Assembly: GCA_963788655.1 (NCBI GenBank)
Contig: CAWBHS010000021.1
Coordinates: 1 to 52,155, forward strand
From: an uncultured Verrucomicrobiae bacterium
Lineage (GTDB): Bacteria > Verrucomicrobiota > Verrucomicrobiia > Limisphaerales > JAFGQR01
Direction of reading: 5' to 3'
Length of the DNA stretch: 52,155 nucleotides
Shown here: piece by piece, positions 1-52,155 of the stretch
Position numbering within the stretch: position 1 is the first letter of the stretch
How the letters are laid out: each line of letters begins with the position of its first letter
Position numbers and translations under genes: made by a program
The notes under the pieces: generated by a model
Database searches by the model: none
Seen by the model: only the letters and a program-made list of their open reading frames with translations
Told to the model about the DNA's origin: nothing

Positions 1-32
1 TGCCGGGTCGCGAATCGGACACTGCAATTTGG

Positions 33-3000
33 TTATTCAGGCAGTATATTGACGTCGTCGATATACCAACCTTCAAGCAAGTTGTACGCATCACAGTACA
101 GCCGGAATTCCAGGATAATACTGCGGTTCAAGTCCTCTTGCGGCAACGGGAGCGTGGTCAGTTCCCAGCCGCTACTGGACCCAGATTGCAAGGAGAGTTG
201 CTGGATCAAGCTGTTGTTGCTGGCATCCAGCACATTGACGATGCAACCATGGTACGTCGGGTCAGGATCCACGTTGCGCCACTGTTCGAAGGTTAGGGTG
301 GCTCGGCTCACCCCGGTGAGATCGATTGCCGGCGAACGCAGGTAGCAGTCGCTGTACGGATTGACGTTCCCCGTGAGACTCGTGGCATAAACGTTCGCGC
401 CGCTAAACGCCGCGCCCGGTCCATTGACCGGCGTGCCCAATTCCCAGTTGTCGCCGTCGCCGCCATGCGTCCACCCGGGTGCCCCGGTTTCGAAGTCCTC
501 GGTGTAAATTGCCGATGGAGCCGCCAGGACGACGCGGTAGAAGGCGGTGTGGCCCTCCGGTTGCGCGAACACTGCTTCGTTGGTGCCGCCGCCCAGATCG
601 CTAAAGGAAACGCTGGTCAGATTGGTCCACGTCGGCGCATCAATCTGGTCACTTTCCAGGATGTCATATCCCCGGCCGGTGAACGGCGAGGAGAATACCA
701 GCCGCACCTGGCCGGGCGCCGGGACATTGATGGATTCAATGTGCAACGGTTGGAGTGGCGCATTGAGCGGTTTGCCGGCCAGACCATTCTGATAAATCCC
801 GTCGATCTCGGCCGGAGTCAAGGCCCGGTCCCACATCCCCAGCTCGTCCATGTAGCCGTTGAAGATCCGGTTGATCGAGAGATCCGGTCCAAAGTTGGCA
901 ATGATGAGGTCATTGGTTATCGCCGGGCCCAGCAAGCCCGGAATGGGATTGGCCAGTGCGCGGCCATTTCGAAAGAACTGGATCGTGCCGTTATTGATGA
1001 CTACCGCCAATTGTTGCCATTCATTGAGAGTCACGGACCCATTCGGGGCATCGTAGGTGGCCTTGTTGATGCCGTAGAAACGGATGGAGGCTGTCGGCTC
1101 GTAGATGGTGAAGTCATAGTTGATGTCTTTGCGTATAATCCGTCCGATCCCGCCGGAGTTGGCCACCCCGTACGTGCGGGGATTGATCCAAACGGAAAAG
1201 GTCGCTTGATGGTACAAGTTCAAATCAGGGGCATTCGGAACGATGGCGAAATCATCCACGCCATCGAAGTCGTAAGCGCTGCCAACGATCCCGAGCGTGC
1301 CGGTTACTGCCGAGCCGTTTTGGAGGGCCGCATCATGCCCGTTGCCGCTGGCATCGTGAAAAACAGTGCCGCTGGTTTCGTCGAACGGCCAGTAGGCGAT
1401 CAAGCCGGTGGTGAGGCCAGTGATTTCCTGAACGACCAGAACCGCTGGCGGAGAACTCACGTCCGTTCCTAAGTCATTTTGTACTGTGACGGTGTAATTA
1501 CCACCATCGGCCACCACCAAATTGGTCAGAACCAGCAGGTTGGTGTCCGAGTCGGGAATGGCCACGCCATCGTGCTGCCATTGGTAGGTCAACGGGCGTT
1601 TGCCAGTGGCCTCGACCAGGAACGAAACCTGGTCACCCGCATACCGGGTGGCCGATTGCGGTTGCGTAACAATGACCGGTCCGCTCGACACATCCCGGCC
1701 AGCCAGGCTGAGAATTTCTTCGTCGCTCAAGGGACGGGCCCAAATTCCAACCTCATCCATATCGCCATCGAAGAGCCGGAACGTATTCGTGCCCTCGTCA
1801 AAATTGCCCAACACCAAAAGGTTCGTGTTGACAGAGCCCAACGGCGCAGTGACCGGATCACCCACTTGGAAGCCGTTCTTGAAAAAGGTGACGGTGCCGT
1901 TGCGATAGACCACGGTGAAGTGCTGCCATTCATTGAGCGCCAGAATATTCTGGGTAGCGCCCACGCCGTTGAAGCGAATGGTGGCCCGCACCGAGCCCGG
2001 ATCGTCCACCGTTTCCACGTCGAAATACGAGCCTTTGCGCATGATCCGACCGGTGTTGAGCGTGTAATTGCCCGTGTCCTGCAGGGTGCCGTAGCCGGCG
2101 GGGCGAATCCAAAACGCAAACGTGGCGTCGGTGCTCAGATCGATGTCCTGGCTGTTGCCGACCACCACCCGGTTGGATTGGCCGTCGTAATTCAACGCAT
2201 TGTTCACTTCGCCCGGAACCCATTGGCTCGTCGGGTCAACATAATCAGTCAGTTCACCGTCCCGCGCCTGGTCCGAGGCGTCCACCGCGGTGAAGCCGGA
2301 GGTTTCGTCGAAATGCCAGAAGGCTTCGACGCCATCCATGAGGTCGGTAACGGGCACGACCGTCAGCGTGGCGGTGGCACTGTCAACCTGCTCGGAAGCG
2401 TTGGACACCCGGCAGAAATAATCTCCGGCGTCGCTGGCCTGGACGTTAACCAGGGTCAAGACATTGCTGGTGGCGCTGCGAATTTCCTCCGTGCCATGGA
2501 ACCAGAGATAATGGAACGGTCCCACCCCCCGGGAACTCACTTGAAAGACCGCGGTACTGCCGGCGTATTTGGTCTGATTCTGAGGTTGCTCCTCGATGAC
2601 CAGCGGCCCCACCAACTGACCCACTTCAGCGGGAGTGAGCGCCCGTTCCCAGATGCCGACCTCGTCCATGATCCCGTTCAAGAACTTCATGGTGCCGGTC
2701 GAATAATCCGAACCGATGTGCAGCGGCAGGGTGGTGCTGTCGAGGGGGGCGGGCACTTCCCGGCTATCCCGCAATTCTCCGTTCAGATAAATGCTCAGCG
2801 TGGTTCCATTATAAGTCGCGGCCAAGTGATACCAACGATTAGCCTCCAGCGCCTGGCCAATGCTGACCGACAAATTTGCGCCACCTTTTTTTACCAACAC
2901 GTTCATGCCGCCCACCCCCAGACTGTTGGTGTTCCCATTGCCTTGGAGCAGGAAAAACGTGCCCTCTTTCTCCATGGCCCGGTAGGCATCGCCACCGGTG

Positions 3001-4289
3001 CTGAGCGTCACCCGGGAATTGATCCAGGTGGCCACCGAAAAATGGTTGGCCAGATTCGGCCCAATCGTGGCGCTGTTGGCGACTTCCACGTAGTTGCTGC
3101 CGCCGAACGCCAGCGCGTTATTGACCACGCCGGACACCCATTGGGAATCACCAGCCGGGAAGTTCCCCAACGTGCCATTGTTGCCATTCCCGCTGGAATC
3201 ACTGGCCACCAAGCCGGAGGTTTCGTCGAAATGCCACAGCCCTTCCTGTCCGGTCGAGATGTCGGTGATGGGAATGACTTGCAGGGTGGCAGGATCACTC
3301 GTGGCGCTACCTGCCGAATTGGTGACGGTTAAAGTGTAGTTCCCTGCGTCGCCCGATTGGACATTCACCAACGTCAGCTCCGTGTTGGTGGCATTGAGCA
3401 CCGGAGTGCCGTCGTGGCTCCATTGATAGGACAACGGTTCCTGGCCCACGGCTTCGGCGGACAAGGTCACCTGCTCTCCCGGATAAACAGTGGCAGAGTC
3501 CGGCTGCCGGGCAATGAGCGGTACGCCGGCCACCGGGCCAATGGCCACGTCAAGCCAGTTGGTGCCCACATACACTTCGTCCAACTCCAGCGGCAGGTCC
3601 GAGATGTTGCGCACTTGCAGCCGCGTCAGCGTCACGCCGCTGTTTTGCGTACCAGAAACCTGCCAAGTGCTGGGTTCGGCCAAGGGCACGGTATCGCTGG
3701 AGCGATATATGTTTAAGTAGGCCGAATCGCCGGGTGACGTGGCGGTCCGTGCCTGCAACTTACCTACGATAAACACGGTTTCGTCCACGGGAAAAACATC
3801 ATTGACCAGTGTGTCACTGCTGATCCCTGCCACGGCCGTATTGGTGGTCGCGTCTCCCAGCCCCCCGAAGCGCCAACGCACGTTGCTGGAATCGTCCATG
3901 AACTCGACTTTGAAGCTCCCCTGCCGTTTGACCAGGGCGCTGAAATAATAGGCGGTATCGGTGTTAAGCGGCATCGATGTGCCCACTCGTCGTTCGGTCT
4001 GGCCCGCACCGCTGAACACAACCCGACTGCCGACCGGTGTGTGCGTGACTCCCAAGGGGAAAGTCAGGCTGATGCCATCATTGGAAAGGGTGGCAGTTCC
4101 GTCCGTATTGGCCCAGGCACCGCCCCAGCCGGTCCCGCCATTCTGGCCATCCAAGGCCGTGCCCGTGTAATCGAAGCCGTCGTATTCGGATACCTCGGCG
4201 CTGGCCAGGGTTGCCCAGGCCAGGGACAAGCCGACAAGAACCGCCGCAGTTCGGGCGGGAAACAAGCAAGCAATTTTTTTTGAGTTCAT
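33..4289 (-). CDS. Large secreted multidomain protein: N-terminal beta-domain, three Ig-like + LamG (concanavalin-like) pairs, verrucomicrobial 'FYRV' module, C-terminal MAM/immune-inhibitor-A-like jelly roll
   Basis: 1418-aa ORF with a signal peptide (…AWATLASA). Three Ig motifs (PLSYQW…DAGNY, PFHYLW…DAGDY, PLTYQW…DGGNY) and three LamG repeats (W-x-FDETSG…MDE-x-G-x-W-x-R-x-L). Ends in GWYIDDV. Confidence 0.85.
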   Translation of the reverse strand: MNSKKIACLFPARTAAVLVGLSLAWATLASAEVSEYDGFDYTGTALDGQNGGTGWGGAWANTDGTATLSNDGISLTFPLGVTHTPVGSRVVFSGAGQTERRVGTSMPLNTDTAYYFSALVKRQGSFKVEFMDDSSNVRWRFGGLGDATTNTAVAGISSDTLVNDVFPVDETVFIVGKLQARTATSPGDSAYLNIYRSSDTVPLAEPSTWQVSGTQNSGVTLTRLQVRNISDLPLELDEVYVGTNWLDVAIGPVAGVPLIARQPDSATVYPGEQVTLSAEAVGQEPLSYQWSHDGTPVLNATNTELTLVNVQSGDAGNYTLTVTNSAGSATSDPATLQVIPITDISTGQEGLWHFDETSGLVASDSSGNGNNGTLGNFPAGDSQWVSGVVNNALAFGGSNYVEVANSATIGPNLANHFSVATWINSRVTLSTGGDAYRAMEKEGTFFLLQGNGNTNSLGVGGMNVLVKKGGANLSVSIGQALEANRWYHLAATYNGTTLSIYLNGELRDSREVPAPLDSTTLPLHIGSDYSTGTMKFLNGIMDEVGIWERALTPAEVGQLVGPLVIEEQPQNQTKYAGSTAVFQVSSRGVGPFHYLWFHGTEEIRSATSNVLTLVNVQASDAGDYFCRVSNASEQVDSATATLTVVPVTDLMDGVEAFWHFDETSGFTAVDASDQARDGELTDYVDPTSQWVPGEVNNALNYDGQSNRVVVGNSQDIDLSTDATFAFWIRPAGYGTLQDTGNYTLNTGRIMRKGSYFDVETVDDPGSVRATIRFNGVGATQNILALNEWQHFTVVYRNGTVTFFKNGFQVGDPVTAPLGSVNTNLLVLGNFDEGTNTFRLFDGDMDEVGIWARPLSDEEILSLAGRDVSSGPVIVTQPQSATRYAGDQVSFLVEATGKRPLTYQWQHDGVAIPDSDTNLLVLTNLVVADGGNYTVTVQNDLGTDVSSPPAVLVVQEITGLTTGLIAYWPFDETSGTVFHDASGNGHDAALQNGSAVTGTLGIVGSAYDFDGVDDFAIVPNAPDLNLYHQATFSVWINPRTYGVANSGGIGRIIRKDINYDFTIYEPTASIRFYGINKATYDAPNGSVTLNEWQQLAVVINNGTIQFFRNGRALANPIPGLLGPAITNDLIIANFGPDLSINRIFNGYMDELGMWDRALTPAEIDGIYQNGLAGKPLNAPLQPLHIESINVPAPGQVRLVFSSPFTGRGYDILESDQIDAPTWTNLTSVSFSDLGGGTNEAVFAQPEGHTAFYRVVLAAPSAIYTEDFETGAPGWTHGGDGDNWELGTPVNGPGAAFSGANVYATSLTGNVNPYSDCYLRSPAIDLTGVSRATLTFEQWRNVDPDPTYHGCIVNVLDASNNSLIQQLSLQSGSSSGWELTTLPLPQEDLNRSIILEFRLYCDAYNLLEGWYIDDVNILPE

Positions 4290-4379
4290 AGGCTTTTTGG
4301 ATTTGGTGGTAGGTAGTAGGTTAGGGTTGCGTTATCTGAGAAATAGCGAAATTCATCTTGGGCGTCAATCGCTGGAGGT

Positions 4380-5252
4380 TCAGGGATTCTCGTCGCCGCC
4401 CTGGAAGTAGATTTGCGCACTCCCAATAACCAGTTTGGGGTACTTGGTCCAGATATTGTCGGGAGTTTCCCACGTGACGTGGCCGTCCAAAAAGCCTTGG
4501 TTGGCGCCCGCCGGCCCGCCAGATTCGTAATGGTTGCAGCCCCGCGTCTCGGAACTGTCACCCGGCCGTCCCCAAGTGCCATCCAGTTTGCGCATCAAAT
4601 CAGCAAACAAAATCGTATAGAAAGGACGACCACCGTCTTTGATCGCAAAGGCATTCCTTCCGGGCGGTACCACGCGGTTGAGCGCTGAATTGCTGAACAA
4701 ATTTGTGTCCCCCGCAAAATAGAGGTAGCCCATGACCGAGTTGTTACCGGCGGGAATGCCGTCCGCCCCGCCGTTCCAAAATCCGTCCTTGTCCCAAGAG
4801 GGGTTGGAAGGACAGTAAAACTGCTTGCGAGAGATGCTGTAATTTTGGTTGAAGAGGTCACGGAAATCATGACTGATCCAATAGCAGTTCGGTGCTCGCC
4901 CGGGCGGGGTAGCCTTCGGCAACCTGCCGTCGTTGTCGTCGGCATACAGGAGCACCGCCAGGGTCCACTGTTTGACATTGTTCAAGCAGGCAATCCGCTT
5001 GGCCCGTTCCTTGGCCTTGGCCAAAGCCGGCAACAGAAGTCCGGCCAAAATGGCAATAATGGCGATTACCACCAACAGTTCGATCAAAGTGAAACCGCAG
5101 GCTTTAGGTCGAAGTCCGGGACGATTGTGACAAAATCCAAGTTGCATGAATGGGGGCGCGAAGCGCTTTCGACTAACGGTTTTAGGCAATAGTTGCATGA
5201 TACTTTCCAGCGCCCGCATCGGCATCAAAGTGCGTAGGTTCCGAACCAACAC
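4380..5252 (-). CDS. Prepilin-type N-terminal cleavage/methylation protein with H-X9-DG-type C-terminal motif (DUF1559-like); true start probably downstream of 5252
   Basis: [35 protein letters not shown] and NH…[11 protein letters not shown] motifs. Confidence 0.9.
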
Positions 5253-5460
5253 CAGAACACCAAGTGCGTCACCATAAATGAAGCTAGAGGCCGGCTGCTA
5301 GCAGGTCAATGGGAAGATGCGGCAGTTTTCGTAGAATTTGCGGCAGGGGCAAATCAGCCGCGCCTCCAACCTTCTTCCCGCCCACCGCCTTCGGTCAGTT
5401 TCCACTCGAATTGCCTCGTCTGCGGGTCCACACTGTCCCGACGTAACCAACTATCCGCCT

Positions 5461-7128
5461 ATGAAAATATTGCAATCCGTTCAGTACTTTATGGTAGGCG
5501 CTGCACTGGCCACAAGCCAACCGGCGATCGCTGCCCCCGCGGCCTTCGACACACCGCCGTCCACTCCGGGCCGCTACTTCGCCAAGAAAACCTACCAGCC
5601 CAAGCCCCTGCCCCAATTCGCCGAGACGCGAGACCAACTGCCCGCGCCGGTCTTGGCCGAGCATCCCGAGTGGGTGGCCATGTATTGGAAAGCCTGGGAA
5701 CTGGCCTTTAAGAATTTCCACGAGCCGGCGCCGGACAGCGGCTATGTCTCGCAGTTCATCGACGCGGCCTTCAACCAGAACATATTCCTTTGGGACACCT
5801 GCTTCCTGACGATGTTCTGCAACTACGGCTACCCGCTCGTCCCCGGGATTGGTTCGCTCGATAACTTCTACATTAAACAGCATGCGGATGGTGAAATCTG
5901 CCGCGAGATTAACCGCCAAACGGGGCGCGATTACGTCGAGTGGGTCAATCGCGAAGGCCAACCGATGTTCTCGCGCTGGGGTTGGGCGGGCGTGCGCAAT
6001 GATCCGGTCATTTACCAAGGCCGCGCCGTCCCCGATCCCGCGCCGCAGTTGACCCTGGACGCGCTGAACCATCCCATTTTCGCCTGGGCCGAACTGGAGA
6101 GCTACCGCGTCACCGGCAACCGGCAACGTTTGGCCTTGGTCTATGACCCGCTCGTTCACTATTACCGCGCCCTCCAGAAATATCTTCGCCAGGGCAACGG
6201 CCTGTACATGACTGATTGGGCGAGCATGGACAATTCCCCGCGCAATCCCTTCCTCAAGGGCGGTGGTTGCGCCGTGGACACGTCGAGCCAGATGGCGCTC
6301 TTCGCCCGCAACCTCGCCACCATTGCTGGCCGGTTGGACAAGTCGGAAGCGGCCCAGAGTTTTACCAGCGAAGCAGACGAATTGAGCCGTAAGATCAACG
6401 CGGCAATGTGGGATCCGGAGCGCCGCTTCTACTTTGACCTGACCCGCGACGGCAAGCGTGCCCCGGTGAAAACGGTTGCGGCCTTTTGGACGCTGATTGC
6501 CGGCGTGGCCTCGCCCGATCAGGTTGAAGCGCTGGTGGCTGAATTGAACAATCCCCGGACCTTCAAACGATTGCACCGCGTTCCTACCTTGGCGGCGGAC
6601 CAAACCGGCTACAATCCAGCCGGTGGCTACTGGTGTGGGGCCGTGTGGGCACCGACCACGACGATGGTCATCCGTGGATTGGAGCGGAACGAGCACCCTG
6701 GCCTCGCCCGCGAACTCGCGTTGAACCACCTCACTGTGATGGGCCGAGTGTTCCAGGCGACCGGCACCATCTGGGAAAACTACGCGCCGGATGCCGCAAA
6801 GCCGGGGCGCCCGGCCAAGGGCGACTTCGTAGGCTGGAGCGGCATTGGCCCCATCCTGTATCTGCTGGAATTTGGTGTTGGGCTGAAGCCGGACGCTGCC
6901 AACAATACTTTGGTTTGGGAAGTGAATTCATCCCGTGAGGTCGGCTGTGAACGCTTCCGTTTCAACGGCCACATCGTTTCGTTGAAGGCCGAAACAGATG
7001 CGGGTGACACCGGAAACGTGGTGGTGTCCGTGAACTCCAATGGCACCTTCAAACTGGAAATCCGACACGGCGGTCATTCCGAAATTTGTGATGTGAAATC
7101 CGGCCCCAATACCTTCAAGTTCCACTGA
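5461..7128 (+). CDS. Secreted (alpha/alpha)6-barrel glycoside hydrolase (GH63/MGH1/trehalase-like)
   Basis: ATG at 5461 followed by a signal peptide; IFLWDTCF, SMDNSPR, YWCGAVW, TIWENY and DFVGWSG motifs. Confidence 0.8.
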   Translation: MKILQSVQYFMVGAALATSQPAIAAPAAFDTPPSTPGRYFAKKTYQPKPLPQFAETRDQLPAPVLAEHPEWVAMYWKAWELAFKNFHEPAPDSGYVSQFIDAAFNQNIFLWDTCFLTMFCNYGYPLVPGIGSLDNFYIKQHADGEICREINRQTGRDYVEWVNREGQPMFSRWGWAGVRNDPVIYQGRAVPDPAPQLTLDALNHPIFAWAELESYRVTGNRQRLALVYDPLVHYYRALQKYLRQGNGLYMTDWASMDNSPRNPFLKGGGCAVDTSSQMALFARNLATIAGRLDKSEAAQSFTSEADELSRKINAAMWDPERRFYFDLTRDGKRAPVKTVAAFWTLIAGVASPDQVEALVAELNNPRTFKRLHRVPTLAADQTGYNPAGGYWCGAVWAPTTTMVIRGLERNEHPGLARELALNHLTVMGRVFQATGTIWENYAPDAAKPGRPAKGDFVGWSGIGPILYLLEFGVGLKPDAANNTLVWEVNSSREVGCERFRFNGHIVSLKAETDAGDTGNVVVSVNSNGTFKLEIRHGGHSEICDVKSGPNTFKFH

Positions 7129-7429
7129 CAGCCAATCCCGAAGTTTTCCCCAACGATCGGGGAAGGGATGGCGGGATTAAGGCCACTCCTCGCTCTGGAC
7201 CGGAAAAGGCCATCTCGGCATCCGGCTCAGCAGTCGGTGGGCTCTGTGCGTGAAACCCACAGCGACCACAGAAGCCGAATTCCGAATCGCGCAATCCGTG
7301 CATCGCAAACCATCGGTTGGACCCCGTTGACTGGCGGCCCTGCTCGCATGGAATCAAATGCCGCCGGTCAAACCGGAGGAACGCGTCGAGCGTGGCCCAA
7401 CTTTCAATTTGACGGTCCACTCCCGGTTG

Positions 7430-7451
7430 TTTAACTATCTGGTTAGTTAAA
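7430..7451. promoter_or_regulatory. Palindromic operator of the TetR-family regulator
   Basis: TTTAACTA-tctggt-TAGTTAAA, a perfect 8-bp inverted repeat ending 2 nt before the ATG at 7454. A -35-like TTGACG lies at 7409-7414. Confidence 0.75.
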
Positions 7452-7453
7452 GT

Positions 7454-8117
7454 ATGGCAACACGGACTCCACCGAGAACCACGAAGCCGAACTGCGGGCG
7501 CGGTGCGCCGACGCGGGCGGCCATCCTGGCGGCGGCCGAACGCGCGTTTGCGCAGTCCGGTTTCGCTGGCGCTCGGTACGGAGCTCATCGCCACCCAGGC
7601 AGGAGTGAACAAGGCGTTGCTGTATTACTACTTCAAAAACAAGGAAGCCCTGTACCAGGCCGTGTTGGAGGATCACTTCCAGGAATTCAACCGCCAGGCG
7701 CTGGCCGTGCTCGCCGGACCGGGCTCGGCGCGGGAGGTCCTGCTGCGTTACGTGAGCCTGCACTTTGACTTCATCAGTGCGCGTCACCGGCACGCGCCAC
7801 TCTTCCAGCAATTCATGAGCGCCGGCGGTAAGCAGTCGGAGAAGCTGGTTCGCAAATATTTTACGCCCCGCAGCGAGGCCTTCAGCGCGTTGCTCGAACG
7901 CGGCATGCGCCACGGGGAATTCCGCCGGGCCGACCGGTTTCACACCGCTGTCTCCATCATGGCGTTGATTGTGTTTTACTTTTCGGCAGCCCCGGTGCTG
8001 CGGTTGCTCGGTCACTCGGATGCCTACGACGCCACCAATTTGAAACGCCGCAAACAAGAGGTGCTCAATTTCATCCGGCACAGTCTGTTTACCAAACCTG
8101 TCGCATCTGCGAAATGA
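7454..8117 (+). CDS. TetR/AcrR-family transcriptional regulator (apparent frameshift near 7575)
   Basis: TRAAILAAAERAFAQSGFAGAR in one frame joins TELIATQAGVNKALLYYYFKNKEAL in another, rebuilding a canonical TetR HTH. Confidence 0.85.
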
Positions 8118-9163
8118 AACGCAAAGCCCCGATCTTCATCCTCCTGGTCGTCGCGCTGGTGGCGGGACTGGTCTATTTCTTGAACCGGCCGCCGCGCGCG
8201 CTGGTGCTTACGGGGATCGTCACAACCGACGAAGTCATGATTGGGCCGCAGCTTCAAGGCCGGCTGCAACGGTTGCTGATTTCCGAGGGCAGCACGGTCA
8301 CCAACGGCCAGTTGCTGGCGCTCATTCAGCCACGGGAATGGCAGGCGGATGTGGCTTTCTATACGAGCAGCATGGAACAGACAACCGCCCAAGTCGCGCA
8401 GGCGGAAGCGGAGTTGAAACTTCAGGAAGCGCAGACGAGCAATCAAATCCGGCAGGCGGAAGCCACCCTCGGCGCCACTCAGGCCCAGTTGGCGCAGGCA
8501 CAGGCGGATTTCGAAAACGCGAACCTGACGTTTCAGCGCGTCGAGGATCTGTTCCATCGCGGCGTGGATTCGAAACAGGACTACGATCAGTCGCGGACGG
8601 CGCACGATGCCGCGCAAGCTCGCGTGGGATATTTGAAACAACAGGTGCAGGTGGCGCAAGCCGGTGTTGCCCTGGCCCAGGCGAATCAAGCTCAAGTCAC
8701 CGTGCGCCGCGCCGGGTTGGCCGCGACTGTTCATCAGGTTGACGCCGCCAGCGCCCAGAAGGACAAAGCCGAAGTGCGCCTGGGCCACACCGAAATCCGC
8801 GCCCCGACCAACGGCATTGTGGACAAGCGCATCGCGCTGCCGGGCGAGGTGGTCAATCCCGGCCAGGCCATCATCACCCTGATCAATCCGGACGGCCTTT
8901 GGGTGCGGGCGGACGTGGAGGAAACTTACATCGACCGCATCCGTCTCGGCGACAAGCTGAAGGTGACGCTGCCGTCCGGCCAGGAACGCGAGGGCACGGT
9001 GTTTTATCGCGCGGTGGACGCCGATTACGCCACCCAGCGGGATGTCAGCCGCTCCAAGCGCGACATTAAGACGTTTGAAATCCGCCTGCGCTGCGACAAC
9101 CGCGACCGCCGCCTGGCCGTGGGCATGACGACGTATGTGATGGTGGATTTGTTGAAGAGTTGA
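8114..9163 (+). CDS. HlyD-family efflux periplasmic adaptor
   Basis: N-terminal TM anchor, lipoyl half-motifs (EGSTVTNGQLL, IRAPTNGIV, PGEVVNPGQAI) and a coiled-coil hairpin; ATGA overlap with tetR. Confidence 0.9.
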   Translation: MKRKAPIFILLVVALVAGLVYFLNRPPRALVLTGIVTTDEVMIGPQLQGRLQRLLISEGSTVTNGQLLALIQPREWQADVAFYTSSMEQTTAQVAQAEAELKLQEAQTSNQIRQAEATLGATQAQLAQAQADFENANLTFQRVEDLFHRGVDSKQDYDQSRTAHDAAQARVGYLKQQVQVAQAGVALAQANQAQVTVRRAGLAATVHQVDAASAQKDKAEVRLGHTEIRAPTNGIVDKRIALPGEVVNPGQAIITLINPDGLWVRADVEETYIDRIRLGDKLKVTLPSGQEREGTVFYRAVDADYATQRDVSRSKRDIKTFEIRLRCDNRDRRLAVGMTTYVMVDLLKS

Positions 9164-9304
9164 GGCGTCAAAGGGTTGAAGCGTTGACGAGCCAAAGTGT
9201 TTCAATGGATACTACCCCTCAACCTCCGCCTCGAAGCATCCCGTTAAAACCGTTCAACGCTTCAACGCGTCACCCCATCACTCTTCAACGGTTCAACCTT
9301 TCAC
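9151..9304. repeat. Inverted pair of degenerate 8-bp tandem arrays (GTTGAAGC-like / GCTTCAAC-like)
   Basis: gttgaaga gttgaggc gtcaaagg gttgaagc gttgacga at 9151-9190, and cgttcaac gcttcaac … tcttcaac ggttcaac at 9251-9297. Confidence 0.65.
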
Positions 9305-9311
9305 AAAACTC

Positions 9312-10298
9312 ATGTTCGACGTCGAAGTTGACAATCTGACCAAGTGTTTCGGCGATTTCTGCGCCGTGGACGGCTTGGCGTTCAACGTCGGCCACGGTGA
9401 GGTGTTCGGATTGCTCGGTCCGAATGGCGCGGGCAAATCGACGCTCATTCGCATGTTGACGACGCTGGTTCCGCCGACTTCGGGCGCGGCGCGCATCAAC
9501 GGGTTCGATGTCGTTCGCCAGGCCAACGAGGTGCGCAAATCCATCGGGGTGATTCCGCAAGCCATGACTTCGGACCTGGACCTGAGTGCCGTGGAAAACA
9601 TGAGCATCTTCGCGAAGCTTTACGGCATTCCTCGCGAACAGCGCCGCCACACAATCCGGGAATTACTCAAAGCCGTGGACCTGGAACCGTGGGCGGACAA
9701 GCCGGTGAAAATGTTTTCGGGCGGCATGCGGCGGCGCTTGGAGATTGCCCGCGGTCTTGTCCACGAGCCGAAGATATTCTTTCTCGACGAACCCACGACC
9801 GGGCTGGATCCGGTTTCCCGTGTGTCCGTGTGGGAAATGCTGAGCCAACTCAAACGTGCCCGCGATTTAACCATCATTCTGACGACGCATTACATGGACG
9901 AAGCGGATAAACTGTGCGACCGCATCGCCATCGTGGACCATGGCAAGCTGGTGGCGTTGGATTCGCCGCTCAAATTGAAGACGTCCATTCCCGGCAAGAA
10001 CATTCTGGAAGTCAGCTTTTCGGAGGTTCCGCCCAACTGGAACGAGGTCATCAAAGCGTTGCCCGAAGTGGCGGACGTCCACACCGTGGACCACGTGTTC
10101 CGCCTTTCGTCCAACAACGGACCGCGCACCACTGTGGCCTTGATGGAAGCGGTGCGCCAAGCGGGACTGACCGTGACGTCGTTATCGGTGCAAAGCACCA
10201 CGCTGGACGACGTGTTTGTCCATTACACCGGGCATCAACTGCGCGACATGTTGCAGACCCCCTCAGCCGCAACGAGTCCGTTCATCATGCGAAGGTAA
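9312..10298 (+). CDS. ABC transporter ATP-binding protein (DrrA-like, ABC-2 export)
   Basis: Walker A GPNGAGKS, signature FSGGMRRR, Walker B FFLDEPT and H-loop TTHYMDEA. Confidence 0.95.
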   Translation: MFDVEVDNLTKCFGDFCAVDGLAFNVGHGEVFGLLGPNGAGKSTLIRMLTTLVPPTSGAARINGFDVVRQANEVRKSIGVIPQAMTSDLDLSAVENMSIFAKLYGIPREQRRHTIRELLKAVDLEPWADKPVKMFSGGMRRRLEIARGLVHEPKIFFLDEPTTGLDPVSRVSVWEMLSQLKRARDLTIILTTHYMDEADKLCDRIAIVDHGKLVALDSPLKLKTSIPGKNILEVSFSEVPPNWNEVIKALPEVADVHTVDHVFRLSSNNGPRTTVALMEAVRQAGLTVTSLSVQSTTLDDVFVHYTGHQLRDMLQTPSAATSPFIMRR

Positions 10299-10305
10299 CG
10301 CGAGC

Positions 10306-11419
10306 ATGCAACGTATCTGGGCCATCATTGAACGGGATCTGCGGCGCTTCCGGCGCAGCCCGACCTTGATCATCGTCTCGATGGTCTTGCCCCTGGTGCA
10401 ACTGGTCGTGCTGGGCTATGCGTTTGGCGGCAAGGTTCGCAATCTGCAAGTCGGCGTCGTCGATCAGGATCACGGCCTGCCCGCCATTAAGCTCAAGGAA
10501 ATGTTCCAGGCGGTGGCGGCCAATGCCCGCACGTTTGAACCGATTGCCTACAGTGACGAGGGGGCGGCGTTGCGGGATTTGCGCAACGGCAAGATCAGCG
10601 GAGTCCTCACCATTCCGCCGCAGTTCTCCCGCAAAGTGCTGGCGGGCGCGAACCCGCGCATCGCGCTGATCGAAGACAACACTGACCAGTTCTCCTCGTC
10701 CGCGCTCGAAGGCGTGTTGAAGCAGATGCTGGTGCCATACAATCGCAAGGCGCCGCCGCCGCGCACGACGGCGGACGCCATGCTCTCGGTCGTCGAAATT
10801 TATCCTTACGTGCCCTACATCCAGTATTTGCTGCCGGGTACCATTTCACTGGCGATTTTCGTTTCGGCCATGATCGGCGGTGGCATCATCTTCATCGATG
10901 ACAAAGCGCGAGGGCTGCACGAAGGCTACCTGGTAACGCCGATCAGCAAATTCGAACTGATCATGGGTTTCAACCTGGCCGGCGCGGCCAAGTCCATCAT
11001 TGCCGGCGTGGTCCTGATCACCTTCGGCTCGCTCATCGCCGGAATTCCGGACCCGTTCAATCTGGCGCGGATGGCGCGGATGCTGGTGCTGGTGGTGGCG
11101 ACGGCGTTGGCGCTGATCAGTATGATGTTCCTGCTGATGGTGCGGGTGAGCGATCCGCTGGTGCCCCGCGCGATCTTCGGTGTGCTCAACACGGTGTCTG
11201 TTTTTCCCCAGCGGCGCGGTCTATCCCACGCAAGCTTTTCCCACCTGGATGAAAGTCATCACGGTCATTGACCCGTTCACCTACGCGGTACACGGCTTCA
11301 AGGCGCTCGTCCTGAAGAACACCGGCTTGGTGGCGATCCTGCCGGACCTGGCGTTTCTAATCGGATTCTCCGTCGTGGCGATGGGGGCGGCGACGTTGTT
11401 GTTTCGGCGGACGTTGTGA
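10306..11419 (+). CDS. ABC-2 type transporter permease (apparent frameshift near 11195)
   Basis: TM segments and YIQYLLPG. The C-terminal FPSGAVYP…DPFTYAVHGFK continues in the 11180..11419 frame. Confidence 0.88.
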
Positions 11420-11420
11420 G
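11312..11420 (+). repeat. Direct repeat copy 1 (3' end of permease gene)
   Basis: ctgaagaacaccggc…gcggcgacgttgttgtttcggcggacgttgtgag recurs at 12042-12149. Confidence 0.9.
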
Positions 11421-11458
11421 ACGCAATTATTCAGTAAGAGGACCAGTGACGGGACAGC

Positions 11459-11758
11459 TCATTTGCCGCCGGTAGGGCCGCGTAAAATTTCTGCGAACAA
11501 CTCGTACACCACGGCGCGCTGTTCGACGAAAACGCAACGGGCGACGCGTTGGCCTCCTTGGGCAAAAAAACGAACGATGATCCGGTACCCGCCAACGCGC
11601 AGCCGGGTATAACCAGCCAAGTCCGCTTCCAGTTGTTTTATGTCTCCCTTGTCCTGCTCCAGACCGCGAAGTCCCTCGCGCACATGCTTCCTTGGATCGG
11701 GCGCCAGCGCACGAACGAAGTCGGCGACCTGCGGATCAAGTTCGACCTTAATCTTCAT
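11459..11758 (-). CDS. RelE/ParE-superfamily type II toxin
   Basis: 99 aa; GDIKQLEADLAGYTRLRVGGYRII is a RelE-like motif; overlaps the end of the upstream antitoxin. Confidence 0.8.
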   Translation of the reverse strand: MKIKVELDPQVADFVRALAPDPRKHVREGLRGLEQDKGDIKQLEADLAGYTRLRVGGYRIIVRFFAQGGQRVARCVFVEQRAVVYELFAEILRGPTGGK

Positions 11759-11990
11759 CGAGGACGGAAAGCGGCAGGTACTTGCCCTTGCCGGATTGGT
11801 CCCGGCGGATGGCTTTCATGGCTTCCGGATTGGACATGATTTCCATCGTCTCGAGCAGTGCTTCCATCCGCTCTCGTGGCACGAGGAATGCCACCGTCTC
11901 GTCATCCTGACGGAGCGAAACCGTCTGCTTGCTACGCACGAGCTTGGGCAGCCGGATTTGAGCCTCTTTGAGGTCGAAACTCGTTTTCAC
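11748..11990 (-). CDS. Phd/YefM-family antitoxin
   Basis: 80 aa; EAQIRLPKLV…VAFLV…EALLETMEIMSNPEAMKAIRR; directly upstream of the toxin. Confidence 0.8.
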   Translation of the reverse strand: MKTSFDLKEAQIRLPKLVRSKQTVSLRQDDETVAFLVPRERMEALLETMEIMSNPEAMKAIRRDQSGKGKYLPLSVLDED

Positions 11991-12041
11991 AAGGCATGTG
12001 TAACATCAAGACCGAACGGTTGCAATGAGCGCTTTTCGCTA

Positions 12042-12149
12042 CTGAAGAACACCGGCTGGTGGCGGCACTCCTGGACTTGGCGCTCTTGATTGGAATCTCG
12101 GTGATGGCGATGGGCGCGGCGACGTTGTTGTTTCGGCGGACGTTGTGAG
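12042..12149 (+). repeat. Direct repeat copy 2 (diverged, non-coding duplicate of the permease 3' end)
   Basis: The ~34-nt 3' part is identical to copy 1; the middle carries substitutions and a 1-nt indel. Confidence 0.9.
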
Positions 12150-12446
12150 CGTCAGTTGGGTAATTTCCCTCGGTCCATCGCGGATGGCCTGATTTCATTC
12201 AAACGCCTCATCGCCCGGCTCCAATTGACTAGCACGCCATCAGCGATGAGGCCGAACGACAGCGCCAGCAACGCGCCCGAGAGAAACCAAACCGGCGCCA
12301 TCGTGCTGAAGAACGCAATGAACGCAAACCCGAGAATGCACAATAAACCAAGAGTCACTTCGGTAAGACCTCTCTTTAGTTACTGTCCGGCGGTCACCTT
12401 CATGTGCTCAACAAACGCACGGTAGTCGCGCTCCGAATCCCATCGA

Positions 12447-12824
12447 GTGCGCGTGCCACAAGCTGCACAGTGCGGCTGCGGGCTCATGGTCGGGCGAAAG
12501 CAGACTGTCGCGAAAGCAGACTGGACAGCAACCATTGTGGTGTGTGGCGATCTCGAGGCCGCCCACGACCGGCAACTGAGTTATCTGCTCCAGGATTGTT
12601 CCGCCGCGATTGAAAACCTGCTCCTGGCAGCGCAGGCTCTGGATTTGGGGGCGTGCTGGCTGGGCATTCATCCGCGGGCCGACCGCATTGAAAACGTTTC
12701 GAAACTCCTGGCGCTGCCCGCGTCAGTTTTGCCTGTGGCGGGCATTGCCTTGGGCCGGCCGGGTGAGCAGAAAGAAGCCCGCACTCGATATAGCTCGGCC
12801 TACGTGCATCAGGAGCGCTGGTGA
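12447..12824 (+). pseudogene. 5'-truncated nitroreductase-family gene
   Basis: IVVCGD…QDCSAAIENLLLAAQALDLGACWLG…IALGRP…RY…VHQERW is the C-terminal half of a nitroreductase. The N-terminal RRS-x-R FMN-binding part is not visible upstream. Confidence 0.7.
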
Positions 12825-12839
12825 CGGGCCGGTTAAAGC

Positions 12840-13628
12840 TTGAATGCTGCGGTCGATTTTGAGGTCCAATGCTCCGTGAAGTGCGCTGCAAATAATTTTC
12901 CTTCCTCCCACCGCCAATGGCGGGCGGCCTTCACGTTGATCGAACTGTTGGTGGTGATCGCCATTATCGCTATTTTGGCCGCCATGCTGTTGCCTGCCCT
13001 GAGCAGTGCCAAGGAAATGGCCAAACGCACGGTTTGCATCAACAACGTCAAACAGATTAGCCTGGCCCACCAGATGTACGCCGACGACAACGACGGCCGG
13101 TTTTATCCCCGGGTTCGGGAATTCTGGATGACCGGATTACAGCCCTATTTCCAGGACTGGCGCGTGCTGGTTTGCCCGTCGGATTATCCGCCCTCCACGA
13201 CGCCGTACTGGCTGTCCACCGCCACGAATCGGCCCGATTACAGTTACCTCTTGAACGCCTGGAATGACTATTTTCTGACGGTCCTGACCTCGGACGATTA
13301 CGACAAAGTCTATATGCGCACCGAAAGCAAATGGGCGATGCCGGAGAACGTCGTTCACCAACCTTCGGAAACGATTCTCCTGGGTGAGAAACGCACCGGT
13401 TCGCCGCACGTCTATATGGATTTGACCCAAGGCTTCGGCAATGACTTTGAGGAAATCGAGCAGTCCCGTCATTCCACCGGACGCCCCAACTCGCACAGTG
13501 GCGGCTCGGTGTACGCCTTTTGCGATGGTGGCGCCCGCTATTTGCGCTTCGGGGAATCGATCACCCCAATCAACCTCTGGTCCGTTATGGATGTCTGGCG
13601 CACCAACACTTCGGCGGTCGGTCCTTGA
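12840..13628 (+). CDS. Prepilin-type N-terminal cleavage/methylation protein (H-X-DG C-terminal motif)
   Basis: [36 protein letters not shown] and RH…[12 protein letters not shown]. Start uncertain (TTG 12840 or GTG 12876). Confidence 0.9.
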
Positions 13629-13704
13629 TGGGCGCGGGGTTCGCTTGCGCTGACCAACAATCTAAACTTCCCTTTCCTGCCATCCGTCGCTTTGAATATC
13701 GCCG

Positions 13705-14679
13705 ATGAAAATTCCATTTTCGCCCTCGGTGTATGAACACGCCGCCCGGTTTGTGAACCGCTCACCTTGGGATGTTTCCCGCGATCCCGAACTGCTCTTC
13801 GCCGGCCATCGCGCTGCCTGGCAGGAATACCGGCACAGCCCAATTGTGGTGGGCATCGACATTTACAACCTGGAAGCCGAAGCCTACGGCGCCGGCATTT
13901 CCGTCCCCGGTGACAATGGGATTCCTGCCATTCACGAACCGCTGTTTCATGATCTCGACGCCGCGCTGGGTCTCGATCCTTTTGATCCGCAACGCGACGG
14001 ACGGATTGCCATGGTCATTGGCATCGGGCAACGTTTGAAAAAGGATTTGCCCGAGGCGGATGTTCGCATCCCGGTCGCCGGTCCGTTTTCCCTGGCGTTC
14101 AATTTGCATGGGATCAATCAGCTCTGTGAAGACGCGGCCTTGCGTCCGGACGACGTGGCCAGTTGGCTCATGCGGCTGGCGGAAAACCAACGGGTCTTCT
14201 GCCAGGCCGTGGCAGGGGCGGGGCTGGACGTGGCCTTTTTCGAGTCCGCGGCATCGCCGCCCATGCTGTCGCCGAAACAGTTTCACCACATTGAATTGCC
14301 GGCGCTTCGGCACGCGATGGCGGTGGCGGCTGAATGTGTCGGTCACCCGGTTCCTTGCATTATGGGGGGCGACACGTTTCGTGTCCTCGACGACATTCTG
14401 GCCACGGGAACCAACTACGTGGTGTGCAATGTGGAAACCGACCAACCGGCGTTTGTTGAGCGCGTCAGCCGGACGCACCCGCACGTCAAGGTGCGGGTCA
14501 ATATGGACGCGGGCATTGTGGCTTGCGATCAACCAGCGCGCATCTACCAGGAAATTGACCGTATTTTGGGCCTCGTCGCCGGCAAATCCAATTGCCTCAT
14601 GGGCACCGGTTGCCTGCCCCTGGAAACGCCGCCGGAGAATATTCGGTTAATTATGGAATACCTGGGGCGGGAGGAATGA
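13705..14679 (+). CDS. Uroporphyrinogen decarboxylase / MtaA-CmuA superfamily protein
   Basis: NLEAEAYGA, VAGPFSLA, FESAASPPMLSP and MGTGCLPLETPPENI motifs. Confidence 0.8.
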   Translation: MKIPFSPSVYEHAARFVNRSPWDVSRDPELLFAGHRAAWQEYRHSPIVVGIDIYNLEAEAYGAGISVPGDNGIPAIHEPLFHDLDAALGLDPFDPQRDGRIAMVIGIGQRLKKDLPEADVRIPVAGPFSLAFNLHGINQLCEDAALRPDDVASWLMRLAENQRVFCQAVAGAGLDVAFFESAASPPMLSPKQFHHIELPALRHAMAVAAECVGHPVPCIMGGDTFRVLDDILATGTNYVVCNVETDQPAFVERVSRTHPHVKVRVNMDAGIVACDQPARIYQEIDRILGLVAGKSNCLMGTGCLPLETPPENIRLIMEYLGREE

Positions 14680-14729
14680 CCAAGGACCAGTGACCAAGGA
14701 CCAAAGAAGGCCCAATGTCCAAGTGCCAA
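14677..14729 (+). repeat. Degenerate 7-bp tandem repeat (TGACCAA/GGACCAA) overlapping the stop codon
   Basis: tgaccaa ggaccag tgaccaa ggaccaa agaa ggcccaa tgtccaa gtgccaa. Confidence 0.7.
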
Positions 14730-14747
14730 CGCGGATTCGGTAAGCGT

Positions 14748-14858
14748 GCTGCCGGCGTCCCGCCGGCAGAAACGAATGCAAGCGCTCCGCCCGTAGTGTT
14801 CGAGCCCGCCTGACTTCGCTGCACCCGTTCCAAAACCGCCGGCAAGATGCCGGGCAGC
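14748..14858. repeat. Inverted REP-like pair between convergent genes
   Basis: gctgccggcgtcccgccggc (14748-14767) and its near reverse complement gccggcaagatgccgggcagc (14838-14858). Confidence 0.6.
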
Positions 14859-14872
14859 TCGTTGCGGCACCA

Positions 14873-16280
14873 TCAGGCCAGTTTCCAGCCGGGGCGATAA
14901 GTTCGCTGGATGAAGGGATCGGCAACCCGGCAGTTGCGGGCTTTCAGTTTCACCGGATCCCATTCCAGTTTCGTGCCCGCCCGAAAGGCGACATTGCCCA
15001 GATGATTGGCGATGGTCAGCGGGCCGGCGTACAGGAAATTGCACGTCGTCGGGGCCCCGGTCTTACAGGCGTAAATCCATTCCTGATGGTGGCCCTTGGA
15101 CTCCGGAATGAAGGGCTCGGGCGGTTTAAAGTCCTTGTATTGGTCTTCCGGCAGCAAGATGTGTTTGCCGTAATCAGAAAGCAGCATGCCCTTGGCTCCA
15201 ATGAAGAGCACCCCACTGCCCCACGCCGGGATCTTCTTTTCGGTGAGTAGTCCGGGCTTCATCGTGCCTTGATACCAGTGCAGCGTCACCGGTGGCATGT
15301 CGCCGCGGGCGCCGTAGGTGTAGCGGGCGTGCATGGATGCCGGCGCAATCTCCGGGTGCGGAGGAGGGCCTTCCGCTTCGATGGTGAGTGGATGATCAAG
15401 TTTCAACGCCCACCACGGCAAATCATTCCAGTGACTGCCGAGGTCGGACATCGTGCCATTGCCGAAATCCCACCAGCGATACCATTTGGGCCCGGGCCAA
15501 TACACTTCGTTGAAAGGACGGAACGGCGCGGGGCCAAGCCACAAATCCCAATCGAGTCCCGCCGGAACCGGCGACGAACCGGTCGGCCGTTCGCGGACGG
15601 AGACGATGTCCTTGTGGGCCTTGGCTTCTTCGTCAGCTCTGCCAGCCCCAGGCGCGTCCCACCCACACGTGCGCCTCATGCACTGGCCCGATGGCGCCGG
15701 ACTGGATTAATTCGACCACCCGCCGGAAATTGCTGCCCGCGTGAATCTGCGTGCCCATCTGGGTAGCGACCTTGGCTTTGCGCGTGGCCTTGATGATCAC
15801 CCCCGCTTCCCAAACGTCATGGGTCAACGGTTTTTCGCAATACACGTGCTTGCCCAATTGCAGCGCGGGGAGGGTGGCAAAGGGATGCGTGTGTTCGCAA
15901 GTGCTCACCACCACGGCGTCGAAATCCTTCGCGTCGTCAAACAGCCGGCGAAAGTCCGAATACTTCTTCGCTTGCGGGTAGCGTTGGGCGGCTTTGCTTA
16001 CCGCCGGTTCGTACACGTCGCAGAGCGCGACAATATTCTCACTGCGCACGCTGCCCAGGTTGGAGCCACCACGCCCGCCGGTACCGATGACGGCCAGATT
16101 GAGTTTTTCGTTCGGACCCAACGCGCGCGGTCGGCCATACGGAGTGGCGCAACCGGTGAACAAGGCGGGCATGCCCAGAGCCACCGCGCCGCCCGCGAGC
16201 AAGCTGGAACGGCTCAGGAATTGACGGCGATTAAACCGGGTCGGTTGAGTTGATGAATTGGGAGAAGTGGATTGTTTCAT
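14873..16280 (-). CDS. Tat-exported Gfo/Idh/MocA-family oxidoreductase (apparent frameshift near 15640)
   Basis: NRRQFL Tat motif, IGTGGRG and HVYCEKPL in the first [14 protein letters not shown]…DLGSHWND in the second. Confidence 0.9.
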
Positions 16281-16307
16281 AGGCGTTTGATTTTGTTGGG
16301 GCAGCGA

Positions 16308-17108
16308 TCAGGACGTAGAAACATCGAGCAAGCGCACGGCGTTTTTGCCGAAGATAAGCTGTTCCCGTTCCGCACCAAGCCGCAAGCCGCGCACTTGGGT
16401 GATGGTTTCCGCCTGGCCCATCCAGGGCGAATCGGTGCCGAACAGCATGTATTCCGGGGGATGATTGAGAATCATTTTGCGGGCGCGTTCCGGCCCGGCC
16501 CAGTCGATGGCGAACGAAAGGTCGATATAAAGTGGTTGACCGATCAACAGTCGTTCCACCTCGTCATAATCCTCCCACGCGCCCAGATGGGAGGCCACGA
16601 ATTTCAACCGAGGAAAGGCCTCAATCACCCGGCGGATGCGAACCGGATCGCATTTGCGAACCCGGGGAAAGGCGAGGTCAAATCCCGTGTGGCAGAGCAA
16701 AATAAGGCCATGTTCCTGCAGCGCGGAATAAAGGGGCCACAGGCGTTTCTCGTCGAGGTCAAACTCCTGGTAGTACGGATGCAGTTTGACCCCTTGGAAA
16801 CCCTGCTCATGAATTTGGCGCACTTGCTCGCCAGCGTTCGGATTGGCCGGATGAACCGACGGGAACGGGATGATCCGTTCTGTCGCGATTTTTTCAGACC
16901 ATTTCAGAATCGCATCGAACTGTTCGGGACGGGTGGCAATCGATGCGACCACGGACGCTTGAATACCCGCCTCGTCCATGGACCGCAACAACGATGACAC
17001 TTTGCCATCGAGGGCGGGTTTGACGTTGGCTTCTTGGGCGAGCTGTGGCACCGCCCGCTCGGCCAGTGCGTCGGGAAAGGCGTGCGTGTGAAAATCAATG
17101 ATCGTCAT
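16308..17108 (-). CDS. Amidohydrolase-2 family metallohydrolase
   Basis: IIDFHTH, GVKLHP, HTG, SHLG and LFGTDSPW motifs; ATG at 17108. Confidence 0.88.
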   Translation of the reverse strand: MTIIDFHTHAFPDALAERAVPQLAQEANVKPALDGKVSSLLRSMDEAGIQASVVASIATRPEQFDAILKWSEKIATERIIPFPSVHPANPNAGEQVRQIHEQGFQGVKLHPYYQEFDLDEKRLWPLYSALQEHGLILLCHTGFDLAFPRVRKCDPVRIRRVIEAFPRLKFVASHLGAWEDYDEVERLLIGQPLYIDLSFAIDWAGPERARKMILNHPPEYMLFGTDSPWMGQAETITQVRGLRLGAEREQLIFGKNAVRLLDVSTS

Positions 17109-17161
17109 CGTCGGCAGCCACAATAACTTGGCGGCAAGCTCTCCGGCAATGAAGTAGTTTA

Positions 17162-17433
17162 GAGCCTGTTTTAAAATTCGGCGCGGTCCTGTTTTCGCGG
17201 AAAAGGCCGGCTGGCGAGGCGCGACGAAGGAGCATACCCGCAGCGGTCTGTGACTGAGGAGCAACGAAGCCAGCCGGCCTTTTCAGCGAAAACCCGCAGG
17301 GCGGCGGGTCTTTTGAACGTGGGCTTCGTTGGCCCGATCCTTGCAGCCCACTGCGGGAATGCGCGGTCCTCGCCGCCTCGCCCGCGTCCAAAATCCCTCG
17401 CCGCAGGACCTCGCCCAATTTTAAAATAGGCTC
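17162..17433. mobile_element. 272-bp MITE with 17-bp terminal inverted repeats and TTA target-site duplication (IS5/PIF-Harbinger-like ends)
   Basis: TTA|GAGCCTGTTTTAAAATT … AATTTTAAAATAGGCTC|TTA (1 mismatch between TIRs); no transposase; internal hairpin. Confidence 0.85.
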
Positions 17434-17940
17434 TTAAAGGAAGCTTTGCTGCAATTTGACCGGGAAGCTGGAAGTGCCGGGCACCACTTGGCGGTTGGTT
17501 TCCAGAGCTTACAAACCACCTCGAGTGCGCGAAGTTTGCTCTCGCTTTATTTTCTTCGTCCCAGCGGTTTGCTGGCGCCTTCAATTTTCTTCCCGGCGAG
17601 TTTGGCGTCCTGCTCGTGTTGAGGTTCGGGGTGACGATTCCCTGATTTCCTGTCTTCGCTTGGAAAAGAAAGAGGACTCACACTCGCTACTTCACCCTTC
17701 TTGAAGAAACGTAAGTGAGTCTGACTTTTGATCACCATCCTGTACCCGAGGTTGCCGGCAAGCGGGATCAATCCGACTGCTGGCGCAACTTTTCCGCCAG
17801 AGGAACCTAATCTTGCGCCATCGTTTGAAGCGCCCGGTTTCGTTAGATGCCGGGCGATGGCGTCCCCCCAAATCGCATCGCCGCGCCAGCGACACCACAG
17901 TCCTGGAAGTCTGCGCCCCTGCTACAAGTCCACTCGCGGG

Positions 17941-18336
17941 CTATCTCCAATCCCAGCGACTGGGTGCATCGCCACGGGCAAACAGGCCACCGTCCCGTTG
18001 CAGCGTCCAGCCGGCCTTGGAGGCCGCCAAGGCAGCGCGTGCCTCAGCGTAGTGGAGTTTCGTCATGTACTTAGACGGATGCGCATTGAAATCGTCAAGG
18101 CACCCTTTGCAGCAGAGCTTGACTTCCTCCCCTTGGTAATCAAATGCATAGGCCTTGGCGGAGTCTTTGGGCAGCTTCTCGCCTGTGACCGCGCAAACTT
18201 TAAGGGTGTAAGGTTTGGCTTTGGTGCAGGCGCATTCCCCGGCTGATGACGAACTTGGGGCAGCCAGAACAAGCGTCAAGGCCAGCGCTCCTCCAGCGCC
18301 GACCACCAGTCTTCGAATCATATTGATCGTTTTCAT
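17941..18336 (-). CDS. Small secreted Cys-rich YHS/TRASH-like putative metal-binding protein
   Basis: Signal peptide; C-A-V-T-G-E-K-L…YQGEEVKLCCKGC…F…P-x-KY pattern. Confidence 0.7.
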   Translation of the reverse strand: MKTINMIRRLVVGAGGALALTLVLAAPSSSSAGECACTKAKPYTLKVCAVTGEKLPKDSAKAYAFDYQGEEVKLCCKGCLDDFNAHPSKYMTKLHYAEARAALAASKAGWTLQRDGGLFARGDAPSRWDWR

Positions 18337-18480
18337 AGGTTCCAATGCTTACGTACTGGTCTAAAGTGTAGTTAATCATTACCAATTTGCAAGCTAATAT
18401 TTACAGGCGCCCGCTGGCGGATGGTTCCACGGATTGTGATTGAATCTAAACTCCCCGAAATCATACGTTCCGTGGTACTT

Positions 18481-18750
18481 ATGACACGACAACAAGTGCT
18501 GGATCTTTACTTTGTGGACGCCCGCCACAAACTCATCGAATTGGGCGCCTTCATGGACCGGGTGGAACGTGCGGCCGGCGAAGCGGATTTCCGCCTCCAA
18601 GCCTTTCACACCGCGCTGACTGAACTCAGCCAAGCCGGCACCGACCATGCCCAGCGCATCTTGCAGTCCTTCAGCGACCCGACCACCGAGCCAATCCCCG
18701 CAGCCCCGGGGAAAGGCGCCTGCGGTGCCTGGAACAATGGAACGAGATGA
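18481..18750 (+). CDS. Small hypothetical protein upstream of the TatD-like gene
   Basis: Genome-typical codon usage; YFVDARHKLIELGAFMDRV…FSDPTTEPIPAAPGKGACGAW looks like a conserved small PVC protein (from recall, unverified). Confidence 0.6.
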   Translation: MTRQQVLDLYFVDARHKLIELGAFMDRVERAAGEADFRLQAFHTALTELSQAGTDHAQRILQSFSDPTTEPIPAAPGKGACGAWNNGTR

Positions 18751-18803
18751 TGATGGAATACCAAGGATTCATCTCTGAACCAGAAGACTAACCATTGATC
18801 TCT

Positions 18804-19607
18804 ATGCGTTTCCTCGAACCTCACGCACACATGGTCAGCCGGGTAACTGATGATTATATCGCGATGGCTGCGGCGGGTTGTGCGGCGATTTGCGAACCGG
18901 CCTTTTGGGCGGGCTTTGATCGCAGTTCGGCCCAGGGTTTTTACGATTACTTTTGCCAGCTCACCGACTACGAACCAAAGCGCGCCGCCCAATTCGGACT
19001 GGCCCATTTCTCCTGGTTGTGCATCAACCCAAAGGAAGCGGAAAACGTCCGGTTCGCCGAAGAAGTAGTGGCTCTCATTCCGCAGTTCATTGACCGGCCG
19101 AACGTGCTCGGAATTGGCGAGATTGGCCTGAACAAGAATTCCCGCAATGAATTGAAGGTCTTGGAAATGCACGTCGATCTGGCGGCCCGGCACAATCAAC
19201 TCATCCTCGTCCACACCCCGCACCTTGAAGACAAACTCAAGGGCACGCGCCTGACCCTGGACGTGCTGAAGAACGACCCGCGCATCAAGCCGGAACGTTG
19301 CATCATCGATCACGTGGAAGAGCACACGATCGAACGGGTGCTCGAGGCCGGTTTCTGGGCCGGGATGACCCTGTATCCGGGATCGAAATGCACCGCCACC
19401 CGGGCGGTGGACATGATCGAGCGGTATGGCACCGAGCGTCTCTGGATGAACAGCGCGTGCGACTGGGGAGTGAGCGTGCCGCTGGCGGTGCCTTATGCCG
19501 CGCTCGAAATGCGGCGGCGCGGACACTCCGCCGAGTTGATCGACCAGATGATTTACCAAAACCCTATTACGTTTCTAAGCCAGTGCCCCAAATTCAAGTT
19601 GGCCTGA
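18804..19607 (+). CDS. TatD-family hydrolase, EboB-like subfamily
   Basis: PHAHMVSRVTDDY…EPAFW, INPKEA, IGEIGL, VHTPH, IDHVEE and NSACDWGVS motifs. Confidence 0.8.
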   Translation: MRFLEPHAHMVSRVTDDYIAMAAAGCAAICEPAFWAGFDRSSAQGFYDYFCQLTDYEPKRAAQFGLAHFSWLCINPKEAENVRFAEEVVALIPQFIDRPNVLGIGEIGLNKNSRNELKVLEMHVDLAARHNQLILVHTPHLEDKLKGTRLTLDVLKNDPRIKPERCIIDHVEEHTIERVLEAGFWAGMTLYPGSKCTATRAVDMIERYGTERLWMNSACDWGVSVPLAVPYAALEMRRRGHSAELIDQMIYQNPITFLSQCPKFKLA

Positions 19608-19738
19608 GGGGAGAAACCAAGGTTGCTCGTTTCGGCAAGCAAACTTGGTTTTCAAACATGGCAACAATTCTGAAGCTGCCAAAAATCCTGACGCAATTTT
19701 CCTTAACCCGGAGGAGTTCCTGGTCCAGCGGCTTTCGT

Positions 19739-20782
19739 TCAATCGGCCGTGGGTAACGTGGCGTTCTTAATCCGATCTTCGGCCAGTTGCCAGCGATAAA
19801 CCGATTGCTGCTGGCTGTGTTTGATTTGTTTGAACAATTCCGGCACGTCGCGTTTTTGCAGCATCAAATCCCGCACTCCCTCCCGTTGGCAACTGAAGAT
19901 TTTGGCGTAGCCTTTGTAAACGCGCGGAACTCCGATGATCCGCGAACAACCTTCAACCGAGATCGGGCGCGCTTGACCCGATGGTAACCGTTCCCTCAGT
20001 CCGTTCTTTTCCATGACCAGAAAACTGAAGGGCAGACTACGCAAATCAATCCCCACCCGCTGGGCAAACCGCACCCACTGGGAGTCGCCCATGATCCCTG
20101 GCGGTGGGGGCGCAAAGAAATGGCACCAATGCCGTTCGTTTTCCGGCGTCAGCAGGCCGCAACGCGCTTGATGCGTGCAAGGGGCCACCAATTCAAACCG
20201 CTCGCGCAAGGCCGCGCGGACGGCGAGCAATGCCCGGCTGTCCGGGTAGGTGCCAGGCTCCACCCAGACAACGGCATCGGCCCGCGTCGCCAAACTCAGC
20301 AGCGTCTCCCGCTGATGCGGCGGAAGTTCATTCAACACGTGACTCAGCACCAGCAAACCTACCGAATCCGCACCCTCCAGCCGATTCAGGTCCGCCCGCT
20401 CGATGGTCAGGGAGGGAAACTCTTTACGGGCGGCAGCCACGGCAAAATCCATTGCCAGGGCCGACCGGTCGAAGCAACGCAAGGTATCAAATCGTTCCGC
20501 CCCCAGCCATTCCACCACGCGCCGGCCGGCGATGCCGCTGCCACAGCCCCAATCGAGCACTGCGCGCGAGGGCGGAGTCCAGCAACGTCGCCGCAACTCT
20601 TTCAGCACCGCGTCCCACTTCCATGCGATGCGCTGCCCGAACGTAGAGTCATAGCTGGCCAAATCGGCCCGGGAGGTCCAATAATCCATCCTCGACGAGT
20701 CACTCTTCAGGAAGGTCTCCCGCAAGCGGTCCAACGCCGGCCAGTCCAAGGTTTCCCAATTCATTTTCAATTCGTTGCTCAC
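19739..20782 (-). CDS. Rsm22-like SAM-dependent methyltransferase
   Basis: VLDWGCGSG, SHVLNEL, VEPGT and APCTH…C…WCHF Cys cluster. Confidence 0.8.
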   Translation of the reverse strand: MSNELKMNWETLDWPALDRLRETFLKSDSSRMDYWTSRADLASYDSTFGQRIAWKWDAVLKELRRRCWTPPSRAVLDWGCGSGIAGRRVVEWLGAERFDTLRCFDRSALAMDFAVAAARKEFPSLTIERADLNRLEGADSVGLLVLSHVLNELPPHQRETLLSLATRADAVVWVEPGTYPDSRALLAVRAALRERFELVAPCTHQARCGLLTPENERHWCHFFAPPPPGIMGDSQWVRFAQRVGIDLRSLPFSFLVMEKNGLRERLPSGQARPISVEGCSRIIGVPRVYKGYAKIFSCQREGVRDLMLQKRDVPELFKQIKHSQQQSVYRWQLAEDRIKNATLPTAD

Positions 20783-21996
20783 GCCGAGCCGGTTGGATCC
20801 AGTGTGAAATCCAATTGTTGCGCGAGCCGTTGGTGCTTGAGGCCGTAAAAAGCGGCCAGTTCTCTGGTGTGTTGTGCCAGGCTGTCTTGATCGACCGGAC
20901 TCCGGCGTTTGATGGCAGCGATCATCAGGTTCTTGGCGGTGTGCTCCGGGGAGATGAATTCAAACACTTTGGTGCGATAACCAGCCCATTCAAGCAGCGC
21001 GGCGCGCAGGCTGTCGGTGACCAATTCGGCCTGACGTTCGCACACGATCCCATGTTTCAACGCAACTGAGAGCGGTGGCGGAGGCTGCAATTGCGGACGC
21101 AGTTCCTTGTGGCAGCAGGGAGCAACCAGGATCAGCTTGGCGCCGGCCAGGATGCCCTTGGCAATGGCGTCATCGGTGGCGGTGTCGCAAGCGTGCAAGG
21201 CCACCAGCACGTCCACATTCGCGACCGCAACATTGGCAATGGTGCCGCATTCGAAACTTAGATCCTGGAAACCATTCTCGCGAGCCACGCGGTTCCCGAG
21301 TGCGACCAGATCGGATCGCGCTTCGATACCGCTCACCTTAGTCTGCCAGCCGGCGCTTTGCAGGAAACCATACGTGGCAAACGTGAGGTACCCCTTGCCG
21401 CAACCCATGTCCATGATGCGCAAACTCCCTGGTGAAGATGCGGACATTTCCGCCAGCAGCGAGGATAGCAACTCAACGAATTTGTTGATTTGCCGAAATT
21501 TGGCGATCATCTCGTCGCAAACCATGCCCGCCGCGGTCGTGACTCCCAGGGCGTGCAACCAGGGATTGGTGCTTGGATCAATCAAACGTTGTTTCCGACG
21601 ATCATGACTGGCGGCGGGTGGGGCCGCGTGAACAGGTTTCCCCCAAGTTATCCGGGGTGCCCGCCCCTCCTCAAAAGCGAGTTCCACCGTTTCTTCGGTG
21701 GTGAAAAGGTGGGCGGCAAGAAATTCAGCGCCAATCAGATCCGTCAATCGGGAAACACCTTCGTCCGGCGGGAAATTCTTGGTGATGTCTTTGGTAACAT
21801 GGCGGTAAACAAACGATAAACGTGGTCCTGCGCGCAGCCGGATGGGGCGGACAAACAGGTTTTTCAAGGTGGCATCGGCACCCCTGTAACGACCAAGTGT
21901 CAGCTTTGCCAGGATGCCCTTGCGCACCGCGGCGTCAAGCCGGGCGAGGAATTCAGCTTTGGCCGATGGTTGATTCATAAACGGACTATTCCACAA
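20779..21996 (-). CDS. SAM-dependent methyltransferase (Methyltransf_32-like)
   Basis: KFRQINKF, DMGCGKGYLTF, ALHACDTATDDA, APCCH and EFISPEHTAKN motifs. Confidence 0.88.
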   Translation of the reverse strand: MWNSPFMNQPSAKAEFLARLDAAVRKGILAKLTLGRYRGADATLKNLFVRPIRLRAGPRLSFVYRHVTKDITKNFPPDEGVSRLTDLIGAEFLAAHLFTTEETVELAFEEGRAPRITWGKPVHAAPPAASHDRRKQRLIDPSTNPWLHALGVTTAAGMVCDEMIAKFRQINKFVELLSSLLAEMSASSPGSLRIMDMGCGKGYLTFATYGFLQSAGWQTKVSGIEARSDLVALGNRVARENGFQDLSFECGTIANVAVANVDVLVALHACDTATDDAIAKGILAGAKLILVAPCCHKELRPQLQPPPPLSVALKHGIVCERQAELVTDSLRAALLEWAGYRTKVFEFISPEHTAKNLMIAAIKRRSPVDQDSLAQHTRELAAFYGLKHQRLAQQLDFTLDPTGSA

Positions 21997-22272
21997 ACCA
22001 CAAGTTCCAAACCATCATCTTTACGGGTTGCGGGGCAACACGCGAGGCAATGTTGGCCAAAGCGCTGACATCCGACTGGCTTGGTTTGTGGAACAACCGC
22101 CTTGCTCCGCGGCAAGGGGGAATCGGAAGCTACGGTTGAGGTTCGCGATCAAGGCCTGTCCGCTGGCTGGTGAGGCAAAACAATATCCGGCCACGGAAGG
22201 CCGGATCGACCGGGCCGCAGGTAACCAATGGAAATCCACACCCGAGCCTCGGAATGGATTTCCGTCAACGGT

Positions 22273-22434
22273 CTATTTGCCGGAGAGGGTTCTTAGTGTC
22301 TTGTGGGCATACGACAGCCACGCCAAGCTCAAGGCAGCGATGATCACCACTTGGCCAATAACCGGGTAACTGTAAACCACATAGGCAATAGAACCGCAAA
22401 CGACCGTTGCCTTCGTTAAATCGACTACATTCAT
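22273..22434 (-). CDS. Small (53-aa) putative membrane protein
   Basis: ATG at 22434 after an AT-rich leader; two hydrophobic segments and a basic tail. Confidence 0.45.
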   Translation of the reverse strand: MNVVDLTKATVVCGSIAYVVYSYPVIGQVVIIAALSLAWLSYAHKTLRTLSGK

Positions 22435-22940
22435 CTGACCATGTTTGATGTTAATTATTTGCGGAAACAGCCGAACCTGTCCACCGCACCGGGAACAATG
22501 AGCACCAACGTTACATTGTCCACCGAACAACGAGTTATTTTCGCATTTCCATAAGGAAGAGCAAGACGCTTCCGCACAATTAGCGACCACTTTCCACTAT
22601 GAATTTCCCGATTGCACTCGACAATTGGTGAAGCAAGGGAAATGCCCTTTCCCGATGGGGCAACGCAATTGTGACGACGGAAGCAAGAAATCCATTTCGA
22701 CGTGAGGAGAATGACCGGGCCTGAACGAGCCGTTTCCTAGGAACGCGGTCCCGGACAGGTTTCGCCCGTCACCAAGTAACAAGGCACCCCTGGCAAACTG
22801 TGACCGCCAGTTCAGTCAGCCTCAGCTCCAACCAGAAAGCTCGGGACGTTGAGCCCGCAGCGATTAGCGTGCATAGCATGGACTTAATCGGCAGAATCCG
22901 CTTCTCGCCTTTTCGCTTGCTCGCCTCCTTAGGGCTTTCT

Positions 22941-23438
22941 ATGGTAGCGCCAATGGCTTTAGTAGTCATACTGCTGGCGGCGGGTGTTATCCTGATCCTG
23001 CTGGAAACGGTGTTGCCCGGCATGGTGGCCGGCATCGTGGGCGTCGGTTGCCTCATCGGAGGGGTGGTGGCGGGCTATACCGAACTGGAGCCCCCGGCCG
23101 GCAATTACGTTCTGTTGGGCGTGATGATTGGCTTGATTGGCGGATTTGGCTTGTGGGCCAAGTATTTTCCGGAAAGCCGGTTTGCCCGGGTGTTCATTTC
23201 CCAAGGCGAAGTGGGCGTCGTGGGGGCAGAAAAGCCGGAACTGCTCGATCAATCCGGCACCACGTTGACCGCCCTGCGGCCCTCGGGAACGGCGATCATT
23301 AAGGGAAAACGGGTGGATGTGGTTACTGAGGGTCCCTTTATTGAGCGTGGCGCCACGGTTAAAGTCGTAGCGATTGAAGGCATGCGCGTCGTGGTGCGCG
23401 CTCAAGCGCAAGCGCAATCTCCACCACAGGCAAATTGA
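22941..23438 (+). CDS. Short NfeD-like protein (TM segments + OB-fold)
   Basis: LETVLPG…G, then GTTLTALRPSGTAIIKGKRVDVVTEGPFI…VKVVAIEGMRVVV; directly upstream of floA. Confidence 0.85.
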   Translation: MVAPMALVVILLAAGVILILLETVLPGMVAGIVGVGCLIGGVVAGYTELEPPAGNYVLLGVMIGLIGGFGLWAKYFPESRFARVFISQGEVGVVGAEKPELLDQSGTTLTALRPSGTAIIKGKRVDVVTEGPFIERGATVKVVAIEGMRVVVRAQAQAQSPPQAN

Positions 23439-23463
23439 ACTAAACTGACAAAAGGACAAAACT

Positions 23464-24567
23464 ATGAACTATCTCCTGGCTCAAGTGGGCGGCGACAATC
23501 CCCCGAACGTGATCACCTTGGCGTTCTGGGCCTTGGTATTGCTGGTCGCTTTCGTGCTCGTGCTCATTCTCATCAACTTCGGCATGATTTGGGTGCGCGC
23601 GTTGACTTCCGGCGCCCGGGTCAGCTTTTCCGAATTGATCGCTCTCCGCCTGCGCCGCGTTCCGGTGGGACTCATCGTGGACGTGCGCATCACTGCGGTC
23701 AAATCCGGCTTGCGCGTACGGGATCCGGAATTGGGCGATTTCCGGTTGGTATCGATCGACGACCTTTCGACGCATTACTTGGCGGGTGGCAATGTCGAAA
23801 TGGTTGTGTTGGCGCTCATAGCGGCCCAAAAAGCCGGCATCCACCTCGAATTCGATCGTGCTTGCGCCATCGACCTGGCCACCAAAGGAACCGGCAAAAC
23901 CGTGTTGGAGGCCGTGAAAACTTCGGTCAATCCCAAGGTAATTGATTGCCCCAATGCCAGTTCCGGCAAGGTGACCATTGATGCCGTGGCTAAAGACGGC
24001 ATTGTGATCAAAGCCAAGGCCCGCGTGACCGTCCGCACCAATCTTGAACGGTTTGTGGGCGGCGCCACTGAGGAAACCATCATTGCCCGGGTGGGTGAGG
24101 GCATTGTCACCACCATCGGTTCGGCGGACAGTTACAAGGACGTGCTGGAAAATCCCGACCGCATCTCGAAGACGGTGCTGGGCAAAGCGCTGGATTCCAA
24201 CACCGCCTTTGAAATTCTTTCGATTGATATTGCCGACGTGGACATCGGCGACAATGTCGGCGCCAAATTGCAGGCCGAACAGGCCGATGCCAACAAGCTC
24301 ATTGCCCAGGCCCAGGCCGAAGTCCGGCGGGCGGCCGCGGTGGCTCTCGAACAGGAAAACGTGGCCCGCGTGCAGGAGATGCGCGCCCGCTTGGTGGAAG
24401 CCGAAGCCCAAGTGCCGCTGGCCATTTCCGATGCGTTCCGTTCCGGCAACCTCGGCGTCATGGATTACTATCGCCTGCGCAACATCCAGTCGGACACGTC
24501 CATGCGCGACAGCATTGCCGGCACCGGGACCGGCTCGAGTTCACCGCAGAACCCACCGACGGCCTAA
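23464..24567 (+). CDS. floA: Flotillin-like protein FloA (YqfA/UPF0365)
   Basis: [60 protein letters not shown] and GNLGVMDYY motifs. Confidence 0.93.
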
Positions 24568-24594
24568 GTTCATATTGGACAGTTCACCAAGGCC

Positions 24595-25281
24595 ATGCTT
24601 ATGAACCTGATGTTGGCGGTCGGTTTTGACACTCTGTTTGCCGTGCTGGTGTTTGTCATCATTGCCGGGCTTTCGTCTTGGTTGAAAAAGAAACAACGGG
24701 CGGATGAGGACAACGGTTCTTTGTCCTCACGCCCCTCATCGGCTTCGAGAAATCCCCAGCGCCGGCCGCCGCCGATGGCGTCCTCACCGCCACGCGCCAC
24801 CAGTTGGGAAGACGAATTGCGCCGTTTGTTGCAGGGCGAACCGGAAGCGCCCGCCACGCCGCCCCCCGTCATCGTATCCTCGGCGCCGCCGCCTCAGCTC
24901 CACCCCCAGCCGGGGGCCTCGTTGCGACCGCCGACCTTGCCGGCAGCGCGGACGCCGCGCCGGGCGCCTATCCGCCCAACGCGTCCCCTCGAAGTGGCGC
25001 TTACCGTTTCATCCAGTGGATTCCAGGAAGGGATGAAAGCCCAGGAAATACAAGAGAAAACCAAGGAACTGGACCGGCAGGTCCAAAAACAAATGCGGAT
25101 GCTCGGCGAACACCTACGCCATCAAACGGCGGAGATGGAAGCGCCCAAAGCCGCCGCCGAACGCCTGCTTGCTCGGGCAATGCTTCGCGATCGGCAATCG
25201 ATTCGCGCGGCGATGGTGGTGTCGGCCATTCTGGGGCCGCCCAAAGCCTTGGAAGGTCAGCCGGCTTCCCGGGCTATCTGA
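24595..25281 (+). CDS. Pro-rich membrane-anchored protein, YqfB-like third gene of the flotillin operon
   Basis: N-terminal TM, disordered Pro-rich middle, C-terminal RAAMVVSAILGPPKAL; operon position. Confidence 0.7.
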   Translation: MLMNLMLAVGFDTLFAVLVFVIIAGLSSWLKKKQRADEDNGSLSSRPSSASRNPQRRPPPMASSPPRATSWEDELRRLLQGEPEAPATPPPVIVSSAPPPQLHPQPGASLRPPTLPAARTPRRAPIRPTRPLEVALTVSSSGFQEGMKAQEIQEKTKELDRQVQKQMRMLGEHLRHQTAEMEAPKAAAERLLARAMLRDRQSIRAAMVVSAILGPPKALEGQPASRAI

Positions 25282-25591
25282 CTTGTTTGGCCGCGCCTTT
25301 TACGTTTTCCCAGAGAACTTTCTTACCGTCGAAGGCGGCGGCGTATTCTTTGCCATCCACCGTCCGGGCTTTGGCGGTCACCCGGCTTTTGGCTTTGCCT
25401 GACCACACGACCTTGCCTTTATAGGCGACAGTGGCTTTGCCGTTGGCCACCGTTACCTTGACGCCGGCGGCCGCGTTCCGGGCACTCTGCTTGATGCCGC
25501 TGAGATTCTGCGCCCTCACGGGGATTGCCATGGAAACGGAAAAGAGGGCCAGCAGCAGCCCCGCCCCTAATCTGGTTAGCTTTGTTTTCAT
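25274..25591 (-). CDS. Small basic secreted protein of unknown function
   Basis: Signal peptide ending VRA; internal repeat YKGKVVW / FDGKKVLW. Confidence 0.65.
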   Translation of the reverse strand: MKTKLTRLGAGLLLALFSVSMAIPVRAQNLSGIKQSARNAAAGVKVTVANGKATVAYKGKVVWSGKAKSRVTAKARTVDGKEYAAAFDGKKVLWENVKGAAKQVR

Positions 25592-25954
25592 AATCGAACG
25601 ACCAATGGTTTGCTTTTGCACGGACTACTTGAACGTGTGCGGGGCGACGGGGAAAAGCAATGGTGGATTTGAACACCCGCATGAGCCTCCAGCGCTGACG
25701 CGTTCCTTTCGGCCTTGCGCCAATTCCGTCTAATACTACAGCGACAGTTCCGGCAAATCGCGGCAGGAGCGCGGCGTTTACGCCGCTTCACCGTCCTATC
25801 CCGCAAGCCGCTGGTTGGCCTTGGGTGCTTGAAGCGGCTAAAGGCCGCGCGCCTATCGGTGAAAGTGTCGCTGTAGTGCTAACCGCCCGCCCGCCCGCCG
25901 TGCGTCTCATTGAATTTATCTTGGTTTCCGTAGTTTTACGGATACACTCCGAGC

Positions 25955-26431
25955 ATGCCATCGCGGAAAAGTGCGGGTTTACTATTGTATCGGGTCCAAG
26001 CCGGGTCGTTGGAGGTCCTGCTGGCGCATCCCGGAGGGCCTTACTTTACCCACAAGGACAATGGGCATTGGACCATCCCCAAAGGCGAAATCGAGGAAGG
26101 CGAAGCCTATCTCGAAACGGCCATTCGTGAGTTTAAGGAGGAAGTCGGCATTGCCGTCGATCCGGGCAGTCCCTTCTGCGATCTGGGCTCGATCCGCCAA
26201 CGAGGCGGCAAGATCGTGCATGCCTGGGCAGTCGAGGGCGATTACGACCACTCCCAACCCATCCCCACAAGCACCTTCGAGATGGAATGGCCGCCGCATT
26301 CCGGCAAGCGGCAGCAGTTCCCCGAGGTGGACCAACTCGAGTTCTTCACGCTCGACCTGGCGAGGGTCAAATTGAAGGACACCCAGCAGCCCTTCCTCCA
26401 GCGTCTGGAAGCAGCATTGAAACAGAGCTAG
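25955..26431 (+). CDS. NUDIX hydrolase
   Basis: SAGLLLYR, LAHPGGP, WTIPKGE…AIREFKEEVG Nudix box and FPEVD. Confidence 0.9.
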   Translation: MPSRKSAGLLLYRVQAGSLEVLLAHPGGPYFTHKDNGHWTIPKGEIEEGEAYLETAIREFKEEVGIAVDPGSPFCDLGSIRQRGGKIVHAWAVEGDYDHSQPIPTSTFEMEWPPHSGKRQQFPEVDQLEFFTLDLARVKLKDTQQPFLQRLEAALKQS

Positions 26432-26477
26432 CGTTCGGGCGGGATTTCTTTTACGCCTTGCTTCCGGCTGTGCTGTC

Positions 26478-28112
26478 ATGGTGTCCACGACAAATGAGCC
26501 GGTAAATTTTATGAACCGCACCAACTACGAGCAGATGCTCAAGACCTTCTTCACTTGCGACCCGCACGCGATCACCGACATCTTCCGGGAATTTCTGCTG
26601 GCGATGCAGGCTGAGGAAACGTTGCCGCCCGCGGCGACGATGGCGCAGAATTACGAGACGGCCCAAGCCAACCCGGAAATCCACGTCCTGCCCGGCAACC
26701 TCAAGGATGCCCGCGATGCGGTGTTTCCGTATTTCTGGGGCACCGACAGTTGGGCGTCGCCGCTGCACTTGGAGAACGTGAAGGGGCCGGCGAGTTATGC
26801 GTCGCTCGTGGGCGCGCTGGCCTGTCTGCTCAAGAATCCGAATCTCTGCACCGACACGTACAGCCAGCGCTCGAACGAACTTGAAATCAAAGCCGTCACC
26901 GCGTTGGCCAATCTGCTGTATTACCACATCGAAGATCCTTGGGGCGTGTTCACCATGGGCGGAACCATCTCGAATCTTTACGGCGCCAAAATCGGCATCG
27001 AAAAAGTGGTGCCGGGCGCCATGCAGCGCGGACTGCAAGGCGTGAAGGTGGCGGGGCTTGTATCGGCCGCCGCGCACTATAGCAACAAAAGCCTCGCCGG
27101 CTGGTTGGGACTCGGTACGGAACATTTGCACGCGATCCCCACCGACGGTGCCCTGTCCATGCGGCTTGATTTGTTGGCGGAAAAACTCGAAGCCCTGCAG
27201 CGCGAGGGAACGCGGGTTGCCTTTGTCACCGCGACCTTCGGCACGACCGACGCCTTTGGGATCGATGATGTGGCAGGCATTCGGCGCGTGCTCGACGACC
27301 ATGCGACGCGGCATGGCGTGCCTGCCCCGCAATTGCACGTGGATGCCGCGGTGGGCTGGGTGTTGAGTTTCCTGACTGCGTACGACTTGGATCGCAATGA
27401 GATCGGCTTCCAACCGGAACTGCTGCCGCTGGTTAAACAAACCCAACAATTCACCGCCGGATTGCGCCAGGCGGACAGCATCACGATTGATTTCCATAAA
27501 ATGGGTTGGGGCCATTATCCGGGGAGCACGTTGTTGGTGAACCGGCGCGCGGATTTGCGGCATCTCGCGCGCACCGTGGTCGATACGCCCTATCTGTCCG
27601 AGGCGGACGGCCGGCGCGACCCGGCGCTCTTCACGCTGGAATGTTCGCGTCCGGCGCTGGGGCCATACACCGTCATGGCCTCGCTCAACAGCCTCGGCCT
27701 CACCGGTTGGCAAATGCTTGTAGCCCGCGCCCTCGAACTGGCCGCGCACCTGAAACAGCGGCTCGAACAGCTCGATTACTGTAAGGTGCTCAACCTGGAC
27801 ACCACCGGCCCGAACGTCGTCTGGTGGGTGCTGCCCAAAGGCCGTGATGCCAAACAGATTTTCGCGCAAGCGGTATCCGGTCAACTGCCGTCGGAGCAGT
27901 TCCAGAAATACGCCGGCGAAGTCCGTCACCTGTTTGACCAACGCGCCAAGACCATGGACCCGGCCCTGGATGCGCGCCTCGGCTTTACCACGAGCATTGG
28001 GTACTGTCCCCACGGCCTCGAACTGCCCGCGTGGAAGGCGGTGTTCTTCAATCCCAAGACCGACGAGGCGATCATTGAACGGTTGATCGCCAGCATTGAA
28101 GAGGTGGCTTGA
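26478..28112 (+). CDS. Group II PLP-dependent decarboxylase
   Basis: GGTISNLY, AHYS, FGTTDAFGIDD, HVDAAVG, ITIDFHK (PLP lysine) and ECSR motifs. Confidence 0.88.
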   Translation: MVSTTNEPVNFMNRTNYEQMLKTFFTCDPHAITDIFREFLLAMQAEETLPPAATMAQNYETAQANPEIHVLPGNLKDARDAVFPYFWGTDSWASPLHLENVKGPASYASLVGALACLLKNPNLCTDTYSQRSNELEIKAVTALANLLYYHIEDPWGVFTMGGTISNLYGAKIGIEKVVPGAMQRGLQGVKVAGLVSAAAHYSNKSLAGWLGLGTEHLHAIPTDGALSMRLDLLAEKLEALQREGTRVAFVTATFGTTDAFGIDDVAGIRRVLDDHATRHGVPAPQLHVDAAVGWVLSFLTAYDLDRNEIGFQPELLPLVKQTQQFTAGLRQADSITIDFHKMGWGHYPGSTLLVNRRADLRHLARTVVDTPYLSEADGRRDPALFTLECSRPALGPYTVMASLNSLGLTGWQMLVARALELAAHLKQRLEQLDYCKVLNLDTTGPNVVWWVLPKGRDAKQIFAQAVSGQLPSEQFQKYAGEVRHLFDQRAKTMDPALDARLGFTTSIGYCPHGLELPAWKAVFFNPKTDEAIIERLIASIEEVA

Positions 28113-28192
28113 AAACGAGCGGCCAGTATTGGAAAGCGCGCCGGGATGTCCAAAACTCGTGGTTGGCGGGAAGTATTGATAGAGATTGACGA

Positions 28193-28744
28193 ATGTCGGC
28201 TGATTCAAAGCATCGGGGCGATGATCCAACCGCTGCCCAACAGCGGTTTCTTTCGCTGTTCTTACGCAGTGAACGGGAGGTTTTTCGCTACGTGGCGGCC
28301 TTGGTCCCGAACGTGGTGGACGCCGAAGACATTGTTCAGCAGACCGCCATAGCCCTTTGGGAAAAGTTCGACGCCTATGATCCCGCTCAGCCGTTCACCC
28401 CCTGGGCGTGCCGGTTTGCCTTGAACAAGGCCCGGCAGTGGATCGAGCGGCGGCAACGCTGGCAGGCCCTCCTGGACCATGGTTTGGCGGAGGAGTTGGC
28501 GCATCGGCGGCAGGAATTGCAGCCTGAATTGGAACGACGCCTAAAGCACTTGGAGGCTTGTCTCGGGAAGTTGCCACCAACGCAGCGCTCATTGATCGAG
28601 GGTTATTACTACGAACGCACCGACATCGAATCCCTGGCCGGGCGCTCCGGCAGAACCGTGGCCGCAACCTACAAGATGCTGCAGCGCGTCCGCCAGGGGC
28701 TCCAGCTCTGCGTGGGCGCCCAGGCCCAACCGGAGGTCGTATGA
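28193..28744 (+). CDS. ECF RNA polymerase sigma factor (Rhodopirellula/Verrucomicrobium type)
   Basis: DAEDIVQQT…LWEKFDAYD…FTPWACRFA; region 4 CLGKLP…YKMLQRVR. Confidence 0.9.
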   Translation: MSADSKHRGDDPTAAQQRFLSLFLRSEREVFRYVAALVPNVVDAEDIVQQTAIALWEKFDAYDPAQPFTPWACRFALNKARQWIERRQRWQALLDHGLAEELAHRRQELQPELERRLKHLEACLGKLPPTQRSLIEGYYYERTDIESLAGRSGRTVAATYKMLQRVRQGLQLCVGAQAQPEVV

Positions 28745-30402
28745 AACTCTCGTTCCCTTCCCCGGAGTTTGACGACGTTGTGGCTGGCGTCTGCCACGGC
28801 TCCGCCACTGAAGCGCAGATGCGCGCCTTGAATGAGTTGTTGCGGACCAACTCGAGCGCTCAGGACGAGTATTTAATGCGGATCGAGATTCACACGCGGT
28901 TGGCATCCGAGCCGGACCTTTTTTGTCAGGGCGTGTCTGAAGGTTCAGTTCCTCTGGTAGCAGCCGACGTCAGGAGGCTCAAATCTCTTGCGCCGAAGAA
29001 AGGTCAGAGCCTCCTCACGTCGGCTGCTACGAAATCAACGGCGCCGGCGACCAGAAGAAGATTGGTGCCAGTGCTGGCGTTGGCGGCCTGCCTGGTCCTC
29101 ACCGCCGTGGGCGTATGGAGCTTGTGGTTCAAGCGGCCGGTCACCAGGGACGGAGCCACCAGCAACGCCGTGGCCATGCTCACCCGTGCCGTGGACGAGC
29201 GTTGGGGCCAGAGCACCGGTCCGCTCCGAGTAGGCGGCGCCCTGGAACCGGGCTGGCTTCGTCTGGAGTCCGGCCTGGCCCAAGTGGACTTTTACAGCGG
29301 GGCGCGCGTGGTGCTCGAGGGACCGGCGGAATTACGGCTCGTTTCCCCGAGCGAAGCCATCTGTTCAACCGGGCGACTGCTTGCGGAAGTGCCACCGCCA
29401 GCGCGCGGATTCCGCCTGAAAACCGATCAACTCAACGTGGTGGATCTCGGGACCGCGTTCGGGATTGACGCCAACCACGCCCGGACTGAAGTTCACGTCT
29501 TCAAAGGAAAGGTGGAGTTGCTTCCGGGAACGGCGGCCAAGCAGTCACTGGGCGAAGGGCAGGCCGCCGTAGTGCATGGAAGCGGTCCACCGCGGTTGAT
29601 GGCCGCAAGGGCGACGGCCTTTGCTTCAATGTTCGAATTTCAGCAGCGCTCCTTGGCCTCAGAGGCGTTCCGCTATGAACAGTGGCAGTTCTCCAGTGCT
29701 CGGCTCAACCAGGATCCGTCTCTGGTGGTGCATTTGGATTTCGAGAACCTCAGCGGCTTGGACTGGACGTTGCGTAATGCGGCCGAAAAGAACCGGTCCG
29801 TGCCGAATGCGACCATTGTCGGCTGCCAGCGCGCCGAAGGACGATGGCGGGAGAAACAGGCGCTGGAGTTTCAGAGCGTCAATGACCGCGTGCGCCTGGC
29901 GGTGCCCGGAGACTTCGGCGCCTTGACTCTTTCCGCCTGGGTCTGCGTCAAGGGACTGGATCGGCAGTTCAACTCGCTGTTCATGTGCGATGGTTTCGAG
30001 CCCGGAACGATTCATTGGTTGATCCGCGACGATGGCGCTCTGGGTCTAACCGTGATTGGCCCAGGCTCGGGAGACTTTCAAATTCTGGCCAGCCCTCCCG
30101 TGCTCACCCTCGACCAGCTCGGTATGTGGCTCCATTTGGCCGTAGTTCTCGATGGCAAAGCCAGGCAGGTGATTCACTACCTCAACGGACTCCCGGTTTC
30201 GCGCCATGCACTGAAACTGGGGCCGCCGTTTCGGCTCGGTGCGGCCGAGTTGGGCAACTGGAATGCACAAAGTGGTCCCAACCCAGCCCCGATCCTCATG
30301 CGCAACTTTGGCGGCTCGATCGATGACTTCGAGCTGTTCAGCCGTGCGCTGACTGACGCGGAAGTCCGCGCGCTTTATGACAAAGGCAAACCCGGCATGT
30401 AA
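28741..30402 (+). CDS. FecR-domain + LamG-domain anti-sigma factor / sensor
   Basis: ATGA overlap with the sigma gene; N-terminal anti-sigma domain, TM, FecR motif VVDLGTAFG…EVHVFKGKV and C-terminal LamG (TLSAWV…WLHLAVV…GSIDDFELFSRAL). Confidence 0.85.
   Translation: MKLSFPSPEFDDVVAGVCHGSATEAQMRALNELLRTNSSAQDEYLMRIEIHTRLASEPDLFCQGVSEGSVPLVAADVRRLKSLAPKKGQSLLTSAATKSTAPATRRRLVPVLALAACLVLTAVGVWSLWFKRPVTRDGATSNAVAMLTRAVDERWGQSTGPLRVGGALEPGWLRLESGLAQVDFYSGARVVLEGPAELRLVSPSEAICSTGRLLAEVPPPARGFRLKTDQLNVVDLGTAFGIDANHARTEVHVFKGKVELLPGTAAKQSLGEGQAAVVHGSGPPRLMAARATAFASMFEFQQRSLASEAFRYEQWQFSSARLNQDPSLVVHLDFENLSGLDWTLRNAAEKNRSVPNATIVGCQRAEGRWREKQALEFQSVNDRVRLAVPGDFGALTLSAWVCVKGLDRQFNSLFMCDGFEPGTIHWLIRDDGALGLTVIGPGSGDFQILASPPVLTLDQLGMWLHLAVVLDGKARQVIHYLNGLPVSRHALKLGPPFRLGAAELGNWNAQSGPNPAPILMRNFGGSIDDFELFSRALTDAEVRALYDKGKPGM
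28957..29030. repeat. GTAG-type REP doublet (REPIN) inside the FecR CDS
   Basis: gtagcagccgacgtcaggaggctc…gagcctcctcacgtcggctgctac; second copy at 38728-38813. Confidence 0.85.
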
Positions 30403-30433
30403 CCTAAATCCCAAACCGTGAATCCAAATTGAA

Positions 30434-33781
<3,348 letters not shown>

Positions 33782-33861
33782 CATTACTTCAGGCCGGTCG
33801 TGGCGGGTGTGTGCCCGTGCCGCCTAAAAAGGGCTTAATATTACTTGATGATGAAAGGTGA

Positions 33862-36868
<3,007 letters not shown>

Positions 36869-36927
36869 GGTGAGTCGCCGACTCGGCCGCCCGCCTCGCG
36901 GGACAAGTCATCATTGAAATTGGACAT

Positions 36928-37167
36928 ATGTTTTCCGTCGCTAGCCTTAAGAGCATCGACCGCGAGGCGGCCGAGTACACGATCTTTGCCGTGGCGACCG
37001 AACAAAGCAGCAACTCCACCATCGTGATCGAGCCGCAATCCGGACGGCTGACTTGGACCGCTCTGGAAGGGCAGTGGCAGGTGCAGGTGGTCGAGCAGCA
37101 GTATCGAACCCCGGCAACGCGCTCGGTTAACAATCCCAGGGGGGGCAACGCTCAAGCCATCCTTTGA
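36928..37167 (+). pseudogene. Possible internal fragment of a lost glycoside hydrolase gene
   Basis: Coding-like composition; GRLTWTALEGQWQV…YRTPATRSVNNP resembles an internal segment of GH106-type enzymes (from recall, unverified). Confidence 0.3.
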
Positions 37168-37246
37168 GTATGAGGCGCCGGCCAATTCACTCACTGTGTT
37201 CCGCTTTCGAAAATAGTGTCTCAACAAGAACCCTCGACTCACAGCC

Positions 37247-38335
37247 ATGAAAATTCCACTCTTTAGCCTCCACACACACTCTGGCCTGTTGGCAGCGGTG
37301 CTGTTAACTGCGATAATACCTGCCAGATCTGCCGACATGCCGAAGACGCCCTTTGCCACCCCGCTACAGTGGAAGTCCACGGGCGTGCTGATCAAGCCGG
37401 TATCCGATGAATCGCACGAAATCGTGTCCGTCAAGGATCCCACGGTGGTCCACTACAACGACCGGTGGCACATCTACGCGACTGTTTACTCGACCTCCGC
37501 CAGAACCTGGAACATGGTTTACCTGAATTTCAAGGACTGGTCGGAAGCCTCCAAGGCGAAGCTGTACTACCTGGATCAGAATCCCAATTTGAAAGGGTAT
37601 CACTGCGCGCCGAACGTGTTCTATTTCCGCCCACACAAGAAATGGTATCTGATCTTCCAGTCGCAGCAGCCCCAGTACACGACCACCGACGATCTCTCCA
37701 AACCGGAAACCTGGCCCCGGCCCAAGGACTTCTTCCGGACCAAGCCCCCCGGCGCGCCACGGCTGTGGATCGATTACTGGATGATCTGCGACGATACGCA
37801 CGCCTACCTGTTCTTCACCGGGGATAATGGCCGCCTGTATCGCAGCCGGACCAAAATTGAGGACTTCCCCGAAGGCATGAGCGACCCGGAGGTGGTCATC
37901 CAGGGCCCGCGCAACGATGTGTTCGAGGGAAGCATGACCTACAAGATCAAGGGCGCCAACACCTACCTGACGCTCGTCGAAGCCATCGGGCCGGCGCGCT
38001 ATTATCGCGCCTGGATATCCGACCGCCTTGATGGCGAATGGACGCCCGTTCCAAACGCTGACACGTGGCAGAAGCCGTTCGCCGGGATCAACAATGTCAC
38101 CTTCGAAGACGGCGTGACGCCCTGGACCCGGGACATCAGCCACGGAGAACTGCTTCGCGACGGTTATGACGAAACAATGACCATCGATCCCGGCAACCTC
38201 CAACTGCTTTACCAGGGTCGTGATCCGGCGAGCGGCGGGCGCTATGAACTGTTGCCCTATCAGCTCGGGCTGCTGACACTGGACACCGCCGGAAAGAAGA
38301 CAGCAACCTCGGAAAAGGCTGGAGGCTTGCAGTGA
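37247..38335 (+). CDS. GH62 alpha-L-arabinofuranosidase
   Basis: Signal peptide; SVKDPTVV, CAPNVFYF, IDYWMICD, FTGDNG, VFEGS, WTRDISHGEL and LPYQLGLL motifs. Confidence 0.92.
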   Translation: MKIPLFSLHTHSGLLAAVLLTAIIPARSADMPKTPFATPLQWKSTGVLIKPVSDESHEIVSVKDPTVVHYNDRWHIYATVYSTSARTWNMVYLNFKDWSEASKAKLYYLDQNPNLKGYHCAPNVFYFRPHKKWYLIFQSQQPQYTTTDDLSKPETWPRPKDFFRTKPPGAPRLWIDYWMICDDTHAYLFFTGDNGRLYRSRTKIEDFPEGMSDPEVVIQGPRNDVFEGSMTYKIKGANTYLTLVEAIGPARYYRAWISDRLDGEWTPVPNADTWQKPFAGINNVTFEDGVTPWTRDISHGELLRDGYDETMTIDPGNLQLLYQGRDPASGGRYELLPYQLGLLTLDTAGKKTATSEKAGGLQ

Positions 38336-38409
38336 TGAATGGCTCAAAATCATCAGTGCGTTGCAGCGGTATCTGCGAATCGTGGCGCCTCGGTTTGCGG
38401 ACGTTTCCT

Positions 38410-38608
38410 TTCCCCTCACCCCGGCCCTCTCCCGCAGGGAGAGGGAGGACGCTCGGCGCCGGCCGGGGATGGTCCACCCTTGCCGAATGTTCGTGGCCCT
38501 CCTTGCCGACCAGGAGACGGCGCCGAACACGGAGTCGGCAACCGAACTTTCGACGGAAATCCGCCGACTGTTCCCTCTCCCTGAGGGAGAGGGTCAGGGT
38601 GAGGGGAA
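38410..38608. repeat. Intergenic inverted pair of CCCTCACCCCGGCCCTCTCCC-type palindromic REP elements
   Basis: ttcccctcaccccggccctctcccgcagggagaggga … tccctctccctgagggagagggtcagggtgaggggaa. Confidence 0.85.
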
Positions 38609-38684
38609 GTCAACCGCCCTACCAATCCAGCAGTCTCAATTCCTCCCGGAAATGCCTGCCTCAACTCACTTAAATTCCACCACT

Positions 38685-40081
38685 ATGAAAACAGATCATG
38701 TAACCCTTCGAGGGTGTTCAAACAAACGTAGCAGCCGACGTAAGGAGGCTCATTCATCCTCTCCACTGAGCGGTTGGCCGACTCGATTTGAGCCGACTGA
38801 CGTCGGCTGCTACAACTTGGTCGGGTGGTGGAAACAGGCTCTCAATCCATGCATCAGATGCTTCACGGCGGTGCTGCTTTTCATCGGGGCAACGGCTCGG
38901 TCCGCCGACACCCCCACCCTCAAGGACGCTTACAAGGACTATTTCTACGTGGGCACGGCCATCAATCGCACCATCGCAACGGGCACCGCGTTCCGCTGGC
39001 GGAGCCAGGAACAGGTGGAGAAAGACATTGCCCTCGTCAAGGAACAGTTCAACCAGATTTCCCCGGAGAACGATCTGAAGTGGGCGCTCATCCATCCGCG
39101 GGATGGCGAGGATGGTTATAACTTCGAGCCGGCTGATGCTTTTGTGAATTTCGGCCTCAGCAACCACATGTATCTCGTGGGACATACGCTGGTCTGGCAC
39201 AGTCAGACTCCCTTCTGGATCTTCCAAGGGACCAATTTACCGCCGGGAGAAACGAATGCTTCCTCAGCCACCACGAACGCGGAGGGGACGAATGCGCGCC
39301 GCAGTGGCCGATTTGGCCGTGGTTTCGGACGCGGCGGTTTCACCGGGCCACGAGCATCCCGTGGAGAATTACTCGAACGGATGCGCGATCACATCCACAC
39401 CGTCGTCGGTCGCTACCAAGGCAAGATCAAGGCCTGGGATGTCGTCAACGAAGCCCTCGCCGACCGAGGCACGAATATCCTGCGGAACTCGCTCTGGTTG
39501 CAAATCATTGGCCCAGACTTCATCGCCAAAGCCTTCGAATATGCCCACGAGGCCGATCCAGACGCCATCCTTCGGTACAACGACTACGGGTTGGAGAATC
39601 CGGCCAAGCGCCGCAAACTCGTCACTTTGATCAAGTCCCTGCAGGAGCAAAAGGTTCCGGTCATGGCCATCGGTACGCAGGCCCACCTCAATGTTTCTGG
39701 CGCCAGCTTTGAGAACATGGACCAGGCCTTGACCGAGTTGGAAACCCTGGGATTGCCTATTCACATCACCGAGCTCGACATCAACAGCGCGCAGGGCGGC
39801 CAGCGCAATACCGGGGCGGACATCGCCAACAACGCCGCCGCCACCCAAGGCGGGTTGGTGGATGAAGCCAACCAGCGTTTAACCGAAGCATACCAGGAAT
39901 TTTCCGCGCCTTCGTGAAACACCAAGCCTCGGTCAAGGTCGTCACGTTCTGGGGCCCCAATGACGCGAACTCCTGGCGCCGCAATGGCAAACCGCTGTTG
40001 TTCGACGTCAACAGCCAGCCCAAACCGGCCTTTGATGCGGTCATCCGCGTCGCCACTGAAAAGCAGCCGGACTCGCGGTGA
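38685..40081 (+). CDS. GH10 endo-1,4-beta-xylanase (apparent frameshift near 39900)
   Basis: ISPENDLKW, GHTLVWHSQ, WDVVNEA, YNDY and IHITELD motifs; VTFWG…PLLFD…KPAF follow in the shifted frame. Confidence 0.9.
38728..38813. repeat. GTAG-type REP doublet, second copy, in the 5' region of GH10
   Basis: gtagcagccgacgtaaggaggctc…gagccgactgacgtcggctgctac. Confidence 0.85.
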
Positions 40082-40443
40082 TTTCTCAACGCACCGGCAA
40101 CACCTCAATATCAAATAAGGTGTTGAAACTCCCCGCCGCCGGTCATACCAACGGCGAGAGTGCTGTTTGAGTTCTTTCATGAACGCCGACCCATCCCTCC
40201 GTTCGACCATTGAGTACGAAAGTTTCTTCGCGCAAACGAAAAAGGACAGCGTCGTATTGGTCAGAGCGCGGTTCGCGTGGGTGACTGCCGCGCCAGCCCG
40301 CAGCACAGCGGCGACCCTGGCGGCTTCGCCGATTTTTGACTGTTGTCATTGGAGGCATTATCGAATCGCATGCACTGGTGAGTGCAAGGCAGTTGGGTTT
40401 CCCGGTCGAAGCGCCGGGCTTCGGCCGGGGTTTTCGCCTTGGA

Positions 40444-41003
40444 TTATTCGTGGTTCTGCCGGTAGAAGAAGTAATCGGCGAGGTAAGGCACTTCGGCAAC
40501 CTGCCCGACGAAGTCGCCGGCAACGGCAGGGGCCTTGCCGCCTTCGGTGTTGACCCGCTGGATGTAGGTGGTGTTGGCAAAGATGCCGGGACCTTCCGAG
40601 GTCAATTTTGTGAGCCGCAACCACGGGATGGCGTCGGGGTCCACGGTGATGCTCTTGGGCGGCAAGGCTCCCACCACCATGCTGCCACTGTTACTTTTCC
40701 ACGTGGGACCAGCGAAATGGGTTGCCACGACATTGCCTTCGTCATCATATAACGTGGCGTCGGGTACCGCCGCGCCCCAAGTGGAACCGTTCCAGGTGTA
40801 AATCTGCACCCCCACCCCAAGCCGTGGAAGTGAACCTTGTTGCCCTCCGGCACAGCGATCTCAACCGGAACCTCGGGAGCACGGTTGTCTTTGGCCGGGG
40901 CGGTTGCCGCAGAGGTAACTATCAGTCCGAGGCCAATCAAAGTGGGAAGCCATGCACTGCATTGCGTCCACCGACCTGTATTTCTGTTATGGTTTGTGTT
41001 CAT
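40444..41003 (-). CDS. Secreted DUF3455-like protein (apparent frameshift near 40815)
   Basis: Signal peptide; GVQIY…PDATL…HFAGPTW…AIPWL…YIQRVNTEGGKAP…VPYLADYFFY. Confidence 0.8.
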
Positions 41004-41115
41004 TGTCTATTTCTTGTTTGTTAATGAGTTGTTTCGTTTCTTGAACGCCCGCCCCAACTCTTCAGCGCGCGCCTGACGTTTCAACGTCTTCCAGTGTTAA
41101 CGTCCCCGGCGCAGT

Positions 41116-41766
41116 TCAATGCAACCGTGGACAATTTGTGATTCCGGCAGCGCCGAATTGTTCCCGGAGGTAGGCGGAACTTAAGTCCCATTCCTCGCTG
41201 CCGCGTTCAGGCATTAGGGCTGCCAACCGAGCCCGGCGGCCAGAAACCTCCGGTTGGGGGGATGAAACACGAACATCGCCTGACAATAGAATTTCCCGGA
41301 GCTGGGCGATGCCTCGGGCAATGCGCGACTTCACTGTGCCTATCGGTATGCCGAGGATTGCGGCGATGTCTTGGTAGGGGCAGTCTTCCAGATAGAACAG
41401 TGCCACCGCTGCCTGATAAACCTCGTCCACTTGGGCAAGCGCGGACAGCACCTGCGCCGAATCCACCTGATCGAACTGGAGCGGGGAGACCGCCGGCAAT
41501 TCGTCCGCGATGTTCTCCCAATGGTGGTGAATGTAACGGCATTGCCGGCGCCAACGGGCGAGGAACGCGTGGTGCAAGGTCGTGAACAGCCACGTCTTGA
41601 CCTTGGAACGGTCCCGCAGTTGATGCCCCTTCGTGGCCCAGACATAAAACGTTTGCTGGGTAAGGTCCCACGCGTCGGACTCCGCCCGAGTCAGGCTCAG
41701 CGCGAACCTGAAGAGCGGTTCGTAGTGCTGGCTGACGATTGTTTCGAACTGATCGGCTGCATTCAT
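41116..41766 (-). CDS. ECF RNA polymerase sigma factor with short C-terminal extension
   Basis: LFRFALSL…DAWDLTQQTF…VKTWLFTTL and YQDIAAILGIPIGTVKSRIARG. Confidence 0.9.
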   Translation of the reverse strand: MNAADQFETIVSQHYEPLFRFALSLTRAESDAWDLTQQTFYVWATKGHQLRDRSKVKTWLFTTLHHAFLARWRRQCRYIHHHWENIADELPAVSPLQFDQVDSAQVLSALAQVDEVYQAAVALFYLEDCPYQDIAAILGIPIGTVKSRIARGIAQLREILLSGDVRVSSPQPEVSGRRARLAALMPERGSEEWDLSSAYLREQFGAAGITNCPRLH

Positions 41767-41884
41767 AATTCGTTTGGTACTTCGCTGTCTCAACGATTGA
41801 GACTGCCATACTTCCCATGGGAAGCGGACCGGCACAATGGGACGAAGGAGCAGGCGGGGGAGCCCAAAGTTTGCAGTTTCCTGA

Positions 41885-41900
41885 TGGGGCGAAAGTCCCA
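41885..41900. promoter_or_regulatory. Dyad regulator box TGGGRC-N4-GYCCCA
   Basis: tggggc-gaaa-gtccca between the divergent ECF and RTX-like genes; near-identical boxes at 46998 and 49568. Confidence 0.65.
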
Positions 41901-41936
41901 TTGCGACTGCGCGACGCAACGGCAGAAACTGCGCCG

Positions 41937-43927
41937 ATGAAGTGCATTGAATTTCCTGCAGTCAATCGGTGGTGGTGGATCCTCGTCTTTAACGCTGCTT
42001 TTGCCCCGGCTGAGACGGCCTTGAGCACCACCGATCCTACCCTGGAGGTCCACTATGTCCGCACCGGCCAGAGCCTCATTTTGAGCTGGGCCAGCGCCGA
42101 GGCGGTGTCTTATCAAATCGAAGTGAGCTCAACGTTGATCACCTGGACCAACGTCAGCCCGGTCATGACCGGCACGGAATTACCGTTATCCTTCACCAAT
42201 TCCATGATCGGCCAAAGCAGGCAATTGTTTCGGGTTAAGCGAGTGTTTCCCGCTGCTCCCGGTTCAGCGGTGTTCAATCCTGTAACGAGTCTGTTGACCA
42301 TTGTTGGCGATGCCTTGCACCCCGTGATCAACGTCGCGAACGACGGTGCGGGGGTGATCCTTGTGAACGGTGGAGCAATTCCAGTTACCGGTGGTGTGGC
42401 CACGGTCGCCAATACGGTTCTCATCCAGGTCCTAGGCTCGACGGGCAGCGATCAGCTTACCGTGGGCAACTCCTTGCCCCCCCCGCCCATCTGTTTGGTG
42501 AGGCAGGCGATGACATCATCATGGGCGGGAGCGGCAACGACTTGATTGTCGGCGGTCCCGGCCAGGATACCCTTGCGGGCCGGCAAGGCAGCGATCGCAT
42601 TTATCCCGACGGGGACGATACGGTCGTTTGGAACCCGGGCGACGGCAGCGACGTGGTGGAGGGGCGGGGCGCAAACAACACTTTGGTTTTCAATGGCGCG
42701 AATGTTAGCGAACACTTCGACCTTTCCGCGAACGGCTCGCGTCTGCGGCTTACCCGCGACGTGGCAGCGGTTACCCTCGACGTGAACGGTGTGCAAACGG
42801 TGGACATCATAACGCTGGGCGGTGCGGACAACGTGACCGTCAACAGTCTGTCCGGTACTGCCGTCACTCAGGTCAACGTGGATCTCGCGGCGACCGGCGG
42901 GGCCGGCGATGGGCAACCTGATACGGTCGCGCTCAACGGGACCGCCGGGCCGGACACCTTCAACCTTGCCGCCAACGGAAGTGCAATTGAGGCGGCTGAC
43001 CTGGGCACGCTCGTGCGTGTCGCCAATGCGGAATTGGCCAATGACCGGGTCGTTGTCAACGGAGTCGGCGGGGACACGGTAAACGCGAATGGCACCGCGG
43101 GACTCGATACCATGCAGCTTCTTCCGTCACCAGTGACTGGTTACGCCCGGGTGAATATCTCGAGTTCCGCGCCGCCGATCGATGTGATCGGCGCGCTGAC
43201 GCTAGCCGTCAACGGACTGGGCGGCACCGACACGATCGTCGCCGGCAATGGCCTCGCGGCTCTGGGCATTCCGCTGGTATTGGACGGCGGTGACGACGAC
43301 GACTTCATCGCGGGCGGCGATGCCGCCGAAACCATTATCGGTGGCCCCGGCAACGACACGGTGAGCGGCGGTCGCGGCAACGACGTCATCTTGCTGGGCA
43401 ATGGAAATGACACCTGCACGTGGAATCCCGGTGACGGGAGCGACACCATCGAGGGGCAACTCGGCAACGACACCCTGGTTTTCAACGGCGCGAATGTTAG
43501 CGAACATTTCGACCTTTCCGCGAATGGCTCGCGTCTGCGGCTTTTCCGGGACGTGGCCAACGTCATCCTCGACGCTAACGGCCTGGAGACGGTCAACATT
43601 CAAGCCTTGGGCGGTGCGGACAATGTGACGGTCAACAGTCTGGCTGGCACCTCCGTCACCCAGGTCAACGTTGATCTCGCGGCTACGGGCGGGACGGGTG
43701 ATAGCCAGCCGGACACGGTCACCATCAACGGAACAGAGGCGTCGGACAAGATCGACCTCACCGCCAACGCCGGTACCGTCGTGGCCACTGGCTTGGCGGC
43801 TCAGGTGCAAATTACTCATCCCGAGGTGGCCCTTGACACCCTCATCGTCAATGGACTCGGAGGCATCGATTCGTTTGGTCTCGGACCCGTCGTGACCACC
43901 CTGATCGCGGTCATCCTCAATCAGTGA
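41937..43927 (+). CDS. Secreted RTX/hemolysin-type Ca-binding repeat protein (frameshift in the C-run near 42480)
   Basis: GGSGND, GGPGQD, GGPGND and GGRGND nonapeptides; ~110-aa internal duplication WNPGDGSD…FNGANVSEHFDLSANGSRLRL…TQVNVDLAATGG. Confidence 0.85.
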
Positions 43928-43979
43928 CAAGCCGCCACGGCTCAGTTCCTTAATCGCCGACGCTTCGGGATATGAGTTT

Positions 43980-45365
43980 TCATTCCGGCCGGATGTTTTG
44001 ATTTAGCCGGAAGAAATTCCCCGGATCGTAGGTCTGCTTGATCTGGGCGAGGCGCGCATAGTTCGAACCGAAGGCCGACTTCACCCGATCGGTTTCCTCG
44101 GCGGTGAGAAAGTTCGAGTAGGCACCGCCGGTCGCGAACGGGAGGGTGGCCCGATAAACCTCCCGCGCCCAGGCGATGCCGGCCTGGTCTTCGGCGGGCG
44201 AGTTCCAGCGGCCATGCACGTTCATCACGAAATTGGCGTCGCGATTGCCAAAGGCGGTCGCGTCCGCGGCCACACGCCCAACCTGCCCGCCGAGTTGAGC
44301 AAGGAAGAGCTCACAGTGAGGCGAGGGTAATTCCCCGGCAAAATCCACGAGCGTGTTGAGCAATCCATCCTTCAGTTCGAGAAAATTGTGTGACTTCCAA
44401 TAGTTGCGCGCTCCCGGAGTGAGCAATGGATCGAAGGCCTGCTGCCAGGCTGTGAACGGCTGCATGCCGACGTGCTGGCCCAGGACCTTTCCAAATTCCG
44501 CCAGCGGCGCGATGAATTTCCGGCCGTTTTCCTCTGCGCCCAGATAACAGAGAGCCAGCACCAGGATATCCTGTCCATGCACTTCCGGAGGAAGAAACGG
44601 CAGGGGCGGCGCTTTTCGCATCACGATCCATACGCTCAAGTCTTCCGGCGCCGTGGCGACGAACGCCCGGTATTTCCGCAGCACCTTTCCAGCTTCCGCG
44701 TGAGGAAACACAATCAAGCCGCTCAAAACCTCCGGCCCGACCGGATGCAGAGCAAACTCAAACTCCGTGACCACGCCAAAATTTCCACCGCCACCCCGCA
44801 AGGCCCAAAACAGATCCGGATGCGACGTCCCGCTGGCCTGAAGACATTTTGCCTCTGCGGTGACAACGCGGGCGGAAACGAGGTTGTCGGAGGTGAGCCC
44901 GAGTTTGCGGCTTAACCAGCCGAACCCGCCGCCGAGGGCAAGGCCGGCGATTCCGGTGGTGGAGTTGATTCCGGTCGGCGTGGCGAGGCCATGGGCCTGA
45001 GTCGCGCGATCCACATCGCCCAGCGTTGCGCCGGGTTGCACGTAAGCCCGGCGGGCCGGCGCGTCCACCCGGACCTCCTTCATGGTGGAAAGGTCAATCA
45101 TCAAGCCGCCGTCGCACACGGCATGACCGGCGATGTTGTGGCCGCCGCCACGAATGGCGACGATAAGCTCGTTTTCGCGGGCATACTTGACGGCGTACAT
45201 CACGTCGCCCTCGGTGCGGCAACACACAATGAGGGCCGGCTTGCGGTCAATCATGCCGTTCCAGATCGAGCGGGCTTCGTTGTAGTTGGAATCGCCCGGC
45301 AGAATGAGAGTTCCGTCGAGGCGCTGTTTCAAGCGGGTGATGTCGTTTAAGGTGGCAGTTGTCAT
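43980..45365 (-). CDS. FAD-binding oxidoreductase with berberine-bridge-enzyme (BBE) domain
   Basis: RGGGHN, LGGGFGWL, DLFWALRGGGGNFGVVT and IKQTYDPGNFF motifs. Confidence 0.93.
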   Translation of the reverse strand: MTTATLNDITRLKQRLDGTLILPGDSNYNEARSIWNGMIDRKPALIVCCRTEGDVMYAVKYARENELIVAIRGGGHNIAGHAVCDGGLMIDLSTMKEVRVDAPARRAYVQPGATLGDVDRATQAHGLATPTGINSTTGIAGLALGGGFGWLSRKLGLTSDNLVSARVVTAEAKCLQASGTSHPDLFWALRGGGGNFGVVTEFEFALHPVGPEVLSGLIVFPHAEAGKVLRKYRAFVATAPEDLSVWIVMRKAPPLPFLPPEVHGQDILVLALCYLGAEENGRKFIAPLAEFGKVLGQHVGMQPFTAWQQAFDPLLTPGARNYWKSHNFLELKDGLLNTLVDFAGELPSPHCELFLAQLGGQVGRVAADATAFGNRDANFVMNVHGRWNSPAEDQAGIAWAREVYRATLPFATGGAYSNFLTAEETDRVKSAFGSNYARLAQIKQTYDPGNFFRLNQNIRPE

Positions 45366-45409
45366 ATTCGTATTCTTTCTTGGTAACGGTGTGTTTCTTT
45401 TTCAGTCGG

Positions 45410-46390
45410 TTACGCGCTTCGCACAGTGACCACTTCCAGATACTCGGCGGCGACTTCGGTCGTGTCATGCCTTCCGGCGGTGTTGTTGGCGATGTGAAGC
45501 TCCACCAGATCCCGCCGCAGCGCGGCCTGGGCGGGAGCATCGAGCGAGGCGAAGGCCCGTTGCGTTGGGCCGTAATATTGGCGGAAGAACTCCACCGTTT
45601 CCGCAGGTGGAAATGGGTAGCGTATCATGGCAATGCGGCGCGTGAGGCGCACGGAACTGAAGCCGTGCTGTAATCGCGAACGCACGGTGGCTACATCGCC
45701 CCAGCCCATTGGCGATGGAACCCCGGCGGGCGGTGGCGGCAGGTGCACTTTGAAGACCTTGAACATCTTCCCGATGAAACCTTCGGGCGTCCAGTTGGCT
45801 AAAGCGATCACTCCGCGGGGTTTGGTCACCCGCCGGAGCTCGGCGACAGCGATGTCGGGTTGCGGGGTGAACATGACGCCGAATATGCTTACGGCGAGAT
45901 CGAATTGGTTGTCCTGGTAGGGCATTGCCTCGGCATCACCTTCTTTGAAATCAACGCGCAAAGCTTCAGCAGCCGCGCGGGCGCGGGCCTGAACGATGAG
46001 GTTCGTTGCGATGTCGATGCCGCTGACCTCGCAACCACGCCGGGCTGCAATAAGCGCGAGATTCCCGGTGCCGCACGCCACGTCGAGAACCTTCGCGCCG
46101 GGCCGGAGCGGTAGCCGCGCCATAAACTCTTCGGCAACGTGTTCAATGCTGCGGGCGACTTGTCCGAAGTCGCCGGACTCCCAGGTCGTCTTCTGCTGTG
46201 CTTTGACGGCTGGGAGGTTGGGGACGGGGGTAGATGCAACACTGGGGTTCAGGTCGGATCCGCGGCTTGAGCGGTCATGGCCTTTAGCCCAACCGCGAGA
46301 GTTCCGGTTTAGCTCAAGCAGGGTGATAGGCTTTGACGCCAAGTGACTGCCAGTGATGTTCATCGGTGTCAGATTCTCTTTGGCATGCAT
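45410..46390 (-). CDS. Class I SAM-dependent methyltransferase
   Basis: VLDVACGTGN, GDAEAMPY, SIFGVMF and ANWTPEGF motifs; start uncertain. Confidence 0.9.
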   Translation of the reverse strand: MHAKENLTPMNITGSHLASKPITLLELNRNSRGWAKGHDRSSRGSDLNPSVASTPVPNLPAVKAQQKTTWESGDFGQVARSIEHVAEEFMARLPLRPGAKVLDVACGTGNLALIAARRGCEVSGIDIATNLIVQARARAAAEALRVDFKEGDAEAMPYQDNQFDLAVSIFGVMFTPQPDIAVAELRRVTKPRGVIALANWTPEGFIGKMFKVFKVHLPPPPAGVPSPMGWGDVATVRSRLQHGFSSVRLTRRIAMIRYPFPPAETVEFFRQYYGPTQRAFASLDAPAQAALRRDLVELHIANNTAGRHDTTEVAAEYLEVVTVRSA

Positions 46391-46443
46391 AGGTTTGGTT
46401 TGTTTGTGTTTTTGAATTTGCTGTCAGGGGATGGTCCGGAGTT

Positions 46444-46902
46444 TCAATGCTTCGGGGTGACCTTGCCGGTGTAGGACTGGGCGACGATCTTGCCGTCGCG
46501 CACGACGAAGGTGTCCGTGCCCAATTCGTAAACGTTGTCGGCGGTCTCCGCGGTCCACAGAATGTAAGCGCAATTGTCCTCGATAAACTGATGCTTCATG
46601 TTGAATGCGGGGCCCGGTTTTCCGAACTCCGCAATCATCGCTTGAAAGAATGGCCGGATCTCGTCCGCTCCCCGCAGCGGTCCGTTTGAGGTGAACAGGA
46701 CGGCACCCGGCGCATAGTCTGAAAGGACGCCCTTCAGATCGCCCTCCATGAAACTCTTCAAGTGATGGTCGATAGCGTCTTTTGTCGAAGTCATTTCGCG
46801 GTTGTCCTTGGTTGGTTGTGGTTCTTTAGTTTCAGAAACCAGCGTTCGTTGAGTTGTATGTTTCGCGGCGAGATTTGGCCGAGCGATAAGAGTCGATTTC
46901 AT
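46444..46902 (-). CDS. SnoaL/NTF2-like protein
   Basis: HHLKSF…DYAPGAVL…GTDTFVVRDGKIVAQ; alternative start at MTSTK. Confidence 0.82.
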   Translation of the reverse strand: MKSTLIARPNLAAKHTTQRTLVSETKEPQPTKDNREMTSTKDAIDHHLKSFMEGDLKGVLSDYAPGAVLFTSNGPLRGADEIRPFFQAMIAEFGKPGPAFNMKHQFIEDNCAYILWTAETADNVYELGTDTFVVRDGKIVAQSYTGKVTPKH

Positions 46903-46997
46903 ATGTGTTCACTTTCATTGTTGAGTTAATGCCGCGGTCAAACGCGACCGTGGCACCTATGTGAGTCCAACCGCGCTGCCTGGTTCCAACCGGGCAC

Positions 46998-47013
46998 TGG
47001 GACTAAAGCCCCA
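46998..47013. promoter_or_regulatory. Dyad regulator box
   Basis: tgggac-taaa-gcccca about 95 bp upstream of the SnoaL-methyltransferase-oxidase operon. Confidence 0.65.
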
Positions 47014-47235
47014 TTCCGAGTATCCGTGTTTAGGGGAGTTGAAATCTGACCCATGGCCGCCGATTCGCCGGTTGTCCCTCCAGCGCGCCAGCAGCCTTCG
47101 CCAAAGCATTCTAAAAAGGTTCTTCACGAGGGAACTGGCATGACTCTGTGTCGTCACTCCTCATCCGGTTTGGCTGCGAGATGGAGAAGTGTTCGCGCGT
47201 TTGGCATGGTTCGCGGTTCATTTCATCCAGCTTCA

Positions 47236-49521
47236 TTACGGCTCAGTAACGAGCACCACGCGGAAGCCGATGATGAAGTCGCTGATGAATGGGTGTGCCC
47301 CTTCAAACCAACGGCTGGCGGAGCGGCAATCGAACTCAGACGCTTCCCATGCTCCGCCGCGAATAACCTTCCAGCCAATCGGATTATCCGCCGGCCCTTG
47401 CGGATCGGTTACGGAGCCGCCCGGGTAATCGCCATACCAATCCTGGCACCATTCCCAAACATTCCCCGCCATGTCATACAGTCCCCAGGCGTTCGGCAGT
47501 TTCTGTCCGACCGGGTGCGTCGTAATACCATTGTGGGCGCCAAACCACGCGTAGTTGCTCAAGCCGGTGAGGTCGGAGTCGTCACCGTAATAAAAGCGAT
47601 TCGTCGTACCTGCGCGCGCGGCGCATTCCCACTCCGCTTCGGTCGGGAGCCGATAGTGGCTGCCGGATGGAATTCGTCCTGCCGCCTGGTCCTGGGCGGT
47701 GAGCAGGAAGCAGTAATTGGAGGTCGCGAAGAAAGACACGCTTTCGACCGGACGATTCAGATCACCCGGAAAGCCGCTGGGATTTTCACCCGTGACGGCG
47801 AGGTATTCCGCCTGAGTCACTTCATGTTTCCCGATCCAAAATCCATGCGTGAGCGTCACAACGGTTTGCGGTCCCTCATCGGCCTGGTGGCCGACTTCAC
47901 TTTCGGGACTGCCCATCGTGAATGCGTTGGGCGGAATGAACACCATGTTCACGGGTGGAGTTTGCAACACCACGCGGTAAGACTTTTGCGGGGAAGCATT
48001 GGCCGTTGCATCTAGAAAGTTGACAGCCCCAAGCGTGTTGTTCACCACTCTTACCGCATTCCAGGTCGTGAGATTTGTCGAGTCCAGAACCGTGTAAACC
48101 CCGGGCGGTCCGGTGATGCCGAATTTGAATGCGCCGTTCAACGGGAGCAGGTTGACTAACTGGACGGTCAATGGATACGTGTACACTTGGACGCCCAGAT
48201 TGCGGATGGACGGAAGTTCTGCCGCCAGATTCGTCTCCGCCAAGAACCCGGGCAAAACCAGCGTGGTCAGCGGATTGCCGACGTAGCCAAGCGCACCCAA
48301 CCCGTTCAAGTCCGGGGGCAACGTGATGGTCGTGAGTTGATTCCCGCTGAGGTAAAGCCCGGACAGATTCGTCAGACCCGCAGGGACGGTAAAGCTGCTG
48401 AGCAGATTGTCGCTGAGGTCGAGCGACACCAAATGACCCAGATCCGCAGGCAACCCGACGTTGGTAAACTGATTGCCACCGAGAAACAGCGCGGTCAAAT
48501 TGGTCAGCCCCGGCGGCAGGGCGAAACGGGTGAATTGATTTCCAGAGAGAGCGAGAATGGACAGCTGACTGGATCCCGCCGGCAGAGTGACACTGGTGAG
48601 TTGATTTGTGCTCAGATCGAGATAGGTCAGCTTGGTCAAATCCGCGGGCAGATTGAAGTTGGTGAGCAGGTTGGACCGCAGATGGAGGAAGACCAATCCG
48701 GAAAGATTCGGGGGCAAATTGAGACTGGTGAACTGATTGTGATCGAGGTCCAGGCTGATCAAGTTTCGCAGATCAGCTGGCAGGTTCAGGTTCGCAAGCT
48801 GATTGGAGGAAAGGTCGAGCACGTGCAGGTTCGTCACGCCGGCAGGCAAGGTGAAGCTGGTGAGTTGATTTTGGTCGAGGTAAAGTTGGGTCAACCGGGT
48901 CAGGCCGGTCGGCAGAGTGAAATTCGTGAGGGAGTTTTCGCTCAAGCGGAGCAGATCCAGATTCGTCAGTCCGTTGGGCAGGGAGACGTTGGTAAGGGCA
49001 TTGAACCCGAGGTCGAGCACGCCCAGGCCGGTCAGACCGGGCGGCAGGGTGAAACTGGTGAGTTGATCGCCCTGGAGATCAAGCTCCTCCAGTTGGGTCA
49101 GGCCCGCTGGCAGCGCGAGTTGGGTCAGCGGGTTGTTCCCGATGAGGAGTGAAAACAATTTCGTCATGCCGCCGGACAGAGAGACGTTGGTGAGCGCATT
49201 TATGCTGAGATTGAGCGACACCAGATTCGTCAACGTGGGAAGCGAGAAATTGGTGAGGTGATTGGAGAACAGCAGGAGCGTGTTCAAATTGCGAGCCGCC
49301 TCCAGTCCGGCAAGGTTGCTGATATTCCGGTCATGGGCATTCAGCACGGTCAACCCGAGCATGTCCTGTTGGGTCAATGGCCCGACTGGCTTGCCGAGTG
49401 TCTCGCGGATGGCGGCGTTCAAGCCGGGATCAGGAAGGGACACCTCTTGCGCGTGGGCCGAAATCATGAGGCCGATCGCGATCAGCGTCCGGACGAGGTA
49501 ATTGATAGTGTTCATGTTCAT
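47236..49521 (-). CDS. Secreted leucine-rich-repeat protein with C-terminal FGE-sulfatase (SUMF1, C-type-lectin fold) domain
   Basis: Internalin-like cap PDPGLNAAIR; many 21-aa LRRs (LTxLxLxxNQLTSFTLP); RLPTEAEWE, PNAWGLYDMAGNVWEW and IGFRVV; GAGG RBS before ATG 49521. Confidence 0.9.
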   Translation of the reverse strand: MNMNTINYLVRTLIAIGLMISAHAQEVSLPDPGLNAAIRETLGKPVGPLTQQDMLGLTVLNAHDRNISNLAGLEAARNLNTLLLFSNHLTNFSLPTLTNLVSLNLSINALTNVSLSGGMTKLFSLLIGNNPLTQLALPAGLTQLEELDLQGDQLTSFTLPPGLTGLGVLDLGFNALTNVSLPNGLTNLDLLRLSENSLTNFTLPTGLTRLTQLYLDQNQLTSFTLPAGVTNLHVLDLSSNQLANLNLPADLRNLISLDLDHNQFTSLNLPPNLSGLVFLHLRSNLLTNFNLPADLTKLTYLDLSTNQLTSVTLPAGSSQLSILALSGNQFTRFALPPGLTNLTALFLGGNQFTNVGLPADLGHLVSLDLSDNLLSSFTVPAGLTNLSGLYLSGNQLTTITLPPDLNGLGALGYVGNPLTTLVLPGFLAETNLAAELPSIRNLGVQVYTYPLTVQLVNLLPLNGAFKFGITGPPGVYTVLDSTNLTTWNAVRVVNNTLGAVNFLDATANASPQKSYRVVLQTPPVNMVFIPPNAFTMGSPESEVGHQADEGPQTVVTLTHGFWIGKHEVTQAEYLAVTGENPSGFPGDLNRPVESVSFFATSNYCFLLTAQDQAAGRIPSGSHYRLPTEAEWECAARAGTTNRFYYGDDSDLTGLSNYAWFGAHNGITTHPVGQKLPNAWGLYDMAGNVWEWCQDWYGDYPGGSVTDPQGPADNPIGWKVIRGGAWEASEFDCRSASRWFEGAHPFISDFIIGFRVVLVTEP

Positions 49522-49567
49522 CACCTCGTTGGAGCCTTGAGTGAGGAATCGGTTCCCCAAAACCGAG

Positions 49568-49583
49568 TGGGACGAAAGCCCCA
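49568..49583. promoter_or_regulatory. Dyad regulator box
   Basis: tgggac-gaaa-gcccca between the divergent LRR-FGE and TlpA genes. Confidence 0.65.
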
Positions 49584-49689
49584 GTGCGTCCGAACGGACG
49601 TGGAAGCATACTGACACCGTGTTCGAGAGCCTGTCCGAGTGAGCGCCGACACCATTTGGTTGTATGGAAAAACTGATCAAACGACTATC

Positions 49690-50927
49690 ATGAAAAAAAC
49701 CTGGAACGTCCTACTCGCACTGGCCTGTGCTCCTTTCATCGTGTCGGCAGGCGAGACAACCGCACCGAAGCCGGGTGAACCGCCACCTCCATTTGGGCTT
49801 GAGTCAACATTGCAAGCGCCCCGTGGCGCCCAGCCGAGTTGGAAGGCGCTCAAGGGTAAAGTGGTCGTCCTGGAGTTTTGGGCAACCTGGTGCGGACCTT
49901 GCATCGCGGCGATACCCCATCTGAATGAATTGGCGGATAAATTCAAAGACGAGCCGGTTCAATTCATCGCCATTACCGATCAAGACGAAACGGTTGTCAG
50001 GCCGTTCTTGCGCAAAAAGCCGATGCACGCCTGGATCGGTTTTGGACACCGACAGGTCGATGTTCAAAGATTTCGGGATCAAGGGCATCCCGCACACGGT
50101 GGTGGTGACCAAAACGGGATTATTGCGGCAATCACTTATCCGACCTACTTAGCCGAGCAACAGTTGAAATACCTGCTGGCTGGCAAGCAGATGACCCTCG
50201 CGCAACGCGGAACCGAAGGCGGCCTGTTCCCGGGACAGGTGCCTGCCATTTCGAAGCGGGAGCGAGAACCGCTCTTTCAGGTAATCATTCGTCCGAGCAC
50301 AGGTGGGCCCATGACTTCCTCCTCGAGCCAAGGCGGCCTTACTGCATCTCGGGTAACCATCTTGAACATTCTTTCTTCCAGCTCCGGCATCAGTCCGTTT
50401 GCGGATCTTCACCGATTCGGCCCTGCCAGAAGGAGACTTCGATTTTATCATCAAAACGCCCGATACCGAAAACGAAAAGGTTCAGACCTGGCTGCGGCAA
50501 GCGGTGGAATCGACGTTCAGGCGTCAGTGCCCGCTATAGAGACCAGCGAAATGGACGCCTTCGTTCTCAAGCCAGGCCAACCCACTGAACATCTAACCCC
50601 GACGGTTGCAACCGGAAGTTCTTCCCTGAGCTCGGGCGGCGGAAGCCTGAACTGCGTGAATCAATCCATGACTTCCCTGGCCTCGAGCCTGGAGGAGATT
50701 TAGAAAAAACCTGTTATCGATGAAACCCGCCTCACAAATCGCTATGATTTTCAGCTCCTGTGGAATATGGAAACATTGGGGAAACGGATCCGATCAAGTT
50801 GGCCGGGGCATTGCGTGGACAGCTCGGCTTGGAACTGGCACCGGCGAGGCGGGCAGTCGAAGTGCTTAAGGTAACCGTGGCGAATCGCCAGGCCGGCCCA
50901 TCAGGAAATAGGATTCAAGGTCCATGA
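49690..50927 (+). CDS. TlpA/redoxin domain fused to TIGR03435-like domain (several frameshifts and an in-frame TAG; may be a pseudogene)
   Basis: VVVLEFWATWCGPC; after the TAG at 50701 the frame reads KKPVIDETRLTNRYDFQLLW, and ALRGQLGLELAP follows in another frame. Confidence 0.72.
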
Positions 50928-51164
50928 GAACGACGCTGAAGAATCTGTTGGTCGTAATGCCCAACCCGTTTCGGGCCGTCATGTCTGGCTATAATCATCC
51001 CCGTGAGAGTGCTGAGTCAGGCGTTGGCTCCCCTAATCGAATGGGACTCAAGATTTGGGGCGCGAAGAACTCCGGCCGCGATTTGTAACGAAAGAGGATT
51101 GCCGCACGGCTAATGCGGTTTATGATATGGATTAATTGGGCGTGAAGCGTCCCAGACACACATT

Positions 51165-52155
51165 ATGAAATCATCCGTGCCGGACCTTAAGTGGGACGAA
51201 AGTGGCAGTGCACTCGAACCGTTTCTCAAGCACACTGATGGCGTGTTCGAAAAACTCTTTGAGCTCAGCGCGGACGCCATCTGGTTGTATGATCCCCGGA
51301 CTGCGGAACTGGTGGATTGCAATCAGGCGGCGGTCGAACTCATTGGCGCGGAGAGCAAGCAGCAATTGTTGCGCACGCGGCCCGAAGACCTGTCCCCACC
51401 GATGCAACCGGACGGAGCGTCTTCGGCCGGCAAGGCGGCGGAGATTATCGCCACCGTCGAAAGGGAAAAGCGGCATTGCTTCGAATGGCTGATGCGGCGC
51501 CTGGATGGCCGGGAAGTTCCCCTCGAGGTTTCCTCGACCGCGCTGTTCATGAACGGAAAGAGGATCCATGTCCTTATGTCCCGGGACATCCGCGAGCGCA
51601 AAAAAGCCGAGCGTGCATTGCTTGAACTGACTCACGCCCTGGAAATGCGGGTGGCCGAACGCACGGCCGCGCTCAGCACCAGCGAAGCGCGCTTTCGCGC
51701 CCTGGTGGAACATGCGTCGGAAGCCATTGTCGTTTTCAACGGAGACACCGGACAATTTCTCTTCGGCAACGAACACGCGTGCCGGCTTTACGGGGTACCG
51801 ATGGAAAAACTGGCGACCCTGACTCCCGCCGATGTCAGCCCTGAATTTCAACCGAGTGGACGACGCTCCGGCGAGCTTGCCCGCGAGTAGATGGCCGAAG
51901 CCCTGACCGGAGGCATGCCGGTTTTCGAATGGATCCACCAACAGCCCAATGGCCGGCTGATTCCCACCGAAGTGCGGCTATTGCGCCTGCCCGCGGAAGG
52001 CCGGAATTTGATTCGCGCCAGCATCATTGACAATACGGAGCACAAACGCGCCGAGCGGGCGCTGCGCGAATCGGAAGAGAAGTTTCGCGCGCTCTTCGAA
52101 GGGTCCAGCCACGGCGTAGTCCTCCACGACGAGAATGAACTGCTGGAGGTGAACC
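51165..52155 (+). CDS. Multi-PAS sensor protein, probably a histidine kinase (in-frame TAG at 51888; runs off the window)
   Basis: PAS repeats (NQAAVEL…SPPMQPDG…FEW…RDIRERK), LEMRVAERT coiled coil and SEARFRALVE. After the TAG the frame continues MAEALTGGMPVFEWIHQQPNGRLIPTEVRL…ESEEKFRALFE. Confidence 0.8.

Follow-up and report, generated by a model that had tools for sequence, protein, structure and literature searches.

The palindrome TGGGRC-(T/G)WWA-GYCCCA very probably marks a conserved, previously undescribed regulon of soil Verrucomicrobia, and we consider it the probable operator of a dimeric NarL/LuxR-type regulator that is encoded after a multi-PAS sensor kinase and belongs to a two-tier ECF circuit. 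The window, that is the whole stretch of DNA analysed, is 52,155 nucleotides long and comes from an uncultured Verrucomicrobiae bacterium (assembly G000); the genes discussed here form an island in its last part. The original prediction had reported TGGGRC-N4-GYCCCA at 41885, 46998 and 49568, and we recovered these three copies as exact matches with the letters first quoted, where dinucleotide shuffles of the window gave an expected mean of 0.01 and 0 of 100 shuffles reached 3. Across the genome (115 contigs, 8.96 Mb) the motif occurs four times, and three of the four copies lie within one 7.7-kb stretch of the island; the fourth (C72:391283) has the spacer GCCC, and a genome-wide search found the version with a KAAA spacer in the island only. 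The motif had gone unseen in the first 40 kb of the window, and this region indeed contains zero sites at up to one mismatch and a single site with two mismatches to the strict consensus, at 6740 with the spacer GAGT. The sites with at most one mismatch that fall in the island or within 10 kb of it number 3 of 5 in G000, 2 of 3 in G131 and 2 of 2 in G136.

At two mismatches the whole window holds 14 sites vs 12.6 expected, which is no enrichment, and the genome-wide comparison of the box with its reversed control gave 49 vs 49 matches in G000 and 24 vs 45 in G136, where the box is rarer than the control. Because the genome-wide search is uninformative at this level, only sites with at most one mismatch or with a composite promoter were used. 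The copies at 41175 and 51192, recovered at two mismatches, need other evidence since the window is not enriched for such sites; 41175 resembles 46998 over roughly 100 nt of flanking sequence and carries a full composite promoter, and 51192 is the conserved kinase-type box described below. The weaker copies proposed at 41175, 41838, 51042 and 51192 all held up in this sense, each being backed by a composite promoter, by conservation in relatives or, at 51042, by a decayed composite. Every transcription unit named for the island has a box near its 5' end, as had been claimed, and Pfam confirmed the gene calls (DUF3455, ECF, RTX, BBE oxidase, methyltransferase, SnoaL, LRR-FGE, redoxin and PAS). 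The ECF gene and the boxes upstream of it are as follows:
41119–41766, minus strand: ECF sigma factor gene, 216 aa, Pfam Sigma70_r2 and r4_2
41838–41853, minus strand: box 2, half-site with the minus-strand sequence GCTCCTTCGTCCCATTGTG; the ECF start codon lies about 77 nt downstream
41885–41900, no strand assigned: full dyad box 1, TGGGGCGAAAGTCCCA, an exact match between the ECF gene (ATG 41766, minus strand) and the RTX-like gene (ATG 41937, plus strand)

The boxes at 41885 and 46998 are non-coding, with a stop preceding the former and a stop within the latter. ECF orthologues, 53–69% identical, are found in the same neighbourhood of L037, L038, L039 and L043. The conservation upstream of orthologues for which the original prediction had called was observed here: the block of box 2 is kept upstream of the ECF orthologues of L037, L038 and L043, and box 1 has a counterpart ahead of the L038 ECF gene. 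The gene that follows, DUF3455, has its promoter within the 3' end of the ECF gene, and a box within the ECF 3' end is also present in L037, L038 and L039; the 41175 box translates as WDLSS in the ECF tail, a peptide conserved in L038 and L039. Autoregulation of the ECF gene by the promoter type described below was not found, the GGAAC position reading CCGCT in the window and TCGCT in L038. In L039 the ECF gene lies directly downstream of LRR-FGE on the same strand, behind the LRR-FGE composite promoter.

We examined 23 non-kinase boxes, drawn from the window and the kinase neighbourhoods of 12 relatives and picked by the box alone. Fifteen of them are followed, in one orientation, by GGAAC 10 nt downstream (11 in one), and this partner is missing in the other eight. 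The promoter after the box has the ECF-type form GGAAC-N18-TCnnA, often with an ATG or GTG 3–5 nt further on, and 21 distinct sites fit GGAAC-N18-TC[ACT][ACGT]A. A -35 GGAAC, a short -10, fixed spacing and an adjoining ECF gene, the marks of an ECF-dependent promoter, are all present. The window contains three such composites and a decayed one:
41137–41190, minus strand: DUF3455 composite promoter; box 41175–41190, N10, GGAAC 41160–41164, N18, TCACA 41137–41141
46960–47013, minus strand: composite promoter of the SnoaL-methyltransferase-BBE oxidase operon; box 46998–47013, N10, GGAAC 46983–46987, N18, TCACA 46960–46964
49529–49583, minus strand: LRR-FGE composite promoter; box 49568–49583, N11, GGAAC 49552–49556, N18, TCCAA 49529–49533
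51004–51057, minus strand: decayed composite promoter; half box 51042–51057, N10, GGAGC 51027–51031, N18, TCTCA 51004–51008

The ATG of the LRR-FGE gene lies at 49521, 7 nt past TCCAA, and its promoter arrangement is also found before LRR or LRR-FGE genes in L039, L042 (two sites), L041, L047 and L054. The decayed promoter now has no gene downstream; it is 150 nt from the kinase box, and the LRR-promoter box of L039 is 152 nt from the kinase box there. Genes behind the composite promoters of relatives belong to the same families, namely LRR or LRR-FGE, SnoaL, DUF3455 with RTX, and RTX. When the 301 genomes of the order were searched with WAGTCCCA-N10-GGAAC-N18-TC, 15 matches were obtained in 10 genomes, against one for the reversed control, and the left half-site, which the pattern leaves unspecified, was present with at most 2 of 6 mismatches in 15 of 15 matches. 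Nine of the 10 composite-bearing genomes are among the 25 of 301 with a match to the island PAS kinase at E≤1e-40; these counts overstate independence because the relatives are kin. A loose half-site combined with GGAAC was non-specific in G000 (66 matches vs 46–66 at control spacings). What has been observed directly is how the sites are built, how far they are conserved, that they go together with the kinase, and which genes make up the module; this supports the local regulon signal that had been predicted for the island. Next to the kinase, L037–L039, L042 and L043 again carry ECF, LRR-FGE, SnoaL, methyltransferase and RTX genes.

As read from these sequences, the box is only half of the signal in most targets, the other half being an ECF-type -35/-10. 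Since this -35/-10 follows the box at 10 nt, regulation probably also requires the island's ECF sigma factor, and synteny points to this factor, rather than another genomic ECF sigma, as the likely reader of GGAAC-N18-TCnnA. We also considered whether the box could itself serve as the ECF -35, on both strands, and rejected this, as a separate GGAAC follows at the fixed 10-nt distance and is missing from the kinase-type and ECF-upstream boxes. A full-text literature search returned no description of the fixed box/ECF-promoter arrangement in Verrucomicrobia. All NCBIfam equivalog matches of the ECF, the regulator and the kinase fell below cut-offs; the sole models passed were the generic sigma70-ECF superfamily model by the ECF and a PAS domain model by the kinase. 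A search for sequencing runs that contain the region listed one soil-metagenome DNA run (0.06 share of sampled words) and no RNA run.

The kinase locus carries a second type of box, which lies within coding sequence:
51165–52155, plus strand: multi-PAS sensor kinase gene, Pfam PAS domains, cut by the contig end, in-frame TAG at 51888–51890
51192–51207, plus strand: kinase-type box TGGGACGAAAGTGGCA, kinase codons 10–15, with -10-like CACACT at 51231–51236 and GTG at 51243
49541–49665, plus strand: decayed PAS-kinase 5' fragment, EWDESPSA...KHTDTVFESLSE followed by a stop, then SADTIWLYG in another frame

The window covers no more than the first 330 kinase codons, box included; this part contains PAS domains only (Pfam) and is 63% identical to residues 20–354 of the L048 kinase. 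The in-frame TAG may mean that the circuit is inactive here, or it may reflect an assembly error; apparent frameshifts lie at 40.6–40.8 kb and at 42.48 kb. The pattern YGGGACGAAAG-NN-CCAGTGC is present in 15 of 15 kinase homologues, and in all 20 PAS-context matches from public genomes the hexamer at +40..+45 is NANNNT and an RTG stands at +52. The left half of the kinase box is invariant and the right half varies (GTGGCA, GTGCCA, GACCCA, GGACTA). Kinase-type boxes, at 51192 and in relatives, are in frame as W/R-D-E-S/R-x-S; in the 15 sequences the AG dinucleotide survives the S/R swaps, and GAC and GAA are the only codons used for Asp and Glu. Codon conservation in the box is 0.90 at third positions vs 0.90 and 0.96 at first and second positions, and in the PAS domain, for comparison, 0.69 vs 0.81 and 0.88. 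An in-frame ATG lies 27, 30 or 12 nt upstream of the kinase-type box in 15 of 15 homologues, and the preceding codons show coding periodicity, an arrangement as compatible with repression or a roadblock as with an internal promoter.

The boxes at 51192 and 49568 are thus located in kinase coding sequence and in a duplicated fragment of it, respectively. The decayed fragment is 72–79% identical over about 100 nt to the kinase 5' ends at 51192 and in L003 and L004. It retains the kinase-type promoter geometry (CATACT 49607–49612, GTG 49619) and points at the redoxin/TlpA-like gene (ATG 49690).

A NarL-type regulator had been expected just past the kinase. This part of the prediction stood in relatives, where a REC and LuxR-type (GerE) regulator directly follows the kinase in 9 of 9 loci tested and the two genes share one operon with the operator at its 5' end. 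In this assembly no cognate regulator was found, the best match in G000 being a broken C38 copy without a DNA-binding domain, and the best other DNA-binding-domain match reached 47% over 58 aa. The window itself shows no regulator gene, as the contig breaks off at 52155, still within the kinase. The recognition helix TESTVKKHVQE is identical in 7 of 8 regulators from different genomes, the eighth reading SEATVKKHVLE, and this constancy matches the conserved DNA motif. The four relatives' kinases scanned (L038, L040, L041, L047) have PAS, HisKA (PF00512) and HATPase_c domains, and neither GAF nor HisKA_3 was found in them.

The core had been likened to the DosR/DevR box of Mycobacterium tuberculosis, and the likeness is real. 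The available parts of the published accounts give the operator consensus as TTSGGGACTWWAGTCCCSAA (PMC2275270, PMC3177182), with the core GGGAC-TWWA-GTCCC as a LuxR-family dimer site, and report that DevR sites at -42.5 activate transcription and that DosR contacts bases through Lys179, Lys182 and Asn183 (PMC5861037). The island core equals this consensus, the 46998 box (GGGACTAAAGCCCC) fitting it at 13 of 14 positions, and a DosR-type core is met in relatives too (L068, TGGGACTTAAGTCCCA). As far as those accounts go, the systems share the palindromic core, a NarL/LuxR-family response regulator dimer as binder (predicted here), and boxes in divergent intergenic regions and at the regulator's own operon, and the DosR/DevR activating site near -42.5 is comparable with the kinase-type box, which we place at -43.5. 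Unlike DosR/DevR, the sensor here is multi-PAS with HisKA rather than GAF/HisKA_3, most targets pair the box with an ECF-type promoter at the fixed 10-nt distance, some boxes lie inside coding sequence, and the phylum differs.

A literal orthologue of the mycobacterial DosRS hypoxia/redox regulon is for these reasons distinctly improbable, even with an identical motif core, a regulator of the same NarL/LuxR superfamily and redox enzymes (BBE/FAD oxidase, redoxin) among the targets. Orthology fails on the sensors, which are of the PAS/HisKA kind and lack GAF and HisKA_3, and on the regulator: DosR chains rank 13 and lower (E 3e-6 to 1.8e-5) among the solved LuxR-type domains matched by its DNA-binding domain, and no DosR-specific model is among the 25 NCBIfam families listed for it, all of which are below cut-offs. 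Moreover, none of the DevR promoter classes set out in the portions of that literature available to us has anything like the ECF partner or the putatively leaderless composite promoters. Nor does its DNA-binding domain bring the regulator nearer to DosR than to NarL or VraR, which leaves room for another binder, either a different dimeric factor, for example of the CRP/FNR type, or a repressor unrelated to the kinase. CRP/FNR-type sites have the same 5-N4-5 geometry, which alone does not separate the families, and three boxes are intact in this assembly though the cognate regulator is absent. We nevertheless regard such a binder as unlikely: no other DNA-binding gene recurs in the neighbourhoods examined, the kinase-regulator operon itself carries a box in 15 of 15 homologues, as is typical of autoregulation, and the composite motif co-occurs with the island kinase.

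It is also conceivable that the boxes have no regulatory role and are coding by-products, either remnants of duplicated kinase 5' ends or codons of a conserved peptide (W-D-E-S-P-S in the kinase, E-W-D-L-S-S in the ECF tail), given that 51192 and the boxes of relatives are in frame, 49568 lies in a decayed kinase fragment and 41175 is WDLSS in the ECF tail. This is very unlikely, because third codon positions in the box are conserved like the others, AG is kept through S/R swaps with fixed Asp and Glu codons, 41885 and 46998 are non-coding, the likeness of 41885 to kinase 5' ends stops 5 nt past the box, and the fixed N10-GGAAC partner has no coding explanation. Least credible of all is that the dyad works at the RNA level, folding into a hairpin capped by a GAAA tetraloop that terminates, attenuates or stabilizes a transcript. 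On the plus strand 41885 could form a stem of 6 bp around a GAAA loop, and a scan flagged 49583–49568 (minus strand) as terminator-like, but the box of a composite promoter precedes the -35 and hence stays outside the regulated transcript, half-site changes are uncompensated and many sites read TGGGTC...GTCCCA, Rfam returned no match in 40000–52155 at E≤1, and terminator-like matches are fewer than in shuffles (6 vs 12.5). Two other candidates were dropped, a hammerhead-like CTGATG...GAAA at 41879 (one copy only, no stem II) and a recoding or frameshift site at GGGACGAAAG, which has no slippery heptamer.

In the two-tier circuit that we favor, phosphorylated regulator would bind the boxes upstream of the island ECF gene and induce it, and ECF-RNA polymerase would then read GGAAC-N18-TCnnA before DUF3455, SnoaL-methyltransferase-BBE oxidase and LRR-FGE and, in relatives, RTX too. 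In each such promoter the regulator would occupy a box exactly 10 nt upstream of the -35, centred near -51.5. The fixed pairing of box and ECF promoter suggests that both factors are probably needed, giving a feed-forward AND gate, and many of these transcripts would begin at, or a few bases from, the start codon. The box in the kinase 5' coding region, centred 43.5 nt before the RTG that opens the first PAS domain with the -10-like hexamer between, probably autoregulates the kinase-regulator operon via an internal, leaderless promoter. We infer the binder, the sigma factor, activation over repression, the transcription starts and the signal from sequence. A more specific version is offered tentatively, as possible but doubtful: a two-key promoter in which the regulator site is locked 10 bp upstream of the ECF -35, the regulator touches ECF-RNA polymerase and the mRNAs are leaderless, together with coding overprint, an internal kinase promoter and a short isoform. 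The operator overprinted on coding DNA would then shape WDESPS at the kinase N-terminus and EWDLSS...FGAA at the ECF C-terminus, and the induced kinase would be an N-terminally shortened isoform, the basal one arising from a sigma-70-like promoter at 51099–51126.

The two-tier circuit has counterparts in other bacteria. FixL/FixJ-type systems comprise a PAS sensor with HisKA and HATPase_c, a regulator with REC and a LuxR-type HTH, and a second-tier factor that is switched on. The domain architecture and the proposed second-tier transcription factor are alike here, whereas the second tier of FixL/FixJ-type systems is the CRP/FNR-type FixK in place of an ECF sigma factor, the operator sequence differs, and no haem-binding PAS domain was identified in the island-type kinase. 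The algD promoter of Pseudomonas aeruginosa needs AlgU, an ECF factor, plus the response regulators AlgR and AlgB, and CseBC-sigE in Streptomyces is a case of two-component control of an ECF gene. Both share the logic of the proposed circuit: the ECF sigma is either under the control of a two-component regulator or joined by one in activation. Unlike them, the system described here would use one palindrome at an invariant 10 nt from the -35, frequently with leaderless transcripts, and the arrangement is kept across many families of one order.

To our knowledge, soil Verrucomicrobiota are mostly uncultured and almost nothing is known about their transcriptional wiring. The present analysis yields a concrete predicted operator, a promoter grammar and a candidate regulator-sigma pair, all of which are testable in vitro with the proteins of relatives. 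It would provide a clean natural case of a fixed-geometry promoter dependent on both a response regulator and an ECF sigma, and of regulatory sites that constrain codons, and it carries a warning for annotation, in that what looks like a conserved 'peptide motif' at the end of a gene may instead be a DNA signal. Finally, it ties the secreted LRR-FGE, RTX and DUF3455 proteins to the small-molecule enzymes SnoaL, methyltransferase and BBE oxidase as one putatively co-regulated module, which would allow narrower hypotheses on the function of these poorly understood secreted proteins.

The exact dyad TGGGRC-N4-GYCCCA (the box, a proposed response-regulator operator) was confirmed in the window at the three positions originally noted, 41885, 46998 and 49568. 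Dinucleotide-preserving shuffles of the window contained a mean of 0.01 exact dyads, and none of 100 contained three. The window makes up all of contig C21. Three of the four exact copies in the assembly (8.96 Mb, 115 contigs, 59.6% G+C) lie inside the island, the fourth being on another contig (C72:391283) with a GCCC spacer, and the dyad with a (G/T)AAA spacer was found genome-wide in the island only. Dyads with two mismatches were not enriched in the window (14 seen vs 12.6 expected), and the weaker copies therefore require other support. A third ECF paralogue (57% identical, C72 397083-397559) lies 6-8 kb from the fourth exact dyad and a two-mismatch box (389670); no composite promoter of the kind described below was seen around C72 389.6-397.6 kb.

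Pfam assignments agreed with the predicted gene map of the island.

Genes of the island (coordinates, strand, Pfam assignment)
41003-40444, minus, DUF3455 gene, frameshifted
41766-41119, minus, ECF sigma gene
41937-43927, plus, uncharacterised ORF and RTX protein, split at a poly-C run
45365-43983, minus, BBE/FAD oxidase
46390-45413, minus, methyltransferase
46902-46447, minus, SnoaL_2
49521-47239, minus, LRR-FGE
49690-50700, plus, redoxin
from 51165 past the contig end, plus, PAS-PAS protein

Both disrupted genes carry apparent frameshifts: the DUF3455 gene (40444-41003) is spread over two frames, and an eight-C run in the 42476-42545 region splits the RTX-like gene into 41937-42545 and 42521-43927. 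The RTX gene also contains a 300-nt internal duplication (42629-43720; copies 792 nt apart, 79% identity), and in the LRR gene (48311-49271) a periodic repeat of 66 nt (or 132 nt) occurs twelve times.

Boxes with at most two mismatches were listed in the window and in 12 kinase neighbourhoods of relatives (13-19 kb around the kinase), and their flanks were read. In 15 of 23 boxes outside kinase genes, the sequence in one orientation is: box, exactly 10 nt (11 at 49568), GGAAC, 18 nt and TC[ACT][ACGT]A, often with ATG or GTG 3-5 nt further on. GGAAC with a short -10 is the classic form of an ECF promoter.

Composite promoters in the window (coordinates, strand, gene; from flank reading)
41190-41137, minus, before DUF3455
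47013-46960, minus, before the SnoaL operon
49583-49529, minus, before LRR-FGE, ATG 7 nt on

An exact search for WAGTCCCA-N10-GGAAC-N18-TC gave 15 matches in 10 of 301 genomes of the order, compared with one match for the reversed control. The left half-site, which lies outside the search pattern, had at most two mismatches in six positions in all 15 matches (chance ~0.04 per site). The 10 genomes span ten different families and, being kin, are not independent. This arrangement would put the centre of the box near -51.5; a position upstream of the -35 places it outside the regulated transcript, which argues against an RNA role. Directly 3' of the -10, a leader is conserved among five composite promoters (GTGCCACGGTCRC...TTGA..GCGG; window 46929-46953, minus, and 41107-41131; L037, L056 and L057, L numbers denoting loci from other genomes). 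The leader is able to fold into a hairpin of 7-8 bp, in which L037 has G-U in place of G-C pairs, and might act as a 5' RNA element in transcripts of the SnoaL/ydhR type.

In relatives, composite promoters precede the genes listed next, and also several ORFs that have no significant Pfam family.

Genes behind composite promoters in relatives
LRR or LRR-FGE: L039, L042 (two sites), L041, L047, L054
SnoaL: L056
DUF3455+RTX: L068
RTX: L039
ydhR, CMD and a DUF2231-cytochrome c protein: also in relatives

Near the kinase-regulator pair, L037-L039, L042 and L043 contain ECF, LRR-FGE, SnoaL, same-type methyltransferase and RTX genes, the ECF proteins being 53-69% identical to the window's. Conservation of the box upstream of orthologues was found at the ECF gene.

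Boxes upstream of the ECF gene
41885, box 1; recurs in L038
41838, minus, box 2, half-site GCTCCTTCGTCCCATTGTG; recurs in L037, L038 and L043

Here the GGAAC position reads CCGCT or TCGCT, and on this basis the ECF gene appears to depend on the box-binding protein and not on its own product. The ECF gene also contains a box near its 3' end (41175 in the window; also L037, L038 and L039), which accounts for the conserved tail E-W-D/G-L/F-S...GAA. The C-terminal tails (EEWDLSS...REQFGAA) are conserved in the window (41119-41200), L038 and L039; they coincide with the operator, -35 and spacer of the downstream gene, so that coding constraint is inseparable from promoter constraint here. The site at 51042 (minus) is followed by N10-GGAGC-N18-TCTCA; its distance to the kinase box is 150 nt, compared with 152 nt between the LRR promoter box and the kinase box in L039. 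We infer that it is the decayed original LRR-FGE promoter, left after an intergenic duplication, with the redoxin gene now between the copies.

A further box lies within the 5' coding region of the multi-PAS histidine kinase gene (51192). A dyad search of 60 relatives gave three matches, two of which fall at codons 10-15 in homologues of the window's PAS histidine kinase. When the N-terminal 150 residues of one of these homologues served as query, 96 of the 301 genomes matched at E<=1e-15 and 25 at E<=1e-40; the latter include nine of the ten composite-promoter genomes. All 15 full 5' ends read YGGGACGAAAG-NN-CCAGTGC, translated W/R-D-E-S/R-x-S-A. What is conserved is the nucleotide sequence: conservation by codon position was 0.90, 0.96 and 0.90 for the box plus 5 nt, 0.81, 0.88 and 0.69 for the PAS domain of the same kinases, and 0.67, 0.69 and 0.44 for the 30 nt 5' of the box. 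Asp is always GAC and Glu always GAA, and the AG dinucleotide is kept across Ser/Arg exchanges. Each 5' end has an in-frame ATG ahead of the box, at a distance of 27 nt in 8 cases, 30 nt in 6 and 12 nt in 1, and the region is therefore very probably translated too. The segment 49541-49665 is a decayed copy of this 5' end (72-79% identity over ~100 nt). At 41885 the likeness to kinase genes stops 5 nt past the box, and stop codons break the kinase frame at both 41885 and 46998; these two boxes thus stand alone as DNA elements and are not remnants of a gene.

A scan for the kinase-type pattern, covering one genome for each of 185,579 species, found 44 matches (43 loci), 20 of them (19 loci) in PAS context. 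Of these 19 loci, 14 bear a Verrucomicrobiota label, which is Limisphaerales in two cases. The other five (L070, L075, L088, L101 and L104, labelled Limnocylindria, Limnocylindrales, Bifidobacteriaceae, Haliangiales and Bathyarchaeota) all have the kinase 5' end and box; their labels possibly reflect mis-binning, which is likely because their peptides closely resemble Verrucomicrobiota-labelled ones. All 20 matches have a NANNNT hexamer at +40 to +45 from the box start (GATAAT, CATAAT, GACAAT, CATACT, CACACT etc.), its last T being a wobble position, and ATG or GTG at +52, immediately 5' of the Phe opening the PAS domain. As read from sequence, this spacing is that of a putative -10 element lying 7 nt ahead of a leaderless start, and the centre of the box then falls at -43.5; DevR sites lie at -42.5 and -63.5 in one promoter described in excerpts of PMC2275270 and PMC3177182. 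An internal promoter driven by the kinase-type box is nevertheless a tentative reading that we consider somewhat doubtful, and a roadblock or repressor site fits the same layout equally well. A sigma-70-like match 5' of the long kinase ORF's ATG (TTGCCG-16-TATGAT, 51099-51126) could serve as a basal promoter, such matches being overall at chance level (4 seen, 2.9 expected).

The original prediction placed a NarL-type regulator just past 52155. This held in relatives, where the ORF 3' of the kinase encodes a REC + GerE/LuxR-type response regulator in 9/9 scanned loci; in the window's own assembly no intact cognate regulator was found, the sole close match being a broken copy on contig C38. The recognition helix is TESTVKKHVQE in seven of eight sequences of different genomes and SEATVKKHVLE in the eighth, and the four relatives' kinases scanned are multi-PAS + HisKA (PF00512) + HATPase_c proteins. 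In the C38 copy, part of the kinase interior is deleted, and the regulator lacks the HTH and is interrupted by two TGA stops; the best other match to the DNA-binding domain in this genome is 47% over 58 residues. The window kinase has an in-frame TAG (51888-51890) where the C38 paralogue has Trp (LAREW...), which means that the gene is a pseudogene or that the assembly is wrong here. With no regulator in the assembly and this stop in the kinase, it is uncertain whether the regulon is active in this genome. The C38 segment (~95.9-100.5 kb, L049) is a second, degraded module copy, which also includes an FGE fragment, a paralogue of the ECF gene at 99957-100466 (65% identical) and, at 100487, a complete composite promoter, TGGGGCTTTAGTGCCA-N10-GGAAC-N18-TCACA.

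The DosR resemblance originally noted is real, because the core of the island box is identical to the published consensus GGGAC-TWWA-GTCCC, as given in excerpts of PMC2275270 and PMC3177182. The same excerpts describe GGGACT as contacted in each half by the DevR C-terminal dimer, and an excerpt of PMC5861037 assigns base contacts to Lys179, Lys182 and Asn183. Membership of DosRS fails on the sensor: DosRS sensors have GAF and HisKA_3, whereas the island-type kinases scanned have neither. Among PDB matches of the regulator's DNA-binding domain, DosR chains come no higher than 13th. The domain architecture of the pair is more like FixL/FixJ. Regulators combined with ECF factors are known (algD, CseBC-sigE); in full-text literature searches we found no description of a palindromic regulator site joined to an ECF promoter at this constant 10-nt distance, nor of any such regulon in Verrucomicrobia. 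The original interpretation is thus partly supported and extended. The boxes and promoters make up a putative, conserved grammar for a regulon in an uncultured soil lineage, known kinds of regulation in a new form.
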